This document shows positions 1 to 64,000 of a stretch of DNA of 64,000 bases, piece after piece (position 1 is the first letter of the stretch; each line of letters begins with the position of its first letter). This DNA comes from Glaucostegus cemiculus (Eukaryota), in assembly GCA_976551045.1 (NCBI GenBank), contig CDPCPM010000106.1, forward strand, positions 33,542,001-33,606,000, read 5' to 3'. The notes under the pieces were generated by a model that worked only from the letters and a program-made list of their open reading frames with translations, was not told the origin of the DNA and made no database searches. Position numbers and translations under genes: made by a program.

Positions 1-19
1 ACCAGTTATAAGTTACTAT

Positions 20-495
20 TCAAAATATGTTTGTATCATTGAGTATGGTCTCTCCCACAGACATAAGGGCACACACATACCCAGCACAGGCATATACTGT
101 ATATGGACTCATGCAAACACACGTGTGCACATGAACACACACATGCATAAAACATACTTGCTCACAAACACACTCACACACACATATGCACACACACATA
201 GGCACATTCACACATAAACATGCACACACTCACACACACACTCACACACACACTCACAGCACCTGCACCATCATGCACACACACGCACACACAGCACCTC
301 ACCCTCACGCACACACACACCCCCTCACACAGACACACAGCATCAAAGGTGAGGATTGAACTCAGATCTCCGTCACTGTGAGGCAGCAGCTCTCTCCCTG
401 CAGCACTCACACAACCTCACACGTTTGCACGCACGCACACACACGCGCGCGCGCACACACACACACACACACATTCTCTCACTCATGCACACAAA
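20..495. repeat. Cryptic (CA)n/(TG)n low-complexity tract with a (CG)n/(CA)n core at ~425-472
   Basis: Near-continuous CACACA variants; the C/V-rich ORFs 20..229 and 174..410 are artefacts of it. Confidence 0.95.
325..407 (-). mobile_element. tRNA-derived SINE head fragment (HE1/V-SINE type)
   Basis: Reverse complement reads GCTGCTGCCTCACAG...GAGTTCAATCC (B-box-like), similar to the SINE head at 22915. Confidence 0.7.
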
Positions 496-496
496 C

Positions 497-620
497 ATCA
501 TGGCCTTTATTAAACTTCACAAAAGCCTTTGATCCCATTAACTGAGAGGGATTATGGAGAATTCTTCTCAGATTTAGCTGTTCCCCCAACATCTGTCACT
601 GTTGCCCACTTGCTCCACAA
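497..620 (+). mobile_element. RTE-clade LINE reverse transcriptase fragment
   Basis: Degenerate MAFI-x-TKAFD-xxx-EGLWRIL-RF-C-P, typical of RTE RT. Confidence 0.7.
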
Positions 621-1339
621 GCGGAGTATGTGGAGTTTGAAGGGGTAAGTGACCAGTGCTCCCTCTGCTGTTGTGCTTGGACTCCACACACTGCAGGGAT
701 TCAAGGTGCTGCTCTCTGTCTTCCCAGATACTTTCTCCTCCAGTTCAAGTGGTCTTGATGGTGTGCCCGGGAGTGTTACATTTTTTTAAGGAAATTCCAG
801 AAACGAACAAATTATTTTCTCCAATGTCCTGTGCGTTCTAACCATTCTCAGACAGGAACAATACTGTCCAGGATATCCACCCATCCAAGCCCATGTGATC
901 TCCCAGTCTGTATGAGAGACCAGATAATTGCCCTTGATTGTAGAAACATAGAACTGTCCAGTCCATTTAGCCTCTTCCAGTCACAATCCCTCATGTCTTC
1001 TGCACAAAATGTTATATCTGTTTCCTGAATTACTACCAGTTGGGGACAGCTTCCTTCTACTTACCCTACCTAGGCCAATCACGACCAGGTATAGCTCCCC
1101 TCCAAGGAGAATTATGTCAGCTTCTCCGATTCAAGATTCAAGATTGCTTTATTGTCATTGAGCCGTTGAGACAACAGAACAACGAGATTTCATTGGCACT
1201 CCCATGTCAGACAATAGGCACAATACATAAATATTAAATAGAGAATAAATTAAGTTAGAGTTTACACTGTAGGGTTTACTTGATGTATTAGAGGGAGAGA
1301 GAGAAGAAGCAAGAAAGAACTAGTGCAATCTGTGAAATT

Positions 1340-1775
1340 TAAAGTCCTTGTTTAAGATTTTCATGGCCCTAAATGAACCATTCCTTCCTGCATGCCTCTC
1401 TACAACCTTCACATGCTTCCTAACGTCTGGTGCCCAGAATTGGATACAATACTCAGCTGTATCCTAACTAGTGTGTTGGAGACACAAGAGACTGCAGATG
1501 CTGGAATCTGGAGCAACAAACACAATGTTAGAACTCATCAGGTCAGGCAGCACCTGTGGAGGGAAATGGACAGTCAATGGTTTGGGCCAGGCGTCTCAAC
1601 CAGAAACATCGACTGTTCATTTCCTTCCACAGGTGTTGCCTGACCCATTGAGTTCCTCCAGCATTTTGTTTGATTTTAACCAGTGTTTTGTACAGGTTCA
1701 ACATAATTTCCTTGCTTTTGTTCCCTCTGCCTCTGTTTATGAAGTCCAGAATCTTAACCACTCTCTCAGCATGTG
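1340..1775 (-). mobile_element. CR1 LINE fragment interrupted by a PLE fold-back unit
   Basis: Minus ORF ...KSKEIMLNLYKTLV, continuing as EYCIQFWAP-like sequence on the other side of the insert. Confidence 0.8.
1479..1676. mobile_element. Penelope-like terminal repeat, inverted (fold-back) pair, non-autonomous
   Basis: Left arm GATGCTGGAATCTGGAGC..GGTCAGGCAGCACCTGTGGAGGGAAATGGACAGTC is complementary to right arm GACTGTTCATTTCCTTCCACAGGTGTTGCCTGACC; imperfect 14-bp flanking duplication. Confidence 0.85.
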
Positions 1776-2351
1776 AATGAGAGACATGGGAAAGTGTTCT
1801 TAGACAATCAAAACCAGTCCAGGAGATCAGTCTTGCTTTGTTGCACCTACTTTTTGTGAGGGGTGATTGTGACCTAGCCAGAATCAGATCTTACTCTCAA
1901 CTGAAGGTATCAATACCCTGTACATAACGAAACAGTCTGTTCCAGTGTCCTAGCATCAAACCTGGGTCTGGTTTTGTCCATTTCTGAGCACTGATTCTCC
2001 CTGGGCCGATATAACCAGAACAAATCGTCTATGCCAAGACCATCAACATCTTGCACACCTCCATCAATTCATCCACAGGTCTCTGAGTCTCTAAAACATA
2101 GAATCCCAACTCTTTGAGACCAAGGAAGTTCAAATATAAGGCTTTGTATTAGAAGAGGTTTTGAAATTCATCCTTTGTTGTGTGTGTTAAATGTGTTATA
2201 TTTAATATATGCACTTTGAGATCCACTTGTGAAATTTGGTTGCATTGACTTCAATGGAAACAACTTTCAGAAAAGCTATTCTAACATGTATACTTTGCTA
2301 CTTTATGTTTAGCATATGCAACAAAGGATAAGTCTCTGAAAATTTTTTTTA

Positions 2352-2592
2352 AAAACTGCAGACGCTGGAAATCTAAATCTAAAAGAGAAAATGCTGGAGT
2401 TTCCCAGCAGGTCAGGGTGCATCCGTGGAGAGAGAAACAGAGTCAACATTCCAGGCCAGAGACCCATCATCAGAACTCGTCTTCAGCTCTCCCGATCCAC
2501 CCAAATACCTCCCTCCAGCAATTACTCTCCAGATCTACGTTCCGGTGAACAATCTGTGACCTGAAACATTGACTTTGTTTCTTGTCCCACAG
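2352..2592. mobile_element. Penelope-like terminal repeats, inverted pair with spacer; degenerate hammerhead on - strand at 2440-2477
   Basis: Minus strand reads AGTT CTGATGA TGGGTC TCT GGCCT GGAAT GTT GACT; short opposite arm at ~2545-2592. Confidence 0.7.
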
Positions 2593-3159
2593 AAGGATAA
2601 CTCTCTACTGTCCTTCTGCTTCTGGTAAGAGGTAAAATGTCTCAGAAAATTTTTTTAGGACACATTTGGGCAGAAATTCGTTCCCCAGCAGAAGCAGTAA
2701 ACTTGCTGCAAAGTGGTAGCAACACATCTCCTCTACTTTTGAAAATGGTTCCCTTACCATCAGCAAAATATGTTCTGGAGACAGAGGAAAATGCACTGCT
2801 GTGTATCGTGATACCTCTCTGGGATAAACTTCTAATGAGGTTTATTCCATTGTTAAAGCGATCATTTTTCTCTGTTCAAATCACATACAACTTTAATGAA
2901 TGCAGAAAATAACATGCCTTTGGTGTGCAACCAATATATGTACGTCCTTTAAATAGATTTGGAGTTGTTTGGAATTTAATTCAGGGTGAATAAAAATGGT
3001 AACGTCTCATCCACCCTTGGGCAACCTAGGCATAATAATTTTAAATCACAGGATGCAGCAAAATTATCACCCTTACAGATAGAAAATAGTTGGGTGTTTA
3101 CCTTGATTCTACTTTTAATTTCAATTACATGCACAAAGTTATAATCCAAATGTAACTGT

Positions 3160-3943
3160 GGCAATGAGGAGGCATACAGGAGTGAAATAGTTCAGCTGGT
3201 TGAGTGGTGTCACAACAACAACCTCGCACTCAACGTCAGCAAGACCAAGGAATTGATTGTGGACTTCAGGAAGAGGAAGTCGGGAGAACACACACCAGTC
3301 CTGATTGAGGGGTCAGAGGTGGAAAGGGTGAGCAGCTTCAAATTCCTGGGCATCAACATCTTGGGGATCTGTCCTGGGCCCAACACATTGATGCAATCAC
3401 AAAGAAGGCACGCCAGCAGCTCTACTTTGTTCGGAGCTTGAAGAGGTTTGGTACGTCACCAAAGACTCTTGCAAATTTTTACAGATGTACGGTGGAGAGC
3501 ATTCTGACTGGTTACATCACAGCCTGGTATGGAGGCTCCAATGTGCAGGATCACAAGAGGCTGCAGAGAGTTGTAGACTCAGCCAGCTCCATCACTGGCA
3601 AAACCCTCCCCACCATTGAAGACATCTTCAAGAGGTAGTGCCTCTAGAAGGCGGCATCCATCACTAAGGACCCTCACCAAGGGACTTGCCCTCTTCTCAT
3701 TACTACAATGAGGGAGGAGGTACAGGAGCCTGAAGACCCAGACTCAATGATTCTTCCCCACTGCCATCAGATTTCTGAACAGTTTTTGAACCCATGAACA
3801 CTACCTTGTTATTCCTTTTTTTGCACTATTTATTTTGTAATTTATACTAATTTTTAGGTTTTTGCTCCTGTACTGCAGCAAAACAACAAATTTCACGTCA
3901 TTTAAGTCCATGATAATAAATCTGATACCGATTCTGATTTTGA
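3160..3943 (+). mobile_element. Rex1/Babar LINE, 5'-truncated, with 3' tail
   Basis: WCHNNNLALNVSKTKELIVDFRK..VERVSSFKFLG, FYRCTVESILTG..TAWYG; AATAAA followed by (TCTGAT)n-like tail. Confidence 0.92.
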
Positions 3944-4187
3944 TGCTGAGTCACATTAATTTTGCTTGTGTTGATTGGGAAAATAAAGGGAATCAAAGGA
4001 TATGGGGTTAGTGCAGGAAAATACTGCTCTGGTGAAAGACTGGTCAGGATATTGTTGGATGGCAGGTCAAAGGAATGAAAGGTCTACTCCAGCTTGTATG
4101 TCTTATTTGCTTATGTACTTAGCTGTCATATCAGCAGGCAACCATTATGCTGTGGCTTAAAGAAAGACTTGTGTTTCTGTAGCATCT

Positions 4188-5082
4188 CTACTATTGTTGG
4201 CAGAATCACGGGTGGCAATGAGTCAGTACAAGTCAGGAGCGAGACAGAACATCTGGTTGAGTGGTGCTGCAATAACAACCTCATGCTTAACGTCAGCAAA
4301 ACCAAGGAGCTAATTGTTGACTTCAGAAAAGGGAAGTCGGGAGACCACATGCCAGTCTCATTGGTGGGTCAGAGGTGGAGAGGGTGTACAGCTTCAAATT
4401 CCTGGGCATTAACATCTCAGATGATCTTTCCTAGCCCCAGCACATAGATTCAATCATGAAGAAGGTGTGTCAGTGCCTCTACTTTCTTAGAAGCTTAAGA
4501 AGATTCAGAATGTCACCAAGTACTCCAACAAACTTCTACGGATGAACTGTTAAAAGTATCCTGTCTGGCTGCATCATAACCTGGTATCGCATTCCAATGC
4601 ACAGGAACACAAGAGTCTGCAGAGAGTAGTGGACACAGCCCGGTCCATCACAGGCAAAGCCCTCCCCACCATTGACAGTGCTGCCTCAAGAAAGTGGCAT
4701 TTATCATCAAGGATCCCCACGATCCAGGTCATGCTTTCTTCTCGCTGCTACCATTGGGCAAGAGGTACAGAATCCTGAAGACCCACACCACCAGGTTCAG
4801 GAACAGCTACGTTCCTACAACCATCAGGTTCTTGAATTAACCTGCACAACCCTAACCCTACCTCAGCAACGGAGCACTATAGACCACCTCTTGCATTGCA
4901 ATGGATTTGCTTCTGTGTGTGTCTTTTCTTTTGCACAGTCCTTATTTTCTCTCTTCACTAACCTGTATTATTTATATTGTGTGTGTTGTCTGTACCTATG
5001 TGCCTGTGATGCTGCTGCAAACGAGTTTTTCATTGTACCTGCACCTCACCCTACTTGTGCACACAGCAATAACCTTGACTTC
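4188..5082 (+). mobile_element. Rex1/Babar LINE, second subfamily, 5'-truncated
   Basis: TIVGRITGGNES..LVEWCCNNNLMLNVSKTKELIVDFRK; 3' UTR TGTGCCTGTGATGCTGCTGCA and GACTT tail. Confidence 0.92.
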
Positions 5083-5119
5083 CCACTCCGTTTCAGAATT
5101 CCTGCTTCAGTACACAGAC

Positions 5120-5400
5120 ACTGAAGTATTCTTTGAGGTACAGTCGCTCCTTCAATGTGGAAAACTTTCAGACAACTTGCACATATTAAGGACCCACAAT
5201 CATCATTGTGATAATTTCCAGATAATTTGCCTTAGTTGATGCTAAGTGAAGGATGATTTTTGACTAGGACACTGAGAATGGCTCCTTTATTTTACTTCCA
5301 GAAGTGTGGTGGAAGCTTTTATCCCACCTAAACTGCAAATCAAGTTCACCATTTGTGCAGCCTCGGCTCAGTACTGAGCTGAGCTGGGACCACAGCCTAA
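5120..5400 (-). mobile_element. Old Deu-domain-type SINE remnant (SacSINE1-like)
   Basis: GATAAT..CCAGATAAT...AGGACAC core shared with copies at 24265, 31905, 57220; family name from recall. Confidence 0.5.
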
Positions 5401-5753
5401 GCGGTCCTTCCTAGAAGGCTGGGGTAATGCATCGTGCTAGGCCAGACCACCTGATACATAAATCCTATCATGTGTCTTGCATTCTGTTATGTTTGCTTCT
5501 CACTGCTGAATGAGAAGTGGATGTATGCCTGATTTAAAAGTATGAGTGAAGGGATGGAAAGTGGTCCTCATCTGATCATGAAATGCTTGCAATATGGCAG
5601 AAGGTCCATCATGTGGATCAGAATACAGATATCAACAGAACCGAACTTTAGAAATGGTGTACAATTTGAAACCACTGTGTTGTGCATTTACTGTGTCCAA
5701 CTGAAGACGAGCATCCATCTCAGTATGTCTCTAGCCTGATTCCATACTCTCAC

Positions 5754-6268
5754 CAGAATCAGGTTCACTATCACTGACATATGTCGTGAAATTTGTTGTT
5801 TTGTGGCAGCAGTACAGTACAAGAGATAAAAATTACTATAAGTTACAAAAATAAATAAATAGTGCAAAAGAGGAATGATGAGATAGGGTTCATGGACTGT
5901 TCAGAAATCTGTTGGCAGAGGGGAAGAAACTGTTCCTAAATTCTTCAGTGTGGGTCTTCAAGCACATGTACCTCCTCCCTGACTGTAGTAACAAGAAGAG
6001 GACATGTCCCAGATAGTGAGGGTCCTTACTGATGGATGCTGCCTTCTTGAGGCACTGCCTGTTGAAGATGTCCTCGATGGTGGGGAGGGTTGTGCCTGTA
6101 TTGGGGCTGGCTGAGTCTACAACCCTCTGCAGCCTCTTGTGATCCTGTGCATTGGAGCCTCCATACCAGGCGGTGATGCAACCAGTCAGAATGCTCTCCA
6201 CCGTACATCTGTAGAAATTTGCAAATGTCTTTGGTGACATACCGAATCTCCTCAAACTCCTAATGAAG
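5754..6268 (-). mobile_element. Rex1/Babar LINE 3' fragment
   Basis: ORF 5890..6255 FYRCTVESILTGCITAWYG...FRNSFFPSANRFLN; close to the 3160 copy. Confidence 0.93.
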
Positions 6269-6269
6269 T

Positions 6270-6427
6270 TGGAAGATCATCAATGTGGTGAAAGATGCCC
6301 TTTGATCTGCACAAATCTTGTTGGTCTCCCAACACAGCAAGATGAACGTGGGGGAACACTGCCAACTGGCACAGTCCAGGCTGAGGGATGCACTGAAGCT
6401 CAGTGAAGCCAATGCAAAGGCTTTATG
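6270..6427 (+). mobile_element. Tx1-type (L1 clade) LINE ORF2 C-terminal fragment
   Basis: Translates WKIINVVKDAL*SAQILLV...CQLAQSRLRDALKLSEANAKA, resembling my recollection of Tx1 ORF2 ends. Confidence 0.65.
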
Positions 6428-6429
6428 TC

Positions 6430-6772
6430 CACATCTTTTGCCATACCTCGTCTCCAGCTGAACTGCTTCTTACCCCCCACCCCACCCCCAGTACTTTTAC
6501 GTTAAACTACATTCTGAAGTTTAAGTCCCTCCAGCCCTGCGTTCGCCACCCCATCCCACACTCTGTTCCTCTGTCTCCCACCTAAGGTGCAGTCCTCTTC
6601 CTCCATCTCCACACACCCTTGGCTGCCTGCTTTAGCCATCACCACATCCACTGCAGTTGCCTCCTTCAACCCCTACGTTCTTCCGTTCACACCTCTTTGT
6701 TCATGCCCAATTTCCTCACACCTCTGTGACAGATACTGGAAGGTTTTCCTAATTCACAAGGCCTTGTTTTAA
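6430..6772 (+). mobile_element. Highly degenerate L2-like LINE 3' region
   Basis: Pyrimidine-rich, weakly similar to the L2 remnant at 19960-20270. Confidence 0.35.
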
Positions 6773-6844
6773 GATTCCACTGATCCAAATTCTGATGTTT
6801 AGAAGGCTAACAGTTATTGATCCAGATGATACTCTTAGCCTCAC

Positions 6845-7135
6845 GTGGGATGTATCACTGTCAAGACCAGCATTTACTGCCCATCCCTAATTGTCCTTGA
6901 GAAGGTGGCAGTGTGCTTATGTTTGTTCAGGAGATAACCCGCTTCCAATTAAGAGTCTTCAACCTGATGCACTAAGTCTGTTCATATTTCTACAGAAGCT
7001 GTGTGGTCTGCTGCAATTTTCAGGCACTTTCTATTTTTATCCTGAACATTTACTCCAGTTTCTATTTTTGCATGATAACTTCCAGAATTTCCTTTTTTCA
7101 TTCCCTGATTTCCAACACCTGCAGTTTTTCATTTT
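6845..7135. mobile_element. L2/Crack-type tail (-, ~6845-6912) followed by degenerate PLE terminal repeats (+)
   Basis: CCAGCATTTACTGCCCATCCCTAATTGTCCTTGAGAAGGTGG; then eroded ...GATTTCCAACACCTGCAG motifs. Confidence 0.55.
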
Positions 7136-8539
7136 TAGTAAATATTTAGTACAGTACTCCTTCACTATTGTACCGCAGTGTCAGCCTGCACTATTTTTTT
7201 TCTAGTCTCTGGAGTGAAACATGAAACCAGCATCTTCTGAGGCAAGAATATTGAAGTGGAGACATTGGTAATTTAGATCACCAACTCACATGGATAGAGA
7301 TCACTAAGGTCATCAAAAAAATTAAGAAGCAGTAATGAGGGTTGCTTTCTTTCTTAAAACTGTATTACCAAAGGAAATTTAAATACTAAAACTTGAAGGA
7401 ATAAGTACCCTATATTGTCAGAAGGCTAGGTTGCTCATTTCAATTTAGTCAACTAAATGACTACTTTCATAAATACAAAATTCACAACCCTAATACAAGG
7501 TAGGAAATGATTAAAAACATTCACTTGTGGAAGAAGGTCTCATGGAATCCCTGTTGTTCAGGGTCATTGGAAACTGTTGAAAAATGGGTTCGGAATTAGT
7601 GGGATTAAAACTCAAATTGACTGAGCTATTGGTCCACAGACTATCATTATAATTTATTCTAATTTGTAATCCAATGTCTTCTGATGCAGAGTTATCTGAA
7701 TCATTTACTGAAAACTGCTTCACACTGAATAGATTCTTTCCAGGTTCAATCAATGAATATTCCAAAAACTTCTTTCTTTTTGAGTTTCCAGTAGACATCC
7801 ATTTACATGGCACATTATGATTGCACTTACCAATTGTACATGCATTATCCCACACCTATTCTCATCGAAACCATCTCCCACATGTTATTCTTTCCATATA
7901 CTTGTTCCAAATGTCTTAGAGGTTGATAAGTCTCATTTGACCATGACTAATTTAACCTATCCTAGATCACTGAAGTCTAACAAGTTAAGACAACTACATC
8001 ATGGTTACACTGCTTAGGATGTCAGTTGTGAATCAGATTAACAAACTTGTTGAAAAGGTTCTTAAAAAGTTTCCATATTCAAAGATATAATTAGTAGCTA
8101 AAGATTTGCCCAAGTTTTGTGTCTTAAATCTGAGTTACCTGATTATCAAGAAACAAAATGGCTTCTACGAATCACACAGATAAAATAGCTTGGGGTTTTA
8201 TAATAGGTGCAATGCATCAAGCAGTCTTTTAAATAAGTGATGATCCCCTGTCAAATGCTGTCTGTGTCAGTACTGGTGATGTTAGCCTTGTCTGTATCCC
8301 TCTTGCTGGCAATCACTTGTATATGCCTGAAGCAGGATACATCCAGACTGGCTCGGAGAACCAGGTCTCCAGGGATTTGTCTCACAAATAATATAAACCT
8401 TTGAGAAATGGCTTATCCATTCCAGCTCTGGAAGTTCTAATGATGCCTCTCTCATGATTTTGCCTCCATTGGTGTCACGTATCAGATCATGCCAAGCACA
8501 ATGCAAACTACTTCATGAAACTTATTATTTTGTTAATCA

Positions 8540-9020
8540 GGTAAGGGATGTCGATATAACTGGCAAGGCCCAGCATTCACTGTTTGCCCGTGAGAAGGTA
8601 GTGATGAGCCATCTGAATCAGTAGCCTTCCCTATCCGCAGTGCCGCTCCGTACGGAGTCCCTGGATTTTGACCCATTGACAGTGCCATAACAGTGACATA
8701 ATTCCAAGACAGGACAGTGTGGGACTTGGAGGGGACGTTGGAGGTAATGTTCCATTTCTCCTTCCAAGTAGCCGAGATTGTGGTTACATGAGGAGTCGTT
8801 GAGGAAGGTTTTGAATGGTTGTGAGACATTTTATGGGTCACTGAACTGATGGTGGAGACAGTGGTTGTTCAGGTAGGTGGCTAGAGTGCCAGTTAAGCAA
8901 ACTGCCTTGTCCCAGTGCTACCATGGTTCTCAGTCACTGTTGGATCTTCACTCGTCCAAGCAAGTGGATGGTATTCCTCAAACCCTTGACTTTGTCTTGT
9001 GCCAGTGAAAAGACCTTGGT
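8540..9020 (-). mobile_element. L2/Crack-type LINE 3' fragment
   Basis: Reverse-complement homolog of 35690-36092 (GGATTTTGACCC, GACTTGGAGGGGAC, GGCAAGGCCCAGCATT). Confidence 0.7.
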
Positions 9021-9899
9021 CACCATCACACTGTTAAATCCTGGACAAAACAATCTCAGAGGCCATGTGTAGATCTTCAGTTACTTTAAAATTGTTTTGC
9101 CAAGCACTATTGTGATAATTAAAAAAAATATGACACAGGCCGTATAGGAGGAGGGAAATGAACTTAGGCCATAGTTAGATTTTTCTCTTGCACAATGGCT
9201 TTTAACTGCAAATTACTCGATGTGGTTAAGTGTATATTTAGGTATTGTATTAACAAAAAGCTCCAAGGTTTCTCTTTTGTTTTCTTTGGGAATATGGAGA
9301 GGGATATTTTTGCACAAGAGGAAGGAACAAAGACTCCGTTTCTTTTCCAATTTGCATATTTCCACATATCTCAAGCGTCAATCAAATGGGCCGTAAAATC
9401 CCTGAGCAACCCATCAAATAAACTGCAGGAATTTATGCTTTGTTGCATAAATGCAGATTGATGAGTTGTTGAATTAGCCATGAAGATGTCGTACTTGAAC
9501 CTTATCACGTTTCTTCTGAGAAGCGACTCAAATTAGTTCACATAAATGCCTTTACAAAATAAGTCACGAATATTATGCAGGCAATAGCAGCAGCCAATTG
9601 GTCCTCGGGATGATCCTTGAAACAGCTTGGACATAAATGGCCAGCTGAGTTGTACTTCAGGATTGAAGTACATTAGAAAGAGCTTTCCCCCTTCTCCTAC
9701 ATTCACACACACACATTTCATCTTCTCAGTAATAAATAGAAAATAGCCTGTTGCCAGATTAGATCATTTGAACTGAGAATGAAATGGGACAGAAATTTGC
9801 CCTTGTTGCACATTTTTCTCAGTTTTCTGTGTCGAACAATTATTTTTCTCGCCTCAGTGGTTGTGGGGGTTAAGAACTGGAGCAGGAGGTCAGCAGGTG

Positions 9900-11898
9900 G
9901 AGTGGTTAAGGAGAAGGTAGAGATTAAGTCAAGTAAGTCTAATTGGACAAACACACAGGGCCAGGCTAATGAACACGGCAGGAATGATGTTCTGAAGTGT
10001 ATTTATTTTAATGCAAGGAGTATAAGGCAGATGCACTTAGAGCCTGGATTAGAACATGGAACTACAATATTGCAGCTATTACAGAAACCTGTTTGAGAGA
10101 AAGACAGAACTGGTAGTTCCATGTTCCAGGGTTTAGATATGTCAGAGACAGATGTAAAAAAGGTGGGGAGTTGCATTACTGATTAGAGAGAATGTCACAG
10201 CTGCACTAAGAGAAGATACCGTGGAGGGCTCATCCAGTGAGGCCAGGAATAAGAAAGGTGCGGTCACTGTGATCGGGTTATACCATAAGCCTCCCACTAG
10301 CCAGCGGAAGCTAGAGGAACAGATCTGCAGGCAGATCATGGAAAGATGTAAAAACAATAGGGTTAGTGGGTGATCTTATCTTCCCCAATATTGACTGGGA
10401 CTCCCTTAGTGCCTGGGACTTAGATGGGGCAGAATTTTCTAGGTGCATCCAGGAGAATTTCTTGAAACTGTAGATAGCCCAACTGTGGATGGAGATGTAC
10501 AAGATCTTATACTGGAGAATGAGCTTGGCCAAATGATCGAAGTTTCAGTGAGGGAGAACTTTGGGAGCAGTGACCACAAATCTTTAAGATTTAAGAGATT
10601 CATAATTCACAAGATTCTTAAGGATAAGACTGTTTAATTGGTGGAAGGTTAATTACAATGGTTTTAGGCAGGAACTGGAGAAAGTAGATTCAAAGCAGGG
10701 TAGGTCTATACAAGGACAAAGGAGGGACTTTATGCGTGGAGCCAGAGGAAGCGGATGAGATTCTTAATGAGTACTTTGCAATGGTATTCATTAAGTAGAA
10801 GACATAGATGATGGTGAGATTTGGGAGGGGTATGTTGATATTCCAGTGCATATTGATATTAAGAAGGAGGTGGTGTTTGGTGTCCTGAAAAACATTAAGC
10901 TGGATAAAACCCCAGGGACTAATGGAATCTATCTCAGGATGCTGAGGGAAGCAAGGGCAGACATTACTGGGTCCTTGACAGAGGTCCTTTTATGCTCTTT
11001 AGCAACAGATGTGGTCCCAGAAGACTGGATAATAGTCAATGTTGTCCCCTTGTTTAATAAGGGCAACAGGGACAAACACAGAAATTATAGGCCGGCGAGC
11101 CTTACCTCAGTGGTAGGGAAATTGTTGGAGAGGATTCTTATGGACAGGATTTGCTCATATTTGGAAAAACATAGATTTATTAGGAAGGGTCAACATGTCT
11201 TTGTGTGGGAGAGGTTCTGTCTCATAAATTTCATTGAGTTTTTTGAGGAAGCGAAGATTATGATTGATGACAGTAGGGCAGTGAATGTTGTCTACATGGG
11301 CTTTAGTAAAGCATTTGATAAGGTCCCTCATGTTAGGTTGGTCGAGAAGATTAAGTCACATGGGACATTAATTTAGTAAATTGGATTCAAAATTGGCTTG
11401 GTCATAGAAGACAGAGAGTAGTGTTAGTGGGGTGTTTCTCTTACTGGAGGTCTGTGATCAGCAATGTTCTACAAGGATCAGTGCTTGGACCTCTGTTGTT
11501 TGTAACAAATATTAATGATCTAGATGAAAATGTGAGTTGTCTGCTCAGTAAGTTTGCTGATGACACAGAAATTGATGGAGTTTTGGATAGCGCGGAATGT
11601 TGTCAAAGGATATAACAAGATAAAGAGCATTTGGAAATCAGGTGTTGCATTTTGGGAGGTCGATTACAAGAGGAAAGTAGACAATAAATGGTAGGGCCCA
11701 CAGGAGCATTGATGTTCAGAGGGATCTTGGGGTGCTAGTCCACCGCTTCCTGAAAGTGGCAACACAAACAGATAGGGTGGCAAATAAGCTGTACAGCACA
11801 CTTGTTCTCCATCGGGGCATTGAGTATTAAAGTCAGGAAGTCATGTTGCATTTATGTAAAACTTTGGTTTGGCCTCAATTGGAATACGGTGTGGAGTT
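9900..11898 (+). mobile_element. CR1 LINE (HER1-like) ORF2 remnant: APE endonuclease plus RT, internally deleted, with stops and frameshifts
   Basis: LKCIYFNARSI at ~9992; VPEDW..NVVPLFNKG..NYRPASLTSVVGKLLE; FSKAFDKVPH; QGSVLGPLLF; KFADDT. Confidence 0.96.
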
Positions 11899-12117
11899 CC
11901 ATGATGCCAAGCTCCCCACCGCCCATCTCTATGGCCCCAGTCCATCGGCACCCAATAAAGGTCCCAGTCTCTATCATTCAGTTGTAATTTGGTGCACCGC
12001 CACTTCATTTCTGCCAGCCTCTCACACCTTGATCCCAGACCTATTGGTTCCCATGCATTTTGCAGAGGTGGGCCTACATCTAAAGTGGTCACAAGGAACC
12101 GTAAACAGACTATGTTT

Positions 12118-12310
12118 GATTCATAGATTCATAGAACAATACAGCACAATACAGGCCCTTTGTGCACAATGTTGTGCCGACCTTTAAACCTCGCCTAAGA
12201 CTATCTAACCCCTTCCTCCCACCTATCCCTTAATTTTAAATTCCTCCATATGCTTATCTAGCAATCACTTGAATCTGACCAATGTACCTGCCTCCACCAC
12301 CACCCCAGAC
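12118..12310 (-). mobile_element. CR1 3' end
   Basis: CATAGAACAATACAGCACAATACAGGCCCT tail, recurrent across the window. Confidence 0.85.
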
Positions 12311-12597
12311 CTGCACTTAATTCTGACTTCTGGTGCTGCCTAGATGGTGATTGCGCATTCTCCCTCTGACCGTGTAGGGTTTCCCTGGGTGTTCTGGTTT
12401 CTATTCACCAAATGTGCTGGCTGATAGGTTAACTGACCACTGTAAATTGCCCCTACTGTAGGTGAGTGGTAGGTGAAGTTGGGGAGATAATGCGCATGTG
12501 AGGGAGAGTATACAGGAAATAAGTGGGTGAATAGGATTGGTCCAAGAGCCGGCATAGACATGATGGGCTGAATGGCTTCCTTCTATGTTGTCATAAA
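12310..12597 (+). mobile_element. HE1-type V-SINE with CR1-like tail
   Basis: V-domain GGGTTTCCCTGGGTGTTCTGGTTTC, TGTAAATTGCCCCT, tail GATGGGCTGAATGGCTTCCTTCT. Confidence 0.8.
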
Positions 12598-12879
12598 GTA
12601 TGAGAAACAATCAGATAATAATGGTTCACTTAAATTGTTGTATAATTCCAAAACAGAAGTCAATCTTACTAGTAGTCTACTTTTGCCACACAACTATTGC
12701 ATTTCAGGTGACATTTTACATTGGCTCCGAGCTGTGAGATCGCCCTTTTCTCATATCTACAGAATCACTTCAAGAATCCAGACTATTGATCCAGTGTCTT
12801 GTTTTGGGTTTTCGAAAAACATTATCTCAACAAGTGAAGATTGGAAAATGGTTACTTTTAATCCTGGATTTTTACCAGC

Positions 12880-13146
12880 TAAACCCTAATCACTGCAGTT
12901 CAGCAACACTATGACCACTTTAATCACTTGGCACTAAAATCTTGGGACTTGGGACTTGCTTTTTTTTTCATTCTAATTGTGTCCTTTCTTGTAAAAATAG
13001 TGTGTAATTTATGTGAAATTTATGTTTTCCTTGTGAATGCTGCTTATGTGATGCTATGTGCCTGTGATGCTGCTGCAATTAAGTTTTTCATTGTACCGGT
13101 GCATATATGTACTTGTGCAAATGACAATAAGCCTGATTTTGACTTT
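12880..13146 (+). mobile_element. Rex1/Babar 3' UTR and tail
   Basis: CCCTAATCACTGCAG...TGTGCCTGTGATGCTGCTGCA...ACAATAAG..GACTTT; similar to 46572 and 57487. Confidence 0.85.
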
Positions 13147-13829
13147 TAAAGACCAATAAAATATTTGGGGTATTGTCCAGGACTCTGTGGTTTAAGGTAA
13201 AACAGAACTTGGAACACATGAAGTCTATGTCTCTCCTGACTTTGTCCAGCCACTGCAAGTATAAAATTCCTTGCATAGATAATTCCTTCACAAGGAATCA
13301 AAACTAGCATATAAAGTAATTGTCTAATGGTTGGAAGCAGGTCAGCTGTTCTGGCTGGAGACTCTCTGTGGTAGAACAATCATTCCCCATGGATTAGCCT
13401 GGATTCATTCACACCCTTCTGATTAAAATAGTCAAATGCAAGGTTTAAGTGATTTCTCTCAACTTATCCAGGAGAAACCAATGAGCTTCTGATCAGACTT
13501 TGGTGCCGGAGTAATTAATTCCCAGGAGATGCTAGGAATCCAATTTTTCTAAGGTCCTACACTACCTCAAGTAAAATCTATATTTAAAAATATATAGGAT
13601 TGAATCCTGTGATTTTAATTACATTTTGGCCCAGTGATAAACTACTTCACAAATTATTTATCACGTTAATGGCTTGTTTCCAATGTAATTACTATGGATG
13701 GGTGAAAGGGTCAGAATGGATTTGATGGTATGAAGAGCCTCTTTCTGTGCTGTACAACTCAATTACTCTATTTAGACTCCCCATATTATAGTTGAAAGTT
13801 GTGAAGTGACCACAGCCAACATTCTCTTA

Positions 13830-14045
13830 GAGGTCCGTTAGCTTTCCTAATTATTTGCTGTACGTGCATACTGTCCTTCTCGGATCATGCACTTGGACCC
13901 ATTCAAATCCCTCTGCATCCCAGATCTCTGCAGTTTGAAACAATGTGGTTCTATTTTTTTTATTTTTCAGACCACAATGGACAATGTCACATTTTCTCAC
14001 ATTCTGCTACATTTGTCAGATGTTCCCACATGCACTTAATCTTGG
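13830..14045 (-). mobile_element. Degenerate CR1 RT fragment
   Basis: GGACCC..AATCCCTCTGCA, CACATTTTCTCACATT..TACATTTGTCA (reverse of the WQMxxNVxKC region). Confidence 0.55.
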
Positions 14046-14057
14046 GATTAGTACAAG

Positions 14058-14552
14058 AAAGTCAAAGTTGTTGTCATATGGACAAGTACATGAATTTACA
14101 TGTTCAATGAAAAACTTGCTTGCAGCAACATTACAGGTAGGTAGCATCAGATAAGCAGCATTCACAAGAAAAATGTAAATTATAGATAATTTTTGCAAAA
14201 AGCAACACAATTAGAACAAAAAAATATCATTTTAGTTCAAAGTGATCAAAGTTGTCCCAGTTTTGCTATACTGAGGTGGTGATTAGGGTTGTGCCAGTTG
14301 CTTCAAGAACCGAATGGTTGAAGGGAAGTAGCTGTTCTTGAACCTGGTGGTGTGGGACTTCAGGCTTCTGTACCTCCTGCCTGACGGTAGCTGCGAGAAG
14401 ATGCCATGGCCCGGACGGTGGGGATCTTTGATGTTGCCTTTCTGAGGCCGTACCTCATGTAGATACTTACGATGATGGGGAGGGATATGCCCTTGATATA
14501 TTGAGCTGAGTCCATTACCCTCTGCAGATTCTAATATTCCTGTGCATTCAAA
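14058..14552 (-). mobile_element. Rex1/Babar 3' fragment
   Basis: AAGTCAAAGTT tail; GGGAAGTAGCTGTTCTTGAACCTGGTGGTGTGGGACTTCAGGCTTCTGTACCTCC (RRYRSLKSHTTRFKNSYFP). Confidence 0.9.
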
Positions 14553-16599
14553 AGTGCAGAGTTGAAAACGACACTGAAGTAAAGTTCAGTCAGCCTCATT
14601 GAAGTGGAGCCGGCAGAGGGGTCTCAACAGCCTCGTCCTGTTTGTATTTCTCATGTTCCTACATTGCCTCCATTTTTGGTCCATTCCTCATGAAATACAG
14701 CTGAATTCAGCTTCAAAAAGAGCTGGTTTTAGGTGGGAGTTCATTCAGTTATTTGCCTAGTTATCTCCAGGCAAGAAGTTTATTTGTTCAAGTCCCACAT
14801 GAAGGAATGATTCTCATTGGGCTACCTTAGTTAAATGTTTTCAAATAAATAAGCCTGCACTAAAGCCCCAATCACTCTGCTGTTAAATCACCCATGTCCC
14901 AAAACTAATTCAACCATTTCACATTATAATGTCTTACGAAGTGTATGTAAACCTACTGGGAAGCCTCTATAACCCTGACCTCATCAAACTTGCTTGAATA
15001 ACTGGAGGATTACGGTGCTTCATCTCAACAACTTGCTGTTATGATGTCAAATATTATCAGCTTTTAAGCAGAAAATACATAAGTTTTTAATATAAATGTA
15101 ATCGGGAAGAAATCTAGACATCAGCATGATTAAGGGGCCTGGGACAACCCCACTGCCAAAGTTTCAATAGTCTCCGATTGGTACAGTGGATGTGAATGTA
15201 CTGTGCAGAACCATCAAGCACAACTCTTTTATCAGATTCTGGCCATAATTAGTTCAGCTTTTAATTTTAAATATCTTAAAGCTTGCAACACTCAAGTGAG
15301 CTAATCAAGCTGAAGATTGCTGAGACTATACTTTGCAAGGATGAATCACTGAGCATTAAGTAAAGTTACTGACGCAGCTGGACAGATGTACAAGGTAGAA
15401 ACAGATCTTATGTTACTGTGGGATGGTTTTCACTTTGCACTGGAGCCTAATCCAAGGTTGAGAGGTGTTGTGATACTGGATTGCAACATCAGCAAGGCTC
15501 CTTACAGTCAATGGCACCACCCCCTCTGCTTCCCACCACCCCCTCCCAACCCCATCCCTATTCCAAGCATATTCCATATCAACTTGCTTCATGAAGCTGG
15601 CTCTATCATCAGCTGAGGGACAGTGATATCTCGTTCTGGGAGGTGGGGAGAGAGTAACCAGAACATTCCCCATCCACAAAACAGCTCATTAAATGTTTGA
15701 CGGCTGGCTAAGCTCAGAAATATTTAAAAACAGTCATAGTGTTTTGACAGTTTAGCCAGCTGTCAAGACATTACGAAGTTTGGAATATTTCTGACATTCA
15801 AACTATTCAAAGCTTTTTAAAGAATTATTAAATAATATTTAAAGAAATTTTAATATACATACAATTGTTTTAAAAATTATAATTTACATAAACTAAAACA
15901 ATTTAGAAAAATGTGTATTAACAAAAACTTGCCTTGTCCTCTTGCAACCATTCCTCTCTATTCCAATGAATGGAGATGCTGCTCCCATGCCAGGTTTAAT
16001 GTAGGGCCGATTCCTTGGCATAAGTGCTGGGAAATTGCTTCACCTTTGCACCTTTAAGTAGTCCAACATCAGAGCACAGTTGGGAAAGGGCTAGTCAGGT
16101 TCAGAATTCTGCATTTACATGAGCATAGATGGAAATGCCGAACCTGATGGCATTTACATGGTAAAATGCCAGGTCATTAACTCCAGTAAACAACAGAACC
16201 AGGAGTTAACAATTTCCATGCTTGCTGTGGGACACCCTGAGCATTTACTAAACTGGAACAAGGTCGTTCTGATTGTTTGGATAACACGGGTGCCCATTCA
16301 ACACTGCCAGATCATTCTGGGTGAAATTAGTCCCAGATGATAATGCAAAAGGGACAATAAAAAGTGAGCAATTGGCTTTACATCATGCCTAATTTTCTGC
16401 TCCTGAAGCACTTGATGTTCACATGTATGAGCAGAAGTCGGCACATGTGTGTTAGAACACATGCACAGACTTCTCCCATTATGCGCCTACTAATCTGTAA
16501 CTAAAAGCATGATGAGAACAAAGGAACAAAAGACTATTTAGCCATGCCTTTACCCCATATCCTGGAATACCTTTGGTTCACAAAACTCTATCAACCTAT

Positions 16600-17560
16600 T
16601 AAATGATTTGGAAATGTGGCGCAGAAACAGGCCATTCAGCCCAACCAGTCCATGCTGGTGGTAATGCTCCATTGGAGCATCCTCCCGTCTTTTCTCAGTT
16701 AAGGCCATCAGTGTGACCTTCTGTCCCCTTCCCTCAGCCTCCCCTGAGTACATTTCACCCCAACCACTCCCTGTGGAAGCCATTTCCACATTCTCACCAC
16801 TCACTGGGCAATGAGATCTCTTCTGAGCTCCTATTGGATTTCTGGGTCACTGTCCTACATCACAAAAAGTAACATTTACTCTGTATCTACTCTGTCTTTA
16901 TCTTCCACCTTAAAGACCTCCATGAGATCACCCCTCAACCATCTTTTCTCAGGGGAAAACAGCTCTAGTCTTTGCCCTTTCCTGATGTGTATTGCCTCAT
17001 ACTTATGCTCTCATCCTTGAGTGTCTTCTCTCTACCTTCTTCAGTGCCTCTATATCAGGCTGGGTCATCAGTCCTGCTGAGACCCGCCCTCATTTCCAGA
17101 TGGAAAGTGATCAGATCAACAGGGAGATTGCTGAACGTTGAACCAGCTGCCTTCTGACTGCCTGCTCATTGACGAGACTGGTCCCTCGTCGCACCCTTGA
17201 CAGGAGGAATCCCCAGACTTTACACCGGCGGGCAGCTTTCATTCAGCAGGTCTGTTTGCCTGTTTCTTTGGCACAACTTTATGACTGTATGGCAAGTGGT
17301 CTCTGGCTGGGTGAGAGTCGGACCTTCTCCAGGGCGTTTGTCTCCAGCTGGGACCCCAGGGTGAGGTTTGGTGAGGGGAGGTGGTAACTGAATTTGGCTT
17401 CCTCTGTGTTGGCTTTCCACACAGTTTGGTATCCTCCACAAATTTAGAAATTGCACTTTTGATTCCAGGCTCTAAATCATTAACATGAATTGTGAACAGC
17501 TGTAGTCCCAGCACTGATTTGTGTTGAACATTACCACCCATCTTCTTTCACTGTGGTTAG
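16600..17560 (-). mobile_element. CR1 fragments flanking an unexplained GC-rich insert (17045-17390)
   Basis: AACAGGCCATTCAGCCC tail; ORF 17239..17541 SVLGLQLFTIHVNDLE..ISKFVEDTKL. Confidence 0.75.
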
Positions 17561-17689
17561 CCTCACTTTACTCTCACTCTCTGCTTTCTGTGTTGAAGCC
17601 AGCCAGTGTACCAGGCACTGAGGAACAGGAGGACAACATTCACCCCTTGAGCCTGAGATGATTTAATGAGATCATGACTGATCTGTGAC

Positions 17690-17960
17690 CACAGTAAGCA
17701 GCACAGTGGATAGCAAGTTGTATCAGTGCCAATCTCCTATATAATCAATGTGGAGTTTGCATGTTCTCCTTGTAACCATATGGGTTTCCCCAGACACTCC
17801 AAGTCCCTTCCACATCTCAGTGATGCATGCCTTGGTAGGTTAATTGTGACTGTAAATTACCCCTAATGTGTAATTGGGTGGCAGGTGAACTGGGGGAGTT
17901 AATAGCCCTGAGAGAAAAAAATAAGTTGCAGGCAACAAAGTGAGGAGGTGGGATTGATTT
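17690..17960 (+). mobile_element. HE1-type V-SINE, degenerate
   Basis: TGTGGAGTTTGCATGTTCTCC..GGGTTTCCCC..TGTAAATTACCCCT. Confidence 0.75.
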
Positions 17961-19619
17961 TTTTTTTGTTTTGGAGAACAATGACCTACTTCTTTGTCAA
18001 AAGGAAATGTGAAATCTGCCCGGCTCTTCTCCACATCCCTTAATATTCCTGGTTAACAAAAATCTATTAGCCTCAGATTTAAATTAATCATTGTGCTGAC
18101 AACTAGTGCTGTTAAATATGGGGCTTCCAAACTTCTGTTGAATTCTGTGTGTAGATCAGTTCTCTAATTTCACTCTGCGAGGCTTGGCACTAATTCCAGT
18201 TAAATGTGATTGCATGAAAGAAATACTGCTGTAGCCATCTACTGGAAGTAGCAATAGTTGAAATGATGTGGCTTCTCCTGGAATGGAGAGAGGTGGTGCA
18301 GTGCTGTCAACACCTCTGTTCTACCTCAAAGTGCAGCAGGTAAAGCCGAGTGCTTCTAATGATCCTTGCCCCTATGAGTTCTCGAATGCTGCCCTGATTC
18401 CATGTGCAGCATCTTTGGGAAGAGGAACCTTTATTAATCGTAGAAAGATTCTCCCAAGAAAGTCCAGGAGAGAAAATGATTTGATTATCAAAACCCAGAT
18501 CTGGGACAACATACTTCCCCAGGGTAGCCATGGACAGTGACATTTAATTGGAGGGGCCAGGACTGCATATTGCAGCCTGTCACCAGGTACCCATGTCAGG
18601 CAAACCATTAACCAGAGATTAAATTTTACACTGTGCGAATATTGCGAAAGGTAGCCAGACTCAATGTGTCAAAATTCTCCAAAAAAAAGTTTAAAGAAAG
18701 CTATATGAATAGAATGAGCTTGGTGAATGTTTTGAGGTTGAGAGGATTGAAGCATTCATTGTCTTTAGAAGTGCAATAAGGGACATCAAACATGTGGGGG
18801 GTCTTTAGGTTTTGATCCCATTCCCACTCACCATACATGGGACATCCCCACCAATTGCCAAATAGGAATAACCTCATCACCACATTTGCACTTCTTCCTT
18901 AATATGCCACCGTGTATTGAGTGCTGAATCACATCAGCAGGAAAATGTGGTTCCCCTTAGAATTAGGAAACAAATGTGTTTGGAGGAAATGATGAATGTT
19001 CAGTGGGTTTTATTCACATTAATTGGAGTGCTGGTAATTAATCACAGACAGAGGCAATGTGCTCAGACTGTCAGGGGATGGTTACAGGATGATACAGTGT
19101 GCTCATGCCTGAAGCTCTCATTTCGTGGTTCAAAGGCTGAAGTATGAATTATGGCAATCATCGGCAGGTTCATTAATCAGATGTGTTCAATTTTTTGCTT
19201 TAAAAATTTATTGACCATTTGGTATGGGCTGTAAAATGAGTGGAGATATTTATGGTTTAAAACAAAAGGCAGATAAATCTAAAGAAATTCGAACTGATAT
19301 TTTCAATGCCCTTCAGCCCTACAATTAGAGAAGTAATGGAAAGATAGGGCTTGAGGAGAAGGGTTGAAGATGGCCACATGATTCACATAAAGCATGGAAC
19401 ATGTTACACTTCAGAGCAGAACTGATTCCAGTTGACGAATTCCATGTGGCATTTAACTTCATGTTCCCAACACTGTGTTGCAGTGGCAGATACCCCGGTG
19501 ACTCCTTCCCTTCAATAATGCCTACACAGCAGGGTATTTGAGGAGGCATGAAGCCTGGTTCTGTTCCTATTTTTCCAGAGAATCCTTAGCAATAGGTTCT
19601 CTTCCATGCTCACACACTT

Positions 19620-20270
19620 ACCGCCAGTGACCTCCAAGGATCCAGTCTTGAGCCCCCTCCTAGTTCTCATCTGCGTGCTACCAGTAGTGTAGCAATCAGT
19701 AGTGTAGCATTCAGAAGGTCAGTTTCCACACTCAGCTGATGACACTCAGCTCCAGTTATTCCACCTCTCTCTCTCTCCCTCTCTCTTTTTCTCTCTCTCT
19801 TTATCTCTCTCTCCAGCCACCTGATACATTGCAAACTTGGAGACATAATTATCCCTCAACAGCCGCGGACGGTAGATAGCTAGCCTATCTATTTTCAACA
19901 CTGTAAAGTCTGTGCCTTTGTTACCTTTAATCTTGGCTATTCTAAAGCATCCTGGCCATCTTTCTTTGTCCGCCAGTCTGTAAACAAAACCATCCAAAAC
20001 TTTGTTGTCCATGCTCTAACTCACAGCAAGTCAAGCTCACCCAGCACTTCTGCCTCACAAGCAATGGCGTTATCATTCATCTTTTCAGATTCCTCTATGA
20101 TCTTGTCCATCCATGACTCAGTGGCATCTTCAAGTTCCATGCTTCTCCAAGACATTCTGCATTCCTCTAATTTCACTAGTCCTGAATTTAATCATGTGGC
20201 TTCAGTTGCTAAGGACGTATGCTCTGGAAATCTATCCATATCCTTCCTTGCCTCTCTTTTCTCCCCATCT
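19620..20270 (+). mobile_element. L2 LINE RT/3' remnant with internal (CT)n
   Basis: CAAGGATCCAGTCTTGAGCCCCCTCCTAGTTCTCATCT (PQGSVLGPLLFLIY-like) and GCTGATGACACTCAGCTC (ADDTQL). Confidence 0.7.
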
Positions 20271-20399
20271 TCAATAGTAATTGGTGTCGGGATAATTATT
20301 AATTCAAATCTGAGACTAATAGACATTGGTCACTGGAATTTTTCCACCATAATGAAGATGTTGATTCCAATTTCAAAGAGTCAAGGAATCTGCCTGGAA

Positions 20400-20960
20400 G
20401 GGGATCATTTCCCTCCCCTCTGGTCATTGTGAGATTTATCCCATTTCCCAGCTCATGGCCTGAAACCTTGTGGATCCCAACATGTTAAAAGCACATCCAG
20501 CTGGCTTCTTTCTATCTGTGGGGACAGCTTCTGCCTCCATCACCATTTCGGGCCAGATATTCCAGACTTGCACCATCGTCAGAGCAGTGGAAATCTCTCA
20601 TCTCCTTTCCAGTCCTTGTACCACTTATTTTCAATCCACACTCACCACCATCACCCATGAGTGACCTCTTTGCTCAGGGAATTAGAACCTTTCTATCTAT
20701 CACTTAGGCCCCTTTTAAATTTGTACACCACTTCTAAGCCTTCTCCACTCCAACAAAAACAACCCAATCCATTGAATCTGTCCAGAAATCTCCAGTCCTG
20801 GCAACATCCTCGTAAATCTCCTCTGCAGCCTGTCACGTTCTAAGATATCCTTCCTGTTATGGCTGGAACTGGATGCAGTATTCTAGCCATATCCGAACAT
20901 GTCCTATCCAGTTCCTGAGTCATATATTCTGTGGCTCATCCACCAAAGGAAACTACCTTT
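20400..20960 (-). mobile_element. Degenerate CR1 3' region
   Basis: TCCTGGCAACATCCTCGTAAATCTCCTCTGCA and GAACTGGATGCAGTATTC (EYCIQF..QRRFTRMLPG). Confidence 0.7.
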
Positions 20961-21418
20961 TGGATTCTCTCCACCATTAACATTCCTCACCCCAGTGCAA
21001 ATTAACACAATAATTTATTCCAAGTTATAGTAAGGACTACACAATGAAATGCATTAGAATTTGGCTGTATGATCACAAAGGATTATATCATCTCTCCACA
21101 ATAAAACAAGAAGAGTAGTCTTTATACTTAGCTTGTAAAATATGTTCTATGTGTATTATAAGACTCTATGCCCTGAGGCTCAAATGAAACATTTAATATT
21201 AATGGTAAGCATGAGGACTAATCCTTTTCCTGTTAATAATATTGTATCAAATAGTTTAATGCTCTTTATCTGATCCTAATCTGCTTCCCCATGGTTTACA
21301 ATACAATGAGTACTGAAGGCAACTCTGCTACACATCCCGAATTATTCTTGTTTATTTTCTGCCCACACTCATCCTCAATTAAAAAGAATTTAACAACATA
21401 GGAGGCAAAAATGGCCCA

Positions 21419-21565
21419 GCAGAATCAGAATCAGGTACATTATCACTGACTTATGTGATGTGAAATTTGTTGTTTTGCAGCAGCAGAACAGTGCAAAGGC
21501 ATAATTTATTTATTTTGTAATTTATAGTAATTTTTGTGCAAAGGATTCTGAAATCTGATGGTGGA
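21419..21565 (-). mobile_element. Rex1/Babar tail fragment (rearranged)
   Basis: AGAATCAGAATCAGG..TGTGAAATTTGTTGTTTTGCAGCAGCAG. Confidence 0.75.
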
Positions 21566-21649
21566 ATAACCATCCCCGTAGCTAGTCAACAGAATTTTCT
21601 GGTCAAGGACAGAAAGAACCTATGGTCAAGGCTAGTCTTAGAACTGGCA

Positions 21650-22050
21650 TCATAGACACAGAATGAGGCCATTCAGCCCATCAAGTCTGTACTGGTTGCT
21701 AGCAGAGAAATTCAGTTAGTCCCGTTTACTCATCAGACTTTCCCCACTGTCCTGTGAACAAGGCTCTATCATGTGACTATTCAATTCCTTTTTGAAATAC
21801 CTGACTGATTCTGTTTGCACTTCATTACATCCAGATTATAACCATTTTCTGGGTAAAAATATTTTTCCTCAAATTTTTCATGTACCTTTTGCCCTTTATT
21901 TTAGTTCTGTGACCACTGGCCTTTAAACTATCCATAAATGGGAACACCTTCCCCTAGTCTACACCATCTAAATTAGACATGATTGTATACACCTCTGGCA
22001 AATCTGCTCACAAGTTTTATTGCTCCAAGGATAAGATCAAATCAGCCTTG
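21650..22050 (-). mobile_element. Degenerate CR1 3' end
   Basis: GAGGCCATTCAGCCCATCAAGTCT tail; CATGATTGTATACACCTCT. Confidence 0.65.
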
Positions 22051-22156
22051 ATCTTACTGAATGACAGGCTACTTTTTTTCTTTTACAAAATATGGATTGA
22101 CAACACTACATTAGCCAATGAGTTAAATAAATGGTGGTGCAGAGGACTCATCTATA

Positions 22157-22352
22157 TAGACACAAGAGACTGCAGATGCTAGAATCTGGAGCAACACACA
22201 AAATACTGGAGAAACTCAGTGAGTCAACCAGCATCTGTGGAGAGAAATTGACAGTCGACGTTTTGGGTCCAGGTGAAGGGTCTCGACCTGAAACGTCAAC
22301 GGTACATTTCCCTCCACAGATGCTGCTTGACCTGCTGAGTTTCACCAGCACC
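22157..22352. mobile_element. Penelope-like terminal repeat fold-back unit with hammerhead-derived motif at ~22267-22301 (+)
   Basis: Inverted arms; centre GTCC AGGTGA AGGGTCTCGACCT GAAAC GTC. Confidence 0.88.
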
Positions 22353-22444
22353 TCGAGGTCTCATCAGTCTAAGTTTGATTAACAGATCAATTATTCAATC
22401 ATCTCCACTTTGTACTGTCTAGAGTCTTTTTTATTCATTGACAG

Positions 22445-22740
22445 GATGCGGACACCATTGGGAGCTGGCATTTGGTGTCCCAGTGCCCAGTTGCCCTCTA
22501 AACATGATGTCCAGCTGGGGCATTTCAGCTGGCAGGGAAAAATTAATCAGAGAGGTGGTTCTGTGGTCAAAATCAGGCCAGACCAGATAAGGACAGCAGG
22601 TTTCCTTCATACCTAAGGTCACCATTACTGATATTAGATTTTAATTCCACTTACCTGAATCTAAGTCTGCAGTTGCATGAGTGGGATTAGATCTAATGTC
22701 TGCCGATCATTGGATACTATGCTACAGAGCCTCTACTGTA
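22445..22740 (-). mobile_element. tRNA-derived SINE with L2/Crack-type tail
   Basis: AGGCCAGACCAGATAAGGACAGCAGGTTTCCTTC shared with 48925 and 56935. Confidence 0.6.
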
Positions 22741-22914
22741 CTTGTACACACACTCCTATTATGAGTTCCATGTCTGTCATTGTGTTCTGCTCAAAGGACT
22801 CTGCATAAAACAATTTTTCTTACTGAGTCCTGTGCCCTCATAATGGTGAGTTGAATGGTGGAAAAAACCCTCGGTCCTCTTGTCTGCAAAGTTATCATAT
22901 TTGGTAAGTCGTGA

Positions 22915-23730
22915 ATGACCGGATGGTGCAGCAGGTAGTGCTGCTGCCCCACAGCTCCAGCGATCCCACTCCAATCCTGACCTCACATGCCGTCTGTGTG
23001 GAGTGTGCATGTTCTCTCTGTGACCGCACAGGTTTCCACCAAGTACTCCAGTTTCCTCCCACATCCCAAAGATCTGCTGGTAGGTGAATTGACCTCTGAA
23101 AATTACACCTTAGAGATAAAAGACTCAAAGGGTCAAAGTCAAAGTCAAGTTTATTGTCAGATGCCCAAGTACATAAATGCACAGGTGCAATGAAAAACTT
23201 ACTTGCAGCAGCATCACAGGCACATAGCATCAGAGACACAACATTCACAAGAAAAACATTAATTAACAACATAAATTATACAAAATTATGTAGGAAAAGA
23301 GCACAATTATAGCAAAAAAAAACAAAGTCCATTGGAGTGCAAAGTGATCAAAGTGATCTTAACGTTGCTGTACTGAAGTACTGATTAGGGTTGTGCAGGT
23401 TGGTTCAAGAACCGAATGGTTGAAGGGAAGTAGCTGTTCTTGAACCTGGTGGTGTGGGACTTCAGGATTCTATACCTGGAACATAGAACGGTACTGCACA
23501 GGCCCTTTGGACCACAATGTCCATGCTGACCATGCCTGGATGGTGTCAAGTTTCATGAGCGTCCCCCACGAATGCAAGCTGGTGACCTTATTAATCTAAG
23601 GAATGGTGTTGATGGGCATGTGAGAGAGAATAAGTTACAAGGAAATAAAGAAAGGGGGTATGGGACTGATGGTACTGCTGTGCTAGAACTTGATGGGCTG
23701 AATGTTCTCCTTCTGTGTTGTAAAAAAGTA
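22915..23730 (+). mobile_element. HE1-type V-SINE split by Rex1 (23132-23478, -) and a CR1 tail
   Basis: Head GGTGCAGCAGGTAGTGCTGCTGCC, V-domain, tail GATGGGCTGAATG resumes after the insert. Confidence 0.8.
23132..23478 (-). mobile_element. Rex1/Babar 3' fragment
   Basis: (GTCAAA)n tail, close to the 14058 copy. Confidence 0.9.
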
Positions 23731-24264
23731 AGGAAGTATTATTATCAGCACATTGAGAGCATAGAAATTAGTTGGGAGAATTGTTATCTAACCCACGCAG
23801 ACAAGGTATCAACAAAGCGTGATGAAAACTTAGGGTCAGGAGTTCAATGGGCTTAGCACCAAGTTAAGGCTGCCATGGTTGAAGTTTCAGATTCATCAGA
23901 CTATAACAACTGACAATTCGAATGAAGAAACAAATTACGTTCACACCTCAGATTCCTCAATGCAAGAAAAGCAGTAATTAGAAAAGAAGAATTGTTGCTA
24001 AATGTGATGCTTACCATGTTCAGAAGCCGGCTCTGAGCCAGCTTCACTCCCTCTGGAAGCTGGGCTGAGTTTAATGTTTGGATAAGCCTCTGAGTAAATG
24101 ACAGACTTTATTCTCCAGTGCCTGTCAGGGAATACAATTAAAAATTGCTTAGAGCATTCTCAGTCTGGTTCCCAGCAGCTTTCGTTCCTGCTTTTCATTC
24201 ACCCACTCTCCTAAACCAGAGGAGATGTATTTCCACAGCACCTATTGTATCCTTTGTTTCTCAG

Positions 24265-24735
24265 CCAATGAAATACTTTGAAGTGTTGTCAGTGCTGCAG
24301 TGCAGGAACTGGAGCACACAAAACAAGCTCCTATGAACAGCAACGTGGTAATGACCAGATTTTACTTCTTTGGTTATATTGACTGAGGGATATATAATGG
24401 CCAGGACACCATAAAGAAGTCTCAAGCTCTTCTTCAGAACAATGTCATTGGACTTCTGATGTGCACCTAATGGATCTGTAGGGAATTAGGTTTAAAATTG
24501 CATCCACCAGTTTTGCAGTCTCTCAGTAGGGATTAATGTCCTGATGAGACTTTCGACCCGAACGTCGAAAATTCCCTTCCTCCCACAAATGCTCCTTGAC
24601 CCGTTGAGTTCCTCCAACAAATTGTTTGTTGCTCCAGATTCCAGCATCTGTAGTCCCTTGTGTCTCCAGGGATTAATGTTTGTTCAGTGGAATGGGACTC
24701 AAACCCACCACTTGTTGGCTTAAAGATCAGACAGT
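24265..24735 (-). mobile_element. Deu-type SINE remnant interrupted by a PLE mini-element
   Basis: TAATGACCAGAT..TGAGGGATA..TGGCCAGGACACC; head TGGGACTCAAACCCAC. Confidence 0.6.
24540..24667 (+). mobile_element. 128-bp PLE terminal-repeat insertion starting at the hammerhead core, 12-bp TSD
   Basis: AGGGATTAATGT at 24528-24539 and 24668-24679; insert begins cCTGATGA. Confidence 0.9.
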
Positions 24736-24794
24736 GTGGTAGAGATGAGGAGATGGAGTGAAGCGAATTTAAAACTAAAGCTGCAGAAGGAAAA

Positions 24795-25342
24795 AATTAA
24801 AGTGAGAAGGGGAAAGTTTAAAGGAAGTGTGAGGGACAAGTTTTTTTTTACACAGAGAATGGTAGGTCCCTGGAACAGGCTGCCAGGAATAGTGGTGGAA
24901 ACAGATACAATAGTGGTATTAAGAGGCTGTTAGACAGACCATGAATATGCAGGAAATGGAGGGAATGTATCATGTACAGTAGGAAATTATTTAGTTTAAT
25001 TCACCATCATTGGGCGGCACGATAGCGTAGCGGTTAGCGTGACGCTGTTACAGCGCCAATGACCGGGGTTCGATTCCATTCGCTGAATGTAAGGAGCTTG
25101 TACGTTCTCCCGTGTCTGCGTGGGTTTCCTCCGGGTGCTCCGGTTTTCTCCCACATTCTGAAAGACATACAGGTAGGTTAATTTGGGGGTTTAAAATGGG
25201 CGGCGCGGACTCGGAGGGCCAGAAGGGCCTGTTACCACGCTGTAAATAAAATTTAAATTTAATTTAATTTAATCATGCTTGGCAGACATCATGGGCCAAA
25301 GGGCCTGTTCCTGTGCTGTACTGTTCGGTGTTTTATGTTCTA
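24795..25342 (+). mobile_element. CR1 3' end split by a V-SINE
   Basis: FFTQRMVGPWNRLP; tail GGGCCTGTTCCTGTGCTGTACTGTTC. Confidence 0.88.
25012..25271 (+). mobile_element. Young CpG-rich tRNA-derived V-SINE
   Basis: A box TAGCGTAGCGG 25023-25033, B box GGTTCGATTCC 25067-25077, V-domain GGGTTTCCTCCGGGTGCTCCGG, (AATTT)n tail, short ATCAT duplication. Confidence 0.92.
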
Positions 25343-25617
25343 AATTAAAAAGGAATGAGTGTTGGGTGAAGTTTTTGTGTCCCGGAACCCACCCACACGT
25401 TTCCCTCGTCTCCAGCTGTACCTGCTATCTGGATCAGTCCTTCAGTGTGTGGGCATCTACAATTAGTCACTAGTTCTGCCTGCCTTTTCTTCCTTCCCTT
25501 TAGTCAAATTCTGCACGAAAGCCATGTGCTGTAATGCAGCTCATCCACAGGATGATAGAGCTTTGAGTGTCATTAGTGCTGGACAAGGCCACAACAGCTT
25601 AACAAATGTTATGTTCA

Positions 25618-26750
25618 AGAACATAGAACATTACAGCATAGTACAGGCCCTTCAGTCCGCAATGTTAGGCCGACATTTTATCCTGCTCTAATATCTATCT
25701 AACCCTTCCCTCCCACATAGCCCCCCATTTCTCTAGCATTCATATGTCTAATAGAACATTAGTTCAGTTGTAGCTACAGACTGGAAGATGTAACAGTCAC
25801 CCGGCAGATTGGTTGACCCCAGGAAACACTCTGCTTCTAAAACATTCAGATGTGTGGATCAGGCAACAAAGTGGATGAAGCACAGGATCAGTCTGAGAAT
25901 GGCAACAGAGGAGCAGGCTCAAAGGGGAAATGGCTGATCCCAGCTTCCATTCCTTCTACCCTGCTGCCTTACTGGTGACGTGGATAAGGCCAAGATGGAA
26001 TGCTATCCTTACTGGCTGGGAAGTGCGAGGTTTGGGGATCACAGTTCAACATTTCGACACTCCCTGAATTCATCCTGAATTTCAGTCTGTGGTCACTGAT
26101 GAGCCAGGATCTCAAGGTCGGTGAGCTCAGGGCTGAGGGGTAAGTGGGATGATATGAGTTTGGGTACAGGGATCAGGTCTGGGATAAGCTCAAGTTTAGA
26201 GTCACAGAGCAGCACAGATACAGGCCCTTCGGCCCAACCAGTCCACACCGACCCAGTCCCCACCCAGCTAGTCCCAATTTCCTGCGTTCAGCCCATGTCC
26301 CTGTAAGCCCCACCCCTGCACGTACCTGTCCAAGTGCTTCTGAAATGAGACTATTGTACCTGCCTCAACCACTTAATAGCACATTGAAGAATGAATGTTA
26401 TACCGGATGTACAGGCAAACTCCTGTGTACTTTCAAACAATCTGGGAGTGAGAACTGGGTCTTTCTTTTCTTGAACCCGCGAGATCAAATCCTCCACTAA
26501 TGTTCCCCTTGGCTGGTGTTGCTCATGACAGGACTAGTTAATCCTGAGGTCAGTAAGAGGATGTTTTCAGTGCCTATCATTGGATCCCAGCCAGGTCCAC
26601 AGGGTGTGTTATGAGTGGAGCAGGTATGATTGTTTTATCACAGAGTTATACATCACAGGAACAGGCCTTTCAGCCCATCTGGTCTACACCGACCAAGATG
26701 TCTATCTGAGCTAGTCCCATTTGCCTGTGCTTGGTCCATATCCCTCCAAA
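25618..26750 (-). mobile_element. Three separate short CR1 3' tails (~25618-25750, 26195-26372, 26638-26750)
   Basis: Each contains ACAGGCC(C/T)TTC(A/G)G tail motif. Confidence 0.8.
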
Positions 26751-26754
26751 CGTA

Positions 26755-27050
26755 GATGTCATTCCCTCTCCTCATCCCTTTCCACCCCTCACCACTTTTC
26801 GCCACAACTCCTCTCCACTCACCCCACTGACACCCCCTCAACTCACTCCGCCTCCCCTTCCCCCGTTCACTGTACTCACTCTGCCCCCCTCCCATCATCC
26901 ACACTCCATCCCCCTCCTCTCAGCTCATTCCCTCGCTCCCTCAGCCCTTTCCTCTCCCCTCACATCGTTCCCTTTTCCCTCTCCCATTCCCTCTCACCTC
27001 ACATCATCCCCTCCCCTACTCCCTCCTCCCCACTTTGTTCTTTCTCCCCG
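26755..27050. repeat. C/T-rich low-complexity tract
   Basis: Almost G-free on + strand; explains the Pro/Ser-rich ORFs. Confidence 0.85.
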
Positions 27051-27744
27051 CAATAGTTTAACTATAGAATAATTGTAAATGATTTGATTAACAAAATAAT
27101 TGTTAAAGGCTCCAATATAATACATATAAGTTCCAATGAAAAACATACTCCATAAAGAAACACAATAATTCAATGATGATAAAAATATTGAATGGAGTTG
27201 TTCAATTATACTTAACCAAAACAAAGCTGTTGAATGAATGCTAATTTTTTAAGCTTTGTTGCTATTTACTGCAGTAGATGAATGTTGTGTAAAGCCCACA
27301 CTGATTTCAAAGTCAGTCTGCTGTGAGTCACAAGAAAGCCTGTTCTCACTGATAAGGATCCCGTTTACACTTGGAACCTATGATTTCATGTGCGTTATTG
27401 GGAAGAAGTAGCACTTTCCTCAGATTTCCCTAGCAGCCCACAAACAAATGTACCACAACCAGAGGCGAGATAGGGAATTATGCATAGCAAAGCTGCTGGT
27501 ATTTCAAGAGTTGGCAAACGTCATTGGTCGTTAAAAGCACTGGATGCTGACAACTCTTCCTATAACCTACCACCAGCAGAGTCTTAAACTGCCAATATGG
27601 AAAGTTGGCACCGAAAGTAGCCAGATGTCTCTGGGTATCTCTGGCAAACGGTTACACCCTCAATAACCACAATACATCACAGATTTCAAACTGTACGTTT
27701 GGGATCCTCTCTCATTCTTGCTTAGTTAATTAGCAGCTTTTTTA

Positions 27745-27750
27745 AACATA

Positions 27751-27783
<33 letters not shown>

Positions 27784-28116
27784 GTACACACATGCACACA
27801 TGCAGTCACACATGCACTTGTACATACATGTACATACATACATGAATGCACACAAATCCATATGCAACACAGATGTACAAACACATACACATGCATACAG
27901 CACATATACAAACACAAGTACACGAATGTGCACATGCAGTCCCACATGCACACACATGAACACACATATATACATGTACATGCATGTATGAATGCACACC
28001 CACTCATATGCAACACACACTCATAGAAACACACACATGGACACAGCACATATACAAACACACACATTCACTCACTTTTTGCGCACACACACACACACAC
28101 TCACTCTCTCTCTCAC
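27745..28116. repeat. (CA)n microsatellite plus cryptic RY repeat
   Basis: Perfect (CA)n at ~27753-27782, then CATACA/CATGCA variants. Confidence 0.95.
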
Positions 28117-28829
28117 TCAATGTCCTGATGGGAATCTTATATAGAGCAGAAACTACTGAAAGGTTATTTCAATAGCCCTAATTGCTGCAAACACTGAATC
28201 CTCATCCACAGCCCAGTGATAAACATCACAGGCCCAGAAGAACCATCTTATCATGTATTGCTTCTCCTCTCCTGCTGCTGAATAAAGCTGGCAGGGAACC
28301 AGGGATATCGCCCATGAATCCATCTGCATGTGGAATTGTACCACTTATCTTCATCGTCTTGGCTCCATCCCAGCTCAGTGGTCAACTTCAGGATTCTTCC
28401 AATTAGAGTCCTTTGTTTGTCTAGACAAAGTATAAGTGCATGGTATTAAACAGACTTGACAAAATGATAGATCCTTTCAGCTTCTAAACCCACTGTTGGT
28501 TGATTAATTTACATTTTTATATTGATTTTGAGAAAAGGGAGCAATTTTTTTTGACACTTTAATTTTTACATTTCAAATGTCTGTTCCTTTCATAGTTCCT
28601 TCTGGGCATGGACTAACAAGCATTATTGTTTGGCTTCATCTCGTGTATTGAGAGAAAAAGATCAATATGTTAATCTGTCCAAGAAATTATGCATTTTTCA
28701 AAATAATGTAAAACCAGGAGATTGGAGAAATCTAGTGACTTCACAAATATAAAACATCCCTTCCATTTAGCATAAGCACTAACAACGCATTCGACAACGC
28801 ATTCAATGCTTTCGACAGCATCACTGAAA

Positions 28830-29198
28830 ACGTACAACACAGAAGAAGGCCATTCAGTCCAATATGGACAAACCAATCCAAAAAATTCCATCTTCCATCA
28901 GTGGAAGTCTGGACAGTCATGGCTCTTCACATCCACGCATCTTTTAAATCTGATGTGAGTTTCTCATTCCAACAGGCAATGACTACTAGACTCCTAGCAC
29001 CCCTGGGGTATAAAATCTTCCTTCATGGCCCCTGGTTTTTGACCCATTTACTGAGAGCAAAAGGTCCTTCTGTCTAAGTTCATAATTTTTTACACCTTTT
29101 CCCTCAGCCTTCCCTGTTCCAAAGAAAACAAACCCCTATCTATGTAATCTTTCCACTGCTGGCAATGTCCCTATAAATCTTCTCTGCACCCTCTCCAG
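28830..29198 (-). mobile_element. CR1 3' fragment
   Basis: LERVQRRFIGTLP; GAAGGCCATTCAGTCC tail. Confidence 0.75.
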
Positions 29199-29199
29199 T

Positions 29200-30300
29200 A
29201 CTTCCCGCACGTCTGTCCTTTCTCTCACCCCCCATCTCCCAGCCGACATAACAGGGACAAGGGAGTCGACCACATGAACACCCCCCGACCCCATGACCAC
29301 CACACAAGCCTCCGCATCCAACACATCATTCTCCACAACTTCTGCCACCTCCAACAGGATCCCACCACCAGGCACATCTTCCCCTCACCCCTTCTCTCTG
29401 CTTTGCACAGGGACCGCTCTCTCCGCAACTCCCTTATCCACCCGTCCCTCCCCACTGATAACCCCGCCGGCACTTATGCCTGTAACCGCACCAAGTGCTA
29501 CACATGTCCCTACACCTCCTCCCTCACCACTGTTCAGGGTCCCAGACACTCCTTCCAGGTGAGGCCGAGGGTGTCATTTATTGCGTCTGGTGCTCCCAGT
29601 GCGGCCTCCTGTACATTGGTGAGACCCGACGCAGATTGGGTGACCGCTTCATCCAGCGCCTTTGCTCCCTCCACAACAGCCAGGATCTCCCGGTGGCCAC
29701 CCACTTCAATTCCACATCCCACTCCCACACTGACATGTCTATCCATGGCCTCCTCTACTGCCACATTGAGGCCAAATGCAGATTGGAGGAACGACACCTC
29801 ATATTCTGCCTTGGGAGTCTCCAACCTGATGGTCTCAACATTGATTTCTTTAACTTCTTGAACCCTGACACCTTTTCTACCCCCCCCACCCTACTCCTTT
29901 GTCTTCCCTATTCCTGTGGCTCCCTTCCCCCACCTGGATGACCTGCTCGTCTTCTCTCCTCCCCTCCTCCATCCTTTATTCCATGGTCCACTGCCCTCTC
30001 CTACCGGATTCCTCCTTCTTCAGCCTTTTGCCTCTTCTACCTATCACCTCCCCCTCCACCACCCACTACTTTCCCCCCCTCACCTGGACTCACCTCTCCC
30101 CTGCCTGCATGTGCTCCTCCCCCTCCTTCCACCTTCTTAGAGTGCTTCTGCCCTCTTCCTTTCCAGTCCTGATGAAGGGTCTCGGCCTAAAACATCGACT
30201 GTCCATTTCCCCCACAGATGCTGCCTGACCCGTTGAGTTCCTCCAGCACTTTTTGTGTATTGCTCCATATTCCAACTTCTGCAGAATTTCTTGTGTCTCC
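29200..30300 (+). mobile_element. Penelope-like retroelement (Neptune type), 5'-truncated: Cys-rich linker, GIY-YIG endonuclease remnant, 3' terminal repeat
   Basis: GTYACNRTKCYTCP (ORF 29274), then after a frameshift GVIYCVWCSQCGLLYIGETRRRLGDRF..PVATHFN..LEERHLIFCLGSLQPDGLNIDF (ORF 29495). Confidence 0.95.
30164..30201 (+). ncRNA. Minimal type I hammerhead ribozyme motif, mutated
   Basis: CAGTC-CTGATGA-A-GGGTC-TC-GGCCT-AAAAC-ATC-GACTG: stem I CAGTC/GACTG and CUGAUGA intact; GAAAC>AAAAC and GTC>ATC at former CpGs. Confidence 0.8.
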
Positions 30301-30385
30301 GGTACTATTACATTTTTCCTGTAGTATTGTGACTCATGACACAGGACACAGACTGTGATCTAACTAATGTGCATAATTCTAGCTT

Positions 30386-30595
30386 AGAGAATCAAAGGAC
30401 CGCAGATGCTGGAATCTAGAAGAAAAACACTATGATGCTGGAGGAACTCAGCAGTCCAGGCAGCATCCGTGGAGAAAAGCAGGAGGTCAATGTTTCAGAT
30501 CAGGACCCTTCTTCAGGACTGAAGATAGGAAAAGGGGAAGCCCAATATATAGGAGGGAAAAGCAGAGCAGTGAAGGTGGATATAGGGGAGAGGAC
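30386..30595 (-). mobile_element. PLE terminal repeat of a second subfamily
   Basis: GCAGATGCTGGAATCT..GCTGGAGGAACTCAGC..GACCCTTCTTCAGGACT. Confidence 0.85.
30485..30520 (-). ncRNA. Minimal hammerhead motif with intact core boxes
   Basis: Minus strand AGTC-CTGAAGA-A-GGGTC-CT-GATCT-GAAAC-ATT-GACC. Confidence 0.75.
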
Positions 30596-30707
30596 AATTC
30601 TAGCTCAACCTCCCAGCTCAGGAGAGTATCCTGTATGTTGTTTTAAACACTCTAATGACCTATCCTGCTGTCTTTAAGAATCTGTGGGCATGTATTCTAT
30701 AGTCCCT

Positions 30708-30915
30708 TTGTCCAGGAACAGCTGCTTCCCCTCCACCATCAGATTTCTGAACGGCCCATGCACCCATGAACACTACCTCATTATTCCTTTTTTTGCACTA
30801 TTTATTTATTTTTGTAAGTTATAGTAATTTTATATCTTTGCACTGTACTGCTGCCGCAAAACAGCAAATTTTACGTCATGTAAGTCAGTGACAATAAACC
30901 TGATTCCGATTCGGA
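30708..30915 (+). mobile_element. Rex1/Babar 3' tail
   Basis: AGGAACAGCTGCTTCCCCTCCACCATCAGATTTCTGAAC...AATAAACCTGATTCCGATT. Confidence 0.88.
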
Positions 30916-31870
30916 TTTCTCCACAGCGCACAATATCGTCACATTATTGTTTTCTTGCACCTCCTCAAATGCATTAGCTCCCACTTTTCTGGATTGAATT
31001 CCATTTGCCACATTCCTGGCAAATGAATGGCTTAGCTGCATTTTCCTGCAGTCTACAGCTTTTCTCCTCATTGTCCACCAAATGCCAACTTTTGAATCAT
31101 CTATAAATGTCTTTATTATACTTCTATATTTAAATGTTTACAGTTGCCTGGAATTTCAGCTCTGGTCACATCATGTGTCATACTCTACCTCCAAAATGTA
31201 TCCTGTTGAAATCAATAAAATGAAGTTCAGGGGCAGAATATAATACGTTGGTGTGACTGCATGAAGCGCTTAACATTACAAGCTAGAAATGAATTTCCAG
31301 ATATATGCCTTTAACACAGTAAAATGGGCCATGGTACTTCTTTGCAACATCACAAATCGATTCCTAATTATGACAATCCATGCCATCAGTAGAGGCCCCA
31401 TAACTGTCCTATATCCAATGAAATATCAGAACTAAGAAACAGAAGTAAGATTTGGCCCCTGATATCTGCTCTGCCAGACAGTAAGATCAGGACTGATCAC
31501 TTATCTCAGAAACACTTTCCAAAGCTAAAAGCAGAAGCCTAGTCACTTAATATCTAAAAATCTATTGATCTCTGTCTTGAATATACTCAACAAACAAGCC
31601 TCTTTCATCCTCTTGAGTATAGAATCCCAAAGATTTACTAACCTCTGGATGAAATAATTGTATCTCATTTGAGTCCTAAATGGCCGACACTCTTACTTTG
31701 AAACTTCTGCTGGGAGAAATACCATCCCTGCACCTCCCTGTCAATCTCTGTGAGAATTTTGTAGATTTCATCGCAATCATCCCTCCTTCTCAAATCAGAG
31801 AGTACAGACTTAGCCTGTGTAAACTCTTCCCACAAGACAACACCGCATTTCCAAGAATCAGTCCAAGAAA
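30915..31870 (-). mobile_element. Two degenerate CR1 fragments (~30915-31135, ~31425-31870)
   Basis: TTGAATTCCATTTGCCA (WQMEFN); TAGAATCCCAAAGATTTACTAACCTCTG. Confidence 0.6.
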
Positions 31871-31904
31871 GTAAGATACACACATAAGACAACATTCCTG
31901 ATCT

Positions 31905-32300
31905 CTGCACATTCCTAAAGAATGTTTCACCAATTGTATGAAGTATAACTCTCTGAAGACACCATTGCATGAAATGCAACAGGCAAATTTTATGCGGCAA
32001 AATCAGACAAACATCAGCATGATAATGGCTGGGTAATCTGTTTTGGTAATCTTGTATGACAGGTAAGTGTCAGGTGGCTCCAAGAAGAATTTCCCTGCTC
32101 TTCTTCAAAATTACATTGCAGAAACTTTTACATTAACCTTGGAGAGCTGTTGGTTCTTCACCTGAACATCTCATTCAGGAATCCTCACCTCTAGCAGTTC
32201 AGCATTGGCGTGACAATTCAGGCCCTGGAGGAGGACTTGAATCCATAAGCTTTCAACTCCAAAGTGAGAGTCCTGTCCATTGAAGTACAACTGACACAGT
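31905..32300 (-). mobile_element. Deu-type SINE remnant
   Basis: GATAATGGCTGGGTAATCTGTTTT..CCCTGCTCTTCTTCAAAA..GGACTTGAATCCA. Confidence 0.6.
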
Positions 32301-33180
32301 GAGACAGAGAGTGCACTAGAGTCACAGTGCAAAACTTAACTTTACCTTATGATTATTGTCAAAGAAAGGAGAATATTGATGTAATTCAGTCTTTGATCAA
32401 CGTCAGATATGAGGTAGCCCTCGTATTGTAAGATGTTGAAAAGCAAAGCTCTTAATGAGATACAATAAAACACCAGTTGCACCAAACCCCAATAATTCAC
32501 TGGAAAAACTCATTAAGGTGACTTTGATTAATGCATTTGAAGCCATTTTGCACATCCTATATGGTTTACAGAAATGAGATACACCTGTACCTTGACTGTG
32601 AAAGCCCTCCTGCCCCCATCTCCTAATGGTGAAAATGAAGTCACAGCCAAGGCAGTCAGGTTTCCCACTGCCAATGGAGTTTACCCATTGTTCCTTAAAG
32701 GCAAATTCATTACATGCTTTAGAAAACAAACAAAGTGGAGAGGAGGACATTGGGGCTTAATTGCATTGTTCTGTTCATTAGCTCCAAAACTGAGATGTGG
32801 TGAAAGGCTCATACCAAACAAATCTTTCTTTTTCTAGTACTCTAACTCTTCCTTTATATTATCAGTTGCATGAATGCGCTTAATGTCCCTTAGCCAACAT
32901 CAAATATTTCCAAAAATGTTGCAGTCTAATGAAAAAGCTGGTTGTGAATGGAGTTTTTGATGGGTTTTGTTTTAAAGAACATGCATGAGGTTACAGCGAA
33001 GGTTCAGTGGTTTGTATAAACCACTGGATATTTCAGGTTATCTCAGAAGCCTGTTCAGGCATAGGCTTGGTGGGTGACAAGACTTATTCTTTGCAATAGT
33101 ATCTACGACGTGCCTGGTTGCATCATCAGCCTTCCTACTCATTGTCAGTTTTCCACAACTCCTGAAGCACACTAGCCCAG

Positions 33181-33396
33181 TTAAAAAGCAGCCTGCTGGA
33201 AATACTCAGCCAACCAAGTAGCATCTGTGGATCAATGTTTCAGGTCACGACCTTGCATAAGGATGATCCAGCTGCAGGGTCTCCACCCGAAACATCGATC
33301 ATCCCTTTGCTCCACAGATGCTGCTTGACCTGCTGAGCTCTCCCAGCAGTTTGCTTTTTAACTCTAGACTTCAGCACCTGCAGTCACTTATCTCTC
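33181..33396. mobile_element. PLE fold-back unit with perfect 13-bp TSD
   Basis: CACACTAGCCCAG at 33168-33180 and 33397-33409; inverted arms; degenerate hammerhead at ~33265-33300. Confidence 0.9.
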
Positions 33397-33914
33397 CACA
33401 CTAGCCCAGCTGTTCGATTTCCTCTTGCATTCTGAGAAACAATGAATTTTCTTAAGCCCCAAAAAAAGAAACATTCTTCTCACTGTAGTTTGGAAAATAG
33501 CAGTGTGAAAAACATGCTGAACTCAAGGAAAGTGCAGAAGTGTCTAAATATAGTCAGCTCAATTAAAACGAAGCTTCCAGCTATAACGTGTTACTGGAAG
33601 AGGTGAATCAATGGTTCTGTAGGGCTCAGAAGGGTAACGAGAAAATTTCTCTGCATCAACTCAATTTTCAGTGAGTGAACTCAGCTTAGGAAGTATAATT
33701 TTGCATTGCTCCAAGTCATGATTAAGTATCAAAGAGATTGTCCGCAATGGTGCAGCTGCTAATATTTCTAATGGGTCTCTCTGCACACTTGAGAAAGGAT
33801 TTATTCCAAGGATTTTCCTCCAATACTTATTTGTCTTCCCCTTCTGTTTTTTAAGAACGCTATGAGCTACACTCTGGCACCTAAATGAGATGATGGTTAA
33901 ACAAGCTACTCTAT

Positions 33915-34960
33915 CCATGTTGTTGTTCTTCTCAGGCAGTCCCTTGCGGTCATGGAAGGGTTAATTCCACTCCAGTTTGGTGGTTCTGAGGACAGGTTGA
34001 TGAGGTCACTATGGGATCCACGGACTGCCACAGGCATAACAAATGGAAGTTGATGGGATGGGAGCATTTGGATTGGTGTACGTTCTTTCTGCCACTTGTA
34101 CTTCATATGTTCCCATCTGAGAGACTCGAGGTGCTCACTGCCTTCCTGATGTCCTTTCTCCACTTTGAATAGGGATTTCCAAGAGAATGTTATTACTTTT
34201 TCCATAGAACATTAGAAAATATCCTTGGAACATTTTCCTGGCTTCCTGTTCCATAATCCCTCTCTGTTGATGCAGTCTTCCATAAAGCTAAAAAAGGCCA
34301 TGTACAGTAATTGATAAGATAAGATCTATTTATTAGTCACATGTACATCAACTCACACAGTGAAATGCATCTTTTGCATAGTGTTCTGGGGGCAGCCTGC
34401 AAGTGTCGCCACACTTCCTGCACCAACAATTGCATGTCCACAACTTCCTAACCCGTATGTCTTTGGAGTGTGGAAGGAAACCAGAGCACCCGGAGGAAAC
34501 CCATGCAGACACAGGGAGAACATACAAAATCCTCTCAGACAGGTGCCGGAATTGAACCCAGGTCACTGGCACTGTAAAGCATTACGTTAGCCGCTACATT
34601 ACCGTGCCTTCCTGATGATGTGGCTTCTTGGACTTTCTCGGATGTTTTGTGCCGCGAAGATTATGTCCACTCTGCCCCTTGATGTGCAGAGCCGGAACTG
34701 AGTGTCTGGGAGATCTTTGACCACTGGATGGAGACAGCTGTGGAGGAAACTGGTGAGGGATTTCCCTGTGGTCGACAGCACAGGGATTCTCTGAAGTTAG
34801 TGACATTGCAAAGGTCTCCTTTCTTGAAGTTGGCCCTGATTACAGTATCTCCCAGATCCCCCAGCATGCTTTCTGATCTCTCGATGAGAGAGATGTTGTC
34901 ATGAATTTATGTCAGAAGATCTTCCCCACCATGTTTTAATAATTCACCTGAGACTTTGTC
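33915..34960 (-). mobile_element. RTE LINE fragments (3' end ~33915-34190; RT ~34610-34960) with an intervening V-SINE
   Basis: FKKGD..NFR, LSTTGKSL, SRGRVDIIFAAQ; C-terminal EG.EHLESLR; (AAC)n-like tail. Confidence 0.75.
34313..34608 (-). mobile_element. V-SINE, subfamily with Rex1-like tail
   Basis: tRNA-like head, V-domain, TTTCACTGTGTG..GTACATGTGACTAATAAA plus (TTATC)n. Confidence 0.9.
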
Positions 34961-35689
34961 TTTCCCTGGTCTCCTCTAATATTTCAGGTTATGCAATGAC
35001 CATTTCAGTCTCTTGACTTGCTAGTGTAATGCTGAGGTAGAGGTGGGTGGTGTCATGTGGAATAGAGTCAAGGGTGCCATTTTGAAAGACCAAGTCCTGA
35101 TCGAGAAGTGCTTTCTTACAGCTTTTTTGAGCCACAGCCAAGATAAAGTTCAAACTATCCACTCTATCCATCTTGAACAGGTTGGCACCTTGTACTTATG
35201 AAAGAGCCTTTGGGGAAAGTTAAGAACAAATGTCACTGCCTTGGGAAGCAGTGTTATAAACATGCTTTTCCCCACACTTTTCATGCAATGATGACATTTA
35301 GTACCTGGATCAATGACTTGATTCTAGAAAATGAAAACACCATCCAGCCCTGGGTGTTGCTGTGGTTGTAACCTGTCTCTTGTCAGTCGCAATGTTCTTT
35401 GAAAGGAATTTGGGAAGATTTAACTCAGATTCTATGTGGCTAAATACAGCAGCCCAGAGTATTTTATATTCTAGGCGTTGCTGGTAAACCAACAATGTCA
35501 TTCAGTGAGGCTGTAAGACCCAAAATTCTAGGCCCACATCATGTCCCATTCTAATTCCTTCTTGTCACCCTTGTCGGCTCAATCCCAAAAATAATATTCT
35601 CCTCCTCTTCTGCAAACGTTCCCACGCATTGCTACTTCCATACTCTTCCCCTGTGCCCTTTCAATCAACAGAGACAAGGCAGCCCGTTG

Positions 35690-36092
35690 ATTGGCAAACC
35701 CAGTATCCTAAACATTCACCCCTTTACTACGGCACACACAACAACTGCAGAATGTACCATTTACAAAATGCGCTCACCTTGGCTATTCCAACAGCACATC
35801 CCAAGCCCAAAATTTCTATTGCCAATAAATGCAACAGCAGCGGGTGCTTGGAAACATGGAAACGCCATCACCCACAGGTTCCCATATCCCCAAGCACTTG
35901 ACTTGGAAATATATTGCTGTTCCTTCATCATTACAGGATCAAAATCCTGGAAGTTCCATCTCATTAGCTCTGTGGGAGCATCTTTACCAGAAGGACAGCA
36001 GCAGATCAAGAATACAGTTCATCACCACTTTCTTAGGAGCAAGTAAGGATGAGCAATAAATACCAGCAATGTCCACATCTCAATGATGAATC
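35690..36092 (+). mobile_element. L2/Crack-type LINE 3' end
   Basis: LNIH..CTIYKM..QHIP..DLEIY..SFIITGSKSW..HHHFL, then AATAAA. Confidence 0.75.
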
Positions 36093-37261
36093 AGTAAAAA
36101 ACAAACTGCTCCATTCTCTCCATTGTGGAAGGATTTGAGTTCATAGATATTTTATACTTTCACAAAAGGTCCACAGCATTATTTCAAAGAAGCGAAATCT
36201 CACCAGTGCCTTGTGTATCATTCACTTCTCCACTGACATCACAACACAAATTACATGACCAATGCTAAACCACCATTTGATTAGCACAAGTCTCTCCCCT
36301 TTACCCTGCAGCACAATAGTGACAAGGCTTCATAAGTACCTAATTGAATGTAAAGCTCTTGGGGTGACCTGAGGATGTGTAGAGTTCTTTAGAAATGCAC
36401 ATTTTCCTAATGAAAAGTGTTGTTTGCAATAGGCAGCTCATACAATATGATTAGTATGCAATTGCAGGCAGTTCAACTTTACATCTAACTTCTGCTGCAC
36501 TTAACCTAAACTTCAGTCTTAAGGCTGGGTGACAAGGAAGTACAAATAATGAGCCTGAATTTGAGACAATATAATGGTGAGGCATATGGCTTTTTGGCTA
36601 CTTACTAACTTGAATGGCATTCCAGGTGGTGAAACACAATTTCAACAGCAACAATAGCTGGGTTTATAGGTGGGAAAGTACAAAAGGCTAAGATTTCTCC
36701 TCACCTCGCCTTTTGGAAAAATTGTTGTCTTATATGCCAAAGTCTGCTGTCTAAGTTCTTCCATTCTGGTAATAACTTCCTGTAACCACATTTCTGATAT
36801 TTGGATCAACATCAACAGCTATTGACTGTGATGAAGTGGATAAATTTGCATCACAAATATTTAGAACCTTTTTCTCAATGTGGCAGTTGTTAATGAATGT
36901 CAATCAATCTATCCAGCACCAAAAATTAAATCTTCTCAGTGCGTAGTCTCATTGTGTTGTAAATTGTTGCAGATATTTTATTGATTTAGATTTTTTTTTA
37001 GGAGTGTCTCTTCTCTTTTCTCTCTCTCTTTCAGTCCAATTGTTTCTTGTCTTTATTTCAGGTGTGAACTTTTAAGGACCACTCCTGGGGTCAAAGCTGT
37101 GAGGAGAAGTTCCACGACATGGAAAATGCCACCTGTAATATCTGCTCCCGGAATAGTGTCACACAAGAGAGCCCACTCCTGCTGTTTTGAAACTGGCACT
37201 AACATGTTTTGCAATTTTTGCACAATTTGAAAATAAAAAATACAAAAATTGCAAAACATGT

Positions 37262-37797
37262 TTGTGCAATTGTCTGTAATTCTGGTCACCCCATTACAGG
37301 AAGGATATGGAAGTTTTGGAAAAGGTACAGAAGTTTACCAAGATACTATCTGGATTAGAGGGTATCAGCTATAACGAGAGGCTGAACAAACTTGGGTTGC
37401 TTTCACTGGAGCGCCGGAGGCTGACAGGAGACCTGATAGAAGTTTAAAAAAGTATGAGAGGCATAGATGGGGTAGACAGTCAGAATCTTTCTCCTGAGGT
37501 AGAGATGTCAAGTACCAGATGACATGCATCTGAGGTGAGGGGGGAAAGTTCAAAGGAGGTGTGCAGGGAAAGTTTTTTTACACAGAGAGTGGTACATGCC
37601 TGGAATGGGCTGCCAAGGGGAGTGGTGAAAGCAGATATGATAGTGGCATATATGAGTGTTTTAGATAGGCACATTATACAGGGAAAGGAGGGATATGAAT
37701 CACGTGCCTGAAGAAGAAATTTAGTTTAATTTGGCATTGTGGTCGGTGCAGACATTGTGGGCTGAAGGGCCTGTTCCTGTGCTGTACTGTTCTATAT
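37262..37797 (+). mobile_element. CR1 3' fragment
   Basis: TTCTGGTCACCCCATTACAGGAAGGAT (FWSPHYRKD), FFTQRVV.AWN.LP, CR1 tail. Confidence 0.92.
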
Positions 37798-37944
37798 CAA
37801 CAATGTTTTAATGCTGAAAACAATTCAGACTAATTTCTGCATCAACATTTCGAATGGCTGAATATTAAGTGACAAAAACAAGAGGCAATGTGAGAAAAAG
37901 CTTTCTTAATGAACAAATGGTTAGCGGAGGAGCAGTGCCTGCTG

Positions 37945-38255
37945 TAGATGCTGTCAGTGAGCCATCGTCAAAGATTGTCCATCGTCAAAGATCCCCACCA
38001 TCAGGGCCGTGCCATCTTCTTGCAGCTCCCGTCAGGCAGGAGGTACAGAAGCCTGAAGTCCCACACCACCAGGTTCAGAAACAGCTACTTCCCTTCAAGC
38101 ATTCAGTTCTTGAACCAACTGGCACAACCCTAACCCTACCTCTACCTCAGCAACGGAACACTATGGACCACCTCTTGCACTGCCGTAGACTTGTCTCTGA
38201 TTGTGCCTTTGTGTTTTGCACCAATGTCTTGTTTTGGAGTCTTTCTTTTCTTCAC
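37945..38255 (+). mobile_element. Rex1/Babar 3' fragment
   Basis: SIVKDPHH..LPSGRRYRSLKSHTTRFRNSYFP. Confidence 0.9.
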
Positions 38256-38257
38256 TG

Positions 38258-38561
38258 TATGGTACATGTAGCGGTTAACATAATGCTATTACAGTGCCAG
38301 TGACCCGGGTTCGATTCCAGCCACTGTCTGTAAGGAGTTTGTACATGCTCCCCGTGTCTGCATGGGTTTCCTCCGGGTGCTCTGGTTTCCTCCCACATTC
38401 CAAAAACATATGGGTTAGGAGCTGAGGGCATGCAACATTGATGCCGGAATAGTGGCAACACTTGCGGGCTGCCCACAGCACATTCTCAGTAATGCAAAAA
38501 GATGCATTTCATTGTGTGTTTTGATGTACATGTGACTAATAAATGAATACCTATCTATCTA
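38258..38561 (+). mobile_element. V-SINE, Rex1-like tail
   Basis: B box GGTTCGATTCC, V-domain, GTACATGTGACTAATAAA, (CTAT)n. Confidence 0.9.
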
Positions 38562-39299
38562 TGGTATGGTAGGGAGGTGGGAGCAGCTTCAGTGTTGGTC
38601 CTTAACATGGAATGGGATGTACACCTGAAGAAAAAGATTGGAGGGTTATGGAGGAAGAGCAGAAAGTGGATTGCTCCATGGAAGAGCCAGCACAATGGCC
38701 AGAATGGCTTCTTGTTGTGTTTTCCCATTCAAATACTCAATTGCCCTGTCTACAGGTCCCAAATGCATTGTCACCCTTGAGGTAATGCCAGAGAGAGAGT
38801 GAGACGTGTCAGGGACAGATTAACAAATGGAGGCACTGTTAGATATCTTGCAAAATACCTGGCTCACAAATGAGAGCAGAAATGCCTTAGTAAAGTCAAA
38901 TGGTACAGTCACTAAAACCACCAAGTGCTGGCACTGTGAATACTCCGAGGCCAAACTCTGAAGGGTCTAATTATGATGGGGAATGATAGGTCACACAGAG
39001 GTAAGGCAGCGAAGGAAAACATCTGCTGTAGGACAATAGCTGTTGACGGTAGACAACTTCTGGAGACCTGGGGGAGCCAAAACAGCAAGTGCATGTTAGT
39101 TGTCAACAAGGATTGCTGAAAGGAACATTAAATGACTGTTAAAGTACCCAGAATTCAGATTATTAACAGTTTTGGGAGTTCAGGAGAATTCAGAGGAATT
39201 CAGAACAGATTTAAAAATAAATCTGACTCTTGTTAAATTACCCAAAAATCAGGCAGCAGGAAGTCAGCTGCATCAGTAGCTTCTCTTATACTTGGGCAG

Positions 39300-39830
39300 T
39301 GCTCCCACTCCGGTCCTGTGGGTCCTGAGGTTGCTGGTGAGGCCAAGGTGGGGTCCACAAACTCATCCACATCTGGGCCAGGTGACGCTTGACAGGACAG
39401 GCAGGTGGGTCCTTGCAGGAGGTGGAATCCTCTTTCCTTTCACTGGGTTTCCACAAGATCCCAACAGAATTCACTCGAGATTCTCAGTGCCTTTCCAAAT
39501 GCTCCTCTATCTTGGGAGGACAGATGCTAGGGATTCCAGTGACTCAGTGGGAGTTACCTTTTCTCAATAAGGCATTTTGAAAACGTCCATGAAACCTTTC
39601 CCCTGTGCACGCAGTGGAGCTCGGGGAAGAGTATGTGTTTTGGGAGTCTGGTGACAGATATGTGGATGATGAGGGTCCCCTAGGTGGAATGTGTCAGCTG
39701 AGTGAGGTTACAGATACAGTGCTGGGAATACTGGTTTGGGAGAGGATGCTGATGTGGGCTTGCTTCTTCTTCCAGTTGGATTTGGATGATTTTGCAGAGC
39801 AGCACAAAGGGAGCACAAGGAGGAAGATCC
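39300..39830 (-). mobile_element. RTE LINE C-terminal remnant
   Basis: Reverse strand gives SILSQTSIPS..RLPK.ILFPELH..FQNALLRK..WESLASV-like motifs. Confidence 0.65.
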
Positions 39831-39984
39831 CACTGGCATCAATGTTCCCCACTACCAGTTACACTACAAAACCACAGCCCAGCCAACAATCCAGAGTGTG
39901 TCTGATGGTGTGTGCCTCATGGTGTTCACTCTCTGCAGCTTCCTGCAGGTTTTCAATCAGATTCAGTCCAAGCAACTGGCTGCA

Positions 39985-40530
39985 CAGTGGTGCAGCTGGT
40001 ACACCTGCTACTTCACGGCTCCTGCAACCCCTTTTAAATCCTGATGTCCAAGTACTGTCTGTGTGGAGTTTTCACATTCTCCTTCTGACCACATAGTTTT
40101 CTCCCGCATCCTGTTACAATGCCAGCGACCCGGGTTCACTTCCTGCTGCTATCTGTAAGGAGTTTGTACATTCTCCCCATGTCTGCGTGGGTTCCTCTGG
40201 GTGCTCCAGTTTCCTCCGACATTCCAAAGACATACAGGTTAGGAACTGTGGGCATGCTATGTTGGCGCCGGAAGAGTGGCGACACTTGCGGGCTGCCCTC
40301 AGTGCATTCTCAATAAGTCAAAAAGAAACATTTCACTGTGTGTTTTGATGTACATGTGACTAATAAATAAATATTTTTTCTTAGGTTAGTGGCTAATTGG
40401 CCACTGTAAATTGCCTGGACTGTAGAATTGGTGGGGAGAATTGCTGAGAAAAATCAGAGGGTGGAAGAGATTGCTCAGTAAGCCAGCACATACATGATGG
40501 GCTGAATGGCCTTCTTCTATTGCCATTGTG
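39985..40530 (+). mobile_element. HE1-type V-SINE with a second V-SINE nested inside (~40110-40375)
   Basis: Two heads and two V-domains; outer tail GATGGGCTGAATGGCC, inner tail GTACATGTGACTAATAAA. Confidence 0.85.
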
Positions 40531-41025
40531 AAATTGAGATATGGTAATGTTTAGTTGAAGTTGCCCTCTGATCCCCATCACCCCATGATGACAGAAACAT
40601 CTGAGATCCTCCCTGCACAGTGACCATTTCAGATCCCATCCTCACACTGGAAATTCCTTGAATTCTTCCCATTTATAGCACATTGGGTTCTTGTAAAAGC
40701 TGCCAGCCAGCTGGTGTTCTACGTCCTTTCCATAAAGTATCTCTCACCTAGAAAAACACTGCTTTCAATAGACACAAACTGCAGCCTGGATGACACATTG
40801 GCCGGATGTGTGGAGGTTTAATGCCAATGTTACTACAGTGGTCAAGGATGGAGGCAAACCATTCAGCAGTGCGAGCCTGCAGCTGATGGTAAACCTCAGC
40901 TGTTTCTCTGCACTGGGACAAAGGAAGGGTGGTTGAGCATGATTTGGGGTCCTTTGGGACTATCATACTGCTTAAGATGCCAAATTTTGGTTCCTCATCA
41001 TTAAGTAAATGAGTTCCATGTTACA

Positions 41026-41089
41026 TTCCTCATGTAATGTGTTCCTCATGTGATGTGTTCCTCATGTGATGTGTTCCTCATGTAATGTA
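41026..41089. repeat. Minisatellite, 4 x 16 bp (TTCCTCATGTRATGTG)
   Basis: Units start at 41026, 41042, 41058, 41074. Confidence 0.95.
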
Positions 41090-41459
41090 GCAGCTCCTCC
41101 AAAGAAGTGCGGCTCCAGCATCAATGAACAAGCCCAACAAAAACCACGATTAACAGCTGACCGTTTTGCGGGGCATTCACAACTCAGCTCATTTTGGACT
41201 TCTGCGGACGGCTGAGACCAGCTGCAGGTCAGATGCCATTCAACCTCCCACTCTGCTGCTCAGCCAACCCCAGAGCCCAGCAGTGGCGTGCGGATGTACT
41301 GGAGAGAGGATCAGGATGCACTTCGCACCTGACTCGCAGCTTTGTGCCATCTTGCAGTAAGTGGAGGTAAATCTTTAAACTACTTTATTTTGGCTTGCAG
41401 GATGGTGCCAGAGCATGGCAACTCATTGCAAGCTTCTCTCTGCAGATCTACTCACTACT

Positions 41460-41632
41460 TCTATTATAATCATTCTACTCTTTTAAATCTAAATTCTATG
41501 CTGTTGTTGCTTTTACTTGTACTGCCTCAATGTACTTATGTTTTGAAATGATCTGTATGGATGGCATGCAAAACAAAGTTTTTCTTTTCACTGTATCTCA
41601 GTTCATGTGACATGAATAAATCAATTACCAAT
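41460..41632 (+). mobile_element. Rex1-type 3' tail
   Basis: ATCTGTATGGATGGCATGCAAA..TTTCACTGT..CATGTGA..AATAAA, same as 50086-50310. Confidence 0.7.
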
Positions 41633-42024
41633 TTTATTTCACTCTATTTCAATTTATTTGATTATTCATCAACATTATGTACTTTATTTATTTTTAAATA
41701 ACTTTTACTTCTTTTAATTATTTAGGACCATTTTACCTTCTCTGTAATTGTACATCTCTCACTATGTTTATTTCTTTTCTTCCTTCCTTTCCTGAAGATG
41801 ATGTTTGGATTAAGTGGCCTCTTTGTACCAAATGCTACGTACGCTGTGTAATTCTGTGTAGCAGTACTATGGTTGGTCAAGGAGTGTTTGATTTAAACCC
41901 CTGAGTGCCTAAAATAGTAATATGTTTGTGTGTAAGATTTGTTAATACATTTAAATAAATTGTTAACAAGATAACAACTGAAGTGAGGCTCTACCTTATA
42001 GGTGGTGGAATATAGATTATAATC

Positions 42025-42120
42025 TAAAATGTTAACTCCTTCCACAAATGCTGCCTGATCTGCTGAGTGTTTCCAGCATTTTTATTCTATTTCAGATTTG
42101 TAGTATCCTCAGGTTGTTTA
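42025..42120 (+). mobile_element. Degenerate PLE terminal repeat
   Basis: CCACAAATGCTGCCTGATCTGCTGAGTGTTTCCAGCATT. Confidence 0.7.
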
Positions 42121-43493
42121 TTTTCCATTGCTGAGGGAGTATATAACCTGATCATCGTTTGTCAGATATTTTTCTAGTTTGATTGTATATCATTTTCAAA
42201 TATTTATATCCATACAATGTTTGAAGGTACTATTATAATGACATATTCATTTGAATAACTAGTTCAGTTGGTTCCATTGAAGATCTGTGAGTTGTGTATT
42301 GCTGATGGGAGTTTGATTCGATAACCAATTGTGGAAGCACACTTCCTTGTTTATAAAGGTAGACTAAAACAAAGGTGACCTTGCACTAAATTGCCACCAA
42401 GAAACAATCAAATGCTCAAGGCGAGCCATCATTAAGTCATAAATTACAATTAATAAAATAGCTGCATTAATCATACTTAATGAGTGTATAATCACCAGGA
42501 TCAATATTTCATTCAGGATGAATGATAAGCCCAACACTGAACAACTGCACAGATACACAACACATTTTTAAATAAAACTAAATCCAAGCTGGCTGGAATT
42601 AAAACCACATCATTCAAATTTGAAGTTATAAACATTAATGAGTCTGACACATGAAATAATTTGCAATCATTCAAGCACTTGGAAAGGCAGGATTGTTTCT
42701 AAGGAAGGCCTTTGGTCATCGATTGTCTCTTGTGTTTCCTCTGTGAGGCTGAACATGTCCAGCTTTAATCTGAAGTCTGCAGATTGATTGATTAAAGCAT
42801 AAAAATAAAAAACATGCACTGTTCTCAAGTTTTGGTTCGGTGAGCGCTAAGATAACTATCTTGACTGAAAGCACTCTTCAGAGAGATGCTTCTTCTTCTG
42901 AATATCCCTCCCCTCCAGCCTTAAACACATCACAGCAGAGAATGGAAATAAAAGATAATAGTATATTCATTTTAAGATCTGATGGGAGCATTGAGCTTCT
43001 TAGAACACGTAAGCAGGACACTGGTTGATGGTCTACTGACCTTGAAAGTGGAGTCAGTTTGGACAGAAGGGTGACTATACAGCTCCCTGAGGAGAAACCA
43101 AAGTCAACCAGTTAAGAGCTGACCTGGTGCCTGCTCTCACACCCAACCTGTGATTGCTACAAAGATTCTACTATGCAACACTCCTTCGGTCTCTCATTTG
43201 TTCGATAATGGCCCTGCACAGTTCAGGACCTTGTTGAAGTCAACTTCTGAGCTTTGCATTATGCCTGAAAATGGGAGGTAATGTGAATTTGGCCGATGGA
43301 CACTGGAGGAAAATGTAATCCTCGAATGCGTTTCAAACCTGACCTTTTCCCTCACCCACGTTTCCCCTTTACAAAGGCACCAATTCAGACTGTAATGTTG
43401 TTCTTCAACTACATTCCAATGCCTACACCATGAGGGTTTCAGAGAATGGGGGCCCACTCACACATGAATGGAAATTGGGCAGGTTAGAGTATA

Positions 43494-43630
43494 GGAGACA
43501 TAAGAGACTGGAGATGCTGGAATCTGAGCAACAAACAATCTGCTGGAGGAACAATCTGCTGGGTCGAGCAACATCTGTTGGGGGAAAGGGGTTGTTGACG
43601 CTTCCAGTCAATATCCTGTTCCAGGATTTG
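43494..43630 (-). mobile_element. PLE terminal repeat with internal duplication of AACAATCTGCTGG
   Basis: GGAGACATAAGAGACTGGAGATGCTGGAATCTGAGCAAC. Confidence 0.8.
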
Positions 43631-43649
43631 TAAGGATTGCTTGATGGGA

Positions 43650-43830
43650 TGGTTCATCAGTAGCTGCAAATATGGATGTAGTTATTATTATTTTGGTTGT
43701 TACCACATTGAATGAGGCATCTTACTGTGCACAACTGAGCTGCCTCATTTCTTACAACAGTGATTACACGTGAAAAGTATTTTTCAGCTATAAACCATCT
43801 GGGCCATCCTGAAATGAATACAGATTGTAT
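43650..43830 (+). mobile_element. Deu-type SINE 3' remnant
   Basis: ATCTTACTGTGCACAA..GCTGCC..ACAACAGTGATTACAC..AAAAGTA. Confidence 0.5.
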
Positions 43831-44587
43831 TAAAACTTGTAATGAGAACGGAACAGGGAACTGGGAAGGTAGATATACTAAGCAAGTGGGCATTGCATGA
43901 CTCCATGTATGTGTTTTGGGGCCGATTTCTAGGGATGCTGGGTAGCACAGGATTAACAGGGAAGCTGTCTGTGGTGTGTGTACTTGTTGGACAGGAGTCT
44001 GGATCTGTTGTGAGTGCTTGGCCGGAAGACATTTACGGTGGAATGCGTGCTTGTAACATCAAATGGTGTGTGAGCTACTGCTGGGGGCGTTCGATAGAGT
44101 GGGAGCACGTCCATCCCTGGGGAATAAGGAACATGACAGGGTGTTATGGGTTGAAACAGGCATGGCACAAGCTCTTGGAAATTGCGACTCTTTTAAATAA
44201 TATTGCAATATGTAGATCCTTGGCTGATTGCCTCTGAAAATAAGGTGAGTCACTGTCAGGCCATGGTAGGTGCCCTGGAGGTATAGCAAGATCAGAGATT
44301 AGAAAACAAGGAACTTTGGATACTGGTGGAGTTTTGGTTGATATGGAGTTATGGGTGAATCCATGCACGTGCAGGATCAATAATTCTTTTGTTCTAAAGC
44401 TTTAAAGTTTCAAAGTCTTTATGATGATTTTATGATTGTGCTTTAAGCTGTAATGTCCATTTCACCCTTGAGAGTAAGCCATGTTTTGTATTCTGAATTG
44501 ACTTAAGTATCAATTCTCTGTGAGGTTACAAATTATGCAAGAGGTTCGGTTGCACAAGAGGTGCTTGTGGATTCCTTTGATTTACAT

Positions 44588-44650
44588 TAGGAGAGAGAAG
44601 GACAGAGAGAAACAGAGAAAGAGAAAGAGAGAGAGAGAAAGAAAGGAAAA
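44588..44650. repeat. (GA)n purine tract
   Basis: Direct reading. Confidence 0.9.
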
Positions 44651-46004
44651 TAAGAATGGAGAGGAAATTAAAAAGGTGCTGTCTGTATTGTTAGCGAGTT
44701 TAAATTCTAGGTAATATGATGTGAAAAATTCTGTTATTTAACCCGAAATAGAGTTGCCAGACCTCTTAAGTTTCAAGAGGTGTTGCTTTTTAAAGAAGCG
44801 GTGCGAATGTGAGAGCTGTGTGAGGTTCCACCTACTTTTGTCTCTTTTGCTTTGTTCTTTGACACACGTAAAAATTTTATTTCACTTCTTTAAAATTTTA
44901 CAGTTATTTGTAAAAGTCCCTGAAGAAGGAAAGAGCAAGCAACTATGTTGTATTTCTTATCTCTGTTTCTAAGCACACTGTCTTTCTTCCTTCTATTTAC
45001 CTCTGTTTGTTATCTAAACTCATACTGGAAGAGATAATGATTTGAATTCCACAATGGTCATGTGCAATTCCACTTTATATGCAGAATCATGTGACTGTTT
45101 CTAATTATGGATATAAATGGATACCCATTTTTGAACAATTGGTATTTTGGGAAATTGTTTGGAACAACAGGAGCAATTTCAAATGTCTTCTTTAACAAGA
45201 ATATCTTTCACCAAAGGTTAGTCATTATTTCACTGGAAATTTTGCTGTTTATAACTGATTCCTCTTTTCTGTTGCTCTTTCGAATATTTTTTCTTTTTAG
45301 TTTGGTTACAGTTAAATGTAACTTTAGTCCCACAGAATGCAAATGAATAATTCAGATTGTACCAGTTGGAACATTTAATAAAACACAATCTAAGTTGGGT
45401 TAGGAAGCCCCAGTCAACATTATGGGCACTTTTGTGAACAAGGGTTAGCTTGTGGAAAAAAATGAAATAAGGATGAATATTGGGAACTGTGAGAGAACTG
45501 TTGGAGCTGCGTGTGGGGAGGGAAGGGGGCAGGTTTTTAAGTTTAGCCACCTGTTTCACTCCTGCTCCTGAGTAGAAGCCTTGAAGCTCACCAGAATGAC
45601 CATAACTTAAAATTGGTGTTCAAGAGGACATACATGTCCTAGAAGGGAAAACTTTAAATTTTGTAACACAAAGGCCTGCATCACAAAACAATAAACTTAA
45701 AGTAATGGCATAGACATATTTTTTATTGTGTTTCACACAGAAAGCAACCATGAAACCACTGGGTATCAAAGGGATATGGCATGGGAGAATAGAAAGGTGC
45801 TGGGGATTCTCTTGGGATTTGCCACCCAGATTCATGGGACGTAAAAGGCATCCTGACTGTCAGCCCCTCATTACAGGAACAGTGAATGATGAACATCTAT
45901 GTCTTGCCTCTGTTACTGCTGACTCAAGCGGACCGCAGGACAAGGGAGGGTGCAAACACAGAGGGCACAGAAAGAATTCCTCCATCAGCAAAATGAGCAA
46001 TGGT

Positions 46005-46160
46005 ACATAGAACATAGAATAGTACAGCACAGGAACAGGCCCTTCAGCCCACAATATCTGTGCTGAACACAATGCTGTATTAAACTAAATCTCTTCTGTC
46101 TGTACATGATCCATATCCCTCCATTCCCTGCATGCTCATGTGTCTATCTAACAGCACATA
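46005..46160 (-). mobile_element. CR1 3' tail
   Basis: ACATAGAACATAGAATAGTACAGCACAGGAACAGGCCCTTCAGCCC. Confidence 0.85.
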
Positions 46161-46571
46161 ACAAGCCACCCAGAACTATAACTGTAACTACTTTCCCCAA
46201 AGCCTCTAGTGAACTGGCCAATGGTCAGACCCAACTGTTAACCATGCCTGTTCTCTGAAGTTTCCTTGCTCAGTGGGAAGGCCATCAACCCAAAATGTTA
46301 GCTCTGTTTCTCTCTCCAGAGCTGTTATCTGACCATCTGAGTGTTCCTAGTATTTCCCATTTTTATTTTGTGAAAGAGATTGCATTAACTTCTACACTGA
46401 TCCTATTCATATTTATTCTTAAGGAGTACCATGGTAACGGGAGACTTGAACATAATCTCATTAGGGTAAAGGAATTCTCAATGGCTAATATCTATTGGGC
46501 TATGGAGAATTCACACATCAAAACGGAAACAAATCACAAACTAGCTATGGAACTCTTTAGGGAAGTGTGTT

Positions 46572-46922
46572 CTCTGCCATCTTTTCACAGCTACCATTGG
46601 GCAGGAGGTACAGAAGCCTGAAGTCCCACACCACCAGGTTTAAGAACAGCCACTTCCCTTCAACCGTTCAGTCTTGAACTAACCAGCACAACCCTAATCA
46701 CTACAGTTTAGCAACACCATGACCACTTTGATCACTTCGCACTTAAATGGATTTTTGTTTTTTATGTTCTAATTGTGCTCTTGTAAAAATCATGTAGAAT
46801 TTATGTATAATTTATGCTTTTCTTGGGAATGTTGTGTATCTGATGCTATGTGCCTGTGATGTTGCTTCAGGTAAGTTTTTCATTGCACTTGTGCATATGA
46901 CAATAAACCCGACTTTGACTTT
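46572..46922 (+). mobile_element. Rex1/Babar 3' fragment
   Basis: GGCAGGAGGTACAGAAGCCTGAAGTCCCACACC...AATAAACCCGACTTTGACTTT. Confidence 0.9.
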
Positions 46923-46949
46923 GCAAGTTTTATCCTCTAAAGATGTGTC

Positions 46950-48470
46950 CCACTGAAGTAATAAATTCTAAGAGGGATGCTGAGAAGTTGTTTTCCCACA
47001 GGGGGAGTGGCTCCAACCAGGGGCACAGGTTCAGATGTGTGGGGCTTAGACAAGAGAAATTTCTTCCCTCGACAGGTTGTGAACCTCCATAGAGGACTGT
47101 GGGTCGATCACTGAGACAAATATCAGTAGATTTTTGGACAGGAGGGGAATCATTAGATGTGGGAATCAGGCAGGAAAATGGATGAGGTAAAGGATCAACT
47201 ATACTGGATGCCAAAGTGTGCTCAGGTAACAGTAATGTCTAATCCTTCTCCTATTTCTTTTGCTCCTAAGTTTTATATTCATAGCTGGATAGGATTCATT
47301 TCAAAGAACCCGATCCCGCTTTTATTGCCTAATTCTGCCATTCATGAGACAATATCAGGCAAGCCATATGCTGGAATTTGCATGGTCAATTTGACAGCCA
47401 GTGTCTCATTCAAACAATTCAGTCACTCATTTGAGTCATGCATCTTTATTGCTCTACAGACTGACATTCATATTACTTGACATCTTAATGTCCCCTTCAC
47501 AGAAATCTAACTTTTAAATTAAGATTGTCCAGCACAACATATTGGCACGAGTAGACATATTTCACAAAAAGCATCTTAGTTCCATTTGTACAGCTCTTAA
47601 TTTCTTTTGACACATGTAATTTGCCTCTGACTTCCAACCATTACTTGAATACCTACTTGTAATAATGTTTCAGCAGCAGTACTAAAGCTGGGTCTTCTGC
47701 ATCTTTCACATAACTTTAAAGAGAACCAAAAATCTGTTTTTTTCTTTTCTTAAAGTGAAGGATGCTAAATGTTCATTCAAGTTATTGAAGTGCATCCATT
47801 ATTGTCAGCATAACGACATAAGTATTTGTTTAGAGGCAGAGAGAAAGTTAATGTGCAGGTAAAAGCAGGTAATTAGGAAGACAAAGAGAATGAATTGCAA
47901 GGGAGATGGAGCGGTAGGCAGGTCTTGTATAACCGCACAGGGCATTTGTGAAGCTGCACTTAGAGTATTGCTTACAGCGTTGGTCTCCTTATGACCAGAG
48001 GAGAGGAGTACATCACTGGAGGCAGCTCAGAGTAGGTCAGTTCCTGTGATTAAGGCATTGATTTATGCAAATAAGTTGGCGATATATACTCCTTGGAGTT
48101 CAGAAGAATATGAGGTAAATTCTTTACAACATATAAGCGTCAGAGGGGACTTGAATGGGAGGACAGTCAGAGGATGATTCCCCTAATGGGGCATGGCTAG
48201 AACGAGATAGTTTCGAAATAAGGGGTCACCCACTTAAGATGGAGGTGAGGAAGAATTTCTTCTCTCAGAGAATCTTCAGAATTCTCTACCCCTGAGAGCT
48301 CTGGATGCAGAGTCATTGAAGATATTCTTGGCCAAGGTGGATTTTGGAACGTAGTGTCCAGGATGAAGAAGAAAAGATAGGGAAGTGGAGGTGAGGTTAA
48401 GATCTGATTCGCCATAAGCTTATTGACTGGTGGTACAGGCGAAATCAACCTTCTCCAATTTCTTAAAAGG
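46950..48470 (+). mobile_element. Two degenerate CR1 fragments (~46950-47275, ~47845-48470)
   Basis: GAGAAATTTCTTC..; CACTTAGAGTATTG (HLEYC); GAGGAAGAATTTCTTCTCTCAGAG. Confidence 0.65.
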
Positions 48471-48599
48471 GCAACATAGAGGCTGGCATGTATGTGATAC
48501 TTTAACAGAAAATGTCCACCAGCTGATAAACTCTATCAGTTAGTTCCATCTTTAACGCCTTAGAATATCTCAATGTTATTTCTCATATTTTCTTATGAC

Positions 48600-49250
48600 A
48601 TTGAAGGAGGGCATTTGCCCTTCTGCCTTCTTTCACACTAGTCCCATGAATCCCATTTCCCCCTTAGTTACATAACCTATTCTCTCTCACATGGGCATCC
48701 ACACCATTCCGATACCAGCCACCTACACCAGGTGTTAACTTACAGTAACCAAGTAACTTGCCACCTTTGGGATGTAGAGGAAACTGGGGCACCCAGAGGA
48801 AAGCCACATGATCACAGGGAGAACGTACAAACTCTGCACAGTTGGCAGGGTTGAACATGGGTCGCCAAGATCTGAGGCAGGAGAAATACCTGTGCATCAT
48901 TGTGCTGCCCATAAGACTTATAAAGAATGTTGGAATCAGGATATCACTGGCAAGGCCAGCATTTATTTCCCATCCATAATTACTCTTGAACTGAGTGGCT
49001 TGCTGGTCTGTTCCAGTGAGCATCTAAGAATCAACCAGTCACAAATCGGCCAGAGCAGGTAAGGAAAGCAAATCGTCTCCCTTGATCAACAGCAGTGAAA
49101 CAAATGGGTCTTTACAACAAACTGTTTTTATTTTCTGTTATTTTCCAAGTTAATCCTTTCAACAGCTTCCAGAATGGGATTTGGACTCAGGTCTCACAAC
49201 TGTTTTTGCTGGCCTCTGGAATACCTGCCTGACTTCAATCCAGCTATACA
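48600..49250 (-). mobile_element. HE1-type V-SINE (~48600-48910) followed by SINE with L2/Crack tail (~48925-49250)
   Basis: GAGGAAACTGGGGCACCCAGAGGAAA; GGCAAGGCCAGCATTTATT..CTTGAACTGAGTGGCTTGCT. Confidence 0.75.
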
Positions 49251-49285
49251 TAAGCAACATAAGAGCAAAAGAGTTAGAGAGCTGT

Positions 49286-49299
49286 GTTGCCATGGGAAC
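49286..49299. promoter_or_regulatory. RFX X-box-like motif GTTGCCATGGGAAC
   Basis: One substitution from the palindromic consensus GTTGCCATGGCAAC. Confidence 0.45.
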
Positions 49300-50009
49300 G
49301 GTCAGTAGGGGTAGAGGTCATGTGATGGAGTGGGCCCATATAGGAAGGCCATGAGGCCATGACCCTAACCCTGAGGCTAAATCTAGAAGGAGTATTGCAT
49401 CAAATGGCTGCTCAAGCCTGCTCCACCTTTGCCTCATTGATGTTCCTGTCTGATTCCCATTTCCAATGTTACCCTTACTGTCCAGATCTGTACAGGTGCC
49501 TTGAACACATTCAGTGACAGACCATCCACAGCCCTTGGGCTGGAGAATTCCAAAGATTCACAACAATTGGTGTGGAACTTTTCAGTGAAACTATTTGTCC
49601 CCAGCCCCAATAAACACCAGAAAATCTTGATCAGAAACTCATGGTGCAAGCAGAGAGGAAGGAATTTTTAGAAGCATGACTTAAAGCGCAAGCCTTCTGA
49701 TTGTATTGTCAATCTCTAAAACTAACTCTGGCCTTCTGCTGAGAGTTTTTGCAGGAGATGGACTGCTTTGGTCTGCATTAAAATCTCTTTCACGCCAAAT
49801 AAGGCAATTGGTGACTCATTATGTTTTCCTGGGAGTCCAGAAGTCTAGAACAAGAGGATCAAACCAAAGAAAATGGTTTGATGGATCAAACCAAAATTTA
49901 ACATTTCATCATTCACTTTAAGCCTGAAAGTGTGAGCTGCAGGAAATTGAACAACATTGAGCAACCATCTCTAACATGACTACTTAACGCACCCACCCCA
50001 CCACTTACC

Positions 50010-50730
50010 TAATCCATTCCTTTCTCCCAGTTTCTGCACTCCACCACGTCAGCTCTGAAGATGAGGCCTTCTATTCCAGGACATCTTGACCTCACAATCT
50101 ACCTCATCGTGGCCCTTGCACCTTATTGTCTGCCTGCACTGCACTTTCTCTGTAACTGTAACACTATATTCTGCATTCTGTAATTGCTTTTCCCTTGCAC
50201 TACCTCAATGTACTTGTGTTTTGAAACGATCTGTATGGATGGCATGCAAATCTAAGTTTTTCACTGTTTCTCGGTACATGTGATAATAATAAACCAATTC
50301 CATTTCCAATTCCAACATCCCAAATGTCTTCTTTTATCCCTTCTACCATGTTTGATGGAGACGTCTCTATTGTTTCCTCCATTTCCCAGACTTAAGAGTC
50401 ATAGAGCAGTATAGCACAGATAGAGGCCCTTCAGCCCAACCAGTCCATGCTGACCACATTGTCCACCCAGCTAGTCCTAATTTCCTGCATTCGGCCTGTA
50501 TCCCTCCAAGCCCCGCCCCTCCATGTCCCTATCCAAGTGCTCCCTAAGTGATACTATTTTACCTGCCTCAATCACTTCCCTGCTCTCTCCCCCAAACGAC
50601 CTCCCTCCAAACAGAAAAACCCAATATGTCAACAATTCCTTTCCCTCCGCAGATGCTGCTCGACCCACTGAGTTCCTCCAGCTGTCTGTTTTTTGCTCCA
50701 GATTCCAGCATCCCACTCTCCTGCGTCTCC
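50010..50730 (+). mobile_element. Fragmented PLE with nested Rex1 tail (50086-50310, +) and CR1 tail (50395-50580, -)
   Basis: SIPFSQFL..SEDEAF.SRTS PLE motif; terminal repeat at ~50620-50730. Confidence 0.75.
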
Positions 50731-51064
50731 TCATTCTCATAATCCTTCGAGCTAATCAGAGTTGGGAGCTACTCACGCACATACATAGAGCTTTAATAAA
50801 AGATAAAAAGTTATTATCAAGCATTTAATGTCAAGCATATGTTACAATCACAACCCAAATCACATCTGCAATGTCTACATTTCAAAAAGTAATTTATTCC
50901 TGCTAAAACAGAAAAAAAATCATTCTCACATGGAATTGTTTCAAATCAGGGATAAGGAGAGGAATTCCAGAGCTTGGGGCTTTGGCAGCTGAAAGCACAA
51001 CACATGTGTGGAGAAATGGGAGGAGCACAGAAATCATGTGTGGTTATGGGGCTTCCGGAGGTGA

Positions 51065-51395
51065 ACGTAGAACACTACAGCACAGTACAGGCCCTTCAGC
51101 CCACAATGTTGTGCCGACATTTTATCCTGCTCTAAGATCTATCTAACCCGTCCCTCCCACATAGCCGCCTATTTTTCTATCATTCATGTGTCTATCTCAG
51201 AGTCTCTTAAATGTCCCTAATGTATCTGCCCCCACAACCTCTGCCGGCAGTGCATTCCATGCACCCACCACTCTCTCTGTAAAAAAACTTAACCCAGACA
51301 TCCCCCTTATACCTTCTTCTAATCACCGTAAAATTGTGTTAGCCATTGTCAAACTGGGAACTAGTCTCTGACTGTCCACTTGATCTATGCCTCTT
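51065..51395 (-). mobile_element. CR1 3' end
   Basis: TACAGCACAGTACAGGCCCTTCAGCCC..GCATTCCATGCACCCACCACTCTCT. Confidence 0.9.
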
Positions 51396-52482
51396 CCTGT
51401 CGATGACTGATAGGAATTTAAAATCAATGATGAGGATTTTATAATTAAAGCATTGTATAGACAGGATGTTATTTGCACCATCTGTGCAGATATACAGAAG
51501 GCATTTTGTATTGCATGTTAATTTGAAACTCATAACTAAATCACAGTATTTGATCGTGGCCAATGAAGCTAGATAGGATATTGTCCTGAATCTAGTACTG
51601 CCTTTCGATCCTTCTCCTGATTTGGGTGATCAAGTTAACATACCAACAAACTCTGTCGCTAAACCTGGAGCAGTTCATTCCCTAATCCTGTGTGTGAAGC
51701 ACTTATATGGCAATCTTCCTGACATATTCCATCAGAATATAATTTTTTTTTAATTGCTGGTGGTCGTGTAGCCACGGTAACCACAGCACTCCCTCAGCTG
51801 TCAGAAAGGTCACCAGCCATCTCTGGTTCCTGACAGTGAACACTTTCAGTGAGAAACTCAAAATGACCCTTCTAGATACCATGAATGGTAAATTCATTCT
51901 TTGCAGCCAATGATAATTTTAAACAATTTAAATTGAGTGCAGCAATGATGGCTTTCAGAACCTCATGATTTTCCACTCAATGTAGCTTCCCGTAATCCTT
52001 GAAGGAAAAATTATTCGGCAAGGTTTGGCTCTTTGCCTTCCTCTATGCTGCAGCTATTAAAGTAACCCTTTGCTTTCCTGATAGATCTTCTTGCATCCAT
52101 CACTTTTCTATTCTTTCTTGGTTTGGTGCCTTTCCCCTTGGTGTGATTGTTTCAGCTTTGGTCTGCTTCTGGCTGCTTAACTCCCAGAATTCCCAGAAGG
52201 AGGGGTCCCTGTGGGAAGCACAAGATCACCCTGGAAATGAAGAACAAGAGAAGCACAACCACCTCCGCTGGAACCCTACATCCAAGACCAGGAGGAAGCC
52301 ATTCAAACCCATTCAGTCTTTTAATAGGATTGCAGCAGATCTCTATCTTAATTCCATTTAACCAATATATATAAATAAGAGTGACACCACAGTGTAACAT
52401 ATGTGATCACACATGCATTGTTATGTCCACGAGCACAACCTGAGAAAACCTCGAAGAAACCATTCACACCTTCTAGGGTTTC

Positions 52483-53270
52483 ATAGAATATAGAACATTA
52501 CAGCACAGTACAGGCCCTTCGGTCCACGATGTTGTGCAGACCTTTTAACCTAAACTAAGATCAATCTAACCATTCTCTCCTGCATAGCTCTCCATTTTTG
52601 TATCATCCATGTGCTGATCTAAGAGTCTCTTAAATGTCCCTAATGTATCTACCTCCACCAGCACCCCAGCAGCGCATTCCATGCACCCACCACTCTCTGT
52701 GTAAAAACTTCTCTCTGATATTCCACCCCCCCAACTGTACTTCCCTCCAGTCACCTTAAAACTATGCCCCCTCGTGTTACCCATTTCTGCTCTGGGAAAA
52801 GGTCTCTGGCTGTCCACTCAATCTATGCCTCATCATCTTGTATACTTCTATCAGGTCACCTCTCATCCTCCTTCATTCCAAAGAGAAAAGCCCTCACTTG
52901 CTCAACGTATCCTTATAAGACATACTCTCCAATCCAGGCAGCATCCTAGTAAGTCTTCCCTGCACCCTCTCTAAAGCTTCCACATCCTTCCTATAGTGAG
53001 GTAATCAGAACTGAACACAGTATTCTAAGTGTGGTCTAACCATTACCTGCAACATTACCTGGCGGCTCTTGAACTCAATACCCCGACTAATGAAGGCCAA
53101 AGTGCCATACGCCTTCTTAACAACCTTAACAAACTGCGCAGCAACTTTGAGGTATCTATGAACTTGGGCCCACCCCAAGACCCTCTGTTCCTCCACACTG
53201 CTAAGAATCCTGCCATTAACCCTGTATTCTGCCTTCAAATTCGACCTCCCAAAGTGAATCATTTCACACT
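52483..53270 (-). mobile_element. CR1 3' fragment
   Basis: KCEMIHFGRSN..VVKKAYGTLAFISRGIEFKS..VRPHLEYCVQF. Confidence 0.93.
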
Positions 53271-53602
53271 TTTTGCTGCATTCTAGCATGCTGCTCTACA
53301 CACATACCATACTTGACACTTGGAGCGCAGGCCACTTACTCTAATTCTGTTTCCTTTGATATTCTTGCTGAACAAGAATCCATCAGTTTCTGCTCCTGAA
53401 CCACAACACACTTCAGTAGGAAGAGCCATCCAGAGTCTCGCTATCCCTTGCCAATAGAAAAGTCCACTAGCATCACTTCTGAGCAGCAGATTCTGATTAT
53501 AATCTTGTGGATTTCCTGAGAAGTAAAGATTGTTTCTCTTGGTCTAGCTCATTTTGGACAGTTTGTTATTTGGAAAACTAAGATTGTATTGGCATTATAA
53601 TA

Positions 53603-53803
53603 CACGGTAGTGCAGCAGTTAGCGTAACACTATTACAGCGCCAACGACCCAGGCTCAAATCCGGCCACTGTCTGTAAGGAGTTTGTATGTTCTTCCTGTG
53701 TCTGCGTGGATTTCCTCAGGAATTCCTCCCACTTTCCAAAATAAAAGACGTACGGGTTAGGAAGGTGTGGGCATGCTATGTTGGCGCCGGAAGCGTGGCG
53801 ACA
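53603..53803 (+). mobile_element. V-SINE, 3'-truncated
   Basis: CACGGTAGTGCAGCAGTTAGCG head, TGTCTGTAAGGAGTTTGTATGTTC; ends at GCGTGGCGACA. Confidence 0.85.
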
Positions 53804-54172
53804 TAGGTGAATCCACGCGAGGAGAGGTGATTGGAAGATGGAGTCAGGTGGAGGAGGGAAGGGTGGAGGTAGCAACAGAGGCTGGGAGGTGATAGGTGGA
53901 GGCAACAGCGGACTGCAGATGATGGAGTCTGATAGGAGAGGAAGGTGGAGCATGGAACCAAAGAAGGGACATGGGGTGGGCAAATGGGACCAGTGGGAGG
54001 AGGGGGGCCAGTGGGAGGAATGTGTGGGCGATGGGCAGATGGAGTGGCTGGAGGATGGGAAAGAAAAATCAGGTGAGGGGTCCTGGGGTGGGGGTGGGTT
54101 TTGTGTAGGAGGACATGGGTAGATCAGAAGGAGAGGAAAAGGGACAGAGGGAGAGACCTGAAATTGGAGAAT
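53803..54172 (-). mobile_element. PLE 3' region lacking the terminal hammerhead repeat
   Basis: Reverse-complement similarity to 29850-30100 (GGTGATAGGTGGAGGC..TCTGATAGGAGAGG). Confidence 0.7.
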
Positions 54173-56602
54173 ATGGCTCGCTTAGCTCAAGGAAATAGCA
54201 AGTAAACAAGGTTTAGGTAGTGACTCAAAATTTGCTGGTAAAATTTTGTCAGCACACCTACAGGGAGCCACTTCCTTAACTGTTCAGGCCTGTTCATCTT
54301 TTGTGGGCTGATTGGCAACAAATACATTGAAGAAACCATGGGAATCCTCATCAACAAAGCTCAGGTGAGCATAGATCCTTGATATGGGGAGGTGGGGGAA
54401 ATGTCAGAACAGTTCCACCTGCAGAAATGTTGAGATCAAGCTGCTTAGCCTGCTGTCAAAAGAGTCATAGTGTCATGATTCTGAGTGCTGGCCCTTGATT
54501 TGGTTCCTTGGATGCCTTGTTGTACAGCACATGGATTCCATGCTGGACTGATTGCACAATGACACACAGCTGAGCCCCATCAGGGGCCTAGCATAAGTAC
54601 CTGGGTTTCTCTAGCACTAGTTGCCAGAGTATTGGTCAACCTTTGGCTCCTTGCTGCTTAGTGTGGTCTACTCCAGAGCAGTCCTGTGTTCTCTAGTCCT
54701 GCTTGAAGATTCAGTTTGTGTTGGGATTATTACTCAGATCTCTGAGGCAAAATTTCCTTCCAGTGTTGCCTGTGTCCTGACCTGAGGAAGTATCCTGACT
54801 CCAGTCTTGTACCAGTGTGCTGCATTTGGGTTCTCTGTGAGTTTGCTCTTCAATCAACATTGAGACACATAAATCTTTCTAAATGCCCCCAAGATTTAAA
54901 AAGTTATTGGAAAATTACTTGAACTGCTGAAATAGTAAATTTCTACTGTATACAGAATTAAAGATGCTTAAAACATTTTGACACATTTATGTAAACTCAA
55001 TTTGTGTTAAAAAATATAAATTACCATTTACTTATCAAGATCCCTGCACTACACTGGGTTGAAGAACTGCCAGTTTACCCAGGGCAGTGTAGGCAAAGCC
55101 TCAGCAAAGTCCTATTAGGAAATGTGGGGCTTTGCTATTCATACCAGAGTTTTGAAATTCCTAACACCTACAGGGAGAAATTCCAACAGTTCCTTTCAGA
55201 ACAGGAGCTTCTCTCAAGAAATTCCACTGTAAACACATTAGAATTGTATTCAAAGGGCTGATCTGAAGGCATTAAAAACTGTTAACTATAGTGTTAGAAT
55301 TTAAAAGGTCATATTTTAAAACCAAATTACATCCCAAAAATTAAAATTCTGCTATCATGAGTCATGGTTGCATTTTCAAAGATGACATTTGTCAATCAGA
55401 AACAGATAATAATGTAATGTGAAGCATTCTGAAGAACCTCCATTCAAAATGCACATAATGAAATGTGACAAGATTGTTCCTTGGATTTTAACATTTCTTA
55501 AAAAGGTTAAAGAGATCTTATCTCATTTTGAAATACAGCAAAAAGAACAAAACAATTCCTGAGATTTTAAATACATTTTAACTGACCTTCAACGGGAATA
55601 ATTTAACCTTTCAATGAATAACCTTCATTGTTTGAAACTATAGAAAAGTAGTGTAGAAGGCAGAGCAATATTATGACATCCAATTAGTATATTTGCATAA
55701 ATATGCAGATTATGTGCTAGATAAAATAAAACTGGGTGGTTTGTCAAAATCAGTAAGAAATTATTCACTGCCATAAACGTCAGGTTAGATTGATAAATAT
55801 GTTCACATACATTATATCCTTCAGATGGTAATTCTATCAGATGCTTTTAATAGGAAAGTAAAGACATGAATAATCATATACGTAGCAATGTGGGACATTA
55901 GGTCAATGTTTGATTGAGCACATTATGCAAAAAAGATCCTATGTCTTTCTTAAGGCAGATAAAAACATTTGGTAGAAGAATTAGCTTCTTCTATAAATAT
56001 TAATTCCTTCCTCTTTCCAAACAACAATGCTCACTTGTTACTTTGAATTAAAAGAAAACATTTTATTCAAAACCTGCTTAAGAACATGAAATACAAATCA
56101 AAGGCTTAGAGTGAATAATGTTTTGATATAACACCTCTGTGGTAATTTTTATCATTGTGCTTTGACTGCAGTCTGTGTGGCATCGGGGTTAGGTTGTCAT
56201 TTCAAAGGAAGAGCCTGACTTTTTATGCATTTGTTTAAAAGTGACCCATTTGAACTTTGGCATTTTGAGCTTTTGGATGGGAATATTGCTTGGAGTGAAC
56301 TTGGCTCAGTGGTAACATTCATGCCTCAACAAATAACAAGCCAACATAATGGAGACTCCAAGTCAGAGCAATTTGTGGTGAAGAATTGTGGTGATGTGAC
56401 CGTTTGACATTTTGAGTACTCTGTCCAGTTCTAGCCACTGAAGCCACAAGGGAAACACTGCACTCGTATAGCGGGGGACAGAGAGGTGATGTGGGTCATT
56501 AATCTCACTTACAAAGAAAGGTTATGCTAGTGCTTTTTCACCTTGACATGAGCTGTCAAAATAGTTTTTTCTACTTATTTGTTCACAGGGCCTAGATGTC
56601 AT

Positions 56603-57900
56603 GGAGTCATAGAGAGATACAGCACAGAAACAGGCCCTTTGGCCCACTGAGATACTGACCACCAACCAACCATTCACATAAATCCTACATTAATCCCACT
56701 TTTATTCTCCACACATTCTCATTAATTCCCCCCAGATTCTACCACTCAGCTATGCACTAGGGACAGGTCACAGTGTCCATTAACCTACCAAACTGCAGAG
56801 CTTTGGAATGTGAGAGAAAACAGGAGCACCTGAAGGAAACCCACACAGTCACAGGGACTCCACACAGACTGCAGCTGAGGTCGGGATGAACACGGGTCAC
56901 TGGAGCTGTGAGGTAGCAGCCCCATTAGGAAGGTCACTGGCATTCATTGCCCTTGCTCTTCCAGCAGGCAGTTACAAATCATCCACATTGATAGGTCTGG
57001 AACCACAGAGAGACCAGGCGGGATAAGGATGGTGGATTTCTTCCCCTGATTGAAACAGGGTTTTATGACAATCCAGTAACTTCATAGTCAGCATTATTTA
57101 AACTAGCTTTTTATTTCAGATTTTATTAAATTACTTGGAAATTAATTTGTCAACTGCTGGACTGGGGTTCCAGCTTGCAGTCTGCTTCAATTGTCCACAC
57201 TTAACCACAATGAACAATAAGAAAGGCATGTAGATATTTTCACAGCCTTGCAATGTCTTGAAACACCTTACATCCAAATAAATAACTTTTGGAGTCCTGA
57301 CTCTGAGTTGGTGTAGAAAATGCACCTGCTAATTTGGACCCAGCAAGATCCCACAAAAAGCAATATGGAAATGACCAGATAACTTATTTGTGGTTGGTCA
57401 ATGTTCTGCCCAGAACTTCAGTGATAACTCCCCTGCACTGCTTCAAGATACTTGCATCCATCTGATCAGGCAGATAAGATCTTACTGGAGATACAGAGCT
57501 TGAAGTCTCACACCACCGGGTTCCAGGAAGAGCTATTTCCCTTCAACCATTCAGTTCTTGAACCAACCAGCACAACCCTAATCACTGCAGGTTAACAACA
57601 CTATGACCACTTTGATTACTTTGCACTAACATAGACTTTTTTTGTTCTAATTATGTTCTTTCTTGTAAAAATTTGTGTATAATTTATGTATAATGTATGT
57701 TTTTCTTGTGACTGCTGCTTATATGATGTTATGTGCCTGTGATGCTGCTGCACATATGATTTTCACTGCACCTGTGCATACATGTGCTTGTGTGTATGAC
57801 AATAAATTTGACTTTGACTTTAACGTGTAATCCAGAAGACACATCCCTGACAGTGCAGCACACCTTCTGTACAGTGTTGGACTGTCAGCCTAGATTTTTA
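56603..57900 (-). mobile_element. SINE cluster: HE1 V-SINE (56603-56930), Crack-tail SINE (56935-57215), Deu-type SINE (57220-57900) with nested Rex1 tail (57487-57820, +)
   Basis: Diagnostic motifs shared with other copies in this window. Confidence 0.75.
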
Positions 57901-58059
57901 GAAAGATAACAGCTAAAAGTGAAAAGCAAACATCAGCTAAATTGATGGAGAAGGATAGGGGAACATAGGTCAACCTATTTAAACAAGTCAGTACATGGAA
58001 GTGATGAACAACACTCAAGAGGGAGCAGAGGAGACTTCTGGGGATTTTGCAAGACCAAG

Positions 58060-58935
58060 AATTTTATTTATGAGGCAAAACTGCCCAGACTGGGCTTGAT
58101 TCCTTCAGGCAAAAAAATTACTGAAGAGAAATTTAATCCATGATTTTATGCAAGCAGCTAGACACACTGAACAGGTAATTGCATCAGCAGAGAGATGCAT
58201 AACCATGTGTCAAAGAGTTAACATAATTGGTGGTTGGATTGGAGGGGGAATTGAAGAAATAAATGAACCCAAAGAGACGCGAGAGCTTGAACCCACTGCC
58301 TGAAAGGTGGTGGATGCAGAAATCCTTACCACATTTCAGTGGTACCTGGATTTGCACCTGTAGATCCATGACCTACAAGGAACAAGGCTGAGAAGTATTT
58401 TGGTTGAGAAGTATTTCAGTTTTGGTCTCCCTGAAATAGAAAAGATATTACTAAACTGGAAATAGTGCAGAAAAGATTTGCAAGGATGTTGCCAGAACTC
58501 AAGAGACGGTTATAGAGAGAGATTGGACAGGCTATGACATTTTTGCAGTGTAGGAGACTGAAGGTTGATCTAATAGAGGTGCATAAAATCATGAGGGGCA
58601 TAGACAGGGTGAATCCATTCAGTCCTATTCCCAGGACTGGGGAATCAAGAACTAGAGGGCATAGGTTTAAGATTAGAGGGGAAAGATTTAATACGAACTT
58701 CAGGGGCGACTTTTTTACTCAGAGGGTGGTATGTGTGTGCAATCAGCTGCCAGAGGAAGTGGCTGAGGCAGGTACAATAACAACTTTTAAAAGACATGTG
58801 GATAGGTACATAGGTAGAAAAGGTTTAGAAGGTTAAGGGCCAATTTCAGGCAAATTGGACTAGCTTAGGTGGGTATCTTGATCAGATTAGTCTAGTTGGG
58901 CTGAATGGCCTATTTCTGTGCTGCATAACTCTATA
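58060..58935 (+). mobile_element. Two tandem CR1 3' fragments
   Basis: RRLKVDLIEVHKIMRGIDRV..TRGHRFKIRGERF..FFTQRVV; junction duplication TGAGAAGTATTT. Confidence 0.88.
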
Positions 58936-59164
58936 ATTGGGATTAGTATTAGTTTATTATTGTCACTTGTACCAAGTTACAGTGAAAAGCTTGTCTTACA
59001 AACTGATTGTACAGGTCAATTCATTACACAGTGCAGTTACATTGAGTTAGTACAAAGTGCATTAATGTAGTACAGGTAAAAACAGTAACAGTACAGAGTA
59101 AAGTGTCGCAGCTAAAGTAGGGTCATGCAAATAGTTGCTTCTATGCTGTAGATTTCTACAATCA

Positions 59165-59463
59165 GGTAAGACAAGACAAGATAAGATGAGATACCTTCAT
59201 CAGTCACATGTACATCAAAACACAAAGTGAAATGCATCTTTTGCGTAGACTATTCTGGGGGCAGCCCGCAAATGTCGCCACACTTCCGATGCCAACATAG
59301 CATGCCCACAACTTCCTAACCCGTACGTCTTAGGAATGTGGGAGGAAACTGGAGCACCTGGAGACACAGGGAGAAGGTACAAACTCCTTACAGACAGCGG
59401 CTGGATTTGAACCTGGGTTGTTGGCACTGCAATAGTGTTACACTAACTGCTAAACTACCATGC
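59165..59463 (-). mobile_element. V-SINE, Rex1-like tail
   Basis: Close to 34313-34608; (ATAAG)n tail. Confidence 0.9.
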
Positions 59464-60189
59464 CTGCTCTCCATATTATCTGATTGCAAATTTTTACATA
59501 GAACCTTACTGCTGCTGACAGAACTCGCTGCTGTAGAACATGCTGACAACACTTATGTGTCATTTCATTTTAGTTCTGGATCCCTAAATCCATATAGTAC
59601 AAAGTATTCCAAGAAGCCATCCAGATCAGAAGAAAATTCTTGCCCAATAAGCTGAACAACTTTGAAGTATACTTTGGTGCCTGTCGTATACGTGGTTATA
59701 TAAGTGAGTGTAGCTTTAAGAACTGATTGGTGTAACTTTTGATACATTATTGTACCAGACACTACTGTTGATCGAGAGTCTGCACCTCCTCTAAAGAATG
59801 TTCTTTGTGTTTATTTGTTTCTCAGAGCAGCAAGAGTGAAGAGCTTATATTGGTAAAGATGATGGGATTTTGTTTATAGACATAGCAGCCCAGTGATCCA
59901 GTGCAAGGGCAAATCCAGTCTCATGCAGTTCATCGATGTGTTTGATCTACCCCTGCTAGAAGACTTCAACATTTCCAAATCTCCACATCTGTCAAATATA
60001 ATCTCGCTAACACCACCCAATAACTTCTGACTTTGCAGGAAAACTTTGAATTGAGATTCACTCAAAAATCTGGCACTGACTTGACAGTTCATTTCTCTAT
60101 TCAGAAGTATTTCACTTTGGATCAACACTACATGGCCTTTGCTTCCCCCAGTCCAGGTGTACTCAGTATCTCAATCAGTGGAAATTGGT

Positions 60190-60430
60190 CCCTGGGTGTG
60201 AAAGCTTGGGGCTCATCAAAATTCAAGGACTTGGGTACAATATTCAGTGGGGAGAGAGTTCCACAGTGTCAGAGGGCCTGTCTTTTGGAGGTGTTTCTCA
60301 CATAGATATGAAAAACCCATGGTGCTATTACAAAGGAGCATGGGAAGTGTTGGCCAATATTTATAATAACATTAGTAAAAAAAAATCATCTATTTTGTAT
60401 CACACTTTGTAGGAGCTTCTGTGTGCAAAT
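60190..60430 (+). mobile_element. Deu-type SINE remnant
   Basis: TGTCAGAGGGCCTGTCTTTTGGA..ATGAAAAACCCATGG..TGGCCAATATTTAT. Confidence 0.5.
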
Positions 60431-61034
60431 TTCTAAATGAATGCAAATCATTTTAAGGCAAAGGTATCTCTGGATTACAAGCCCTGTCAACTACCAACAG
60501 GATGTGGGGAGAGAGGTGAAATGTCTGCACCAGCTCTATCTCACAATGTAGGGCACCGTAATCCCTGCTAGGCTGATGAGCTTCTTATAGCAAAGTCACT
60601 TGTGATGAGAGAGCCTTAAGGGCTCTAATTAATTTAGCTTTTGGACAGATATAATTCAGACTGCAGACGAGTAGGTGAACCGAGATGTACACACGATATA
60701 CCACCTGTGTCTCCCATCTGACACAATGGCCTGAAGCGAATCACATTGTTTCCAACCACACTGAGGAAGACTGCGGAATCCTAATAGTTTGTTTTGCAAT
60801 GACAATTAAGCTTGATTGCTCACTAAATTACAGCTCATAACCAATTTTTTTTGTTCATTTAATGATATAGGCTGATGCTGTGTGAATCCTAATCAGCTAA
60901 GTATTCACGTAAACACTTGTGGTAACACTGACTCCAGAGAAAGAGTAAAAGGCACTTCCTCAGGGAATGATTGGAACAAAGTTTTCCATAAAGTGAGCAT
61001 GATATTAGCTTATCCTGGATGCTCATTCCAGAAG

Positions 61035-61770
61035 GAACATAGAAACATACAACAGCACAGCACAGGAACAGGCTCTCCAGCCCATGATATCTGTGCCAAA
61101 TTTGATGCCAAATTAAACAAAATCCATCTGCCTGCACATGGTCAATATCCCTCCTTTCCCTGCTTTCATGTGCCTGTCTAAATGCCTCTTAAACACCACT
61201 ATTATGTCTGCTTCTACCACCATCAGTGTGTTCCAGGCATGTATCACGCTCTGTGTATAAAACTTATATTGTACATCTCCTTTAAACTTTCAACCCTTTC
61301 ATCTTAAAGCTATGTCCTCTCGTATTTGATAGTTCTACCGTGGGAAAAGGGCTCTGACAGTCTACCCTATCTATGTCTCTCATAATTTTATAAGTCTCTG
61401 TCAGGTCTCCCCTCAGCCTCCAACACTCCAGAGAACATGTTATATCATCCTAGTATAAGTTCCCTCATGATTACATTACCTCGTGATGGGTTTGTGTAGG
61501 GAAACTAGAGAGAATTTGTTTCCATTGACAGATGTTTCCCGGAATAGGGAACACAGATTCAGAGCAATGGATAAAGACAAGGGATGGGAGGGGGGGTGGT
61601 TGTGAGGGAACTAATTTTTGCACAGAAGTTGGTTGTGATCTAGAACTCACTTCAACTAGAGTTGTTGGGAATAGAATCAAAATAGATAGGTATTTCAAAG
61701 AAATAATTTGCGGAGTTCTGGGGAAAGAGTGGCAAAGTGGAATTGCTGTATCAGTTCTATGGCCCTAATC
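61035..61770. mobile_element. CR1 3' end (-, 61035-61435) and older CR1 fragment (+, ~61480-61770)
   Basis: CAGCACAGGAACAGGC tail; TCAGGTCTCCCCTCAGCCTC. Confidence 0.75.
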
Positions 61771-62610
61771 TGTGCAGCACAAACTGCTGGAGTTATTCCA
61801 GCTCAGATGACTTCTAATCCTTTCCTTGCATTCTGAAGACACTGTTCCCTCAAGACACCCCCTTTGATATAATTCCCATTCTTTCCTCAGCCTGTTCATT
61901 ATCACTGTTTGCCATTTCCTTTCATGTCTCTGCCTCTCCATTGACAGCCATTTATCATCTCACATCTCCCACCCACTCCTCCCAAGGCATCTGTGGAGCT
62001 GGAGAGATTCAACATATTCCGGGCCAAGATAGAGAGATTTTGTGTTACGAGAAACAGGCAGGTAAACAGAGCTGAGGCCAAGATCTGCCTTACTCCTGCT
62101 AAATGGTAGGACAGGTTCAAGAGATAAAATGGCCCTCTTCTGCTTCTGTGTCTTATATTCTAATGTCTTTTACTCTCTGGATTCCATGTGAAGGTTCTCC
62201 CTGTTTCCAAACCACTCACCGTCACCTCATCTGACCACTGTTCCCATACTTTCTGCTAACCTGAGCTCACTTCAGTCTTTTGTACCACACCTTGGCTTCC
62301 ATCATATCTCCAGGAGGTGCCTCACCATGACTCACCCACTTTCTCCTTCCCAGAGCAGTGTGCAATGTGTGATGTGGGTGTGGGGGAAGACTGGAGCAGA
62401 GGTGCCATAGTCATCCAATAAGCATCCAGCACATTTAGCAGATGTCCCCAGATACACGTGTGTAATATGCACCTGTTTAGGGTGCTCCTCCAGAAGTGGT
62501 CACATTTTATATCCCTTCTTCTCTCTTTAATCAACCTCCCTCGTAAACCTCCTCTCCGTTCTTCCCGTGCCCTTTGCTGTTGCAGTGTTGAACAGATCAA
62601 TTTTTTGTTT

Positions 62611-62830
62611 GGAGGGACAACAGACCACAGACGCTGGAATCTGGAGCAACAAAACAAACTGCTGGAGGAACTCAGCGGGTCAGGTAGCATCTATGGAGGG
62701 AAATGGACAGTTGCCATCTCAGGTCAAGGCCCTTCACCTTGACAATTTACTTTTCTTCTCTCTACTGCTGCCTGACCTGCTGAGTATTTCCAGCATTTTC
62801 TGTACTTATTTCAGTTTTCCAGCACTATTT
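62611..62830. mobile_element. Inverted pair of PLE terminal repeats
   Basis: GCTGGAGGAACTCAGCGGGTCAGGTAGCA versus TGCTGCCTGACCTGCTGAGTATTTCCAGC. Confidence 0.8.
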
Positions 62831-63254
62831 TTGGATTTGCAATTTTTGTCGCATATTTTTCCTGCTCCCTCTATCAAATAATGTTGCCCTTAAATTCCTT
62901 GTGGTGATTGTAATAACTATCCTTTTTCACTCTTTTGCAGCTCTAGGAAGATATTGACTAATGGATCCACTGTGTCTTTGCCATATTTCCTTTCTGGTTC
63001 CATGCAATTCCAATTCCTCTTCAAAATATTGCAAACTGGTTATGTATTGTACTTGAAAAATAAATCAGACAATGCTCACTGTGATAATTAAAAATCTAAC
63101 AAGTAGATATTTAACAAGTAGGTAGTTCAGTGTATTCAATGGATAATTGACCTTCATAAATCCACTTGTGGGAGTTCATTGTTTGAAGTTTCTGAGTTTA
63201 CATAACTCAAAGTTGTGTAAAGAATTTAAATCTTATTTGACAATCCTATTGAAT

Positions 63255-63990
63255 ATTCCACCACCAATTTATCAAGGACAACTGGGAACAAGCAATAAAT
63301 CCCAGCCTTGCCAGTGTTGCCTACTTTCCACAAATGGATTAAAAGGATGGTTTACCTTTTATAGAGGCTGAAGACAGTAGTGGACCTAGCCTCGCCCATC
63401 ACAGGCACAGTCCTCCACCCCCACTGACAGCATCTATCATCAAGGATCCCCACCAACGAGGTCTTGCCGTCTTCTCGCAGGAGATACAGAAGCCCGAAGT
63501 CCCACACCACCAGGTTCAGGAACAGTTACTTTCCTACAACCATCAGGTTCTTGAACCGACCTGCACAACCCTAACCCTACCTCAACCACAGAACACCATG
63601 AACCATCTCTGACTGTTCTTGTTTTGCAGTCTATTTCTTGGCTTCTCTGTCTTGTATAATTTATATTCTGGTGTGTTGTATGAACCTACATGCCTGTGAT
63701 GCTGCTGCAAGCAAGTTTTTCATTGTACCTGAGAGGGGAAAAATTTTAAGGGGATATGAGGGGTAAGTTTTTCACCCAGAGGGTGGTGGGTATATGAAAC
63801 AAGCTGCCAGAGGAGGTGATAGAGGGGGGTACAATTAGAATGCTTAAAAGACATTTGGAGAGATACATGGATAGGAAAGGTTTAGATGGATATGGGCCAA
63901 ACGCAAATGGGATTAGTGTAGATAGGCAGATTGGTCAGCATGGGGAAGTTATTTCCATGCTGTATAATTCTATGAATCTACTCTATGAAT
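63255..63990 (+). mobile_element. L2/Crack tail (~63255-63345), Rex1 3' fragment (63360-63731), CR1 3' end (63731-63990)
   Basis: GCAATAAATCCCAGCCTTGCCAG; SHTTRFRNSYFP; TTTTTCACCCAGAGGGTGGTGGG and (TCTATGA)-type tail. Confidence 0.85.
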
Positions 63991-64000
63991 ATGTAGCAAT

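Follow-up and report, generated by a model that had tools for sequence, protein, structure and literature searches.

Positions 30164 to 30201 of the window (the whole 64,000-nucleotide stretch of Glaucostegus cemiculus DNA analyzed here) can with considerable confidence be assigned to a minimal type I hammerhead ribozyme that has decayed through CpG transitions and is very likely inactive, and that lies in the terminal repeat (pLTR) of a Penelope-like element (PLE), likely of the Neptune clade, at the end of a 5'-truncated insertion (Table 1). The evidence for this assignment comes from the motif and its surroundings, and the end positions of related copies elsewhere in the genome bear on how such insertions may have been made.

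The decayed motif and its host element

The motif is made up of CAGTC (30164-68), the CTGATGA box (30169-75) and a single A (30176), GGGTC-TC-GGCCT (30177-88), AAAAC (30189-93), ATC (30194-96) and GACTG (30197-201); cleavage is predicted to fall between 30196 and 30197. With C3 (30169) taken as position 0, the cut lies at +27/+28 and the motif starts at -5. An earlier note, made by eye, had spelled out these letters and listed sister copies at 2440(-), 22267, 24537, 30485(-) and 33265; the letters are reproduced exactly in the window sequence, all five copies are present, and the anatomy that the note proposed (stems, boxes and a loopless ACGU palindrome) agrees with the majority sequence of the family. 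Helix I closes the motif, and helix II begins with G10.1-C11.1 in the family and with G-U or A-U at 10.1-11.1 in the oldest subfamily. The stem II consensus proposed earlier, GACCC, does not hold for the subfamily of the window copy: 90% or more of the 30 closest long copies read GGCCC, with a U-G wobble. An NUH triplet together with the CUGANGA and GAAA boxes characterizes the majority of 30 long copies and of subfamily groups; this combination is absent from the window copy (G12A) and from the U4A and A9C subfamilies described below. The ACGU palindrome of stem III is likewise the majority form in the 30 long copies and is lost in the window copy; CA and TG forms of the palindrome are consistent with CpG decay. 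The free positions N7, loop II and N17 differ between subfamilies.

A search with the hammerhead core pattern gave two matches at three or fewer mismatches and none in 100 shuffles, and the motif is therefore not due to chance. None of the 19 matches at E <=1 in an Rfam scan was a hammerhead. The assignment follows from the exact match to the minimal hammerhead consensus, as described by Cervera and De la Pena (2014, PMC4209133), together with the pLTR location, and not from covariation.

Compared with the majority sequence of its subfamily, the window copy has only three differences, C11.1U (30188), G12A (30189) and G16.2A (30194), and all three fall at CpG sites. This upholds the earlier proposal that the copy died by CpG transitions (GAAAC to AAAAC and GTC to ATC) and adds the C to T change at 30188 as a third. 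ATC is still a legal NUH triplet, and the harm of that change falls on the stem III palindrome. The change at 30194 breaks the palindrome and shifts the stem III duplex from -3.1 to +2.8 kcal/mol, and the closest copies on the same strand, 3.1 kb and 5.6 kb away, both have damaged cores. G12A removes the general base, a loss reported to slow minimal hammerheads more than 500-fold and full-length hammerheads about a million-fold (PMC2553840). Given G12A, the broken palindrome and no intact same-strand partner nearby, the window copy is very likely dead, as judged from its sequence.

The remnant that carries the motif corresponds to the last kilobase, at the 3' side, of longer copies with reverse transcriptase, with alignments at 73-82% (42 matches among the 40 scored of 12,173 candidates in the genome). 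Its linker region shares 41% identity with the corresponding part of a protein with reverse transcriptase plus GIY-YIG, and its GIY-YIG remnant shares 49% identity, across 94 aa, with the C-terminus of P0019, while the Pfam match to GIY-YIG (E 0.0054, 17.4 bits) lies under the 22.6 cut-off. Homologues of the element protein carry RVT_1 plus GIY-YIG, and the window remnant matches them; the best named relatives of the reverse transcriptase are from Mobula (69%), Chiloscyllium (65%) and Stegostoma (62%). Copies of about 3 kb elsewhere in the genome have pieces of endonuclease and a broken reverse transcriptase; not one of the copies seen is unbroken. In L228-L230, the N-terminal coding region includes, about 150-400 nt from the beginning of the aligned part, a proline/alanine/serine-rich tandem repeat of variable copy number that differs between copies. 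None of the four longest copies examined keeps a tandem upstream pLTR, the sampled DNA yielded no pLTR-ORF junction, and no target duplication of 6 nt or more surrounds the window copy. The neighboring insertion of another subfamily lies tail to tail with the window copy, 104 nt apart, and since it is on the opposite strand it is not a dimer partner in cis.

As for the proposed Neptune-type PLE context, the PLE part is well founded, and the word Neptune refers to the CX4CX2C linker and the C-terminal endonuclease only. The CX2-5CxxC linker is described as absent in Penelope/Poseidon and reduced in Nematis (PMC8557442), and judged by its linker the element likely belongs to the Neptune clade rather than to Penelope/Poseidon.

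Table 1. Features at and around the hammerhead motif (positions of the window)
Feature	Position	Strand	Basis
5'-truncated Penelope-like element remnant, last ~1 kb of ~3-kb element	29295..30298	+	alignment to longer copies
CX4CX2C linker, Neptune-type zinc-finger-like	29481..29507	+	translation
GIY-YIG endonuclease remnant with CCHH-type residues, frameshifted relative to the linker	29567..29863	+	Pfam and protein match
Pyrimidine-rich upstream part of terminal repeat	29865..30163	+	conservation among 30 long copies
Minimal type I hammerhead, decayed (38 nt)	30164..30201	+	sequence
Site matching the 5' boundary favored by short genomic copies (-5 to +4 relative to C3)	30164..30173	+	end mapping
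Downstream end of terminal repeat, optional ~35-nt tail at about 30262-30298	30202..30298	+	two 3'-end clusters
Separate insertion, other subfamily (N7 = A, N17 = U)	30400..30554	-	sequence comparison

Abundance, covariation and core variants of the family

The abundance figures come from a convenience and non-random sample of the genome: 157 10-kb stretches, taken at round positions of large contigs and spread over 33 regions, for 1.57 Mb in all. Scanning this sample with a profile built from the sequence that follows the ribozyme gave 285 copies, and none on the reversed sequence; this corresponds to about 180 copies per Mb (1 to 17 hits per region, both arms of inverted pairs counted) and, if the sample is typical, extrapolates to about 0.5 million copies genome-wide. 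The window has 17 family hits by profile, 16 of which include the terminal part. The earlier note had supposed that the lineage spread many ribozyme copies through the genome; the spread is borne out, and the material that was spread is mostly debris. Among the 137 copies that reach C3, 22 keep the core, 14 of these with the canonical box; one combines core, box and both stems, and none has the palindrome as well. Nothing suggests that the genomic copies work as ribozymes.

Several other features were noted in the window and in the sample. Four head-to-head inverted pairs of stubs, about 200 nt each, lie in the window at 1484-1684, 22163-22354, 33193-33384 and 62625-62823; their junctions are at or within the ribozyme, and transcripts across them would fold as long hairpins. 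Another abundant repeat at about 30710-30910 has 30 matches in the 1.57-Mb sample, the best at about 80-86%. An AT-rich, near-perfect palindrome at 37195-37268, with weak microRNA matches on both strands that all fall under gathering scores, is likely the remnant of a small inverted-repeat transposon. A 193-aa open frame at 10795-11376 (+) may resemble a reverse transcriptase fragment of a CR1-type LINE. In the sample, three near-identical segments (L154, L155 and L156, in G000:C172) each have a PLE fragment beside an open frame which, we presume, is akin to a B30.2/PRY-SPRY exon, and they are probably a tandemly duplicated gene cluster.

The covariation check that the earlier note had proposed gave a divided answer. 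Pair 2.1-1.1 is C-G in three subfamily groups and U-A in 30 of 41 copies of the oldest group, a clear compensatory change in stem I between subfamilies; it is the single clear double change and counts as one evolutionary event. The overall score for the whole structure is not above that of shuffles (0.206 versus 0.196, sd 0.012; 95 of 500 shuffles, at the copy level), the alignment for this analysis omitting 7 of 57 listed long copies because of deletions or bad anchoring. In a register test on 52 aligned copies, 75% of cells are paired versus 17-37% in slid registers. Folding energy was rejected as evidence, since the monomer folds to a non-hammerhead hairpin with z about -1.6 in dead and intact copies alike; an intact copy, too, has a predicted minimum other than the hammerhead fold (-12.7 kcal/mol, versus -10.5 for the hammerhead; z -1.6), and co-folding of two copies gives a dimer of the non-hammerhead form. 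A conserved structure of the downstream domain was likewise not supported by consensus folding (-4.1 kcal/mol).

Two changes in the core are far more frequent than their background. In the younger groups, 21 of 93 copies have U4A, against 3 of 98 for T>A at N7, and A9C (giving CUGAUGC) occurs in 35 of 108 copies, against 1 to 4 of about 107 for A>C. The two are never found together (none of 20 scorable U4A copies has the C, p 8e-5), and the A9C variant is accompanied by changes that reduce the length of stem I (A at 1.5 in 24 of 35 copies versus 7 of 67). Taken at the level of sequence, U4A and A9C are traits of two amplified subfamilies with non-canonical cores, which could have been mobilized in trans. 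A reading of CUGAUGCA as a shifted bulge, with an extra base before A9, was ranked under a degraded A9C core, which is preferred because the A9C subfamily also loses stem I pairs.

Ends of the genomic copies and how they may arise

For end mapping, 272 of the 285 copies were kept, 5 being left out for short flanks and 8 for low score. The 5' ends pile up at the front edge of the ribozyme: 75 of the 165 copies at risk end at -5 to +4, compared with 12 of 90 at -15 to -6 and 14 of 234 in the bin of the cut site (+25 to +34; p 6e-21 versus the front edge). The same holds for copies of at least 85% identity, 20 of 39 of which end at the front edge versus 4 of 67 at the cut site. In a simulation control, ends placed at the cut site were recovered in the proper bin in 203 of 240 cases, and uniform truncation came out flat. 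Rather than falling on a single base, the front edge is spread raggedly over about 9 nt and has peaks at -4, -2, +2, +3 and +4. A spurious origin of the pile, from misalignment of diverged subfamilies, was rejected on the grounds of the flat uniform-truncation simulation and the composition of the flanks, which are 51% pyrimidine in short solo copies versus 75% in the real upstream pLTR (above 0.7 in 1 of 65 versus 53 of 63).

The 3' ends fall into two clusters, near +90 to +100 and near +130, which by analogy with PMC11167929, where internal starts of reverse transcription are reported to define the tail, likely represent two start sites of reverse transcription. The commonest insertions are stubs of 95-135 nt or inverted pairs of about 200 nt. 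There are 35 head-to-head pairs, 26 of which have the tail on exactly one arm, and inverted copies are also found at L162 and L228.

These ends could be accounted for as follows. In a source element, two motifs would pair via ACGU and so complete stem III, and the RNA would be cleaved after GUC, either at a slow rate or assisted by the protein of the element, as envisaged in published work. Reverse transcriptase would begin internally, at either of two sites that lie about 95 and 130 nt downstream of C3, and run to an RNA 5' end placed at the ribozyme front edge, a proposal that we consider evenly balanced between right and wrong. The products would be the dominant stubs and the head-to-head pairs. 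Since the copies start at the front edge and not at the cutting site, their template was likely RNA that had not yet self-cleaved, and cleavage would be a side or late step that insertion does not require. The front-edge pile and the U4A and A9C subfamilies fit with the published dispensability of cleavage for insertion in vitro, where ribozyme mutants of a lizard PLE are reported to insert normally from unprocessed RNA (PMC11167929). A promoter has been described inside the pLTR (PMC2377424, PMC6765202).

The main rival to an RNA start at the front edge is a splice acceptor, which we regard as unlikely. The YCAG/TY sequence at the front edge resembles an initiator and also a splice acceptor. 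If the front edge were a 3' splice site (polypyrimidine tract, CAG/TC), stubs would end there through splicing or through blocks by splicing factors. The pyrimidine tract and CAG are preserved in all four subfamily groups, one of the boundary peaks is at -2, and the end of the Penelope intron in D. virilis is reported to map to the 5' end of helix I (PMC4209133). A weak hint also comes from RNA reads of another organism, in which the family is present on both strands. An RNA-only joint, mostly sense (L005:2195-2317), skips 121 nt and lands exactly after the AG of the front-edge CAG, with 7, 7 and 12 reads in three RNA runs and 0 in a DNA run of a third organism. The 5' side of this joint is TA, however, not GT, and the joint could be a splice or stem from one deletion copy that is expressed. 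Read starts and ends do not pile up in the three RNA runs, an observation that is uninformative given the fragmented libraries and the huge passive background. Against splicing, the boundary has the further peaks outside -2, and a spliced first exon was looked for in the flanks of solo copies and none was found: upstream element sequence is present in 0 of 68 short solos, and only 1 of 2,278 pairs of flanks matches, that one being a local duplicate; a first exon in common was therefore not copied.

On a second rival reading, ribozyme cutting of the transposition RNA would be obligatory, with a linear 5'-OH or circular template, and the short copies would come from the cut product. This was proposed in PMC4209133, and several subfamilies have a majority sequence with an intact core; we nevertheless think it improbable, given that 5' ends show no excess at the cut site, as described above, the altered cores of two amplified subfamilies (one with stem I shortened too) and the normal insertion of mutants in vitro (PMC11167929). 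It is the linear cut template that is disfavored, as end positions alone do not decide on a circular one.

Slightly more doubtful still is the suggestion of an independent family, SINE-like or retrozyme-like, made up of the short copies and replicating from its own short masters that start at the ribozyme. Most copies (200 of 272) do begin downstream of -25, and retrozymes are described as non-autonomous derivatives of PLEs (bioRxiv 10.64898/2026.07.22.740005). Long and short members occur in every subfamily group, however, both ends are heterogeneous, the copies are dispersed singles or inverted pairs without tandem arrays, and target duplications of at least 8 nt flank only 4 of 68 solos (control 1 of 336).

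That the window copy itself is a functional ribozyme used by the host is hardly credible, for although its CUGAUGA box is unbroken and its stems I and II still pair, it has G12A and a broken palindrome, its divergence is ordinary (7% at non-CpG sites) and its nearest same-strand copies are damaged in the core. The family shows no sign of selection after insertion either, mutated cells numbering 8 of 232 in the core, 25 of 520 in the rest of the motif and 730 of 11,093 in the ORF with CpG sites excluded; core positions of long copies mutate at about the neutral rate. At least 2 of the 29 other long copies (L005, L026) are fully intact.

Known systems and the role of the ribozyme

The motif class, its pLTR location and the dimer model are already published, and dimer-dependent, weak or protein-assisted cleavage is the published model for PLE hammerheads. 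The PLE hammerheads described in PMC4209133 share with the family analyzed here the CUGANGA box, the extra nucleotide, G10.1-C11.1 and GAAA, a palindromic 15.2-16.2 without loop 3, a short helix I, a U-rich upstream sequence, the location in the pLTR and mostly solitary truncated copies. Helix II is shorter here, with 4-5 bp and a 2-3-nt loop versus 7-8 bp in Schistosoma (PMC4209133), and the CAGAUGA and CUGAUGC subfamilies lie outside the published consensus CUGANGAH (PMC4209133). The termini implied here, about 0.5 million, contrast with 4,000-9,000 in coelacanth and Xenopus (PMC4209133), figures that cover intact motifs only and are not like for like. The part of supplement file 2 of PMC4209133 that was available contains no shark or skate term. 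In the literature search, no paper described this hammerhead family from sharks or rays; the work of Lunse, Weinberg and Breaker (2016) may cover it.

The element PAc of Anolis carolinensis (Frangieh et al. 2024, PMC11167929) also has a pLTR hammerhead and two classes of 3' end about 35 nt apart (the tail), and in that study no RNA reads end at its cut site and insertion proceeds from uncut RNA. PAc is active and belongs to the Poseidon clade, whereas the element here has a Neptune-type linker and only broken copies. Neptune-clade EN+ PLEs (Craig et al. 2021, PMC8557442) have the C-terminal GIY-YIG with CCHH and the CX2-5CxxC linker, and their insertions resemble those here in heavy 5' truncation, an inverted upstream copy and a tail at one end; they differ in that most insertions here are only short stubs or inverted pairs. 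Non-LTR retrozymes, reported from one chondrichthyan genome, share the type I hammerhead and the ancestry in a PLE pLTR, and they form tandem arrays with intact ribozymes (bioRxiv 10.64898/2026.07.22.740005), unlike the dispersed and decayed copies here, none of 137 of which is fully intact.

The function of PLE hammerheads has been called unclear (PMC8557442), and the end positions of very many copies provide a genome-scale, sequence-only test of their role, one that speaks against a linear template produced by cutting and is in accord with the single in vitro study. A family with about 180 termini per Mb that escapes Rfam is also relevant to annotation, and the natural U4A and A9C subfamilies are ready-made variants for assays. 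On a tentative view, to which we give somewhat less than an even chance, the half-million stubs would be an in vivo fossil record of an internal start of reverse transcription, of an RNA 5' boundary at the front edge and of uncut RNA as template. If this is true, the continued amplification of the U4A and A9C subfamilies would mean either that the ribozyme is a passenger dispensable for insertion or that their cores are unreported active variants.
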